64,000 nt of DNA, taken from Octopus sinensis (Eukaryota). Position numbers and translations under genes: made by a program. The notes beneath the pieces were generated by a model. The model worked only from the letters and a program-made list of their open reading frames with translations, made no database searches and had not been told where the DNA came from. Shown one piece after another: positions 1 to 64,000 of this stretch. How positions within the stretch are numbered: position 1 is the first letter of the stretch; every line of letters begins with the position of its first letter. The stretch lies in assembly GCF_006345805.1 (NCBI RefSeq), contig NC_043000.1:162068001-162132000 (forward strand), written 5' to 3'.

Positions 1-273
1 CCTCGGCGGAATTTGAACTCAAAACGTAGCGGCAGACGAAATACCTATTTCTTTACTACCCACAAGGGGCTAAACATAGAGGGGACAAACAAGGACAGAC
101 ATAGGTATTAAGTCGATTACATCGACCCCAGTGCGTAACTGGTACTTAATTTATCGACCCCGAAAGGATGAAAGGCAAAGTCGACCTCGACGGAATTTGA
201 CCTCAGAACGTAACGGCAGACGAAATATCTCTAAGCATTTCGCCCGGCGTGCTAACGTTTCTGCCAGCCCACC
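1..273 (-). mobile_element. tRNA-derived SINE family 1, multimeric copy truncated by window edge
   Basis: Same sequence as copies at 9112, 32155 and 41032 (core gcctttcatcctttcggggtcgataaattaagtaccag on minus); internal unit junction near 45. Confidence 0.88.
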
Positions 274-1455
274 TACTTTATATACTTAAACTATTTGATT
301 GATTAACTGTTGTCGACAGAGGCTACCACCATTTTCGTCGGCTTCTCTATTTGCTTTGCTTCTTTTCTGTTACGCATTCCTCACAGGTAAACATTTATGT
401 ACTGCTTCACCCTCATGCGCTGCTTTACTTTATCCCTTCCTCCACCTTCTCATCCGTCTATCACACAGATACTCAATAGTAATTTCTGCCTTGGAAAGAG
501 AAACTGTTGATCGAACTAGCTTGTACTTTAGTAACCATGGCATGAATACCATGCAAGGTGTGAGTATGTGTATGTAAAGTGATGTGGCTGTATGCTTCGT
601 TGTACAAGTGTATGACTGTGTGCATGTGGCTAGTTCATTACGTCTACGAGTAAGTGTGTGCAGGTGCGTATGTATGCTGACCTGTGTACGTGTATACATG
701 CATGCGCTTCCTTTTGTTATCTCCAGTGAATAGATAAATTAGAGCTTGTAATTGTATAAAGGTGTAGATGAAATTATTTCGGACAATACTTTTAAAGGAA
801 ATTGGATTAAAAGGCTCCTTCGAGCTTCATCCTCTCAGTTGACGCTCTCCACACAAGGTATGCAGGAGCTGGCTACTCTGCTACAAGCATTCACACTGGA
901 TATCCGTTCTGAAGATAACTCAATATCTTGATGTACCGTTTCCTATTGCAACGATCCACATATCACTATTTCTTTCTCCCTGTCACTCCAACTGTCTTGG
1001 AGACAGAGCACAAAATTCTCAGATACAGACTGTATTTCTCTGACTTAGATCCCCCCCCACTAAAAAAAACTGAATTTAATTAGATATTAAACAATGGAAT
1101 ATTATATAGTCCAAAAAGCGACTAGAGACAAGCTAGACCCCCATGACCTAAATTGTCAATATTTATTTATTTAGTTAACTATATTTTCATTGTGTAAAAT
1201 AGAGTGGCATCAATTTGTTACAGTTGTAGGAGTAAATGGTGACGTTTAATAATCGCTATAGTTGTAATAGTTACGAAGTTAAATATTTGTAGTCGACATC
1301 CTGGTATACGAATACTGAAGCTGTCACAGCCAACGACGTTGTTGAGTAATTGCTGTCGTTGATATAAGTACAGCATATGTCTCTCGCTTCCCTGGGAGTT
1401 ACGAACGCACGCCGCCTCTCCAGTGGCAATTGCGGACACACGCCGCCGCTTCAAT

Positions 1456-1606
1456 TGATTTACAGTTAAGGGTAAATGAAGTTCCGGAACTATTGCATCT
1501 CCAAAAATATCACCAAAAAATGTACTGAAAATACATTGATTACAACCGTGTTTCGAATACTTGTCTCTTATCGGTTCCTCACTAGTCTACCGCTAATAGA
1601 TGTTTC
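1456..1606 (+). repeat. ~150-bp dispersed duplicate (second copy 3504-3655)
   Basis: gatttacagttaaggg...ttgcatctccaaaaatatca...tagatgtttct in both. Confidence 0.85.
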
Positions 1607-2461
1607 TTTCATTGATCTCATAGAAAGCTCGGAATATTCGGTATGTAACTATTGTGAAAGGTTACGAATATTCAAAGTCCAAAGGAATACTGGAAAAGAA
1701 ACAAAAGAGGTCACTATTCATTCCCCCCCACTTAACAGAATCCTTATTCATCCGGTTTAAGTTCATGAAAAAAAAAACAGGATTTGCTCCAGTAAAACGA
1801 ATCCAATTCGAACACAACTTTATCGAAATACGATTTAAAATCCAGAAATTTAAATTTCCGTAAAAATGGATAATCCTTTATTTTTGAAGACTTATGAGAA
1901 GAGGATGAATTTTTTTTTTTTCCAGCTTTGATTGTCTGAGAAAAAGATCGCTTCGAATAGCTCAAGTTCCAGATCATTTTGAGAAATTTGAACCCGAGGG
2001 AGTAAAGATTATTCAAATGAAAAAACAAGAATTATTTTTCTTGGTTTTTGCAACATCGATGTTGAGGATACAAATTGATAAATTTAAAACTTTCAACTTT
2101 AAATATTTTAATTCTGTTCGTTAATGAAGGTGATTACGTAACGCTTGCTCTTTTGCCATTCACTAATTAATATTGCGCTCTGTACTCGCCTAACGCTTTA
2201 TTCTAATTTGGAATATATTAATCTATGTTGCCAGCTATTCTGTTATTCCCATCAACCAGTGAGCACAAAGAACTGCTTTCAGATGATTCCATAGAAAATC
2301 AGTTAGCTAGTTCGTAATTGTTGTAACCGTTTCACGAACCGAAATGAGAATAATGATTGTAAAATTTCAGCTGTAATTGATTATTTCGCCCTGAATTTTT
2401 TCTCGAGATAGTATTTATTAACACACACACACACACACACACACTTCAAAAAATTTTTTAA

Positions 2462-2876
2462 TTTGTTTCAGACATTTGACTGTGGCCATGTTGGAGCCCA
2501 AACTTGAGGGGTTTTAGTCGAAGAATTCGACCTCAAGACTTATTTCCTAAACCTAGTACTTATTCTATCGATCTTGTCGAACCGTTAAGTAACAGGGACG
2601 TAGACACACCAACACGACACAGCGGTTGTCAAGCGGTGATGAGTGGTGATGGTGGATGGGCAAACAGACAGAAAGGCATACACACACACACACATATATA
2701 ATATTTATATATATATATATACGACGAGCTTCTTTCAGTTTCCGCCTACCAAACCCACTCACAAGTCTTTGGTCGGACCGAGGATATGGTAGAAGACACT
2801 TGCTCGAGATGCCACACAGTGGGACTGAACCCGAAACATCTGGTTTGGAAGCACGTTTCTTACCACACAGCCACAC
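2462..2876 (-). mobile_element. SINE family 2
   Basis: Reverse complement of 9744-10172, diverged. Confidence 0.85.
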
Positions 2877-3159
2877 CTACCTACCTATATATAATATCGT
2901 TTTAACGTCCACTTTTCCATGCTTGCATGGTTCGAACGGAGATGAATGGGGCTGATTTTGTACGCCAGATGTCATTCGTATCATCAACCCTTGTCTGTTT
3001 TCGAGCAAGATGATGGTTCCATATGGTCGGATTTGTTTCCAAGGAAGGTTGAGAACGAATAACCTGACACCGCATGTGTGATGGTGCGCCCATTTACAAC
3101 TATCACGCAATGTTAAGAGAAGGAAACGCAAACACACTCGTGCACACACACAGAGATGT

Positions 3160-3196
<37 letters not shown>

Positions 3197-4420
3197 CGTG
3201 GGTGCAAACGCTTGGTTTATCTCAAATTTTGTTCAACAAACCTATTCACAAGGCTTTGGCTGGCCTGGAGCTACAATACTTTTCTAAGGTGCCTCACAGT
3301 AGGACAGAACCCAAAACCACGTAGATTGGGGGTAAATTTCCGAGTTACACCTCCAAGCCCGAGTACACACACACACACATTTTGTCAAACGGAACTCAAA
3401 ACGTATGACATTTAATGGTTTTATAGCGATATCATTTAACAGTTGTTGCAAAGATCAAGTAAGAGCTTTTAAAATAGATGCTATGAATAGTTACGAGATT
3501 ATGTGATTTACAGTTAAGGGCAAACAAAGTTCTAGAACAATTGCATCTCCAAAAATATCACAAAAAAATGTACTGAAAATACATTGATTACAACCGTGTT
3601 TCGAATACTTGTCTCTTATCGGTTCCTCACTAATCTATCGCTACTAGATGTTTCTTGCTAAAAATCCTTAAAAAGCTACTCTTAAATTAATTATAAGGTT
3701 ATAAATTTATATGTAATTGAATTACGTTATACGTTTTCTTTTAATTATATTAATTAATTAAATGAAATCAAATGGTTACAACAAGAGAACAAAACTAGGT
3801 TATGATTGTTTCATTTCGCTGAAAGTCTTTATTTCTGAATTTAACTATATTTATTTTTATGATTCAGAGACACTTGTATTTCTATGCCCGTAGATGCTAT
3901 TAATGCTGTTCTCAATGGTATTTTATTAATTGCAAGTGTTATGAAAGCGTTATAATGTGACACAAAATTTGGTCACAGAATCAAAGCATTCGGTTTAACA
4001 ATGTTCTGAAACTGATTTTGTCTTAGTTTTATGTGCACATAAACTATTGTCCAGTGTATCTTTTCCTAACTTAAAGCCGTGGTTTGTGATCTGATGAAAA
4101 GTTGGCTTCTATTTCTTGTAGTTCGTGTGACCACACAGGAACTTTTGTTCGAAACCTAGGCCAATCGATTTACACAGAAATCACTCTACTTCCCAAGACA
4201 ATGAATGACAATGGAATTCAACTTTCTCCCTCTATCTCTCTCATGCATGCGCGCTTTCTGTTTCATTCTTCAGAGAGGTAGTTGGTACGAGTTACGACTT
4301 CAGGAGAGATAAGGTCAGCCTCATCATAGTAGGAATATGGCCTTCGTCAGAAATCAAGAATCCGAAACCTGATAAGGCGGGATTAAAAAGAGAAAAAATA
4401 AAACGAATAAAGCTACTTAC

Positions 4421-4612
4421 TTTCACAGGCAGCTGATAAATTTAAAAACATGAAGGTCGGATTTGAAGTAAGTATTTTTAACGAGCTCAAAATGGCCTTC
4501 CAACCCATCTTCAAATTTGGAGAATCAGTGGAAGCATTGTTTGGTGACCATTCTTCGTTGTTCTTCTGATGATAAACCTCAGCTTCCCGTTCTGTCCGAT
4601 ATTTAGTAGCAC
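4421..4612 (-). CDS. SLCO4A1-like: SLCO/OATP exon (intracellular loop and start of TM7)
   Basis: ctcttcAG|GT GCT...TGT GAA A|GTaagt; GATKYRTERE...KAILSSLKILTSNPTFMFLNLSAACE resembles the OATP LLxNPTF motif; 192 nt, phase 1 to 1. Downstream exons presumably lie left of the window. Confidence 0.9.
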
Positions 4613-4872
4613 CTGAAGAGAGAAAACGGTAATTTTTGTAAGAACTATCGGCAACGTATTGACACTTGGACAAAGATGATGCATAAGAATGTTCAATTGT
4701 TTGCTTGTGTGAGTATACGAGTGTGTACTTAGGTGTATACAGAGATGAACATTCATTAATAAACTGAAAATTGTAGACGTATTTTGGGGTGTACATACCC
4801 CTTCATGTGCATCTGTGCGTGACGCGTGTGTGAGTGGTCATGGAGAAGGTGCGAGTGCACTCGGTCCCAAAT

Positions 4873-5180
4873 GTGTTTGTTTGTTCCTTCTCGAGCCATG
4901 CCTGGCTCATAAGGGCCGGTTTCCCGGTTTCCTAGGCGTATAGGATCCCTCACCTGGACGGGACGCCGGTCCGTCGCTGGTGAGCTGCAATATGCAGGAG
5001 GAAAGAGTGAGAGAAAGTTGTGGCGAAAGAGTCAGAAGTTCGCCATTACCTTCTGCCAGAGCCACGTGGAACTTAGGTGTTTTGCTCATAAACACACACA
5101 CACATCACCCAGTCTGAGATTCGAACCCACGATCTCTCGACCGCAAGTCCGCTGCTCTAACCACTAGGCCATGTGCCTCT
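4873..5180 (-). mobile_element. tRNA-derived SINE family 3
   Basis: Minus strand begins gaggcacaTGGCCTAGTGGttagagcagcggacttgcggtcgagagatcgtgGGTTCGAATCtcagac (clear A and B boxes), then non-tRNA body and (aaca)n tail. Confidence 0.8.
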
Positions 5181-5459
5181 ACTCCCAAATGTGTGTGAAA
5201 GTGTGTGTTTGGGAACGTGTATTTGAAGCCATAAGTGTTCCCTTCTCCATGCCACTAATGTTGTCTGAAGAAAAGCCAAATGCAAATATACCTTGGCAGC
5301 AGCGGTGTTGAAGACGAAGTCAGAAACAGAAGAACTGGAACAAACATCACAAGGCATTCTGTCCAATGCTATTGGAATTCTACCAATCCATTGCCGTGGA
5401 CTGGTGTACAACGTGTGTGTGTGTGTGTGTGTGTGTGCATGCGCGCTTTGTTATATGCT

Positions 5460-5630
5460 ATAAAGGTGGTAACAGAACCGTTAGCATACCGGAAAAAATG
5501 CTTCGCGGCATTTCTTTCGGCTATAGTTCTGATTTCAAATTCCGCTGGGATCGATTTTGCCTTCCATCTTTTCGGGATCGATAAAAGAAGTACCAGTTAA
5601 GCACTAGGTCGATGTAATTGAGTATCCCCA
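5460..5630 (+). mobile_element. Old SINE family 1 copy
   Basis: Degenerate head and core gccttccatcttttcgggatcgataaaagaagtaccag. Confidence 0.65.
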
Positions 5631-6231
5631 CCACACACACGTACAAAACATTTTCAGGCTTTTTGCCTTATAGCAGAAAGGTGAGTACAACAGATTTTAT
5701 ATGTATTGTCTGAACGTTTGCCATAGGAAGCTTTTTCAAAGTAAGTTCATTTACTGGGCGAAAAATAATAATAAAGTTGTAAAACAACAGATTTATCCCC
5801 GCCACAATCTCCAGCCTTCGATAAAATGGAACAACCCAAACTATATATATAAACAGAACTGCTGCAAAAACCAAAGCACTTCCGCTCTGACGACGATCGG
5901 TATTATCAGAAACAACGAAACTCACACAAAACTGATTTGTATTTTAAACGTTGTATTTTGCATGTATATCCAAATATATTACATTATTGTGGTTGTGCAT
6001 TAAGCACAAGAGACGTTATTGTCAAAGTAAGCGCTATATCGAAAGATGCTGAGAAATAATTACACACACACATACTGGTAAGAAACGCAATTAAATGAAA
6101 CAAAATGCTCAAAATTCTTAGAGTGGAATAATATATTTGTTAAATAGAGAATGTGTAAGAGGCAGCTGGAATTCGAGTAGTGACTCACGGATAGTTTGCA
6201 ATAGATAATTATAATACAAAACACATTAAAA

Positions 6232-6455
6232 CAGAAACAGACCCTATAGGGTTCAAGAAGTCTTTGGACAGATTCCTTCAAGAAATCCCGGATAAACCCT
6301 CTACACCCGGATATGTCTCTGTAAACAATAACTCTCTACTTCAGTGGGCCATAGTGCCGAAATTCTGACTTGAAAGACTTCACCAGGTGGTGCTAATTAA
6401 GTTAGACATGGCATGGGCCAATAATGGCCGAAACCTATCAAAGTATCAAAGTATA
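6232..6455 (+). mobile_element. CR1-like LINE 3' end
   Basis: TDPIGFKKSLDRFLQEIPDKP...NNSLLQW, then stem-loop ggcc..ggcc and tandem tail tatcaaagtatcaaagtat. Confidence 0.68.
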
Positions 6456-7132
6456 ATAAAATAAAACGTGTCATTCATTTTTTAATGGAATCAATTTATT
6501 ACTGGTATTTAATTCTTATGAATCACAGACATGCAGATGAAAAGCAAACAGCGATTAAGTGCCTGTATCATTTATACTTTTAAGGATGTAAATATTAACA
6601 ATACGTTTAGTCTGATATTGTACTGTGAGTTCTCCTTTACATTAGAAGTCGGTATCGGTACTGGGATGTGAGTTAGGCTATGTTGGTTGTGGGGTGGGGA
6701 CGAGTTGGTTGGTTGGTCAGTCACTTCTGACTAGAACAATGCATCACATTTTTGGAAAGAGTAAAACGGACAGTTTTATGAGGTTCATATTTATCTCAAG
6801 GGTGTTGATAGCAAAATGGAGTGAAATAGCTTTAAACGAAATTCCATTAAGAGCTTAGCTCACAGAATGATTACCTGGTTATCAGACACTCAACAAATAT
6901 ATGGGGTTATGCTAACGCACATACACATGTATAAATGTATTTATTAGTTTAACTATTCTTTTATTCTTTAACTTCTTTCAGTCGTTTGACTGCGGCCATG
7001 CTGGAGCACCACCTTCAGTCGAACAAATCGACCCCAGGACTTATTCTCTGTGTGTGTGCACTACTCTTCGTTGCTATGTTCGTGAACAGGTTCAAAACAA
7101 AGACTATGGCAAGTTGTCTGCACAAGTCTCAG

Positions 7133-7182
<50 letters not shown>

Positions 7183-7830
7183 GCTTAGTCATGTTTTGTC
7201 TTGAGACAGCATTCACCCGGGTTTGGTTGAGCTGGCTTCATTCATCCTCAATGCTGCATCTCTTACAAATGCCGACCAGGCCTGGCGATCTGAGGCTAAC
7301 GACCGCGTGATCTCCAACCACTCCTTATTCCAGCGGCGAATGCTGTAGATATGGGGGCCTAGGTTGGGTTCTAGATCAGCCTTGACTGTCATCAGCCTGG
7401 TTTTTCGTTGTCCACCACATCGCTTTCACCAAACCTGAAGGGGGGCTGGGGCAATTGCTTCGTAGATGATTTCTCTTGGTTGACGACGGAGGGGCATGAC
7501 CCAGTCAACGCAGACATCTCGTTAGGATGACTTGTCGGAGGGAGGAGATTTTGCACTGGTGTCGCATCGAATTGTTTGAGACAAAGTGTCGGACACGAAG
7601 GACATGTATGTACATGAACAGATGTACACACACATGCGCACTATTAACCCGCCATAAGCATACACACAGGCCAATATGTCATACATCGATCCTGCCTCCC
7701 AATTCCATTAAACACACATGTGATGCTCCTACCCTATTATGTTGCAACGTGCTCGTGTATATTCCTAAATTCCGGCATGTACGTAGTAAACCATCGATGG
7801 TTCATGTAGATGTTGTATCACATCTGTCCA

Positions 7831-8156
7831 TCTCTCTATATATATAAACGGCAGTCTGTGTGTCTGTCAGGTTGTACCCTCACCCTGACCACGGCTTTCA
7901 GCCGACTCTGATGAAACTTGACACACACATAGCCCAATGTCATAATTCAAAACTAACGCAGTGAAAATTTTGAAAAGTTCCCCCAGTTCTGAAATAATTG
8001 ATAAATAGTCTGTTTGATAGTTATTTGGGCGTGAAGAGAAGACATTGCAACCTATACATGCGCCTTCGTTCCCTAGAGGGAAAGGACTAGATTGGGATTA
8101 GTCGTTGCCTACGAGGGGCTCTTACATACCCGGGCAACGCCGGGCTATGCTGCTAG
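7831..8156 (+). mobile_element. Non-autonomous Helitron
   Basis: 5' TC after A, 3' hairpin cccgggcaacgccggg then CTAG before T; no TSD. Confidence 0.8.
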
Positions 8157-9111
8157 TTACTTAATAAACGAGAAGAATTAGAGATATTTTGCTCAAGCGT
8201 CGTATGTGGGAATGTAGCTTCCACGTGTTCTCATCAACACCGCCAGAGCAACAAGCGATGTCTTTATATATATATTCCCCAGTAAGGAAAAGACCCGTAA
8301 TTTAACAATCTTTGTCGCTTTCGACGCGAGAAAACTAGAGGAATGAAAATACCTTAGAAAACAGGAAAGGGTGAAGCCTATAGCAGCATGGAAAAACAAA
8401 AAAATGACGATATATCTATGACTGAGATGACAACAAGGAATCATCATCTTCATATTCGATATATACTTTCTTTTTCTACCATCTTTCCTCCGTCGCTCGG
8501 TTTAATACCACCACCTGGTCCTTGGCAATATGGACCAAGTTTCCGGTTTGCGGACAACTTCTTCCTTCTTACCAACAATTACAGAGGCCCAGGAATAATG
8601 AAGGGTTATAGGTGCGGGTGCTGGTTTTTCTTCTCTGATGTAACAAGAGTAAAAAAAAGAAACAAAAAAAAAACGCTGTTTTTCTCTCTCCCCCCGCCAC
8701 CCATCTCTTTCTTAAGTAGTAGATACGTATTCGTATGTATTCGTTCAATTCCCAAATTAAGTAATTAAGGACTTTTTTGTTTGTTTGTTACAGAAATCTT
8801 TTGAAAATTTAATGAATGGATGAAAGAGTGGTAGGTAAGAGTATTCACCAAATAAATTGGCTGCAGTAAAGCTGGAAAAAGACCAGATTCGTAGGCATTT
8901 GGGTTGGCGCAGTGCGTCGTTCACTTTTCTGAGAACCTGTTTGCATTCGCAATATTCAAATTAGCAAGACGCCGTACTAACGAGATGGGGTGGGGAGGAG
9001 TATGTGATTTCTCGATATGTAAAAGATAATAGCCAACTCTCTCTCAGACCAGGCATGACCAGCTTTAAGAATGAAAGGACATTAATGTTGTACTGGGTAT
9101 ATATATTATCT

Positions 9112-9342
9112 GTTTCTTTATTACCCACAAGGGGCTAAACATAGAGGGGACAAACAAGGACAGACAAACGGATTAAGTCGATTACATCGACCCCAGTGCG
9201 TAACTGGTAATTAATTTATCGACCCCGAAAGAATGAAAGGCAAAGTCGACCTCGGCGGAATTTGAACTCAGAACGTAACGACAGACGAAATACAGTTACG
9301 CATTTCGCCCGGCGTGCTAACGGTTCTGCCAGTTCGCCGCCT
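9112..9342 (-). mobile_element. SINE family 1, full-length monomer with 24-bp TSD
   Basis: Flanked by ttgtactgggtatatatattatct at 9088-9111 and 9343-9366; pol III-like head ggcggcgaactggcagaa...gagttcaaattcc. Confidence 0.92.
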
Positions 9343-9743
9343 TTGTACTGGGTATATATATTATCTCGGGAAAATGGAGGTCAAATGAACAGATCTAAAC
9401 GATCGGAAATACTATTTTTTTTCCCTTCATCGGTGGTTATAATGTTGATCATGATGATTATAGTGGTGATAGAAATGATGGTTGTGAAGATGACGGCAGC
9501 GGTGATGAAAGTGGTAGTAATGTTTATAATGATAGAGATGCTGATTAAAATGGCAGTTAGATTATAGGGTTCTTCTAAGATCGGCAGAGGTATTGTTTAT
9601 GCTACTCCTGCTGCTGGTATATTCTAAACAGGCTGGTTCTTGTTTTAAAATATTAAGACAAACAGTTCAGTTAAACGTTAGGTGGTGTTGCCAGTGGAGT
9701 CAGCAATACAATATAACAATTGTTAATGGTTTTGCAGCAAACA

Positions 9744-10172
9744 GCGCAGGAGTGACTGTGTGGTAAGTAGCTTGCTTACCAACCACATGGTTCCGGGTTC
9801 AGTCCCACTGCGTGGCATCTTGGGCAAGTGTCTCCTACTATAGCCTCGGGTCGACCAAAGCCTTGTGAGTGCATTTGGTAGACGGAAACTGTAAGAAGCC
9901 CGTCGTATATATGTATATATATATATATATATATAAATATGTATATATATGTATGTGTGCGTGTGTTTGCGTGTTTGTCCCCACCCCCAACATCGCTTGA
10001 CAACCGATGTTGGTGTGTTTACGTCCCCGTAACTTAGCGGTTCGGCAAAAAGAACCCGATAGAATATATGCTATTCTTACAAAGAATAAGTCCTGGGGTC
10101 GATTTGCTCGACTAAAGGCGGTGCTCCAGCATGGCCGCAGTCAAATGACTGAAGCAAATAAAAGAGTAAAAG
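9744..10172 (+). mobile_element. tRNA-derived SINE family 2 (CORE-like), full length
   Basis: Head gcgcaggagtgactgtgtggtaag...ggttcagtccc, CORE-like gtggcatcttgggcaagtgtc, internal (TA/TG)n, tail aaaagagtaaaag; TSD agcaaaca at 9736-9743 and 10173-10180. Confidence 0.9.
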
Positions 10173-10472
10173 AGCAAACACCAACAAGGTCATCATCAAA
10201 CTATTTCTTCTCCCAATACTATTCTCAGCCATTCTATTCTATGGCCACCACCTATGATCTAACGAGCGAGACTATGCGATTGTGTGACTTGTTAGATAGA
10301 AACAGCAGCAAATTCCCTCAGCTAATTACCTATCGTGTTAAAAACAAAATGAAAAGACACTTTAATTAATGTAAGTCATAGAAATACTGTCTGGTAATGA
10401 CGAAATGGTCACGGCTGGAACCTCCTGTGTTATAACCGCCATCGCTTAAGTTTGTCTACGACTTATTGAGTA

Positions 10473-10870
10473 CTAGCAGTATCGCCCGGCGTTGCTCGGA
10501 TTTGTTTCGACCCTTTAGAATTGGAATTTTTGAAAAGTAAAAATTTTGCATTATGTAGCTTGTTATTCTCTTTAAGTGAACATTTTCCTGGTTGAAATAC
10601 ACCGAAAAATGGCGACACAGCAGTCAAAAAATCGTTAAAAAAATAGGAATTTTCATTGAAAAAAAGTACCTTTTTGATGTAAATAATTTTTAGTCTTAAC
10701 ATGGTCTGATTTGAATTTTTAGTCTTAACATGGTCCTTCTATGGAAGGAAGAGCAAGCCTTCTTCTATCATAATCTCAATTTTGGTCAACTTGCGCCGCA
10801 GGGTCTCGGTGGAGATAGAGTTAGTTGAAGGTTACCAAAGCTGCCACACACAGACTTATGTAGAGAGAGA
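10473..10870 (-). mobile_element. Non-autonomous Helitron
   Basis: Minus strand tctctctctacataag...ccgagcaacgccgggcgatactgCTAG-t; same 3' hairpin as 7831-8156. Confidence 0.8.
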
Positions 10871-11155
10871 TTTATGTGATTGTGTAAAGTGCAAGAAATA
10901 GCAGCAGCAAGCTTCCTCAGACCATATCGTATTTGAAAAAGAAATGGAAAGATGCCTTGAATAATGTAGTCCAACAGATACAGTCGACTAACGACAAGAT
11001 GATCATGACTGGAGCGCCTTTGATCACTGGTCTGCTTGAACAATCAATAATGACCAAGAGCTAAATAACAACGACATAACATTAAATCACGCTACTACCT
11101 TCTTCTACTACTACTTCTACTAATACTACTACCATCACCACCACCACCGCCACTG

Positions 11156-11519
11156 TATTTCTTTACTGCTCACAAGGGGTTACGCACAGAGGGGACAAAC
11201 AAGGACAGACAAACGGATTAAGTCGATTACATCGACCCCAGTGCGTAACTTAATTTATTGACCCCGAAAGGATGAAAGGCAAAGTCGACCTCGGCGGAAT
11301 TTGAACTCAGAACGTAGCGGCAGACGAAATACCTATTTCTTTACTACCCACAAGGGGCTAAACACAGAGAGGACAAAGGACAGACAAACGGATTAAGTCG
11401 ATTATATCGACCCCAGTGTGTAACTGGTACTTATTTAATCGACCCCGAAAGGATGAAAGGCAAAGTCGACCTCGGCGGAATTTCGCCCGGCGTGCTAACG
11501 GTTCTGCCAGTTCGCCGCC
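11156..11519 (-). mobile_element. SINE family 1 dimer with internal deletion in head
   Basis: Two body units joined at gacgaaatacctatttc; head joined directly at ggaatttcgcccggcg. Confidence 0.85.
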
Positions 11520-11863
11520 GCCACCACCACCACTACTTCAACCACCACCACCACCACCACCACCACCACACAATAACTATAAATATTTATCAAAATACCA
11601 CGAGCGCATCTGCAACCCACATCACCATTGCAAGTATTTGTAGCTTCATAAACATTGCCTTTAAAAAAAAATTATCTCCATTGTCGTTTTAACCAACACC
11701 ATTATAACTATCAACAGCATCTACACCACCACCACCACCACTATTACGGCAACAACTAACAATGTCACAATAACAACAACAATACCAGCAATGGCGGCAG
11801 CGCGAATACATTTAATACACACTGCTACGACTTCTGATAAGAGACTTGGAATTTAAACATCGC

Positions 11864-11895
<32 letters not shown>

Positions 11896-11954
11896 CGCAA
11901 ACCTTCAACCCAGCACCACCACGCGACAGTATGGGGCAGGTGAGGGGAAGACAA

Positions 11955-12362
11955 CCCTTAATGGAACATACTGATCTATTAAACAATACTGGCCTGGGTG
12001 GGGGCTGGCTGGTGGGGGCAGGCTGGTGGTGATAGTTAATGGGACATACTGACCTATTAAGCAATACTGGTCTGGGCGGAGGGTGGTGGTGATGGCGATG
12101 ATGATGATGATGATGATAGTGGTGATGATGCTGTTAGGGGGCGATGAGGATGATGGTGGTGGTGGTACTGGGGAAGCTTAATGGGACATACTGACCTATT
12201 AAAAATACTTGTCTCATGCTGATGGTGTTGATAGTGGTAATGATGATGATGATGATGATGATGATAGTGAAGATGCTGGGGATAATGGTGAGATGGTGGC
12301 GGTGGCGGTGGTGATGTTTGTGGTGTCACTTAAAATGGAACATATTTGACCTATTAAACAAA
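11955..12362. repeat. Composite minisatellite: ~36-bp unit x4 spaced by (GGT/GAT)n
   Basis: ttaatgg(a/g)acatactgacctattaa at about 11957, 12036, 12178 and 12330. Confidence 0.8.
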
Positions 12363-12650
12363 ACCAAGTCAACAAGGAGGCCTCCACGTGGTCGCTAGAC
12401 CTGAGCAACCAATCTCCCTCAAATCATATTCCTTATCTTTAAAAAAAAAAGAAAGAAAGAGACATTAAATAAAGTAGTCCAATTTACTCAAGAAAAAAAA
12501 AAAGACAGGATGGACACGGCTGGAATGTCTGTGATAAGGTGAGTTTGATCAGAATTAACCCAGAGCTAATGAACCAGAAAATGCCTGAAAACATATAAGC
12601 CACTCTCTCTCTACGCTTCTCATTCTACGTACAACTGTACCATAACTATA

Positions 12651-12686
<36 letters not shown>

Positions 12687-13670
12687 TAGCTGATGTGTAA
12701 CACATATTTCTCCTCTCTCTCTCTCTCTCCCTCTGCCATTCGTGCACACATAGATAAACGCATTCATGAGAGTAAATGGAGCTGCATCCATGGATAATAA
12801 TCCTACCTATTTTAGGAGCAAGCCTATTTTCCCAGCTGTACCCGTGGTAGGATTTCATCACAATAGTGCATTTAACCCAGCAGAAAACTCATGAAGCCTC
12901 AAATGGGTGCTTACGCTTTTTGGTGGTTCTTGTTTAGTGTTAATGAGACAACGAAAGGAGGACACTTGCGCGTGCGTCATTGTTTATATAAGAGTGTGTG
13001 TGGTAGCATTAACTTAATACGGAGATTCAGAAGAACAATCAAACAAGAAAGGACTCGATATACTTGACTGTAGAGTGAATATTAAAATTAAGGAGTCCAT
13101 TGAGTGTATAAAACGTTTGGTTACATCATACTCTGGTCAGTGAGGCCCTACATGCAGCAGCAATCTTTAGTACAATCGTCAGCACGCACACACACACACA
13201 CACGTGTATACACACACTGTAATTCTTTAATCAGTTGCAGGCCGCAAAACTCAGGTGGAATGTAATGTAGTGTAGTGATGTTTAAGCTTTCCCAATTAAC
13301 AGTGTGAAAACAGTGACAGTAATTAACAGCCACGGAGCTGCCCTTTTAATAGCCAAACACATTTATTTAGAAAAAAAAAACCCATCTCTGTCAGCCTCTG
13401 TAAAAAGAGTGAAAAAGAAATCATCAGACCCGCTAAAGACACTAGGACCACAGACATGTACCTAACAAGGTGGTCACGTTACCAAGTACGCTATTCTCTC
13501 TTTTTAAGCTAAATTTAAGATTTTTACTCAGTTCAGGTTTGCGACGAATTTTATCTATATAAGTATGAAAACATAGATTAAAACTTAATGCTTTGTTTTT
13601 TAATAAAATATAAATTAATATTTAAATTTCATATTTGAATTTTAAATTTGAACCAAAATATCTTCCGTAC

Positions 13671-13792
13671 CTGGTAATTCTCGTGGGAAACCACAGATCG
13701 GCAAAGATATAAGAATGGCATAGAGACCACTGAGAAGAAATCCAATCCACCAAGCACCGACAAATTTGGCGTTACCCGACTTCATGCTAATG
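13671..13792 (-). CDS. SLCO4A1-like: SLCO/OATP exon with family signature
   Basis: tttttcAG|C ATT AGC...CCA G|GTacgg; ISMKSGNAKFVGAWWIGFLLSGLYAILISLPICGFPRELP matches the OATP signature (W/F)VGAWWxGF; 122 nt, phase 2 to 1. Confidence 0.94.
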
Positions 13793-14559
13793 CTGAAAAA
13801 TAAAAGAGAGAGAGAGAGGATTATCAACTTGATGAAATGATGCGGAGAAGATATATCAGTGAGATACAGTGTCATCAATTTAAATTTAAAGGTAAAATTT
13901 AACTCTTTCACAAATTACAAGCATCTGTCCAGTTTCCGAGGCTTTTTAACCGAACAAAACAAAAATCTCATCCTTATTCTATTCTGGATCTGAGGCTAAT
14001 CTAACCATACAGTTTTAAGAAATAAGTGGAAATTTTACCGATGAGTGTGTTAAATTATAAGACACAAAAAGAAAATGACTCTCCCCAGACAACAGAATAT
14101 GCTTCAACACACGAACTCATATAAAGAATCTTGCAAACCAAATCCAAAAACGAAAGAAAAAAAGACATCTCCAAAAGCATAGTGAATGCGTCGCGTTACA
14201 GTTCAGCTCCTTTAATTAAGAGTCAGACCGGAACATCTACAGCAGAAATAAACTGACAGTGGATCACAGGTTGCTACTTTACAACTTTAATCACTAACAT
14301 TTTAAAAACATTTTATTGGTCATACATCTAGTAATATTAGTAATATGTCGAATTGACTGTTTTATAGTATTTGAACGGTGATCCACACTGAGTTCATATC
14401 CCAGCGATGTTAATTTGTATATCATACCTTCAGGTTTGATATGTAGAGTTGTAGATTGGTAGAACTTTTAAGAGCTGTTGGACAAGATGCCATGCAATAT
14501 TTGTTTCGGCTCTCTGAGTTCAAATTCTGCTTAGATACCGATTACCAGAGCTAATCACA

Positions 14560-15770
14560 CAACCCTACGTAGGAGCATTCCGTCGAACTTGCAATTAACC
14601 ATCGTGCAAATGGCAGGGGATCGAAAATGGCCGCTGAATTAGAAAACTGAAATACTTTTTCAACTAGGTGACTGAAAATTAACGATTTTATGAACTCATT
14701 GCAAAATACTCAAACCAAGACAATGAATGCATAACCATTCTCTGCAAGTATTCTGGTCTCTATAAGGGAATAACAGCTGGAAAAATACTGTGAACTATAA
14801 ATTAAAAAAAGCTGCTGCTGGTTACAGAAGAGAGGGAATATTATATAAATCAGAGAATGGCGCTCAAGAACAAAGACGAGTTCACGTTGATAGACAAAAA
14901 CAAAGGTGGAGAAAATCTGTAAAATCGTTTACATCCAATGTTTTTTAAATCATCAGTGACGCTCGATCCGCCATAATCGCAAATTTTTTAAGAAGTGGCA
15001 CTCTTTCTGGTCAGAGAAACGAAGAAGGTTTCGCAAGGTGATAAAATATAGCCTCTAAAAATGTTAAAGAGTGAAGGAGAACAGCTGTGGAAAGTCCTCT
15101 TTCTCTGCACGATAAATATTTGACAGGAAAAATACTATAGAAGAAATCCATTGCTAAATTGCTTTATAAAAATGGTTAATAGAAGAAATCTAGAAAACTA
15201 TTGCACCATACGCTCCTTATCTCTCCACTACAAGCTGTTTACAAACGTCATAGACACCAGACATTCGAAACATCTCGATGACCCAACAGTTGAGGAAGCA
15301 AGCGAGTTTTCAACAGAACTAGAGCACAGCAGAAACAGGCTACATGTTCACACTAACAGTTTTTAGAGCGAGCGAAATATCATAAGCCCCCATTTTGTAT
15401 TACCTAACAGATTCTGAAAATAGCTTCCATATCGTCGTAGTGAAGCAGTGCTGAAGTCCCTGGAGATGTTAGGAGTCAAGGCACAATACATAAAACTTCT
15501 CAGGGAGATAACATCAGGATGTATGAGTAACATAGCTCTGCTGTCACTATCCGTAAGAGTTTAAGTCGAGAAGGATTTCCAGCAAAAAGCTTCGATCAGA
15601 ACAGATACCATCTTTCCAAAGATTTCCGCTACATGTCGCGAAATGGTTATCGGAGACAGTCATTGGAAAGGTGGTAATCAGTGGCAATTGCGAAAAACCA
15701 ATACTTCCGATTCGTAGACAAAATTGTGGATATCTCAGAAACTTCAGATCAGCTGCGCACTATGTTAACC
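14560..15770 (+). pseudogene. Degenerate RTE-clade LINE reverse transcriptase relic
   Basis: ENYCTIRSLSLHYKLFTNVIDTR...LDD resembles NYRPISLL..YKLFT; DTIFPKISATCREMV near 15605 resembles GDTISPKLF; many stops. Boundaries are approximate. Confidence 0.7.
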
Positions 15771-15780
15771 CTGGATGGAT

Positions 15781-15847
<67 letters not shown>

Positions 15848-18800
15848 CATGCAGGCATGCATGCACGTACGTATGCATGCATATATATGTGTGCGTATGT
15901 GTTGGAAAACGGCAAAGCAAACTTGGTACAGACATTCACGGAATTGTAATGATATAAACGAGAACTTCAATTCCAACTCCATCAAAGGCAGGTGGCTCTG
16001 ATATTGAAAGTCGGCCATAAAAGCGATCCTGGTCGAATGAGTATGGGAATAAAAAGATAATTCCCAATTCCTTCTGTTTGCATTCCACGTAAATATAATC
16101 ATCAGACCCACTTGTGTTTATCTGCCTGTTTTCTTTTATTTACACACACACACACAAATATTTATAGCAGGTCTTCCACTCATTATATCTACCACACTTT
16201 GTAATAATGTGCGTTACAGAATACAATTGCTGACATCTGATCAAAGAAGAAACAACAACCAAAAACATCCTCAAATCACCGATATAAACATACAAAATTA
16301 ATCTACGATATTCTCTCTCTTTATATCAGTCTATTATGAGAGTAACAGGAAGCTTAATTATAGCATATGTGAAGCCATTTTATGCGGTTTTATGTAATTT
16401 CATCAAGTATTGTTTCTGTTGGATGATCCATACAGAGCAACGGACACACACAAAGCTTAGAAGTGAAGTAATTGAACGTAAGTCAGACCAATCCAACCTG
16501 CTTAATGAAGTTGAGTGCTTTATTATTATATATTGTTAACGAAACAATAAGTGTTGATATGAGTTTGTAATTGAGGTTGGGTAGGAGGAGAAAAAGAACT
16601 TAATTTGGTCTGATCTGCTAGTCCTGTGTCAGTCATCTCTTTTAGACTGACTAACAAAGAATTCATTACGTCGAATGGCAGACTATTAACAACATATAAA
16701 CATTACACTCACAAACACACGCACACTACAATGTATACATAGGAACCAATGAGAAAGTCTTAGAGTAGTCGTCCAGTCTTCTAGAAATAACAGCTCAATC
16801 GCCCGCGAAATACACTCTACTGTCTTATCTAACACATTGGATAATCTAATCCCAGATTTATCATGGTTACAGAAAAAAAAAGTGAGTGATCGGAACTGGA
16901 GCACTTTCTCATAGCTTTGTCTCTTGGTACTGACCTGAGGCTAAACAGTAGCGTCAATCGCATGCATTTTTAAACCGATTCGAGAGAGAAAAGTTAACTA
17001 AATTTCTATGCAAATTGAACCTTTTATTTCATGCTTTTAAAACCACTGTGCTAGTTATTGTGCAATGTTCTGTCCACACACACATAGGACTAGGTTTTGG
17101 ATTACAGATATCCTTGTCTTCTTTTCACCAACCAATATCGGTGAACTTGAATTAGTAAACGATCCATTAAAAGGGACATCCAAGGTTTGTAAACTTTACT
17201 TTAATAATGATCGTTTTGTTCGTATATTAGTATTTCAGCCTGCTAGAAATACCAACAAAATCTCCCATGGACCATACTATGGTCTCAAGGCAGAAACAAC
17301 ACATTATGCTGTATATAAAAAAGGACGGTAAGGTCTCGGTTGATCCTAGGTTTGCGCTATCAGAGCTGAACAAAGATTAAATAACAACAACTCCGAACTA
17401 TTTGTGGATAATAGGAATTTGAACGTTTTTGAGAACCGCAAAAGCAAGTCTTTCTTTCACTTCCATCGATTTGTTCCTCATACAACATATTTCCAGCGAT
17501 TTCAATCATTTCTCATAAAAAGATCTGTCGAGATGCAACATTTATATGACTATCAGAATTCCCCATTTGGCATCCACAGAATAAGTTTTGGCTTTACACT
17601 TATGTGGGAAATCGATATTACTCGAACATGTACAGAATTTTATAATCGGGCAACGAGCCGGTTTATGTGTTGTGGTATCTGTGAGTGTGTGCTTATGTGA
17701 TTTCTACCAATATATATGTGATTCGAATTCTTATCGGATTCCATACACGTACTGTGTGTGTGTGTGAGAGAGAGAGAAAGAAAGAAAAAGGATGTGTGTA
17801 TATGCGTACTAAACGAAATTTAATAAAACTATAAGACTAGCATGTAGATAAATAATGATCGAGAATGCAGAGATGATTTCAATAAACTATGTATGCATGT
17901 GAATTTGTTTATAACATATTGTTGCGCAATATGTAAACATTAAAAAAAATCTATTACAAACGCTAAGCTTCCTCTACACTGACAGAAAATTGTGCAGCGC
18001 TTACACATAGCTTAAGTACGATGAACATAAGAGTACTCTTCACTCATATGAAAGTGTGGAGTTACTACCATACATAGAGATATCTTAGACAGCATTAAAA
18101 AGTTAATTCGACTGACTGCCAATAATGTTCTGCACCAACACGTTACAACCTCCAAAAACCAACTGCCCCCCTCCCGGTTGTCTCTTTTGTACAATGGGTT
18201 CTTTTGAATCAGAAACTGCAAAACACCTCCACGTACACCTGGACGTCACATTTATCTCTCCTCTGCTGTTTAAGCCTTACTTTATTTCATTTCTGCGAAC
18301 TTGCACTAAACATGCTCCACATGAGGAAGGTAAACGTTATGGAAGGTCAAGCTGACCCATCAACCACGTTGACCTCAGCAGTCTGGCTGCGTTTGCAAAC
18401 GTAATGGAAGAAAAAGAGAAGGGAAAGAGTGTCTGTCTAGCTCCCCCTTTCTCCACTTTAATGAAATGTTAATTCGGGGAACTGTTGATTGCTTGAAATT
18501 ATCACCTCTTTTTTGGAGTCGGTTGCAGCTGCCGCTAAACACCTTTCTCTAAAGCGCAAATATTTTCAATCATCAGAAGTATATCTTGTATGGCATTTAC
18601 TATATCGTTTTTTGTCTTGGCGATTTTCTTTCTCCGTCTTCTCTTCTTTGGACTTTTTCTATATTTCTGCTGAAGAAATCCTCTTTCTTTTCTTTCCCTT
18701 CCTTGAGCGTCCAATAACAGTACTTGTCCCACGTCCTCGCGTTGTTGTTTTTCTTGCTTGTTCATATATGGATTGTGTGTGTATGTATGTTGTGTGTTTG

Positions 18801-19039
18801 TGTGTGTACGACATTAAAAGCAAGGACAGTCAGAGAAGATTGCCTGACTAATTGCCTCATAATATATAATTTTGTAACTCTACTTTATGAATCATTGGGT
18901 GGCTTTGCTTTTCATCTCTCCAGTATAAACTATTGATTAGTTCGTATTGGTGAAGGCAACAGCACATTTTAAACGGGATCTAGTTTTCTATAAATACACA
19001 GGCAGGCAGACAAACCGACAGCTAGACAATCAAGCAAGC

Positions 19040-19096
<57 letters not shown>

Positions 19097-19259
19097 CAGA
19101 CAGACAGAAACATGATCTTTTACGACTATAATCTTTCACCTTGAAGATGATGGGGAATAGATAGACAGTGACCTTATGGCCAGGTGATGAATGAGTCATC
19201 AATATACAGAAGATATTAAAGAACATTTGATTGCATAATGGTGTTATTTTGTAAAAAGT

Positions 19260-19293
<34 letters not shown>

Positions 19294-20029
19294 ATTAAAT
19301 AAGGGTAGAAATTGATATTAATCAATTAAATCCAGCGCGCCAAAGTGAAGGCATTTGAAAGATACACATAAATATAATTTGTGGAACCCTACGCAATGCT
19401 GGATTTCGGTCGAACACCCTGTATCTAGTTCTAGAAATTGTGTTTCATAAACGACAGACTATGCTGACGATCTTGCAGATGTTTATGTATTCATATACGT
19501 AAATTATTAACAAGTGAAACTAATTAGTACATAGGTAATCATTTTTTATTTCGTATATTTTCATTTGTCTTGCTTATTTTTACGCTTTGGTTTTTTGCTG
19601 AATTTTTTCTTGAGAACACATTCTCCGTGGAAAACGACGATTTTGACGTCTATTTCTAGTATACAGGCTGTCCACTTTTAGTGGTCAATCCTCTAAATTT
19701 TGTATATGTATATATATATATATATATATAAACTTACTTGGAAGAAGAAAACGACGCGTGTGTTCAATCATATATATATATATGTATATAAATACACTGG
19801 GAAAATGATTTTAAGAAAGTAAGATGTGACTACCAGAAATTGCCTTAACAATTAACTTGATGCCTACCCTGATGTGGAACTAGTCTAAAAGTATGATATG
19901 CATTAATCTAGATACAATACGAGGCCCAGTATTTGTTGCAGGGCCAAGTGTTATAGCCGCAATGAAAGTGACGAGAAAAAGCGAGACACGAGGTGATATG
20001 AGACCCAAGCTTGACCATGCTGCTACGAC

Positions 20030-20380
20030 ACTCGCTTCGGAACCACGTAATTTCGAGGTTCGTTCCCTCTACACGGCACCTTGGATAGGGGTTTTCTGCT
20101 AGAGTCCCGACCCGACCAATACCTCGAGTGAATTTGGTTGCCGGGATCTGTGTGGAAGCCCGTAGTTGAATATATATACATAATTGTGTGTTCCCTCCCC
20201 CACTGCTTCACAACCGGTACTGGTTTGGGTATGTCCCGTAACTTTGCTGTTCATCAAAAGAGACCGAGAGAATCAGAATTAAAGAATAAGTACTACAGTC
20301 GATTTACTTGTCTACTACCCTTCAAAAAGGTGCCCTAACATGGCCGGAGTCTGGTATCTGAAACAAATAAGAGATAAAAG
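20030..20380 (+). mobile_element. Old SINE family 2 copy
   Basis: Degenerate ggcaccttgg...gtcccgtaactt...catggccggagtc...gaaacaaataagagataaaag. Confidence 0.65.
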
Positions 20381-20995
20381 AATCGATTGTAGTCGAGAAA
20401 GGAAAATGCAGAGTGTGGAGACAGAGGCTGGAGTGATAGTGAGCGACTTCATTGTAGGCAATCGAGTGGAGTTTTGCCTTTGTGGATGCAATCTGCCATG
20501 ACTATGTGTATCTACCTAACTGTCCCAGGTGTGAGAGCCGTACATCACGTGTATATTTCAAATGAGTTTCGTAAAGAGTCAGTAGTCGTTGAGAGATAAA
20601 GTATATTCTTTATAAGAAGAGGGAGGCTAGCCTTTGAGAAACAGTTTTTGCTATGTTGAAGATAGGTGAAATGGAGCTGAGCACGCGAGAAGGTAAACCT
20701 CCTATATGTTACACAAACTTATATACTTTCATAGGACAATTATGGATAAGAATACTGGGAAATAATCTTGAGAAAGAACAAAAAAGTGCATGTGTGTGTT
20801 TTTAATGATCTTAAGGAACAATAAAATGATTGTAGTTTCTGACTTGATTTATCATCAATAATGATGTTTAGAAACAGATCAGTCCTGATAGCAAACCAAA
20901 TATATTTTCTCATAGGAAGTACATCGGCCTAACAGTCAGTTCTTTACTTACAATAACTTTCTTTCTTTCTCCCCCTCTCTCGTGTGTGTGTGTAT

Positions 20996-21378
20996 ACTCT
21001 TACTTGTTTCAGTCATTTGACTATAGCCATGCTGGAGCACCGCCTTTAGTCGAGCAAATCAACCCCAGGACTTAGTCTTTCTAAGCCTAGTACTTATTCT
21101 TTTGCAGAACCGCTAAGTTACGGGGACGTAAACACACCAGCATCGGTTATCAAGCGATGTTGGGGGGACAAACACAGACGCACAAACATATATACACACA
21201 CACATACATACATATATATATATACATATATACGACGGACTTCTTTCAGTTTCCGTCTACCAAATTCACTCACAAGGCTTTGGTCGGTCCAAGGCTATAG
21301 TAGAAGACACTTGCCCAAGAGTCATGCAGTGTAACCGAACCCGGAACCATGTGGTGGGGAAGCAAGCTTTTTACCACA
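20996..21378 (-). mobile_element. SINE family 2
   Basis: Reverse complement of family 2; abuts a plus-strand copy. Confidence 0.88.
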
Positions 21379-21379
21379 T

Positions 21380-21650
21380 TATTCTGGGTTCAGTTCCATT
21401 GCGTGGCACCTTGGGCAAGTATCTTCTATAGCCTCGGGCCGTCCAAAGCCTTACGAGTAAATTTGCAAGACGGAAACTGAAAGAAGCCCAATATGTGTAT
21501 ATGTTCCTCTACAGCTTGACAACCGGAGTTGGTGTGTTTACATCTCCATAACTTAACGTTTCATCAAACGACACCGATAGAATACGTACTATGATCGATT
21601 CATTCGACTAAAAATTCTTTAAGGCGGTGCCCCAGTATGACCACAGTCTG
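21380..21650 (+). mobile_element. SINE family 2, 5'-truncated
   Basis: gggttcagttccattgcgtggcaccttgggcaagt...aaggcggtgccccagtatg. Confidence 0.8.
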
Positions 21651-21982
21651 GAACACACACACACAAGCGCACCTCTGTGAGCATGCAAGCACTGACAAAT
21701 GTAAATCTATTGCTTTTTTGGCGGGGTGCATGTACACCTACATTTACAGGTAATCGTATCCTATTGCAGACATATGTATACATATGTATATATATGTCTG
21801 AGATAGAATACGACTATGGATGAGGGTGAAGAGAAAAATGAAGAACTGGTTCGCAAAGAACGTGCGCGCGTGTGTACGCGGGGGCACCGTATATCTTTAC
21901 CGTTCTCTATTGCAAGTAACTATTTCCTCACAATCTTTTGCTTCTCGTTAATTCTATCCTGCTGTTCACTCACATTTAATGA

Positions 21983-21985
<3 letters not shown>

Positions 21986-22027
<42 letters not shown>

Positions 22028-22608
22028 GTATGTGTATGTGTGTGTGTGTATGTGTGTGTGTGTATGTGTGTGGTATATGTGTGTGTGTATATGTGTGTGT
22101 GTATATGTGTGTGTGTATATGTGTGTGTATATGTGTGTGTATGTGTGTGTGTATGTGTGTGTGTATGTGTGTGTGTATGTGTGTGTGTATGTGTATGTGT
22201 GTGTGTATATGTGTATATGTATGTGTGTATATGTGTGTGTATATGTGTGTGTGTATATGTGTGTGTATGTGTGTGTGTGTATGTGTGTGTGTGTGTGTAT
22301 GTGTGTGTGTATGTGTATGTGTGTGTATGTGTATGTGTGTGTTGTGTATGTGTGTGTGTGTTGTGTGTGTGTGTGTGTGTGTGTATGTGTGTGTGTGTAT
22401 GTGTGTGTGTATATGTGTGTGTGTATATGTGTGTGTGTATATGTGTGTGTGTGTATGTGTGTGTGTGTATGTGTGTGTGTATATGTGTATATGTATGTGT
22501 GTATATGTGTGTGTATATGTGTGTGTATATGTGTGTGTGTATGTGTGTGTGTATGTGTGTGTGTGTATGTGTGTGTGTATGTGTGTGTGTATGTGTGTGT
22601 GTATGTGT

Positions 22609-22655
<47 letters not shown>
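21986..22655. repeat. Compound (TG)n/(TATG) microsatellite, about 670 bp
   Basis: Direct inspection; source of the VCVC/HTHT ORFs. Confidence 0.97.
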
Positions 22656-22656
<1 letters not shown>

Positions 22657-23156
22657 TCATTAGTCTCCTTTTGATAGGTATTTCTATATATGTATTAAGA
22701 AAGAGAGAAAGAAATAGCAGTTAAAACAAAAAAAAAACAGCAGTAGGCAATAAAACAGCAGACGACTCTGCCCCCTTCATTATCCACCACCACGAACAGA
22801 TAACCAAAAACACATCAAGGCCGATTCACGTGATATTCAATGAAACATTCACCTTGCACTCCTTAAAAATGCCAGCAACAATAGAAACGACAATCAGGTG
22901 AGAAGTACAGGCAGATCACCATGGCAACAACAGTAGCTTACAGCTGTCACAATTCACACCTCAATCTCGTTTCACCTCAATTATGAACGTGTATGTTCTC
23001 GCACACACACGAATGTGTTTGTGTACGTACACACACACACACATGCACTCCTTCTTCCCTTCTTTCCTGAGCGTCCAATAATACTTTATTTGTTCCACGT
23101 CCTCGCGTTATTGTGTTTTTTTTTTGTGTTTTCTTGTTTGGATTAACTTTATACAT

Positions 23157-23190
<34 letters not shown>

Positions 23191-23295
23191 AAAATGGAAC
23201 AAAAACCCAATAGAGAACATACGCTCATATTACACACACACACACACACAGAGTATGTATAATCACATTTATACAGGGAGAGGGGGGGAGTTAAA

Positions 23296-23421
23296 CTTTG
23301 CCTTTCATCCTTTCGGGATCGATTAAATAAGTACCAGTTACGCACTGGGGTCGATATAATCGACTTAATCCGTTTGTCTGTCCTCTGTGTTTAGCCCCTT
23401 GTGAGTAGTAAAAAGAAATAG
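23296..23421 (+). mobile_element. SINE family 1, 5'-truncated
   Basis: ctttgcctttcatcctttcggg...ttagccccttgtgagtagtaaaaagaaata. Confidence 0.8.
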
Positions 23422-24180
23422 GTAATCTGAGTGTGAGAGACAATAAAATCTCTCTCAGATCAAGGGACACTCCCGAAAGTCTACATCCTCCGTTTCTTCA
23501 CGACCTTAAAGACTTTATGAAATCTTGCTGTAGGTTTTATTTAAGCAATAGTGATGCGCGGGAGGACATGGAAGTATGAGAGTCTTCAGCTAAGTAGTTA
23601 AGCATTTGGTCCCCATGTGTATATGTAATAAAACGTACAAAATGACTATTTTCTTGTTTCCAGTACAAACATATCATTTACTGATGGCATCTACGATAGG
23701 ATTGGGTCTGTAAGGGTGCGGCAGTGGCGGTGATGCTAACTGCCTGGTAAAGGAGTATAGGCAGGATGCGGGGGGTATGTGTTGGCTTAGCTCAAGGAGG
23801 GCAAGGAAGGGTTGGTGAGAATATAGAAATAATGTTATTAAGAGGTAGGCAAAACTGCTTACCAGAGTTTATGTGAGCGCGCTATTAGAAAGAATGAGAA
23901 ATACAAGATTTCCAAGTGTATGAATTTGAGCGTCTATGTGAATATTTGGGACTGTATAAATACGTGCGTGTATTTATTCGCGTATGTATAAATACGTGCG
24001 TGTGTATGTTTTTTCTTGTATTTTTTTTTTTGCCTTTACGAAGTCTACAAGGAGGAACGGTAAAGAAAAGTATGCGAATGTTTGTCTTTTTAAACGTAAG
24101 TATTTAAAAGTAAATGTATACATATATTTTCTTTTAAACATCTGAATGCTTACTAAATAGAGAAAGAGAATGACGATAAG

Positions 24181-24248
<68 letters not shown>

Positions 24249-24264
24249 CATACATACATACATA

Positions 24265-24299
<35 letters not shown>

Positions 24300-26587
24300 T
24301 GAGGGTTAAGATAGAATTACATAGAACAGTGTATCTATTTTCATTCTGACAAAAATTAACAATAAAACTAAGGACTTAATTCATCATTATTGTAATTCAC
24401 TAAAACTGAGAAGAGAAAGTAATAGCAATTGCCACTTGGATTTTGTTTTCTGTCGCCGAGGCGCAAATCTTAAATGGGACATTGACACGTATTTAGATAA
24501 TTCAGAGAAGGGTAGATGCGGCAAAATCCGCTTTCCCGAGTAAGGTCATGATGACCCTTGGCAAAATTTATTAAATAAAAGAATTATTGAAAAATTTAGT
24601 GAACTGATCTGCCATCAGAAGTGAAATTATTTAACGTTTCGGATAATTATCCTTTTGCAGAAAGAGGAAGAGAAGGAGTGTAGAGGTCGTATTACAACAT
24701 TGCGTATGGGAAAATTACGGTTGTGGTGTGGGATAGCTAATGCGGAGAGAAAGGAGAGGTAAAGTCAGTGAGAAATTTTGAGAGTACTTGGCTTCATTTC
24801 TCGGCGTTCAGAATTTAAAAATATGATCAGAATAACTTGGCGTTTAATGGCATCAAATTAATTTACAACAGACATTTTAAGTCTTGACTTGTTAGATTTG
24901 AGTGTTGATTATTTACAGTTGGGCTGTATCGTCAGGATTGTTTAGAGCTTCAAGCAAAATGCCTATGATATCTAATCTTAGCCCTTTACGTTCTGAGTTT
25001 TAAACTAGTTTAGAATAATTCTACCTTTTACCTGATTGAGATCGACAAAAATGATCAACAAAGAACTGGGCCGATTTATTTCCTCATATAAGGTGTCCTA
25101 AGTGTAAGTGAATTATAATAAAAACTTAACAGCTCAGGAGACGTGGCGAGAGATAGATGTGCTCTTTAGTGACGTCATTTTATGTCAGCATGCCTCTCAT
25201 CTCTCTGCAATCGATTAAGTACCTGTCAAGTATTAAGGTCGGTTAAACTTGCTCGGGCCAACTCCTAAATTTATAGCTGTGAATTGATACTAAAATGCAA
25301 TTATATAGCGTTAAAATGAAGTTTTCTTTCTATCCGATCGTTGTTTTGTTTCTTTTATATCTGAAGACTATGGTAACAGATAAAAATATTATGAGGAGGC
25401 TATGAATGAGATAGTACTTTTTACAGAAAAGTATGACAGCGTGTGGTTTAACCCATTAAAAGACAGCGAAACTAGGGATTTATTCTTTCTATGGAGTACC
25501 CAGGATGTGTTAGCTACGTAGGGCCCGTCCCTAGTCAAGGTATTCTCATATGATACCTGCAGAAAGATACTCCAGATTAAGAGGAGCCATGAAGAAGATC
25601 GCAACGTGGTAAGTGGATCTGTGAAGAATAATTGAATTTTCTTAAAATCGCATCCTATCATCTTAGAAACGGAAGGACACACTGAACTACTCTGCGTCTA
25701 AAATACACAAAGATTGAATGATCACGACAAAGATTGTTTTCAGTCATATAGATTTGTTATAGGAAGACTTCAACTCTTCTACAACTAACGAGAATATGCT
25801 TTGATATTGGAATGATTCCACTAGTTACTGAGTTGAGTTTGTTACTGAATCGCAGAGACTATACAGAGATTGATAGACTGGGCTATCCGTAATTTATCTT
25901 GCCAGTGAAAATTCATTGTATTCAGACAACCAGTCGGCAAGGCCCTGTTTGACAACCTTTACGCTCCGAACATGTATAGTTGAAGAGCTACATAAAGGTA
26001 AAAAAAAAAAACTAAAAAAAACTCAGTAGATAAAAGGGTAAATATTTTGTCTTCCCCTTCCAGTTGTACCTAATTGAAATATACTATGTCTATGCTGTTG
26101 TTACAAGGCAATATAAGCCAAATGCTCGAGACATAAAAATGGCAACAGGCCCACTAACAGTAGTCGGACCACGTATTTATTCTGTCTCAGAATTGGCACT
26201 TTATTCACACACACACACACACACACTGGTACATGCACATACATTAGTTTGAAGTTGTGGCTTCCTTTCGACGAAAAGGACCCCACCCTTAAATAAAAAT
26301 GTATAAGCCCCTACACATACACACGTGTGTGTGTTTCCCTCAATTCTCCCTCTTATTTCCATTTCTTTTCTCTTCTTCCATCCCTCTCTTTTGTGATCCT
26401 TTTGCGTAGTTCGCAAAACCTAACGATAGTCTTTGACAGTGGAAGAATTTCCTTATCTTTCTGCCATTCAGCATTGCTCTTCCATTGAAAGGCCCAAGTA
26501 GAAACAGGCTATCTGTATGTGTATGAGTATGTTGAGAGAGAGAGACAGAGGAAGAGAGAGAGAGAGGGGAGAGAGAGAGAGAGAGGG

Positions 26588-26619
<32 letters not shown>

Positions 26620-28139
26620 TGTGTGTGAGTGTGCTCGAGAAAGCATGTGCGTGCGAGAGTATGAGAAAAACAGATAGAGTGTGTGTGTGCAAGTAATTGT
26701 ATGTGTCTGCGCATGTATGTGTGAAAACGCATCCGTATAAGTGCATGTGAACACGTGTATGTGCATGGGAACTTATACACGCGAGTGAAGGCGCGTGTTG
26801 TGGAAAAAGAATCTATACGAGAGAGAATGCGTCCTCGACAAATGTATATATGAACAAGTGTGTATGTGTATACACACACACACACGCAATGCGCGCACAT
26901 AGACTGCGCAATATACATACATTCACATATGCCTATGTCAGCGTACTTAAACGTGTGCAAAGGTACTTGTATGTATGTACGTGCTTACGTACCTTCTTTG
27001 CGTGTCTATGAAGACGTGTGAATATTCATACGTGTGTGCGTGCGTGTGTCTAGAGACAGGGTGAAGGCTGGTCTAAGACACAGAGATAGTTGACAGCATG
27101 AAAACGAAAAACAGGCTAAATTCTGACTTGCGTCAGCGTCTTTGGAATAAGGAGGAGGAGGAGGAGAAAAAAGAGACTGCAGTTGTGTGTGGAACGGTAG
27201 GTAGTGGTGGATTGTGGCGGTGATAGAAGTAGTAGTAATAGTAGTAGGAGGAGTGTTAGTCATCGGATACCGCTGAGATGATGTCAGTGGTTGTTGCTGT
27301 TGTTGTTGTCGGTGGTGGTTGTGATATTGATACCACAAGTGCTGTTTGGCAGGGTTTATATTTGTGTCTACGTTGTAAATAATTGCTATTATCTAACCCA
27401 AGATCAATCTTGCCGGAGTAGGCTTACGATCTAAATGTTCCAGCCACGACCATCACATTTGTTTTATTTCCTTTTTGTTTTTAAACAGCATAATGTATAC
27501 AATTATACATTATCCAGAGTGTTTCCTTTTGAGACAGAGGGATTCTTAGATGAAACCTTGCTTGTTAATTCTGGCTGGTCGAGCAACCAAGTAGCGGTTG
27601 TCACATCAGTTCATCGACAATAGTGATGTTGTTTTCTTCTCACCCAAAGACGGTCCTGATCAAGTAAACTTATGATCACATGCATTCCAGTAATGACCAT
27701 CCATCCCTAATGAACGCATCCTCACAACAGTATATATATAGTTTCGTTGGTAGGTGTTGCAGATGTTAAACTTGCTGTTTAACCTCAAAGGCTGGTTGCG
27801 GGGAAAGGCTTCCCGGCCGTGGCAGTCTCGTCTGTTTTTCAGACATAATGTTACTAGGATACTATCTAACGCGTCCTTTCACTTTTAGATGCTTGAAAAA
27901 GAGAAAGAGATTGATTTTGCAATTCAGCCGGTCACATAAAGGCTGCCACTTCTGATCTTGTTAGTGCTGGTTACTTTATATGCCTTAACACTACTGTAAT
28001 GTTAGGTGGTTGTTTAACCCCAGGTAAACGCATGTCGGTTTTGCACCAGATCACTAAAATAACTGCGCTTCATTCTCAAAGTAGTCTTTTTGTAAATGTA
28101 TTGCTGCGCACCAATTTTGACTTTGCTCTGAATAAGCGC

Positions 28140-28510
28140 AGAACTGGTTGTGTTGTAAGTAGCTTGCTTACCAACCACATGGTTCTAGGTTCATTCCTAC
28201 TACGTGGCACCTTGAGCCGACCAAAGCTTTGTCAGTGGATTTAGTAGACAGAAAGTGAAAGAAGCCCGTCGTATATATGTATATATATGTATGTGTGTCT
28301 GTGTTTGGCCCCCTCCCACCAACACCGCTTGACAACTGATGGTGGTGTGCTTGCATCACCGTAACTTAGCGGTTCGGCAAAAGAGACCGATGGAATAAGT
28401 AGTGGGCTTACAAAGAATAAGTCCTGGGGTCGATTTGCTGGACTAAAGGCCGTGCTCCAGTATGGCCGCAGTCAAATGACTGAAACAAGTAAAAGAGTTA
28501 AAAGAGAGTA
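28140..28510 (+). mobile_element. SINE family 2
   Basis: Matches 9744-10172 with a short internal deletion. Confidence 0.88.
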
Positions 28511-29456
28511 AGCCATAAATTTACCTGTTTCTTTTTTTTTCTTTGTTTTATTCTATATTAATAAAAGCGAAATTCTGTCTGTCCGTCTGGAACCCCTGTA
28601 TCTCAGTCTACACTTGCTCTACATAACCATTATACCTTCTTGGAATCAGGGTGATTCCCGGGATTGAAAGTCTGCCCTTCATTTGGTTCTTGAACATCCA
28701 GTATTCAGATCTGATTTAAAAGCATTTGGATTGCTATTTTTAGCAGGTAAAGCTTAGATGATCCACGCCATCTTAGTTGGTGTTTGTCACATGACGTCAG
28801 AGATCAAAGGGGAGATAAATGACATTAGCTTTGTTAATTTTACATCGAGATAAGAACTATGGAACAAATTGTCGAACAGTTGGAATTCAAATTTGGACTG
28901 GAACAATAGAATGATTGCATTACAGAATTAATTCTCATCCGTCCGTAACCTCTGATCAAAACCACCGGAGCATATAGTCATTATACAATATTATAGTCAT
29001 GTTATTAAGCTATCTATAGTTTTGGGTCGCAGGCCTAATTAGCCCCTCGCAAGAGCCAACTTGAAAGTCTGCATGGAGTGTGGCTTTTAAACTAGTAAAA
29101 GTCGTTAAAGAACCTTCGCTATATTCTCAGACAATAGCATTTCAGTTTTCGCCTCTTTTCAAACGGTGAAATATTTCTATTTCAGGGTGAAATGCAATCG
29201 CTCCAGGTTTTCTTTTCGAAACTGGTTCTTCATTTACGATAATGGATGGACACAAGACCTTTGCCAGACTTTTGGTAGCTGGAGATGCTTCAGAATGTTC
29301 TGTGTGGGTTCTAATTTGTAATAACACTAAAGTAGAGTAAATGTGAGGATGCACTATTGAAGAGTGATGGGGAAGTGCCGTGCAGTGCACCCCCTTAGCG
29401 ACAGGCATGGGTGGCCAACATAAGTATATAAATATATATTTAAGATAATCAAGCAC

Positions 29457-29870
29457 TCTCTTTACTTTTTTTTATACTTGTTTCAGTCATTTGACTGCGG
29501 CCATGCTGGAGCACCACCTTTAGTCGAGCAAATCGACCCCGGGACTTATTCTTTGTAAGCCCAGTACTTATTCTATCGGTCTCTTTTTGCCGAACCGCTA
29601 GGTTACGGGGACGTAAACACACCAGCATCGGTTGTCAATCGATGGTGGGGAGACAAACATAGACACACAAACATATATACACACACATACATATATATAT
29701 ATATACATACGACAGGCTTCTTTCAGTTTCCGTCTACCAAATCCACTCACAATGCATTGGTCGGCCCGAGGCTATAGCAGAAGACACTTGCCCAAGATGC
29801 CACGCAGTGGGACTGAACCCGGAACCATGTGGTTGGTAAGCAAGCTACTTACCACACAGCCACTCCTGCA
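29457..29870 (-). mobile_element. SINE family 2
   Basis: Full-length reverse complement copy. Confidence 0.9.
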
Positions 29871-30040
29871 CCTAGGTACTGTTCTTTACAACTTGAATGT
29901 AAATAATTACGGAGAAGCGTTGGCTGCTAGAAAAGGCTCTTAGAAAATAAAATGAAACAAAATGTGCCGAACAATCGGATCTGCCGGATTACTGGATACC
30001 AAATTAACAAACCTTTATTGTATAACGATAATTTACTTAC

Positions 30041-30143
30041 GAAGAAGTATCAACACGGCCGATATCCACATAATAATCCAAGAATTTTCCACCTAAGAGG
30101 TATCCAAATGCTGGCCCAATGATGGACATCGTATAGAAGATAC
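30041..30143 (-). CDS. SLCO4A1-like: SLCO/OATP exon (not in ORF track)
   Basis: ttttgtccAG|GT ATC TTC TAT...TCT TC|GTaagt; translates (G)IFYTMSIIGPAFGYLLGGKFLDYYVDIGRVDTS, the conserved OATP GPAxGYxLGG helix; 103 nt, phase 1 to 2, compatible with both neighbours. Confidence 0.93.
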
Positions 30144-30529
30144 CTGGACAAAAAAGAGAGGAAAATATTTTAATTACACAAGAGTTATTTATGGTAAAAT
30201 ATTTCTGTTTTCATCTATAGTTAAATATAAAAACAAATTCCTGTGACCATACGATACCCTTTATTCGAAAGTTGACAGTAAATCAGAGGAAATTTGGGCA
30301 AATAGAGGATAACAAACAGATAACATGTAAAATAAATTGATTTGCTGTAATGAGTCTTACCGTTTTATTTATCCAAGAAGTAAAAAAAATTCCATTATTG
30401 AATCGTTGTGAACATGCATGGAGCGTAGTTGATTAAACAGAGACATTGGTTAGTGTAGGAAAAACAATTATAAGGAAATCGTAATGAGTAGAGTTATACT
30501 ATGAAAGGTTTTTGACTAGCTAGACATAT

Positions 30530-30908
30530 TACTCTTTTACTTGTTTCAGTCATTTGACTGCGGCCATGCTGGAGCACCACCTTTAGTCAAGCAAATCGAC
30601 CCCGGGACTTATTCTTTCTAAGCCCAGTACTTATTCTATCGGTCTGTTTTTGCCGAACCGCTAGGTGACGGGGACGTAAACACACCAGCATCGGTTGGGG
30701 GGACAAACACAGACACACAAACATATACACACACATACATATATACGACGGCTTCTTTCAGTTTCCGTCTACCAAATCCACTCACAGGGCATTGGTCGGC
30801 CCGAGGCTATAGCAGAAGACACTTGCCCAAGATGCCACGCAGTGGGACTGAACCCGGAACCGTGTGGTTGGTAAGGAAGCTACTTACCACTCAGCCACTC
30901 CTGCGCCT
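30530..30908 (-). mobile_element. SINE family 2
   Basis: Full-length copy, very similar to 29457-29870. Confidence 0.9.
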
Positions 30909-31418
30909 ATATGCATCCAGTATGTTTAAATTTGATTAATGAATAGAGAAGAAATGCTTTTATATATAAATACCCCGGAGTAATATGTATCCCCACTTAA
31001 ACGTGGATGTTCTATTTGAATAAACTATAATGCGGTAGTTACCATAAGAAAAACTCTCATATAAGCTTTTGGTACAAAATGCTGTCTCGTTTATACCGAT
31101 AGCGGGAAGATAAATCCCCACCTCCAATGAGGTGTCCACCAAATCACGTAATTTCGACCTTGTTTGGTCTCGTAAATGATGGACGCTCAACCGCTGGAAA
31201 TAGTAGCCATTCATCTTCTCGCCAGCGATATATAGAATAACATTTATGTATGTTAGAGTAGTCTCAACTAAAAACAGAAGCCTCCAATTAATCTTATTCT
31301 ACAATATATATTAATTTGAGGTTATGAATTCATTAAAACTAAAAGAAAAGAACGTTTGAGTTAAAAGAGACGTAGTCCTGTTAACCAGCATTAGTTTTAC
31401 TTAACTGAACTAGTTCTG

Positions 31419-31457
<39 letters not shown>

Positions 31458-32154
31458 TTGAAAGTTTAAATCCTGGTAAATAGTAGGGGGTTAAGCATAT
31501 ACATAAACACGCATATACACAACTCCCCCTTCACATATACATGTGTGCAGTGTGCTCTTGGAACAAAGAAAAAGTACTTAATACACTGAAATTTTATTTA
31601 TTTGTGTATATGATGTACCAAAGTTCACTTCGTCACTATTTCTAAAAAGTAAAAAATTAAAAGAAAAGAAAAGAAAAATTAGGACAAAAACTAAAACAAA
31701 CAAATATGAGACACGATGCTTAGAGTGAAACTGCGGTCACAGACCAGAAAAGACGCGCTCACACGAGAGAGAGAGAGAGAGACTGGGGAGCAGAGGTAAA
31801 TGAGAGTGTGTATATAAGGGACACGGATGGTCGGCTCAAAAGGGAACTAGACACTTTAATTGAGGTGATGGAGTTGTTTCTGTCCTGCATTTGTACTGAG
31901 ATGTGTCCATGACAACTTGCAACAGCTCAGTTAACTTACACTTAAGTAGGTACGAAAGGGACAGGGCAATGTACTGAGTACCACACGCAAAAGAAAAAGA
32001 TATTAAAAATTATTTTTAAATAGCTGTCATTTCCGACCCCATCGTGGTGGGGGAAAGAGAGGCAATTATAAAGGGCTTTCAATGAGGACAATTTAAAGAA
32101 ATTAAGAACTATTTTCCTGAAGATAACTTTCAAGCTTGACCTCTACATTGTATA

Positions 32155-32754
32155 TATTTCCTTACTGCCCACAAGGGGCTAAACATAGAGGGGACAAACA
32201 ATGACAGACAAACGGATTAAGTCGATTAAAATCGACCCCAGCGCGAAACTGGTACTTTATCGACCCCGAAAGGATGAAAGGCAAAGTCGACCTCGGCGGA
32301 ATTTGAACTCACAACGTAACGACAGACGAAATACCTATTTCTTTATTACCTACAAGGGGCTAAACACAGAGGGGACAAGTAAGGACAGACATAGGTATTA
32401 AGTCGATTACATCGACCCCAGTGCGTAACTGGTACTTAATTTATCGACCCCGAAAGGATGAAAGGCAAAGTCGACCTCGGCGGAATTTGAACTCAGAACG
32501 TAACGACAGACAAAATACCTATTTCTTTATTACCCACAAGGGGCTAAACACAGAGGGGACAAACAAGGACAGACATAGGTATTAAGTCGATTACATCGAC
32601 CCCAGTGCGTAACTGGTACTTAATTTATCGACCCCGAAAGGATGAAAGGCAAAGTCGACCTCGGCGGAATTTGAACTCACAACGTAACGGCAGACGAAAT
32701 AGCGCTAAGCATTTCGCCCAGCGTGCTAACGTTTCTGCCAGCTCGTCACCTGAT
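32155..32754 (-). mobile_element. SINE family 1 trimer with single 14-bp TSD
   Basis: Three ~180-bp body units and one head; ctctacattgtata at 32141-32154 and 32755-32768. Confidence 0.92.
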
Positions 32755-33389
32755 CTCTACATTGTATAAGCTACTGAAGCCAGCAGTGGTAAGATTTTTT
32801 GCATACAGAAACGAATATTTTGGGGTTAGGGTAATTTGCATAAATAATACTAGAAAAATCAAATCAAATAGGTCAATGACACAAATTTGGATAATTAAGT
32901 TAAAGTGTAATAATTAAGTTAAAGGGTGGATTATGAAGGCAAATTGTGAAATAGTTCCCAGTTGTAAACAACATGAGAAACTTAATTCGACAATTTTTTA
33001 ATTAACTGTTCTAAAGTTTACTTTATTCTTTAAGGACGGCAGAGGGAATGGAGGATGTGGATGGTGTTAATTTGTGCTATAATGTCGTAGGATAAACAGT
33101 CTAACGATGGATGCCTCTCCACTTGGAAAATGATAGGACCCATCGTCGAAGGAAGTGAAACATAGATAAAACAAATACAAACATGTACGTGAACACACGC
33201 ATCATATATTAGAGAGAAGCAGGAGAGGGAAGGAAGAAAATGATGGGGTCAAGATCAAAACGTTGTTGTTCTTGTGAACAAGACAGAGTGGCATGTCTCC
33301 ATATTTCTACAAAGAGAAACGTTAAAGAGTTACGTGTTGTTTCAAGTAAAAGAGAGAGAGAGGTATTTCAGTAAAACATAATGTATTAT

Positions 33390-35397
33390 TCTAAAAAATT
33401 AGAAGAACTATCATAAGTAGCCTCTGATCGCACACATTTATTAAACAGACTGAGCCGGAGAAACATAACTCATGAGATATATTTAGTGCAAAACTATCCG
33501 TATCGCATAATCTACTGCATATGTGTATTTTCGCGTGTTTGTTTGTGGCGTTGTTAGCTAACTCCTCCGACAGCGTTTTATTGATTTTGATGAAACTTGA
33601 CACGTGAGTAGAACTCATGTCTGGAAACCTCGTGACATACTTAGATTGTTGAAAAAAATTCAATAATAGGTCCCTGGAAGGGATCTTTATATCTACCTTA
33701 TATAACTAATCTTTTTTTTAAGCACCCGAGGAAAAAAACCCATAGCACTTGCACAATATTTTTAACACTCAAGGGAAATAACCCGTAGCACCTGCACTTA
33801 CAGTTGTTAGTTTTTAGCGAAGCGATCAATATTTCATTTTCATGATCAGCGGACCTAATTCTGTATTTCGCTACTCACAGTTTTGAACTGCTAGACCTTA
33901 TTATTGCACTTTCTTGATGCATGTACACTTTCAGTACCCATAATTCTGATAATTCTGGATTTTTCCAGTTAAAAATTTTTGATGACACTAAATAAATTTT
34001 TGATTCCAAAACGTATTTAATAAGTTCATTTAATACAATGAGCTCATACCTTGAATGCTTAAAATTCTTAAAAAACGAAACCAAACTTCCGCACCACATT
34101 CAGTTGGGACACCCTGAATCACATACGTATTTTACAAATAATATTTATTGCTTATTTACAGTTCATACAACATTTTGATGGAACTGATTGAGGCACCGAA
34201 TTCAGAAATATTTTACAGGTTTCATTATTTATGTTCGATTACTTAGAATATCGATTTTTTTTGTGTGTCAAATTTCTTTATTTTTGCAGACAATATCACT
34301 TTTATATTTTATTTGATATGTTAGTAGAACTAATGTCTGGAAACCTCGCAACGTACTTAGATTGTGGGAAAAAAATCTATAATAGGCCCCTTCCAATGGA
34401 TCCTTCTATCTACTACATATTACAAATATATTTTTAAACAACCCAAGGGTAATAATCCATACCACCCGCAGTTTTTAGCGAAGCGATCAATATTTGATTC
34501 TCACGATCAGCCAACCTAATTCTGCATTTTCCTACGAAATTTTGAACTGCTAAACATTATTATTGCACTTCCTTGATTTCAATCTTAAACCTTAAAGACT
34601 TCATTCATACATTTCTATAGATACATACTTCTTTGAATACCCATTACTCCGATAATTTTGCATTTTTACAGTTACACTTTTTTCATGGCAGCAGATAATT
34701 TTTTTTATTCCACAACATATTTGTAGTGGTTTCTTGCAAGCATAGCGTGGATTCGATCCTCGATTGCCAAATTTCACTTAACACTTCAACAGTGCTTTTT
34801 TCCCGGTAAAACAGTTTTTCTGTGAATGACAGCAGTTATACATTTCCCAGATGCCTTCGCTAAGCAGAATAATGCCTTTGCCACTTGACCCTTCTAGGCC
34901 ACCAGGGGCTGGAATGGAGATAACAGACCTCCAACGAAATCATTTGTTCTCAACAATATGTCTATCCTTCAGGCTGCTTTTCGTTAGTTATAAAATCAAG
35001 AACTCCGTAAGCTAAAGGCAGTTACTGAGAGCGACCATCAGTGAGTGTGAACGTTATTATTGCAATTTTTTCATTTCATTCTTAAACATCAAACACCTCA
35101 TTTATATATTTATATACATATCTACTACTTTTATATATTATCTTTAATAAATTAGCCTTCATAAAGTTCACCTTTAAAACGCCACGTGTCAGAGTACTTT
35201 CTCGCAAACCTCCGAAAACCTCTGCCGCCAACCTCAAACAATCTCTCTCTCCTCCAGCTGACAGTTTATTGTACTTTTTCCCGACGGAAAATACACCTTT
35301 TGTGGAAGTTATAACGAAATTGCTTTCTCATATCAGAGTAATAAGGCGTTTCAAAAGAACATCTTTACCCCCGGGAATTACCAGGTACACCAGCTAG
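33390..35397 (+). mobile_element. Larger non-autonomous Helitron with internal duplications
   Basis: 3' cccgggaattaccaggtacaccagCTAG-t; internal tgatgaaacttgacac shared with 7831-8156; duplicated blocks about 33590-33980 and 34310-34700. The 5' boundary is approximate. Confidence 0.6.
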
Positions 35398-36744
35398 TAG
35401 TAGAAATAAAGACAAAGTGAGTAACAAAGAGGAAATAGTCCCTTGCAATCAACCTGTACTCAGCAGTATAGTAGGCTTCGCAAAAGTAGAACACCAAAGG
35501 TATAGTGAATGTCAGTCGCTAAGCTATTCCACACATGTCGAATGGAAAACAACTGTTACGGATAATTAGTGTATTGTTGAATAGACATAGTCAGGTCATC
35601 TCAATCTGAAATTCAACAGCTTTCTTATGTAATAGCTATCTTGCTGATATACCAACATGTTTGCTCATAAATATCTGCATATCAGATAACTTATCAGGCT
35701 TTGGAAGTTCTGTGTTTCGTGACAGCAAGTGTTAGAAGCATTCGAATCTGTTAAATGTCTTACGTCGCTCATTAGTGTTATTTGTTCAGCACTAATATAT
35801 TAATTCATTTTTTTTTTTGCAATAACAGTATCTGTGAATTTAGACCTGCGCACACAAACATCTTTACAGATATCAACATCAGTGGCACACGTGAAAATAT
35901 GACGTCATGTCCATATTTGTATACGTGTTTAGTTATAAAAAGCCAAGAAACTGAGAAACAACACTGGCCGCCCCGGTTTGACCGATATCATTTAAACTAT
36001 TCAATCACGTCTCGCTGAATGCTCACGTAATGATTATTCTAATCTGTTCACTATTTATTTTACAAATCATTCTACGCCAAAAATAGATTGTCAGTCACCC
36101 TACACGTATGGTCTTGGTTTTAAAAGATGATAGAATGGCGATGATGAAGGGCAGTTCAAAGGTTACGGTGACTACATTAAACTCCTTTCGGTTTTGTTAG
36201 TAATTCAATGTTGAGAGAGAATTCGCTCACATGAAAATTGATTAATAACTTGAATGAATGAATAAAGCTAATTTTGAATCATTCATATTTCTGATTTTTG
36301 AAAAATATTAGGGAAAACAAGAGAAAGTAATATAAAACTGTCGAAGGAAAACTAATTAAAATCATTGTACGCAACAGTGACAAACCATTTATACAGGAAA
36401 TACGAGCTAATCATATCTATAGGCCAGCAATTAGCGGTTAAAAAATAAACAAACAAATAGAGTGTTGTTAAAATGTGGAAATAGTATTGGACATTGGCAG
36501 CTTTTGGAAATATTAGACTATAAAGCATTTGTTAGATTCCTGACCCAGCAATTCTGCTTACCTTTCGGACTTACGTTTTCTGACCAGTGTCTATAAAATT
36601 TTTTAAAGGGTGCGTTTCACAATGCTGACTTCCAGAACCATTTCTGAAAAGCCGAAATGTGTTGTACTGATCCAATGGATTATTAAGGACTACGCCACTA
36701 AGGAAGGAAGACTTTTTTTTAATATTTATCTACTATTATTAAGA

Positions 36745-37165
36745 AGCCAGCGAGCTGGCAGAATCGTTAACACACCGGGCACATGCTTAGCGGTATTTCG
36801 TCTATCCTTACATTCCGAGTTCAAATTCCGCCGAGATCGATTTTGCCTTTCATCCTTTTGGGGTCAATGACATAAGTACCAGTTACACACTGAGGTCGAT
36901 GTAATCGACTATACTAAACCTGAAGCCTATAATAAAAAGGATTATTACTAAGGTGGAGAACTGGCAGAAACGTTAGCACGCCGGGCAAAATGCTAAGCGG
37001 CATTTCAGCCATCTTTACGCTCCGAGTTCAAATGCCGTCAAGGTTGACTTTACTTTTTATCTTTTCGGGGTCGATGAAAGAAGCACCAATGGAACATCGG
37101 GATCGATGAAATCGACTAAATCCGTCCCCCAAAATTTCAGGTTTTGTGCGTATAGTTGAACGGAT
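36745..37165 (+). mobile_element. Two diverged SINE family 1 copies in tandem
   Basis: Heads at about 36745 and 36950 with degenerate core and different tail. Confidence 0.75.
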
Positions 37166-38519
37166 TATCATCACCATCATAATCATCGGGAGAGTAGAAT
37201 AGCCGAAACAACATAATCTTCTCTTATTGCTTTACGAGTTCTAGCCAGTCGGCGTTGCCTGTCTTTCATTCCCGCTAGAATCGATAAGATGTAGCCAAGT
37301 AATAAAATCTCTTTAGTCCCCTATATTTATTTATGTAACAGTCAAAGTGTATATCAATACCAATACGTTATCTAACCCGAAGAGCATCGTTTTATGTGAA
37401 AATTTCTACTACCGTCTTTCGAACCATTGCATTTCCGATAATACAAGTTATTCGACGGAACGCCTCTCGTTCCATCTGAGAACCCATTTATTCAACAGGA
37501 CATCTGTCGTTCCAACCGATAACACACTCTTCTATAGAAGCACTCTTCATTCAAGCTGTCCGTTAGTTAATATTCCATCATTGATTTCGCAGTGGTTTAC
37601 CAGAGCTAAATGCAAATAAATGTGTATTATGACTACAAAAAGACTCCATTGGTATCCCTTTATCTTCGGAGTAAGCTTGATTTCTTAAAATCACTTCACC
37701 TACAGCTGATGTTAATAATAATCTCAATATTAACAGCATTTGTATCGTAAATGTTTAGGGGTTTTTTGTCTTCTTTTGTACGTTTTTTTTTAACCGGCTG
37801 ACAGTTTATGATTAGTAATATGCGTCATTCAATGACTAATCTATTGATTTCAGAGACAGAATTAGTAGTTGTTTGTGATGTTGATGCCTTTCTAAATGCC
37901 AGTCATTAACAGAATAAGTGAAATAGCTACTATCAGAAATCGAACCAACATTGCAGAGTTGACCGTCTGTTACGCAGTACTTGCTACGTTGTAATACCGT
38001 TATTTTATTTTGGCTATCGATGAGGGTGAAAATTCATTGAAACCAGATATGTCAGGAACTCAGAATGAAAAAGGACGAGAAGATTAAGTCGAGATGTCCC
38101 CATTTCAGCCAGCTGTCCTCTCAGGTATAACATGTTTAAAGCAAACAATAGAGTTTATTAATGATAACACTGCGGACATAATGACAGACTATTCATTTAT
38201 TGAACTGAATTGTTCCATATGACAACCCGAAGAACAGTCTGATACTGCTTTCATATCGCTGACTGACGTAAGGTAATCAAAGGCAATTTGCATACGAGAT
38301 ACCCCCCCCCACTACCGCCTCTCTCTCTCTTTCAGTTGATGTGAGTTTTTCATTGATATTGAAGCTCGACTACTTATAATTGTCAGCATTTAAGCGTCAC
38401 TTATTGTAGTCTTATCATGTCAGGATATGTTTCTCGATTATGTCAAACAGTCGCTTTATTACTCATCGCAGTCAGTGGATTGGCATAATCGTTAGATTGT
38501 CGATTAGTAGGCTTTGTTA

Positions 38520-38972
38520 AAGGCGGCGAGCTGGCAGAAACGTTAGCGCGTCGGACGAAATGCTTAGCGCTATTTCATCTGTCGGTTACGTTGTGAGTTC
38601 AGTTACATTGTGAGTTCAGTTACGTTGTGAGTTCAAATTCCGCCGAGGTCGACTTTGCCTTTCATCCTTTCGGGGTCGATAAATTAAGTACCAGTTACGC
38701 ACTGGGGTCGATGTAATCGCCTTAATACCTATGTCTGTCCTTGTTTGTCCCCCTCTGTGTTTAGCCCCTTGTGGGTAATAAAGAAATAGGTATTTCATCT
38801 GTCGTTACGTTGTGAGTTCCAATTCCGCCGAGGTCGACTTTGCCTTTCATCCCTTCAGGGTCAATAAATTAAGTACCAGTTACGCACTGGGGTCGATATA
38901 ATCGACGTAATCCATTTGTCTGTCCTTGTTTGTCCTCTCTGTGTTTAGCCCCTTGTGGGTAGTAAAAAGAAA
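38520..38972 (+). mobile_element. SINE family 1 dimer, nested in an older degenerate copy
   Basis: TSD tagtaggctttgtta (38505-38519) / tagtaagctttgtta (38973-38987); short internal triplication of gttacgttgtgagttca. Confidence 0.88.
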
Positions 38973-39431
38973 TAGTAAGCTTTGTTATATTCGTTCCAAC
39001 TCCCTGAATTGCGTGTTCAAATCCTGCCGAGATCAACTTTTTTTAAAATTTTTTATAAAATGCTAGTCCAGCAGCAGAGTAATTTTTCCTCTCCGGAAGA
39101 TCGAGCCTTTTACATTGTGTCACGCTGATTTCGTCTAAGAGTACTCATATCCGTGGAATACTCAGCCGCTTACACGATGAATTTCATGAGCAAAACTTAG
39201 GTTGATCGAACAAGAGAATCTTCATCATCGAGATCGATGAAGAATAAACAAAAACTTGGACCTATTTGCAACATCAATGAACGTTTTATTCACAGTTTCC
39301 TGAAAAAGCTCTTAGGCGCCTACGAGTATCTATGCTTCTCGTCTCCCTTCGATATTTATTAACGTATGTCCACAAGAGATATCTCAGAACAAATACCACA
39401 TTATCTGGCCAATCGACAGTGTATGTAAATT

Positions 39432-39470
<39 letters not shown>

Positions 39471-39714
39471 TAGCTGTTATGCAAAAGTGTAAGTCAAAAA
39501 CGTTACTTTTTCAGAAAACGAAAAAATAGTTTCACCATTGCAAAACTGTTATACTACACTTTGACAATTTTTTAATATCCTGGCATCTAAAGTAGCTGGA
39601 AATACGACAGTTTGACCAAAAGAACTGGCTATTGCAATCAAAAATAAATATTGAAAAAAAAAAAAGAACGCTTTTAGCCAAACTTGGACATACGACAATT
39701 TAACATAATACCAA

Positions 39715-39761
<47 letters not shown>

Positions 39762-41031
39762 GATACATAAGACGTCTGTTTTAAATGCCTAAATGTTTAA
39801 CCACAAGTAAGCTTTCAAGAGGCAGTTTCTTTGCTAATGTAGAGTGTGTAACTCGAATTGGCTGCTATCTTTTGCAGGCCAATCGACCACGTAGATACTT
39901 CGTTCCTGTGTGTTTCATCACCAACACTACATTTCATACACTAACAAGATTAACGAATTTTCTGTAAACATCGTTTACAGTTTTTTTGTTTGTTTGCTTG
40001 TTTTTATGTTGAGAGACCTCAATGGTTTCGTGTGTGATGTTCCTCTAGGGACAAACGGTCATGATTACTGGTATATCCAGCAATTGAGGCTGTCGATTAT
40101 TTAAAATAAATTTAAACGCTTGTAGCTTTAGAAGTTTTTTTTTTTAAATGCGAGTTTCATCATCAAAACTATAACAGAAAAATTTTTAAGTATAATTTGG
40201 TGAAATGTTGAGGAAAAAATCAAGTGGCAAGAAATATAACAAGATCCCTAAAAAATGTTAAGGCCTTTCTAGGCATACAGCGCCCTCATAATGCTCGCTT
40301 GACATTTAGTGTCACCTTGTATTCTTACAACGCTTCAAGGGGGTGCTAATTCTTAGAGTAAAAAACTGATTTTACATCTCCACTTAACAATAATTTTATA
40401 GATTTTAAGCGTAAAACAGGCGATACTAGAAAGTATAGATTAAGTGCAAATTGCTTCTCTCTACCATTTGTGCCACGTCTACTTGCATAAAGAAATCAAC
40501 AACAAATGCTAGAACTTTGTTAGTTTGTTAACCTTACATATTTGCTATATATATATATATATGTAGTACGTCTTCAAAGAAACTATAAATAACTATAAAT
40601 AAAATAGCTTGTCAGGGAGCGAGGCGTGGGTTGTGTGAGGAGGTAGTTTTAGGCGCTGGGGAGTTATGTACTGGGTAGGCATGCGCGTAAAGTAGGTATG
40701 TTTGGTTGTTTTCGAGGAGAGAGAGAGAGAACTATCTGCGAGTTATGTGCGTGGGGTGATGTGTGAGCACATGCGTCTACTGTCAGGACACCCAGAAATT
40801 GTGTTTTCATCTATCAGTTTAACTTGGCACCCTGCATTATAAAAGGGGGAAGCCTCTCGGCGACCGATCGACTTGCGTGTACTACAATCTTATAAAAGGA
40901 AGGACCCTCTGGATAATGCAGTCCCAGGTACATTAAGTCTCCACGACTAAAAGATATAATCGTTATGGCTGAACGTCTTTTATCATAACAAATACCTTAT
41001 TTTTTTATAGATAATTTTAAAATGTGAAACT

Positions 41032-41262
41032 ATATTTCTTTACTACCCACAAGGAGCTAAACAGAGGGGACAAACAAGGACAAACAAACGGATTAAGTCG
41101 ATTACATCGACCCCAGTGCGTAACTGGTACTTAATTTATTGACCCCGAAAGGATGGAAGGCAAAGTCGACCCCGGCGGAATTTGAACTCAGAACGTAACG
41201 GTAGACGAAATACGGCTACGCATTTCGACCGGCGTGCTAACGTTTCTGCCAGCTCGCCGCCT
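41032..41262 (-). mobile_element. SINE family 1 monomer
   Basis: Near identical to 9112-9342. Confidence 0.9.
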
Positions 41263-41584
41263 TATAGTGATATAAGTTATCTTGTTTCAGATTTGAAACA
41301 AAATATCGAGAATTATACAGTTAAACAAGCAGAACTAAATGGAGACATTGATTGAATAACGTAGCGTAACATTCTACTTGATTACACAAGTTTGATTCTT
41401 TTTCCTTTTTATAATTCACCTCGTTTGCTTTCCATGTGTTGACAATTATTTCTTTCTTTTTGCTTGCTTTATTGGAAAACGCAATAGTTGTTTCGCTTTT
41501 GTACTTCCCTTTACACGTAACTCAGATTTTAAAAAAATATAAATATAAGCATTCCAAATTTCTCTTTCTCTTTGAATATATATT

Positions 41585-41970
41585 TTTTACTTGTCTGTCA
41601 GTTTGACTGCGGCCATGCTGAAGCACCACCTTTAGTCGAACAAATCGACCCCAGGACAGTCTTTGTAAGGGCAGTACTTATTCTTTCGGTCTCTTTTACT
41701 GAATCGCTAAGTTACGGGAACGTAAACACACCAACATCGGTTGTCAAACGATGGTGGTGGGGGTCAAACAAAGACACACAAACATATATATATATATATA
41801 TATATATATACGACGGGCTTCTTTCACTTTCGGTCTAGCAAATCCACTCACAAGGCTTTGGTCGGCCCGAGGCTATAGATGACACTTGCCCAAGATTCCA
41901 CGCAGTTGGACTGAACCCGGAACCATGAAGTTGGGAATCAAACTTCTTACCACACAGTCACTCCGGCGCC
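41585..41970 (-). mobile_element. SINE family 2
   Basis: Full-length diverged copy. Confidence 0.85.
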
Positions 41971-44526
41971 TAATATATTCAACGCCATCAACAAATATTT
42001 CAATTTTATTTGTTGAAGTGTTCTGACGAAAACAGATGTCACTATAAAATAGCTATTTTATATTTAATTGGCAGTCTTAATACAGTAAAATAATTATAAA
42101 ATAGTGAAGGAATGAGATATATATTTCACATTCGTTATGAATGGGAACAAATACAATAGAACTAACGATGGTCTGTAATGAGTAAATAGTAAGTATAAAT
42201 GTTTGAGAATTTTACGTAAAATTGTTGTTGAGTTTTAACTGCGTCTTTCTGACTTCAACTACATTTCTCATTCATATATACACATCGAAAAAGCTCTATA
42301 ACCGTAACACGATCTCAGTGGTTGGAATTAACAGCAAGTTCGTCTAATGCAGATATTACTAAACCTTATCGCACACTACAATTGAGAGACTGATTCACAA
42401 AGCATTTAATCAGTGGTACAATTCAATGGAACGCTTTGACAAAAGAAAAAAAAAAAAAGATCAGGCAGTCAGACTGTCAACTCAAACACGGTCAAAAACT
42501 TTTCTTAATACCAAATGCAACGACCTGTTTTCACCTAAGTCGCTATCAATAATGGAACTTTGGGACCAGATTTGGGTAGATCTGGCTTTATGAATATCAT
42601 AATGGTTTCTGAGAAAATAAATATACATGAAAAATGATTTGTCAGTATGTCACGAACTTGTACGGGATATTTGATTGTCTTAATTTAATCTTGTATAGTC
42701 AATTAAATTAAGACCAGTAGATACCCGGTAATCTTAACCGATTTATGAAACTAAATATGGAATAATTGAGCGCGCTAATCATCTATATGAATTGCTTCTT
42801 TATCCTAGTTTTTGACTGGATAAAAGCGATTAATTACTAACATCAATAAGGAGAGAATGGCATCTTGCTTTATTAAACCACCAACATTTCTAACAAACCC
42901 AATCTAAAAAACTACGAGTTTTACTCATTTCAAGCAACTCCCAGTAATATGAAATCGAATTCTTATTACCGCAACAAATCTAGCTTCATGTACTTTTACT
43001 CGACTATTATATTACCACTAACAGCACTACCATAACTGCCGCAATATAAAAACTGTTTTGTAGAAATAATTTGGGCATCAGCGTTTCCCTGAGACTTGTG
43101 GATCAATTGTGGATTCTTTTGGTCACCACTTATTGTCATGCCATTATAGTGCTGGCCATCTCCCACGTCATGCTGCTCTCAATCAGATCATAAAGGCCTA
43201 GACGCCGCAGACTGCCCCTTCTAGCTCAAGCCAGCGGGCTGGAGTGAAGAAACGGCAAAAAGCAGGATGACATGATTTTCCCATTCAACGGGGTAGGTGC
43301 CTTATCTGGGATGCCACACGTTACGACACTGTCTCCAACGGCAACCTGGTGTGTTCGGCTGCCAACTCAGGATTCGCTGTTCATCAAGCCAAGAAGGGCT
43401 AATAGTCAAAGTATCGGTCGCTTTCTGACAAATGGAGTCGCTTTAGCCAAATGGAGTCCTTCGATTTTCTTGGCCCGAACTGCATCTCTGCTCGCTGCTA
43501 TCCGGGAAGAGATGGCTACTATCAGCAAGTGCGAGCCCCGTGAGCTGGAGTGACTGTTCCAGTGCATCTCTCTCGCCATCCTCTGGTGCAACGCCTTTTT
43601 AGTTTTGCCTGTCGGGAACATGAGGCGAGTTGACAAGTCTTACGTCTCTTAAATAAAATGCCTTTTAGCACAATAGTCTATAATATGATGCTCATTGTGA
43701 TGGGATTAAGTTGTTGAAAGAGATCTGAAATCAGTTTTAAGACATCGGGAGGCAAAGTGAAGAGGAGGTTGTCTGAAATCACTCCACAACGACGACAACA
43801 GTTTCATTCTTAAAAAGTCTGCTGTCGAATTGAAAGTATGTTTGATTCATTGTGTGGGCGCCAACATTGATAATGAAGGGCAAATTTGAACCTGTTGACA
43901 TTTAATGTCAAAGTAGAGGAGCGCCATTCTCTATAGTTCGTTAACAATATCTACAATTTCCAGTTGTGACATACGGTAGAGGTCAGGTTTATTCGACTGT
44001 ATCGATCCCGGCAATGTAGAACGGCAAAACCAGTCCCAGTGTAATTTGAATTCAAAATGTATCAATATCGGAGCGCATTTAAGTAAGAGTAAGGTATTCT
44101 ATCGATTCAGTCATGCATTGACATTTATTAAAGGCATGCATAATAATATCGGGAAACAACCAAAAATTTGTGGGGTGAGGTACAGTGGTTTGTATCGGTT
44201 TCATAGAGATGAGATGAAAGGAAAAAGTCGACAACAGCAGGGTTTGAACTTAGATTATGAAAGGATCTAGCTAAATACACCGAAAACATTTTGTAACACT
44301 CTTTTGATTCAACCATCCTCGACCAATAGAGCATTTAAGAAAAAAGTTTTACATGGGCCCATTTTGTGATATATATAAGATAAAAGAGGAACTGAACGAT
44401 TATAAAAAGAGGAACAAAACGAAAGTTCAGAAATGTGTTAAAATGGAACATTATAAAGAACATTTTAAAGCAAAACAAAGTATAGCAACAGCAACATAAT
44501 AAATAATAATAATAATAATACTTTAC

Positions 44527-44992
44527 CTATGTAGACAGGTGCCGTCCGAACTGATAAGTTCTCATCCAGGTAAGTTACTCCGAGTGTATAAAGAGGAGAA
44601 GCACCGGCCCCGTGTAGTAACTGACCCAAAAAGAACAAGTATTTGTAGTTCGATAAGGTCTTCACTGATTCGCCCATAATACAGTGAAGAACACTAGTAC
44701 CGTTCGATAACGAAGTCTCTGTACATACATTCTGTGTGGTAACATATTTATAGTTGCCGCTGAGGAAGTGTGGCAAACTGAACATAAATGATCCGATACC
44801 CATGACAAAAACGCCGATACCTAGATAACGAGGTTTCCGACCAAGTCCTCCAAAGTAGCTAATTGGTATAAGACACACAACCGATGCTATGTCGTAGCAG
44901 CTTGCAATTGTTCCCGATTCTGTACTCGACAAGTCGTAGCGCCGTTCTATATTTGAAATGACCACATTTACAAAACCATTCACCACCATACC
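44527..44992 (-). CDS. SLCO4A1-like: SLCO/OATP organic anion transporter (SLCO4A1/4C1-like), first coding exon found in window
   Basis: Translates GMVVNGFVNVVISNIERRYDLSSTESGTIASCYDIASVVCLIPISYFGG...LGQLLHGAGASPLYTLGVTYLDEN, matching OATP N-terminal motifs (IERRYDL, SYFGG, G.TY.DEN). Acceptor ttaacAG|GGT, donor ATAG|GTaaag; 466 nt, phase 0 to 1. Confidence 0.95.
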
Positions 44993-46309
44993 CTGTTAAC
45001 GAGAAAAAAAGGAGAAAAGAAAATCAAATTCAAGCAAATAAAAACAGTGTTAAATATTGGTCCTCTTTAGATCGAGGACAAACAATCCTTTTTAATATTG
45101 GACACTGCATGGCATTTGTATATTTTCTAAAATAATGCTATCGTAAATGTTTGAAATGAAGATTGTAACAGCCTTAGTTTTGGTATATTTATTTTCATAT
45201 ACGATTCATTTATATTTTAGTTCGCAATTTGGGAAATAACGATGTCGTGGCTTATGTTTCCAACTAGTTCACTGCAGTTACGACAAGTGGTACAAGGAAG
45301 CGTCTGTGCAACTCGGGGAATTTATTCGAAAGCACAGGCTTATGAGGTTTTTTCACTGATAAACATACATTACACACACACGATAGTTTATATTACACAA
45401 ATTTCACTCAAAAGGTAGAAGGTCAGCTGGAAGCTATGACAGAAAACACTCCCACCCAGTGCCCTGCAGTGGAATCGAACTCAGAAATGCGTAGTTACAA
45501 AGTAAAGCTCTTAATCGCAAAGTCATGCTAGAAACTTACCTTTTCCTTGGGGGATGAAACCTCAGACGAACAACTTGATCCGAAATATCAACAATCATTT
45601 CTCACGGTATACAAACTTAAGCAAATTTAAGAAAATTACTAAATTACTAAGTAGTTTTGACAATGCAGAAAACACACACACACACACTAAGTTCTCCATT
45701 TCACCATACACTTAACTGCTAACATTTTATTTTCTTGCTTCGATATAAGCGCGCACATGAACAGCAAAAAGTAGCATACACTAATGACTACACTCTGGTA
45801 CAGTACTGATACTGCTTTGACTGGCTCGAATTTCTTCATAATTTACAGCTATAGATTAAATGCAAAACTTACGTTTGTACATAAGATGTAACCATTAATT
45901 TCAAAGATGAGTATAGAATTTCATGTTGAGACAGGTATAGGTGAGGTTCATATCTTTTTTAAGATCGTTAGAAATGCAACTGAATGGAAATTGTTGCAGA
46001 AGCCGAGTCACTGGAGACTCACTGAATGCTTTATTCGTATCAGTTTTAAACATACGCTTCTTTTGATTTGGCATAAATATTTCATTATGTTTGCTGTTTA
46101 TATTTGTCGGGTTGGTGGTCTCATCTCGATTACTGATTTTACTACGTTTCGGCTGTTCTACGGTCCAGTATTCTTCAGGTGTTTTGTATTGAACTAAATT
46201 GTATCAGGATTTCGAACCCAAACCTTTATTTGATCAACAGGGATACAACTGTTCTCATTCCGCGCTCTGCATTTTGTGCCATTTTTGGTTCATTTGATTT
46301 TGTGCGTGA

Positions 46310-46366
46310 ATTACTTTGAAGAAGACTGGGGCGTACAACAGTCGAAACGTAGTGAAAGCAACAATC
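46310..46366 (+). ncRNA. Degenerate minimal hammerhead-like motif
   Basis: ttac-tTTGAAGA-A-GACTG-gggcgtacaa-CAGTC-GAAAC-GTA-GTGA; inverted sibling on minus at about 46138-46183. Confidence 0.45.
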
Positions 46367-46890
46367 AAGATTAGGACCCTAGTCCGTCTAATATAAAGAA
46401 TATATAGTATCAGTTCCTCATCTTAGAAATATAGAACTGTATTTTATATTTTAACAGGAGAAACTAAAAGTGAAATCCTTCCTCGATATGTGAAAAGGAT
46501 CCTCCTCCGACGAGCATTAAGCATACATGTGAAACGTAACGATCAGGCCCTTTCATAATCAATATGTAGAGGGAAAAAAAGTCGTTAAATGGTTGCTTTG
46601 TGTCATTTGTCGTTCCTTCTACTACAATAACAGAAATAAAATATTTCATCTAAATCGAAACAACGTGACGAAATTGTGTTCCAAACTTCTAGTAGCATTT
46701 TGGAATGTTACCCATAAACTTACTCTTCAGTTGCCTTCTATTAAAGAAACTCTCACAGCGAATAGCTCCAATTTCTTATTTTACGACCTGGCTTTTAAAA
46801 TTCAGGTGCTTTTACCAGTTAACCAGAACAGATTTCACGCTTCCTTAATCGTATACTCTTACTTGAATTTATCATTCAATGACACGGCAG

Positions 46891-46939
<49 letters not shown>

Positions 46940-48974
46940 TCACGTGTTAGATGCCATAAAAACCATTTGAGTTTGTTTATCTTAAAGATTACTTGAAGAA
47001 GACTTCTACAAGAAAGTTGGCGAAAGAAATAGAAAGTGCTTTCGCGTGCTATGTGTGTGTTTGTGTGAGGGGGTGTCGTGTGCTGTGCGCCATGAGAGTG
47101 TGTGACGTGTGTGCGCGCCATGTGACGTGTGCGTGTGTGTGTGTACCGTGTGACACGTGTGTGTGACATATGTGCGCGCGTGAGAGCCGCGCATCCGTAT
47201 GTGTGTGACGTGTATGTATGTGTGCATGTGTTTATATGCGTGTGTTTGTATGTGTGTGTTTGTATATGTGTGTGTTTGTATGTGTGTGTGTTTGTATGTG
47301 TGTGTGTTTGTATGTGTGTGTGTTTGTATGTGTGTGTGTATATGCCGTGTGACTAAGACGTTGCTTAGACATATGAGTGAGAAAGATAGAGTACATTGCG
47401 AGAGAAAGAGAGTACATTGCGAGAGAAAGAGAGTACGTTGTGTGTGTAAGAGAGAGTACACTGAACGAGAGTGTACGGTATGTGTATGTGAGAGAGAGGG
47501 GGGGATTATGTTGTGCGCGTGTGAGAGAGTACGTTGTGCGCATGTGGGAATTTTCAGTGTGTGTGTGTGTGTGTGAAAATAAGATCAGGCGATAAGTTTG
47601 GACAGCGAGAAAGAAAAAATTCACGGTATTATGGTTCCGTTCCCTTTAATCAGAAAGAACGGAACACCGTTAGCAGTGAATGTAGTTAGTGAATGGTGCG
47701 AGTTTGCATGTTTGCGTGTTAGTGTATATATGTGTGAGTGTGCATGCATATAATGTACAAACAGGTGAGAAATGAAATAAATGGGATTGCCGTGAGAAAG
47801 ATTAAATGTGTAACATTTCTGCCAGTACTTTTCATCGGGGAGCAAAAGTTTCTAAGGGTAATGAATATAAACACGGAGAAAGATATATCAGAAAATACTC
47901 TTTTTTGTACACTTGGTATTGCCGCCCACGCCTCACAAGAAACGAATTTATTACACATTTTTCATTGATTATACTCTTTGATCGCCGGCACATTGCTAGT
48001 TCTCTAATATCTTATTCATTACTTAAAATATATTTTTCCAATTTGTACGCGCGTTCGTGGCCTTCTTTCTCCTTCTTTATAGGTAATATTAGGATAAAAA
48101 TAACATTTACGATTAACACACGCCCACAAAGGCTGTCCTCCAGCATGCCGAGAGCCGAGTTTACTTAAACTAAGAAACGAAATAAATAAACTTTTAGCGA
48201 TATTTTTGTCATTGCGATATCAAAATAACCATATATCGCGCAAACTCATTGCTTTCTTTTCAAAACGATCCGCAAATGAATTTGTACGTTTATTGGTTTT
48301 TCATATTAATTACTTTAATAAATTCAATAACTTTCTGTAATGTCATTTATATGACAGCCTCATTATTAGAAGCAATATAGATTTCTAACAGATACTTTCA
48401 GGATGCAGCAAATAAAACAATGATATACACCTAAATATTGCTGTTAATATCTAAGCAAAAAGTTTATATAAATATTTATTATGTAAATATTTTATTAAAT
48501 GAGAATATATTATGGCACATACATATATTATATGAACAAATAACACATGCAAATAATTGCTCCCATCCTCTTCTGCTTCTAAATATCCCATTTCTTTTTT
48601 GCTTCTTTGTATTTGAATGTTGTAATTTAAAATGTTCAAATTGTTCTTCATTTAAACACGAGGCCAGCAATTTTGAGGGGAGGGGTTAGACGATGCCATT
48701 GACCCTAGTTCTAGATCGGTACATATTTTACCAATTCTGGAAGAATGAAAGGCGAAGTTAAGTTTGATGGAGTTTGAACATACAACCTAATGAACACCAG
48801 CAATACGTATCCCCCCTCCGCCCTCGGATGATTTTGACTGTTCACCTTAAGCAAGAAAGCAAACTGCATACATACATACATTACATGGTGTGTGTATATG
48901 TGTGTGCGTGCGCGCGCACATTTTCTTTTTCACTAGTTTCACTCGAGAGCTGCGACAATGCTACATTTTGCAAC

Positions 48975-49835
48975 ACTTGAAACCACCTTTGATATGTGGC
49001 ATTTGGTGAATGAGAAAGTTTGATGTTGCTGCCCCCATTTGCGTTTCTTGCCGTGATGTAGGCTTATCCGGAATTCTTGACAGGAGATCCAGTTTTACTT
49101 CGATCATACCTACATCTACCCCATGTAGGTCTCTCAAGCTCCTTGGGAGGATATTGAAGGCCTGTAGGCCCTTGAAACCCAAACTGTTGCAGTATCTGGT
49201 CCTGTAACCCGATGGCAATGGTGGAATATTTGGCACTATGCAGTGGCGCCCGTTCTGTTGTTAATGCAATATTCAATGCCAAAGTTCTTACAAGTTCTTC
49301 TACGATTTTCTAGATGTATATCACTGCATATTTTTTCTGCCTTCTTTCTAAGGAGTAGAGTTAACTTTTTCAGCCTCTCCTAATAGCTGACATGTCGCAT
49401 TGTCATGATCTTTCTTGAGCTTCGTTGGATTGCTTCGAGTTCCACCGTTAATTTTACAGTGTGGTAACCATAGCTGGTGGAAGTAGTCTAAACGGCTGAG
49501 GACAAAAGCCCTCCAGACGACCATAATGGTTTATTGTTCTCAAGTTCTGAAAGTTCTAAGGATGCAGCCCACCAGCTACCTGCATTTTCTCGCCAACTCA
49601 TATGCACCTGGAAAGATGCGTCATTACTCATATCATTACCTGGGTCGAGCACTGATTTTGACTCAGGGATTGCAATCCCTTCAGAATCAGTGTATCGTCT
49701 GAATTTTATTCAGTTTCCTGTACTGGTAGCGCAGAGATTGGAAATTTCAAGCATTAAGCTGGGCGTTATTGTCAGCCTACCTGTATATTACGTCCATCTC
49801 CTGTTGCAGGTGCACAACATTTCCAGGATTCTGCA
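48975..49835 (-). pseudogene. CR1-like LINE 3' relic
   Basis: NSLGFKGLQAFNILPRSLRDL...LDLLSRIPDKP, typical ORF2 C-terminus; frameshifted upstream. Confidence 0.7.
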
Positions 49836-51087
49836 TCCTCTCTCTCTCTCTCTCACACTTTCACACACACACACACACACATACACACACAAACACACAC
49901 ACACAAATGTGCTAAGCAGTGATGTCTATAAATGCACACCTGTTGCCAGTTTAAATATGCATATTCGAACTTGTAAGAAGGTCAAAGTCAATCGCTATAT
50001 TTTGTCATGGAGAAAATTTATCAACAGACCAAATTAGTTCGCAGCGCCTTCTAACCATACTGCAGAATACATGCATTTCGGTGTGGTTATCTCTTCTTCA
50101 GTACCCGAGACCGGAAAGGTAGACGCTGCGAACTGAAAAGCTTATATTTGATGTGTTTACAGTTGTCTGTCTTCAGCGAGAAATTTTCTCCAAGATAAAA
50201 TACAGTGAATTGCTCTTTTCCATGTACGTATATGCCTCATGCATACTTGAACTGGTTTGTTTGTATTTGTCAAAAAGTAATATTTATGACCACATCATAA
50301 AAAATTTATAAGCCCAATCAATATTTACATGCTATAATTCATAGCTTTATGTGAGCCCTGAGAGCCATTATTAAAAAACAAAAATATTACATGTTCTTTA
50401 GAAAGTTTATAAAATGTTTGTGACGTCTACAATATACAATATATACACACACATACAGAGAGAGAGAGAGAGAAGAAGGAAGATAGAGAATCAATTTATG
50501 ACTGTATAGTCTTAAATTTAGAACCCATGTAAATATTACTCATTCAAGCATGGAAATTAAAGGTACCTATGCATTACAGTTTCAAACCATTCGTCAATTA
50601 TAAATAATTTGGAGAAAATATTAGTATTTATCCTCCATCAAATACGCGGTTTTAACGTCGACTGTGAATAGGAGCAACAGGCGCAAAAGTTCAACAACGA
50701 TAATGGAAAAAAAAATTAAAAGAATATCTATGAAAAAGATCGCAGAAATGTGACGACATTTATGGCACCAAGAAATAAATGAAAAGTGATGATAAATGTT
50801 TTTCGTAATATCTTAAAGTGAAATGGTCCTTCCATGATGAGACTGCTTCAGTTTCAATACACTCTTTACACGAAATCACCTGCTAAGTAATACTACTCCA
50901 AAATACATGTGTGTGTTTGTATGTGTATAACTAATTAGTTGGCCGATTATTATTTACCAGTTGAATGAATAAAGTGAAATATTTCATATAACATACACAT
51001 ACTTGGATTCCTTTTAGTATATACCATTTTTTAAACTTTTAAGATATAAGACATACACCAAGGTTTCAATAGAAGAAACCAAGTTAA

Positions 51088-51281
51088 TGGGGACAAACAA
51101 GGACAGACAAACGGATTAAGTCGATTACATCGACCCCAGTGCGTAACTGGTACTTAATTTATCGACTCCGAAAGGATGAAAGGCAAAGTCGACCTCGAAG
51201 GAATTTGAACTCACAACGTAACGGCAGACGAAATACGGCTACGCATTTCGCCCGTCGTGCTAACGTTTCTTGCCAGCTCGC
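51088..51281 (-). mobile_element. SINE family 1, 3'-truncated
   Basis: Family 1 head and core present. Confidence 0.85.
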
Positions 51282-52104
51282 AACCCTATGTTAGTATATT
51301 TAATATAGTTTATCCAGTTAATACTAATGTCGTGTTTGCCAAAATGATAAAATATCAGTCTTTGAGCTAGTTTTCTTTTCCCCTCGCTGTATAATGTATT
51401 TCTCATTAGTTATCTTAATATTCATTACGTTAAATATGTTAGCACTAAAATTATAATTGTTTTCTAATTTCCTTCTTTCATGTTCCCTACTTTAAACATG
51501 CTAATACTAACGTAACTAAATATTTAATCGCTTTATTTCTCTCTACATTCTATTGGGGGGAACTTTTTAAATAGTACCGGCTCGAACGGGGTTATTTTGG
51601 TGCTAAACAAACAAGATATCGGTAGTTTGTGACCTTTCTGTGTCATAGTGAGAAATGTGAACAGACGCATACATATATAAAATATGTTTAAAACTAAATA
51701 CCAGCATATGAACTAAATTATATTTGCAATTTACAAATATATCTCAGTTACTGTATTTAGAAGTCTATTCAACTCTTTGATGTTGATCATATCAATATTA
51801 ATACATTTTATCACGAAATATTACATTGCGTGATATCACATTTCGTGATTTGATGTCATAAACTACATATGACTAACGTTATTAGTCTATTGATCAGATA
51901 TCGTCACGTGCAATTATTCATGCGTCTTATATAGTATTAAGAATGTGGGCTTAGCAGTAAATAGAGCAAGATTTTGACTCTTGGGATTAGTTACCATTTT
52001 TGTTTCGTGAATTCGCATAATTTGTAAGACTAACTCAGTATCAATCAGCCCAGTTCAAATAAAACTATAATTAGAAGCGTTTCAGTCGTGATAATATTTG
52101 CTTT

Positions 52105-52135
<31 letters not shown>

Positions 52136-52850
52136 AGAAAGCTCGGGTGTATTTCACAAAAGATTCGAATGCTATTTCTTTGGAATTGAGCGACCGGGTA
52201 TAGGTTTCATTATACCTAAGGTACAACTACACGCAAAGCATTTAGACTTGTGCTGTGTGTTAAAGAAAAAGATTTTGTTGCATTCCATAACATTAAAATT
52301 CTAGAAAGGCAAAGTAATTAGGTTTTGAAGAAAAACGGTCTATCAAATACAATATTAATGTTTAAACAAAGATGAAAAGGGATGAAAAGGGGGTGGGGGT
52401 TAAGATGAATATGTTACTATAAATGCAAATATCAAATGACATGCATTGATGCGATTAGAAGGGGCGTGTCGATATACCTTTTTATCTATGTTAGATTTTA
52501 TAAAAAGGCAATTGCCATCTTCTATTTCATATCTATGATATTCAATTTAATTTACATACGCGGTGCGGCTTAAATCACAAATAGCACATTATAACTTCGA
52601 AGCAATTCACTGACAATACATCCGCAATTTATATGCCTTTTAAGGACATCTTAAACGATGGACAAGATCTTAGTTAACGGTTTTTGATACTGCCACAGTT
52701 TAGGCGAAGGAATAATTGCGAAAAATATTTAAAACGGGCCCTGGGAGTAACGAAAGGCAGCTATAGTTACGATAAAAGAAACAGCCAGGTAACTAAGCTC
52801 AGTATGTGTGTGTGATGGATGAGGCATGAAGGGTGATGCACCGTTTAGAT

Positions 52851-52976
52851 CAGGGGCCTCCAAACTTTTTAGACTATTGACCCCTAATCGACCCCCAGGC
52901 ATGCACTTAATAATAATTAAGTAGATGTGCATTTATCGACCCCTTGAATAGTCCCATCACCCACAGGTGATCCCTG
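52851..52976. mobile_element. hAT-type MITE
   Basis: Ends CAGGG...CCCTG, perfect 8-bp TSD gtttagat (52843-52850, 52977-52984). Confidence 0.82.
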
Positions 52977-54977
52977 GTTTAGATATTCAGCAACAGGAAT
53001 CTATTATTTTTTCTCCATAGCAATGAACTTTAACAAATATTATTAAATGCCCCAATTGTTTCTGGTTATAGTTTTCCGGAAAATTTGTACCCTTGGGGTG
53101 GATATAATCGACTAGCCCCCTCCCCATAGATTTCAGGCCTTGTACCTATAGTAGATTATTATTATTATTATTATTTGGAATGGAGGAGCTGATGTCGTCA
53201 AGCAAATTTTATGGAGATTGGGTTATTGTAGCAAAATTGGCGTGGCCCAATTTGGTCAACTAACTTGGCATCTACAGACTAGCATTAAGAACTGGTAGTA
53301 GGTACACTTTTTTTTTTATCTATTACGAGGGAAGGTAAACGCCAATGACCCTTTACAGAGCCTCCTAAGCTGTTGGGAAGGAAGGCAAAACTTATTCTGA
53401 AATCGAGAACCTGGCCCGAATGAATGTATCAGTGGGTACTTCTCTTGAGGTGCTAGCTATCAAATTAAGTTTACTGCCCAAGTTGAACATGGCGGAATTC
53501 GAACTCAGAATGCAAAATACCGAACAAATATTGCAAGGTATCTAATCCGATGTCCTTACATTTCTGGCAGTCTATTGCTCCGGGTTTGTTATTTCTTTCA
53601 CTGACTCCATCAAAATATAGAAGATAAAAGTTGATCTCAGCGGATTTTGAAACCACTGCGAAGAGTCGGAAATCGCCTATGGTTTGCGTCATGAGTAATC
53701 AAGAATTGTATGTGGGGGCTCCCCACATTTTGAAAATCATACATAAGCGCGCCCACGCACGCACGCACGAACACTATATAAATGGCGGTTTTCTAACTGT
53801 TTATGTATGTATGAATGTATGCATGAAAGAGCGTGCAGAAATTTAATTTGGAAATTTATATGGATCGTAGTGGTGTAACTAATTGAAGAACGGTGTTCTT
53901 TTATCGTGTTTTGATAGTCATTTGGGAGCAATTTCATTTAATGCTTGTGGTTAATAACTTTAGAGAGATAACACGAATATCGCATTACAGCTTTCTACAT
54001 AGATACCTCTATAGATCTACAACTTCATTACTGTCAGAATTCATGTGATCAATTAGAAGTGGTTTATTGTATCACATGAGTATACAGTGCAGCAAATAAA
54101 CGGTCGATGTTGGGGTAGAAAAGGATATTTGTGGTGCTAAAAGCTACAAAACTGATCGGTTTAGGGTGTCGAGCACCTGTTGTGGTAGACTGATTCGGAG
54201 ACCTTAAAAGTATACAAAGACTACATCTCAAAAGACTATGCCTTCAAAGAAAATATTTCAGCTTTAATTAATTATTATAACTAAAGATCCCAAGTTAGAC
54301 AGATTAATGTTCATATTTTTAGGTCATTCTGATGCTATTACACACACACACACACACTCTATTCTCAAGAAAGAGCAACTTTCTGGATCAAAGAGCAACT
54401 TTCTGGTCCTTTTCTATTGACCAATGCTGGCTGTTGTTGTCGGAGTTTCTTATGCATTTCATTCATTTGCAGACAGTAATTCTCCGCCGTAATGGTTCCA
54501 CTTGGATCCAAAAAGCTGTGATGGATGAGGTGCTTGGTATCAAATTAAGTTTTCTGCCCAAGTTGAACAACAAAGAGCAACTTTCTGGATCACAGAAGCA
54601 AAGTTTCATCTCTGATGTTATACAGCAAGTGCATTCGTTCCTGTTCCCCTGAAGTATCTGGTTATTTATTACCTGCAGCTTAAACCACTATATAAGTTCC
54701 TCCTCGCCACTCCAACAACATCTTATCTCTCCTTCATAGCCCGCACTAAACGCTTTTCTCCAAATATTTCTCTACAGAATTGCAGCACTCTAGAAGACTT
54801 CCGCACTCCAGAGGTTTCTCCCGTAGTCGTCGATTTAATAGAAGTTCAAATTGAACATCGATCACATTAATTTTACGGAATCGATGAGGACTGTAACGTG
54901 TCATGGGTAAAATTCCTGAGAAAGTAAACTCAGTAAAGAACAAAGGATTGGACTGAGTACATAAGGAATAAATATTC

Positions 54978-55019
<42 letters not shown>

Positions 55020-55845
55020 TTAATGCATCTTCAATAAATGCAGCAGGCTCGCCATGTATAAATACCCCGGTAGTTTGGGAGGTAGTCAGCATGAATATAG
55101 TAAAATTGAAAATATAAATCATTAAAACAATACTCGAAAATTATTTTGGAAAGAAAATCTTACGCACCCATCCATATACAATCTGCGGGAACAAATTGAC
55201 GCTGAATGAGTTATTCTTCCCTTTACACATCAAGGAAGCATCTGACGCTATTATAGGGTACATATACTAGCACATATATGCATAACACAGACACACACAC
55301 ACACACATATTAGTATTTATAATGAAAATATTAGCTCAATCATGAGTGAAAACCACACTCGCAATGTAACACAGACACGCTTCTCACATTGTAAAGACAC
55401 TGAATGAAAAGGCAGAATTATTTTTGTCTTTATTTCCATTAAATTTAATGCATTAAACAGCTGAATACAGGATTAATAGTTTTGCGCTTCATATAAACGT
55501 TGGGTTTGAAAAACACAGGAAATTGTGTCTAACACCAAATTAGTAACCATTTACTGAATTATATACGCTTAATTCCATGCATTAAATTGACATTTTATAA
55601 TGATTTTAAAATTAACGTTTTATGTATTTAATAATTAATATTAAGTTTATTCTGAGCGAGTATAGTGTATCTGTTCAGATAGGTGGCACATCTCCCACAC
55701 ACATGTATACACACTACGGATATTTAAGACTATAAACGCTAGGATAATGAACTCTGTGAAAAATGTCTGTGAAAAAATAGTAAATAAAAGTATTATGTCT
55801 TTTGGAAAAAGTAGACGAATGAGTAACTAAACTGGACGTGATGGT

Positions 55846-55993
55846 CAGGGCCGGCCCTAGGGTTGCTGGCACTCCGGGCAAGCTGAACTTCGGTGTATAC
55901 ATCCTGACGGTCTTGGAAATTTCCTTGTCTTTGTCATGCCTTCCTTGGCACTCCGGGCGACTGCCTGAATTGCCGGTACCTTGAACCGGCCTG
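55846..55993. mobile_element. hAT-type MITE
   Basis: TIR cagggccgg...ccggcctg; 8-bp TSD gtgatggt/gtgattgt (7/8 match); internal repeat ggcactccgggc. Confidence 0.78.
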
Positions 55994-56139
55994 GTGATTG
56001 TGGTGGGGATTTGGACGGCTGTGTGTGTGTGTGTGTGTGTGTGAAAGACAGAGAAAGAGAGTGTGTGGGTGTGTGGCCGCATCTAATCTAGGTCAAGGAA
56101 AGTTACAATGAAGTATTTAACTTAATGTATTCGTCCTCA

Positions 56140-56440
56140 TCATCATCACCGATTAACGTCCGTTTTCCATTCTGGCATGGGTTGGACGGTTTGACTGAGG
56201 TCTGGAGAGCCAGCGGCTGCACCAGAATCCATTCTGATATGGCAGAATGTCTACAGCTGGATGCCCTTCCTAACGCCAACCACTCCGAGAGTGCAGTGGG
56301 TGCTTTTACGTGCCACCAGCACAGGAGCCAGTAAGGCGGGCCTGGCAATGATCACGTGCGGATGGTGCTTTTTACATGTCACTGGCACAGGAGTCAGTCA
56401 ACGGCTACTGGCATAGGTCACGATCGGTTGGTGCTTTTTA
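56140..56440 (-). mobile_element. Further SINE family fragment
   Basis: Ends (on +) ttaacgtccgttttccat..gcatgggttggacgg, also seen at about 2900; contains ggttggcgttaggaagggcatccagctg and a (gat)n tail on minus. Confidence 0.6.
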
Positions 56441-56459
56441 CGCGATAGGTGAACCGCGA

Positions 56460-56975
56460 TATGGCGTGGGATTACTGTATTCGCCTTCTTTTGGCCGGGA
56501 ACGAAAGGCAGTTTTCCTTTGTCTGGCGATGGGGCTAGTGCAGTGGACAAGATTGAAAGGACTGAAGACAGATACTTTCCTCTTCAGCCAAGCCCTCATT
56601 GACTTTTTCAAGTTCCATTTGAAAAGGAAAGTGAAGGTAGAGAAGGAATTTATTTCCCCCAGTAATTTTGTTGAAAGGTGGGTGAATGTAACGAGGATGG
56701 CCAGTGTGAATGAACTTTCGCCTGTAAACCGAAGGAGTTGAGAAGGAGAGAGGCGCCTACTGTGGTGTGCCTGGTGGTCGGGATAATCAGGATGCGCGTG
56801 GTTCTTCGGTCTTTCCTGTGAGGAATTTTCCTCTTTTTGGGAATTTTTACCGTTTAATTGTATTATTAATTGTCATTTTATTGTTTACTCGATTTTTGTG
56901 TTAAACTCCACGTATTGTATTATCTCTGTTTTGTGTTCGGCCCTTGTGGCCAATAAAGAAATTATTATTTTTATT
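56460..56975 (+). mobile_element. L1/Tx1-like LINE 3' end
   Basis: FLCLAMGLVQWTRLKG...FVERW resembles Tx1 ORF2 C-terminus; ends aataaagaa(att)n. Confidence 0.45.
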
Positions 56976-57827
56976 TTTATTATCATCATCATCATCTAGG
57001 CAGGGTTTCACAGCACACTACGTTGTAGATGTTGATTAGATGTGTCGCAAGGTTTAAATTAAAACAACACAACTGACAAAATATGTCAGTAAAGTGTCAC
57101 ACACCGAAATTTTGGAAACCATTACTTTAAATGAATACATAAAAAAGAAAAAAAAATCAAGCGAAATTTTTTAATGCTAGGAAGAAAGGCGACGAGGGTT
57201 AGCCAAGGTTGAGTGGTGAAAAGCTCGAGAGTGAGGGGTTAGGAGTATGGAGGGGTAATAATTTTAATAAAAAAGGAATGAGGACGCAGACAGCGTTCAT
57301 ATACTGTACGAGTATATAACGAGGAGGATTCGTGGCATTCGTTTTAATTAATTCTGCGAGTAATGGATAAAATAAACATTCCCAACCTTATTCCACCTTC
57401 TCTCTTCCCTCCTCTTAGATTCTCTCTCTCCGCTTGCCAGCCATCTGATAGTGCAATGGTGTATACATTTTACTCAGTGATTGTGGGTTGGTAAGTAATG
57501 GAGTGACCATCTCACTATCAAGCATCACTTTGACATTACTGCTTTAGTTGACCTCCACATTTATTGTGTTTATATTATCTTGTCAACGTAAACCGACACT
57601 CAAACAACACATTCTGACGTCAAATATCTTGTTTTCTATACTGCAGGGTGCTCCTTTCCAGGGGGATCAGTAGCAAAAATATCTTCCCAAGTCAAAACAC
57701 TTAACCACGTTAGGCTGACAATTTTCATACACATTCTCACACACAATATTACTATGTAACCAGGTCGTCGTATCATCCAGAACACATGCAATATAATTTC
57801 AGATTTTATTTTCTATCGGAAATAAAA

Positions 57828-58385
57828 CGGTGAGCTGGCGAAATGCTTAGCGATATTTCGTCTGCCGAAGGCTGCGAGCTGGCAGAAACGTTAGCACGCC
57901 GGACAAAATGCTAAGCGGTATTTCGTCTGCCGTTACCTTCTGAGTTCAAATTTCGCCGAGGTCAACTTTGCCTTTCATCCTTTCGGGGTCGATTAAATAA
58001 GTACCAGTTACGCACTGGGGTCGATATAATCGACTTAATCCGTTTGTCTGTCCTTGTTTGTCCTCTCTGTATTTGGCCCCTTGAGGGCGATAAAGAAATA
58101 AATGTTACTATATAACCAGTTCGCCGTATCATCCAGAACACATACTATATAATTTGAGAATTTATTATCTATCGGAAATAAAACGATGAGCTGGTAGAAA
58201 CGTTAACACGCCTGTGCAAAATGCTTAGCGGAATTTCATCCGTCTTTACTATCTGAGTTCAAATATCGCTGAAGTCGACTCTGCCTTCCAGGGTTGATAA
58301 AATAAATACCAGTTGAGCAGAGGGTGTCGGTGTAATCGACTTGCTCATCGGCCTCGAAATTTCTGGCGTTGTGCCAAAACTTGAA
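57828..58385 (+). mobile_element. Two SINE family 1 copies (57828-58100 and 58185-58385)
   Basis: Heads gagctggcagaaacgttagcacgcc and the family core in both; separated by a duplicated flank. Confidence 0.82.
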
Positions 58386-58622
58386 GCCAATATTTCTCAA
58401 AAATTAGTCTTTTGCTACTTCTACTACTGACAGGAAAAACGAAGTCAAGGAACAGAAAGTAAGAATGTAAGCTTCATAAAAGAGATAGAATTAATTGAAA
58501 CAAACTTAAAAGCTAGAAATCAAATACATTATAGGGGGCGGCTTTGTGATAAAATGCTTGCTTCCCAACCACATGGTTCCGGGTTGTCATTTCTGCACTG
58601 GTAAAGTGTTATATTTGATATA

Positions 58623-58854
58623 TATTTCTTTATTGCCCACAAGGGGCTAAACATAAAGGGGACAAACAAGGACAGACAAACGGATTAAGTCGATTACATC
58701 GAGCCCAGTGCGAAACTGGTACTTTATTTATCGGCCCCGAAAGGATGAAAGGCAAAGTCGACCTCAGAGGAATTTGAACTCAGAACGTAAACGACAGAGG
58801 AAATATCACTAAGCATTTCGCCTGGAGCGCTACCGGTCTGCCAGCTCGCCGTCT
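58623..58854 (-). mobile_element. SINE family 1 monomer with ~21-bp TSD
   Basis: taaagtgttatatttgatata at 58602-58622 and 58855-58875. Confidence 0.9.
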
Positions 58855-60495
58855 TAAAGTGTTATATTTGATATAGCTTTCCCGAAGGCACCATCGCACA
58901 CCAAATTAAATATAAACTTATTCACTCGACACTTTTTTAACATTCTTATCGACCACGGAGGCTAACTAACAAAAAGACGCTAATGTAAATTAGCAATGTA
59001 ACTCAGATGAATTTCAGCTAAAGGCAGCTCAATCATATCATACACTGATTAGTCAAATTTTGATGGTTATTTTTGAATATAAATTGGAGATCTGTCCCTC
59101 ACGTCATAGTTTCAATATAGAAAGCCAGAGAAATACTGTAGCACTTCATTACGTCACTATAATAATCTAAGCAGACTATACATTCGCCTGTATCGTATTT
59201 GCTTTCATTTGGGGGTGCGGAGGTCATAAGAAAAGATATCAGTAGTAGAGCCGATGTAATATCACCAATATATTTGAAAGTACTCCAGGATACTAGCAGC
59301 CCAGTGAGTGAAACTAGGGAAACATATAAGAATACTTCTGCAACAAAATATCCACAAGTATGAAATACACATGCACATATATCTGCATGTGTGCACGCGC
59401 ACAGTTACAAACGCTGGCGAGCATGTATATTATGCATATCACTGCCAACAGCTCTTAGTGTAATAACCAATATTCAGCCAAGGCTAATAACGCTTTCTCA
59501 TTTTAGATGTGAAAATAAAAGCGGTTATTTCGAGAGAGAGAGAGAGAGAGAGACAAAGGGAGAGAGACAGAGAGAGACATACATACATACAGACAGCGTG
59601 TGTGTGTTTTGATTATTTCTAAACAGTAGTAAAGAATGACCTGCACCACTTTTGAATTTAGCCAAATGCCTTGCAGGCATGACAGGTGCAATGGGTTTCT
59701 ATGGAAACACTGACGCAAGTCGAACGGGGACATTGATTAAGTTTATCGAATTGTAATCTTTGCATACCATAGCTCTTCAGCTAATATCTACTGCTAAGTT
59801 AAATAGAAATTCAGCATCTACATCTGGATATGCAGACACATCTATACTTATATTCATGATTACGTGTAGATACATATGCTTAAATGCTACTTTATTCTTG
59901 GGAGTTATATTGCATATCTTTATATAATTTTTTTAATGGTTTTGGTAGTGAAAGTAAATTCATTCATTTTGATGTATCTTGGGAGGATCACTATGTCAAT
60001 AACACACGCACTGGTTAGCTATATTATGACCAAATTAATCGAGTGTTTGGTTAATCATTCAGTTTATCAATCAATCAGCTGTGCTTGCCAAAATCATTTC
60101 CCCGTCATGCGCGACTTTTTCAATTACATCAGGAATTTTGCAAACCAAAGAAAAACGAAAAATTTATTAATCCATTCACTATTAGTCAGAGTTTTGCTGT
60201 ATTTATTATTTTCCATGATACATATAAAATATAACTTGTGAATGAAATTGTGCTAATGGTGAATAACACAATTGCCTTCAATAGAAAAATAAACATCAAA
60301 ATTAAACAGCAAAAAAAAAAAAACGCTTTAAAATAAGTTAAACCCGAAAGAGAATATCATCGAACAATCCACACATACTGTGGCATACGATGTGCATTAT
60401 TTTCCTATGCACTAAAGTGTTATAAGCGCAGACACGAGTGCACGAACACGCGCGCGCGCGCGCACACACACCACACATATATACGCGCGTGTGTG

Positions 60496-60555
<60 letters not shown>

Positions 60556-60556
<1 letters not shown>

Positions 60557-60847
60557 TGTTGTGCCTGGGGAGAGTCGTTTTCTTTTTGTGCCTTATAATT
60601 TAACACACTCACCGGTAAATTTTCCCCTTATTTCTTATTTTTATTTTCCTAAAATTTTCGTTGCGTCTTGCAACCTTTTCAATAGTCTTGCAAACTTTCA
60701 ATAGTCTTGAGAGTCAAGACTATTGAAAAGGTTGCCAGACGCAACGAAAATTTAAGAAAATAAAAATAAGAAATAAGGGGAAAATTTACCGGTGAGTGTG
60801 TTAAATTATAAGGCACAAAAAGAAAACGACTCTCCCCAGGCACAACA

Positions 60848-60848
<1 letters not shown>
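60556..60848. repeat. 293-bp near-perfect palindrome in a (TA)n tract; Penelope-like inverted terminal repeat or foldback element
   Basis: ctgttgtgcctggggagagtc...tcttga-gag-tcaaga...gactctccccaggcacaacag; few mismatches plus a ~19-bp duplication in the left arm. Confidence 0.9.
60648..60685 (-). ncRNA. Putative minimal hammerhead ribozyme, U3-A8 variant
   Basis: CTA-TTGAAAA-G-GTTGC-aagac-GCAAC-GAAA-ATTT-TAG; mirror copy on + at 60720-60756. Confidence 0.5.
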
Positions 60849-60900
<52 letters not shown>

Positions 60901-61526
60901 AAGATATATACACGTACACACACAGAGGCGCCCACAACATCAGATGTTAAAAGTCTAAATGTTCGGTTTAAGAAAGTCTTTTTGAAAGTTGTGTTGTAGA
61001 CTTATTGCGACTCCTAAATCCTAAATCAGTAACTGATTTATTTGTTCTCTTACAGATAAAAGAAACAACATTTACTTATCAGATGTTACGCGACTCAGAT
61101 TAAATTACAAAATATACTTTTACAGCACGTGTAATTTCGCTTTTACGATCATGGCTGATGTTGATTTTTATCATCAACACCGACACAAACGTAAAAGTAC
61201 GTGCTACCTTTAAGACAGTATTCAGTGTATGTATGGCGGGGGGAAGGGGTATAACACTCTGCGTTTGAAAATGATGCTATACTGCAGCCAATGAGCCCAT
61301 AAACAAAAATCAAACAGCGGCTACCTGAAAACTGAAAAGGAGGACATCCACCCGATAACACTTTTTCGAATTAATAGAAAATCCGCAAATTCCATTTCAT
61401 ACTCTACAACGGAAATATTAAATTATAAGGCACAAAAATAAAATGACTCTCCCCAGACACAACAGAATATGCTTCAACACACGAACCTCATATAAACAAT
61501 CTTGCAAAACAAATCCTAAGACGAAA

Positions 61527-61550
61527 TATATATGTGTGTATATATATATC

Positions 61551-61595
<45 letters not shown>

Positions 61596-61734
61596 CTGTG
61601 TGTGTGTATATATAAATATATATATATATGTATATATATATCTGTTTGTGTGTATATATATATTATATATATGTATATATATATATCTGTGTGTGTGATA
61701 TATATATATATATGTATATATATATATCTGTGTG

Positions 61735-61771
<37 letters not shown>

Positions 61772-61772
61772 C

Positions 61773-61819
<47 letters not shown>

Positions 61820-61870
61820 CTGTGTGTGTGTATATATATTATATATGTATATATATATATCTGAGTGTGC

Positions 61871-61903
<33 letters not shown>

Positions 61904-61915
61904 ATATAATATCTG

Positions 61916-61950
<35 letters not shown>

Positions 61951-61994
61951 CTGTGTGTGTGTTATAATATATATATATAATATATATATATATC

Positions 61995-62041
<47 letters not shown>

Positions 62042-62090
62042 GTGTGTATATATATATATATATATATATCTGTATATATATATATCTGTG

Positions 62091-62131
<41 letters not shown>

Positions 62132-62205
62132 CTGTGTGTGTATATAATATATATATATATATATGTATATATATATTATATCTGCGTGTATATATATATA
62201 TCTGC

Positions 62206-62244
<39 letters not shown>

Positions 62245-62378
62245 CTGCGTGTATATATATATATATATATCTGCGTGTATATTATATATAATATAATATA
62301 TATATATATATCTCTGTGTATATATATACCTGTGTATATATATATATATATATATATCTGTGTGTATATATATATATC

Positions 62379-62428
<50 letters not shown>

Positions 62429-62463
62429 CTGTGTGTATATATATATATATATATCTGTGTGTG

Positions 62464-62494
<31 letters not shown>

Positions 62495-62600
62495 CTGTGT
62501 GTGTATATATATATATATATCTGGTGTATATATATATATATATATCTGTGTGTATATATATATATATATATCTGTGTGTGTATAATATATATATATATAT
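61527..62600. repeat. Compound (TA)n-TCTGTG satellite
   Basis: Repeating (TA)n + tctgtgtg; continues at 63662-63920. Confidence 0.96.
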
Positions 62601-63661
62601 TGTGCTTATTGTCCTGTATCTCTCTTTTTTTTGCTTGTCTTGTTCCTTGGTTTGTGTCTATGTGTTTCGTCTCTCTATGTGTTCGACGTCTTTTTGGTGT
62701 CCTGTACACATATATGCGTGTATATGTACATGTAGAGGTAGGTACGTACATATATGTTTATATATATGCATATGTTCTATTTTATTAACATATTATACGA
62801 CTAAACGCACGCACCCTAATAAGTAAGATTGTTCTGTTTATCAAGTTAGCCTTGATATTAACTCTCACGCGACTCTGCATCTTTCTTTCTTTCTCTCTCT
62901 CCCATTCCCTTTTTCGTCTTTTTTTCCCTCACTTAACTTGTCTCTTCCTCTCTCTCTCTCATTCTTCATTCTCTCTCTCCCTTTCACCATTCTTCATGGT
63001 CTCCTCGTACCATTCCCCTTCTTCTTTCTCTTCCTCTTGCTCCTCCTCCCCCATTCCCGTCGTCCATCTGCGACGATACTTCCGTCGTAACTGCTATCCT
63101 GTCTTTTCTCGCCCGCCTTGTAAGGCTACTGGTCGACATATTTTCTCTCTCTCGTCGTCCACGATAATCCAGCGTTTGCAATACTTTTTTCGTCTGGCGT
63201 TAACAGCCCTTCTTATCTTGTTCTCCTTGTCCTGTCTCTCACTGTTATATATTTATTTTTCCACTGTTTATATATATATTCTTTACTGTTTATATGTTTG
63301 TACTGTCGTTACCGTCTTGCTTTTTTTTTTACCCCTCTGCGAAAAGATCTCAGAATTTTAATTGATTTGCTTTTCGCGGGAAGGAAGTTTTCTTCGAAGT
63401 ATACGTCTCGCTTTTATCCTTCGAAACGTTTAGTAGATGAAACCTTAGCGACTGAAGAAGGGGATTTTTCGTTGTGCTTATTGTCCTGTATCTCTCTTTT
63501 TTTTGCTTGTCTTGTTCCTTGGTTTGTGTCTATGTGTTTCGTCTCTCTATGTGTTCGACGTCTTTTTGGTGTCCTGTACACATATATGCGTGTATATGTA
63601 CATGTAGAGGTAGGTACGTACATATATGTTTATATATATGCATATGTTCTATTTTATTAAC
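62601..63661. repeat. Element bounded by ~190-bp identical direct repeats, embedded in TA satellite
   Basis: tgtgcttattgtcctg...ctattttattaacat at about 62601-62790 and 63473-63662. Confidence 0.88.
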
Positions 63662-63777
63662 ATATATATATATATATATATATCTGTGTGTGTAATATAT
63701 ATATATATATATCTGTGTGTGTATATATATATATATATATCTGTGTGTATATATATATATATATATATGTATATATC

Positions 63778-63820
<43 letters not shown>

Positions 63821-63825
63821 GTGTG

Positions 63826-63862
<37 letters not shown>

Positions 63863-64000
63863 CTGTGTGTATATATATATATATATATATATCTGTGTGT
63901 GTATATATATATATATATACCTTATAATATAGCATGAAATTATACCCACCTCATTGTGGATTAACCATGGATAAATCCATCGTCTGTGAGTATGAAATGC

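What the first reader, a model, noticed from the sequence alone, without database searches (positions are those of the whole stretch)
60556..60848. TA-embedded palindrome carrying two outward-facing hammerhead-like ribozymes with a compensatory U3-A8 core
Seen: each arm of the 293-bp palindrome reads outward as CTA-TTGAAAA-G-GTTGC(aagac/cagac)GCAAC-GAAA-ATTT-TAG (left arm, minus 60685-60648; the right arm, + 60720-60756, ends AAG). This aligns position for position with a minimal type I hammerhead: stem I, C3UGANG8A9 core, one extra base, a perfect 5-bp stem II, GAAA, a palindromic 4-nt stem III (AATT), then NUH. Known: C3-G8 is a tertiary Watson-Crick pair, and here both positions change together (U3-A8). 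Penelope-like elements carry minimal hammerheads with palindromic stem III that act as dimers, and often have inverted pLTRs. Inference: this is a non-autonomous, microsatellite-associated Penelope/retrozyme-like foldback element that standard CUGANGA searches would miss. Caveat: stem I is only 3 bp.
Basis: partly seen in the sequence, partly recalled or inferred. Interest (0 to 1): 0.75.

Follow-up and report, generated by a model that had tools for sequence, protein, structure and literature searches.

The report
Head-to-head Penelope ends with U3-A8 hammerhead
The palindrome is two back-to-back copies of the end of a very common protein-coding Penelope-type jumping gene, likely left by a single insertion, and its hammerhead-shaped RNA motif carries a core base swap already described in other animals; self-cutting is predicted for the family but untested, and unlikely at this folded-back copy.

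Summary
The palindrome and the motif are real. Each arm is the terminal repeat (pLTR) of an abundant Penelope-like retrotransposon (RT plus C-terminal GIY-YIG, Neptune/Nematis-type linker): 27 of 30 endonuclease loci carry the arm downstream, and it reads on into the ORF start. It is not a MITE, a retrozyme or a self-spreading foldback: the same junction occurs at 24 loci with unequal arms and variable target duplications. The hammerhead reading holds: nine related families keep the motif behind the endonuclease with compensatory changes in stems I, II, III and at 3-8 (U-A, C-G, G-C). U3-A8 in Penelope hammerheads and opposite-strand pairs are in print (PMC4209133). Only the left arm is intact, and the two motifs lie on opposite strands, so a transcript folds into one hairpin, not a dimer. 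Side results: 32 of 97 copies start 39-45 nt upstream of the predicted cut, a likely transcription start, so most templates look uncut; an old subfamily has a U3-G8 wobble core, order unresolved. The scan has noted all this before on other DNA. Ordinary member of a known kind; cleavage untested.

The parts
60496..60555 (.). (TA)n run, left flank; target site, duplication cannot be resolved
60556..60709 (-). Inverted (left) pLTR copy, ends at the short 3' end site (no tail); includes the 19-bp slip duplication
60649..60685 (-). Complete minimal type I hammerhead motif: stem I CUA/UAG, core UUGAAAA (U3 at 60682, A8 at 60677), extra G, 5-bp stem II, GAAA, AAUU stem III palindrome, predicted cut between 60652 and 60651
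60665..60709 (.). 19-bp tandem duplication near the centre (2.3 copies), likely template slippage at a repeated CAAGAC (inferred)
60697..60727 (.). Head-to-head junction; the same 31-mer occurs at 24 loci; the sense arm begins at 60710, the family's 5' hot spot (likely transcription start, inferred)
60710..60848 (+). Sense (right) pLTR copy from the 5' hot spot to the short 3' end site; the ORF start codon of the family reads ACG here (60826-60828) and in the left arm
60720..60756 (+). Damaged hammerhead motif: A.A mismatch at the stem I pair next to the cut site, loop II CAGAC
60849..60898 (.). (TA)n run, right flank
61418..61530 (+). Second, 5'-truncated copy of the same pLTR with the tail (no hammerhead), followed by a TA-rich array
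14016..14155 (+). Third, 5'-truncated copy of the same pLTR with the tail (no hammerhead)

Best explanation
The palindrome is a head-to-head pair of terminal repeats (pLTRs) of an abundant RT plus GIY-YIG Penelope-like retrotransposon, likely made in one insertion event, and each arm carries the family's U3-A8 hammerhead motif, which is predicted to cut RNA weakly as a dimer or with protein help in the parent element but would be folded away at this locus. Shown: the arm is the 3' end of the ORF-bearing element and also its 5' leader (it reads into the ORF); copies have two preferred 3' ends about 55-60 nt apart, a sharp 5' hot spot 39-45 nt upstream of the predicted cut, and variable 7-13 bp target duplications; the motif covaries between families. 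Inferred: RNA starts at the hot spot; the element's protein nicks AT-rich DNA and primes reverse transcription from both target ends at internal start sites in the RNA leader (as PAc does in vitro); the two short cDNAs run to the RNA 5' end and are joined through the small AGTC-AA-GACT palindrome there; the result is a dead stub.
For: Family size: 3292 exact 32-mers of the arm end, 1793 of the motif pattern, reversed-pattern controls 0. 27 of 30 endonuclease-selected loci carry the arm in sense about 440-1170 nt behind the endonuclease match. ORF has PTDKSG, GSMDVISLYP, YSRYVDDI, linker CTNDNCMVC and GIY-YIG (Pfam PF01541 28.8 bits over cut-off 22.6). L142 reads from the arm into the ORF N-terminus. 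L130 and L132 have the ORF flanked by outward-facing arms, the inverted layout described in PMC8557442. Of 24 loci with the same junction only this one was parsed with two equal near-full arms; several pair a tailed with an untailed arm and show 7-12 bp flank duplications. The window's arms are 98.6% alike against at most 93.1% to 12 other junction loci. Nine families: 3-8 paired in 9 of 9 (U-A 3, C-G 5, G-C 1); stem I pairs 1-3 in 9 of 9; stem II pairs 1-3 and 5 in 9 of 9, pair 4 in 8 of 9; G10.1-C11.1 invariant; 15.2-16.2 paired in 9 of 9; 0 of 1000 shuffles for each of 7 regions tested. Protein tree (C,(B,A)) 100/99 support, with G-C, C-G, U-A. PMC11167929: PAc cuts and extends both strands, starts RT internally, HHR is protein-assisted and not needed for insertion.
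Against: No cleavage data. Stem I is 3 bp (fourth pair absent in 4 of 9 families), shorter than the 4-5 bp in PMC4209133; the AAUU dimer helix alone is unstable (+2.2 kcal/mol); triplet UUU. The nine-family table was parsed by hand to fit the fold, and 4 of the 10 metagenome loci with sequence behind the endonuclease gave no motif (L295, L296, L300, L303; two of them short or cut). Within the family the motif decays like neutral DNA (15 of 56 copies intact, most changes at CpG), so copies give no evidence of selection. Arms of one locus are on average hardly more alike than arms of different loci (0.930 vs 0.919, 13 loci, some mis-parsed). 10 of 97 5' ends lie within -4..+3 of the predicted cut (3.8 expected, p about 0.005), only 3 within one base; this may be alignment blur in A/T-rich sequence or a minority of cut templates. 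The transcription start is inferred from copy ends only. No intact ORF of this family was found (longest open frame seen 454 aa).
Confidence: 0.82

Rival explanations
1. A non-autonomous foldback element (MITE-like or retrozyme-like) that spreads as a palindromic unit using Penelope or Tc1/mariner enzymes.
For: The same central 31-mer recurs at 24 loci; this copy is symmetric and TA-flanked; about 69 of 97 arms have an inverted partner within 800 nt by a rough motif test.
Against: Junction-sharing loci differ in arm length and 3' end and show 7-12 bp flank duplications, not TA; 24 is small against more than 3000 arm ends; the arm is the end of an ORF-bearing element; the junction is explained by a local palindrome at the 5' hot spot.
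Confidence: 0.05
2. The motif is a hammerhead by descent but no longer cuts in this family; it persists as a protein-binding, promoter or folding element of the pLTR.
For: Most templates appear uncut: 63 of 97 copies reach 5 nt or more past the predicted cut and 32 stop at the upstream hot spot. An old subfamily spread with a U3-G8 wobble (28 of 31 hits G8) and sister family B with C at position 9. In PAc, catalytic mutants did not affect insertion.
Against: 3-8 stays Watson-Crick in 9 of 9 families with three different pairs, which points to selection on the active fold; U3-A8 ribozymes were active in vitro according to PMC3088659.
Confidence: 0.3
3. The motif is a chance hairpin between A-rich tracts.
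For: AT-rich sequence, 3-bp stem I, no Rfam hammerhead match.
Against: Same motif at the same place in related families with different letters; 0 of 1000 shuffles.
Confidence: 0.03
4. The palindrome at this locus is an assembly artefact.
For: Arms 98.6% alike between long TA runs; no contig bridges the whole locus.
Against: Arms differ by substitutions, an indel and a 19-bp duplication; the flanks beyond the TA runs are not mirror images; two short contigs of run X19 match 60696-60734 across the junction without a difference (family level, under the 31-base bridging rule); 23 other loci have the same junction.
Confidence: 0.03

Closest known systems
U3-A8 minimal hammerheads in pLTRs of Schistosoma mansoni Cercyon PLEs (Cervera and De la Pena 2014, PMC4209133; parts 1-2 of 4 read)
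   Same: U3-A8 core, extra nucleotide between 9 and 10.1, G10.1-C11.1, palindromic 15.2-16.2, no real stem III, mostly single truncated copies, pairs on opposite strands 100-700 bp apart.
   Different: Here stem II is 5 bp (7-8 there) and stem I 3 bp (4-5 there); different host and PLE family; U3-A8 is the family's main state; the two motifs are only about 35 bp apart.
C-terminal EN+ Penelope-like elements of Neptune/Nematis type (Craig et al. 2021, PMC8557442; passages read)
   Same: RT followed by CX2-5CxxC linker and GIY-YIG with CCHH; 5' truncation, inverted 5'-truncated partner, optional tail, some (TA)n targets.
   Different: Tail is about 55-60 nt, not 30-40; DKG motif reads DKS; Neptune versus Nematis was not decided (no reference sequences on hand).
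PAc, Poseidon element of Anolis carolinensis (PMC11167929; passages and part 2 of the main text read)
   Same: pLTR overlaps the ORF start; two 3' end sites bounding a tail inside the ORF start; hammerhead near the 5' end; templates appear uncut.
   Different: PAc has C3-G8, lacks the Zn-finger linker, and its ORF starts within stem II; here the ATG is about 75 nt behind the predicted cut.
Natural U3-A8 hammerheads (Perreault et al. 2011, PMC3088659; passages read)
   Same: Natural covariation of C3-G8 to U3-A8, stated there to be active in vitro.
   Different: Those are not described in the passages read as PLE dimers; activity does not transfer automatically to a 3-bp stem I motif.

Membership tests
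C-terminal EN+ Penelope-like element | Single ORF with PLE-type RT | tested here: met
   Motifs PTDKSG, GSMDVISLYP, QGAAIG, YSRYVDDI read in L130-L132; all copies seen are broken by frameshifts; Pfam RVT_1 did not hit the split frames; motif labels partly recalled
C-terminal EN+ Penelope-like element | C-terminal GIY-YIG endonuclease with CCHH motif | tested here: met
   PF01541 28.8 bits, cut-off 22.6; two Cys between the GIY and YIG equivalents and downstream His residues; degraded copy L066 gave no Pfam hit
Neptune/Nematis type | CX2-5CxxC linker before the endonuclease | tested here: met
   CTNDNCMVC; definition from PMC8557442
Neptune versus Nematis clade | Placement in an RT tree with named references | not tested
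   No named reference sequences were available to the tree
C-terminal EN+ Penelope-like element | pLTR with direct or inverted 5'-truncated partner, optional tail, variable target duplication | tested here: met
Minimal type I hammerhead of PLEs | Core N3 U G A N N8 A, G12 A A A15.1, U16.1 H17 with paired 3-8 | tested here: met
   Left arm; 91 of the first 100 of 1793 pattern hits read UUGAAAA (hand tally)
Minimal type I hammerhead of PLEs | Extra nucleotide before 10.1, G10.1-C11.1, palindromic stem III | tested here: met
Minimal type I hammerhead of PLEs | Compensatory changes in stems across families | tested here: met
   Nine families, hand-parsed; none expected or seen among copies of one family
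Minimal type I hammerhead of PLEs | Stem I of 4-5 bp | tested here: not met
   3 bp on the left arm, broken on the right; the D. virilis variant has 2 bp, so this lowers but does not exclude
Hammerhead ribozyme | Site-specific self-cleavage | not testable with these tools
   Only the indirect 5'-end map: weak bump at the predicted site
Tc1/mariner MITE | Uniform length, fixed TIR ends, TA duplication (recalled definition) | tested here: not met
   Unequal arms, 7-13 bp duplications, 5' truncation series
Animal non-LTR retrozyme | ORF-less head-to-tail units with one hammerhead each (from abstracts and recall) | tested here: not met
   The arm is colinear with the end of an ORF-bearing element in 27 of 30 loci and is arranged head to head; tandem arrays were not counted genome-wide

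The most novel reading that the evidence does not exclude
The thousands of dead copies record how a Penelope element works in vivo: their 5' ends mark a capped transcription start 44 nt upstream of a hammerhead that is mostly left uncut, head-to-head stubs come from priming at both target ends, and dated subfamilies preserve a stepwise path of a tertiary catalytic pair, C3-G8 to U3-G8 to U3-A8, with the wobble stage still able to transpose.
Probability: 0.35. Interest if true: 0.5.

Novelty: new member of a known kind. Interest (0 to 1): 0.27.

Why it matters
Mainly as annotation: such palindromes are by-products of Penelope insertion, not a new element, and CUGANGA-only searches miss a family with at least 1793 motif copies in this genome. 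What PLE hammerheads do in vivo is still open (PMC8557442, PMC11167929). Three sister families with U-A, C-G and G-C at 3-8, plus a U-G subfamily, give a ready natural series for cleavage assays, and the 5'-end map predicts where the RNA starts and that most templates are uncut.

Tried and rejected
Rfam scan: no hammerhead family. Pfam on degraded L066/L061 frames: nothing. Intron idea (GTGAGT donor and CAG acceptors in the pLTR): no contig joint with that skip in four runs; the one 52-nt skip has TG..AG ends; rejected as unsupported, contigs cannot show absence. Cap-derived G: 45 of the first 100 of 477 hits have G just before the hot spot (hand tally; 22% expected), but in most of the clean insertions among 30 loci the G also belongs to the target duplication: inconclusive. 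Order of U3-G8 and U3-A8: divergence of old groups overlaps (0.095-0.114 vs 0.098) and the endonuclease tree leaves the base unresolved with only two G8 rows, one very long: unresolved. C3-G8 copies inside the family (3 of 70; 2 of 31) may be single mutations. MAFFT misaligned 3 of 9 motifs, so no covariance model or pair count was run on it; L299 was mis-registered and corrected. In one search L134 is labelled by its 3' pLTR. Lunse et al. (PMC5785218), on PLE hammerhead variants cleaving as dimers, is not held; only its citation was seen, and it and the unseen supplements of PMC4209133 and PMC8557442 may already list cephalopod or U3-G8 variants. Search by sequence in earlier findings: nothing. 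Paper searches: hammerhead+U3-A8 gave 1 paper; Penelope-like+hammerhead+octopus and Penelope+Neptune+octopus+retrotransposon gave only PMC8557442; no search was completed for natural U3-G8.

Full report
Observation. The stretch 60556-60848 is a 293-bp palindrome (94% identical to its reverse complement) between two TA runs. The left arm, read outward, has the stated hammerhead layout; the right arm has an A.A mismatch at the stem I pair next to the predicted cut. The centre has a 19-bp duplication. A strict descriptor finds only the left arm in the whole window, in 0 of 1000 shuffles of the element and in none of 30 shuffled windows; the descriptor was written after seeing the motif. Rfam has no hammerhead match here.

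The arm is a high-copy repeat. The window lies in G000 (2.72 Gb). A DNA search gave 1515 first-look candidates, 40 scored; exact patterns gave 3292 hits for the arm's 3' part and 1793 for the motif, with 0 in the reversed-pattern controls. The closest named homologue of the element's protein is an Octopus bimaculoides protein at 60%, so the host is likely a cephalopod; I did not trace the assembly.

It is the pLTR of a Penelope-like element. Walking upstream led through a CA-rich UTR to GIY-YIG and RT frames. Of 30 loci picked by the endonuclease, 27 have the arm in sense about 440-1170 nt downstream. Near-full copies (L130-L132, L134) show PLE RT motifs, the linker CTNDNCMVC and a GIY-YIG domain (Pfam above cut-off), which is the Neptune/Nematis layout in PMC8557442. 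L142 continues from the arm through the tail into the ORF N-terminus, so the arm is also the element's 5' leader, as in PAc. No intact ORF of this family was seen.

How the palindrome arose. In 97 arms picked only by their 3' part (90 loci on contig C1; both arms of a locus counted), 3' ends cluster at two sites about 55-60 nt apart and 5' ends pile up 39-45 nt upstream of the predicted cut: 32 of 97, against 3.3 expected from the background rate; of 42 arms that get that far, 32 stop there. 477 copies begin there behind a non-native base. Clean single insertions have 10-13 bp target duplications (for example L266, L270, L271, L275). The window's right arm begins exactly at this site. The same junction 31-mer occurs at 24 loci, with unequal arms; several pair a tailed with an untailed arm, in either orientation, which a simple fold-back of one cDNA cannot give when the inverted arm is the longer (some loci were mis-parsed by the local alignment). 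PAc cuts and extends both target strands and starts reverse transcription at internal sites that bound the tail (PMC11167929). I infer priming from both target ends, short cDNAs running to the RNA's 5' end, and joining through the AGTC-AA-GACT palindrome there. D. virilis Penelope has an internal promoter in its pLTR (PMC2377424, passages), which fits reading the hot spot as the transcription start; no RNA data test it. 17 of 97 arms end in TA runs, so microsatellite targeting is partial.

Is it a hammerhead? Copies of one family cannot show selection: 91 of the first 100 hits are UUGAAAA, 4 have C3 alone, 1 G8 alone, 4 vary at N7, none has C3 with G8 (hand tally); 15 of 56 copies are intact and changes peak at CpG. 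The test is between families. Two sister families in G000 and six of ten usable metagenome relatives at 40-47% protein identity carry a motif behind the endonuclease. Across these nine, 3-8 is paired in all (U-A in A, L294, L297; C-G in B, L298, L299, L301, L302; G-C in C), the first three stem I pairs, four of five stem II pairs and 15.2-16.2 are paired in all with 3-5 different pair types (G10.1-C11.1 is invariant), and stem III is palindromic or nearly so. Each of 7 regions tested scored 0 of 1000 shuffles. The protein tree gives (C,(B,A)) with strong support, and the U-A rows are not one group, so U3-A8 probably arose more than once; the deep forks are weak. The parse was by hand and four relatives gave no motif. 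I take the motif as a true homologue of PLE minimal hammerheads. Cleavage is untested; published minimal PLE hammerheads cut weakly and only as dimers or with extended stem III (PMC4209133), and PAc's needs its protein.

At this locus it should be silent. The two motifs lie on opposite strands, so one transcript has one sense motif and its complement and folds into a single hairpin (-228 kcal/mol, z -35). A dimer in cis is not possible.

An older subfamily has U3-G8. A pattern for the older pLTR gave 73 hits; of 70 fetched, 53 were U-A, 12 U-G, 3 C-G, 2 other, and G8 is linked to loop AAGAA (9 of 15 vs 2 of 55, p 3.5e-6, best of many columns tested) and to a second site. A pattern fixed on that loop gave 31 hits, 28 with G8, 25 of them U-G (hand tally). 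So a wobble-core source element did spread. Whether it came before U3-A8 is unresolved.

Comparison with what is known. PMC4209133 reports U3-A8 minimal hammerheads in Schistosoma PLEs (about 1300 hits), the extra base, palindromic stem III and opposite-strand pairs. PMC3088659 reports natural U3-A8 and says such ribozymes are active in vitro. Inverted 5'-truncated partners and tails are standard for PLEs. I found no paper on this cephalopod family, but could not read Lunse et al. or supplements. Earlier notes of this scan reached the same readings on other DNA; the three-pair series was visible to me before I tested it, while the 5' hot spot and the U-G subfamily were found here before I saw those notes.

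Verdict. Real feature, correctly recognised in kind, but an ordinary insertion by-product of a known class of element with a published core variant. New member of a known kind; interest 0.27.

Noticed in passing
L315:3658-3705, also L230-L238 and L313-L335: Sister family B, young with open frames over 1000 aa, has C3-G8 but C at the normally invariant position 9 in all parsed copies; metagenome relative L294 also has C9. A good source of intact protein for assays.
   Followed up: partly
L306:4158-4207: Sister family C has a G3-C8 core and a 7-bp stem I.
   Followed up: partly
L299:4331-4378: Relative with swapped U15.1-A16.1 and palindromic UAGCUA stem III; L298 has G at position 4.
   Followed up: no
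window 44465-44989 and 4413-4796, minus strand: Frames that look like exons of an SLCO/OATP organic anion transporter (recognised from recall, not searched); the palindrome lies upstream of them or in a 5' intron.
   Followed up: no
window 11156-11483, 32155-32701, 38619-38975, 58000-58723: Tandem and inverted copies of a 175-185 bp SINE-like repeat.
   Followed up: no
L062:3363-7399: A two-ORF LINE with a 949-aa open APE-RT frame inserted into a copy of this Penelope family within a segmental duplication.
   Followed up: no
L007: Five head-to-tail 55-bp repeats of the motif's 5' half on the inverted arm, probably repeated template slippage like the window's 19-bp duplication.
   Followed up: no
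window 62600-62793 and 63472-63665: A 194-bp exact direct repeat, 872 bp apart, next to TA-rich arrays.
   Followed up: no
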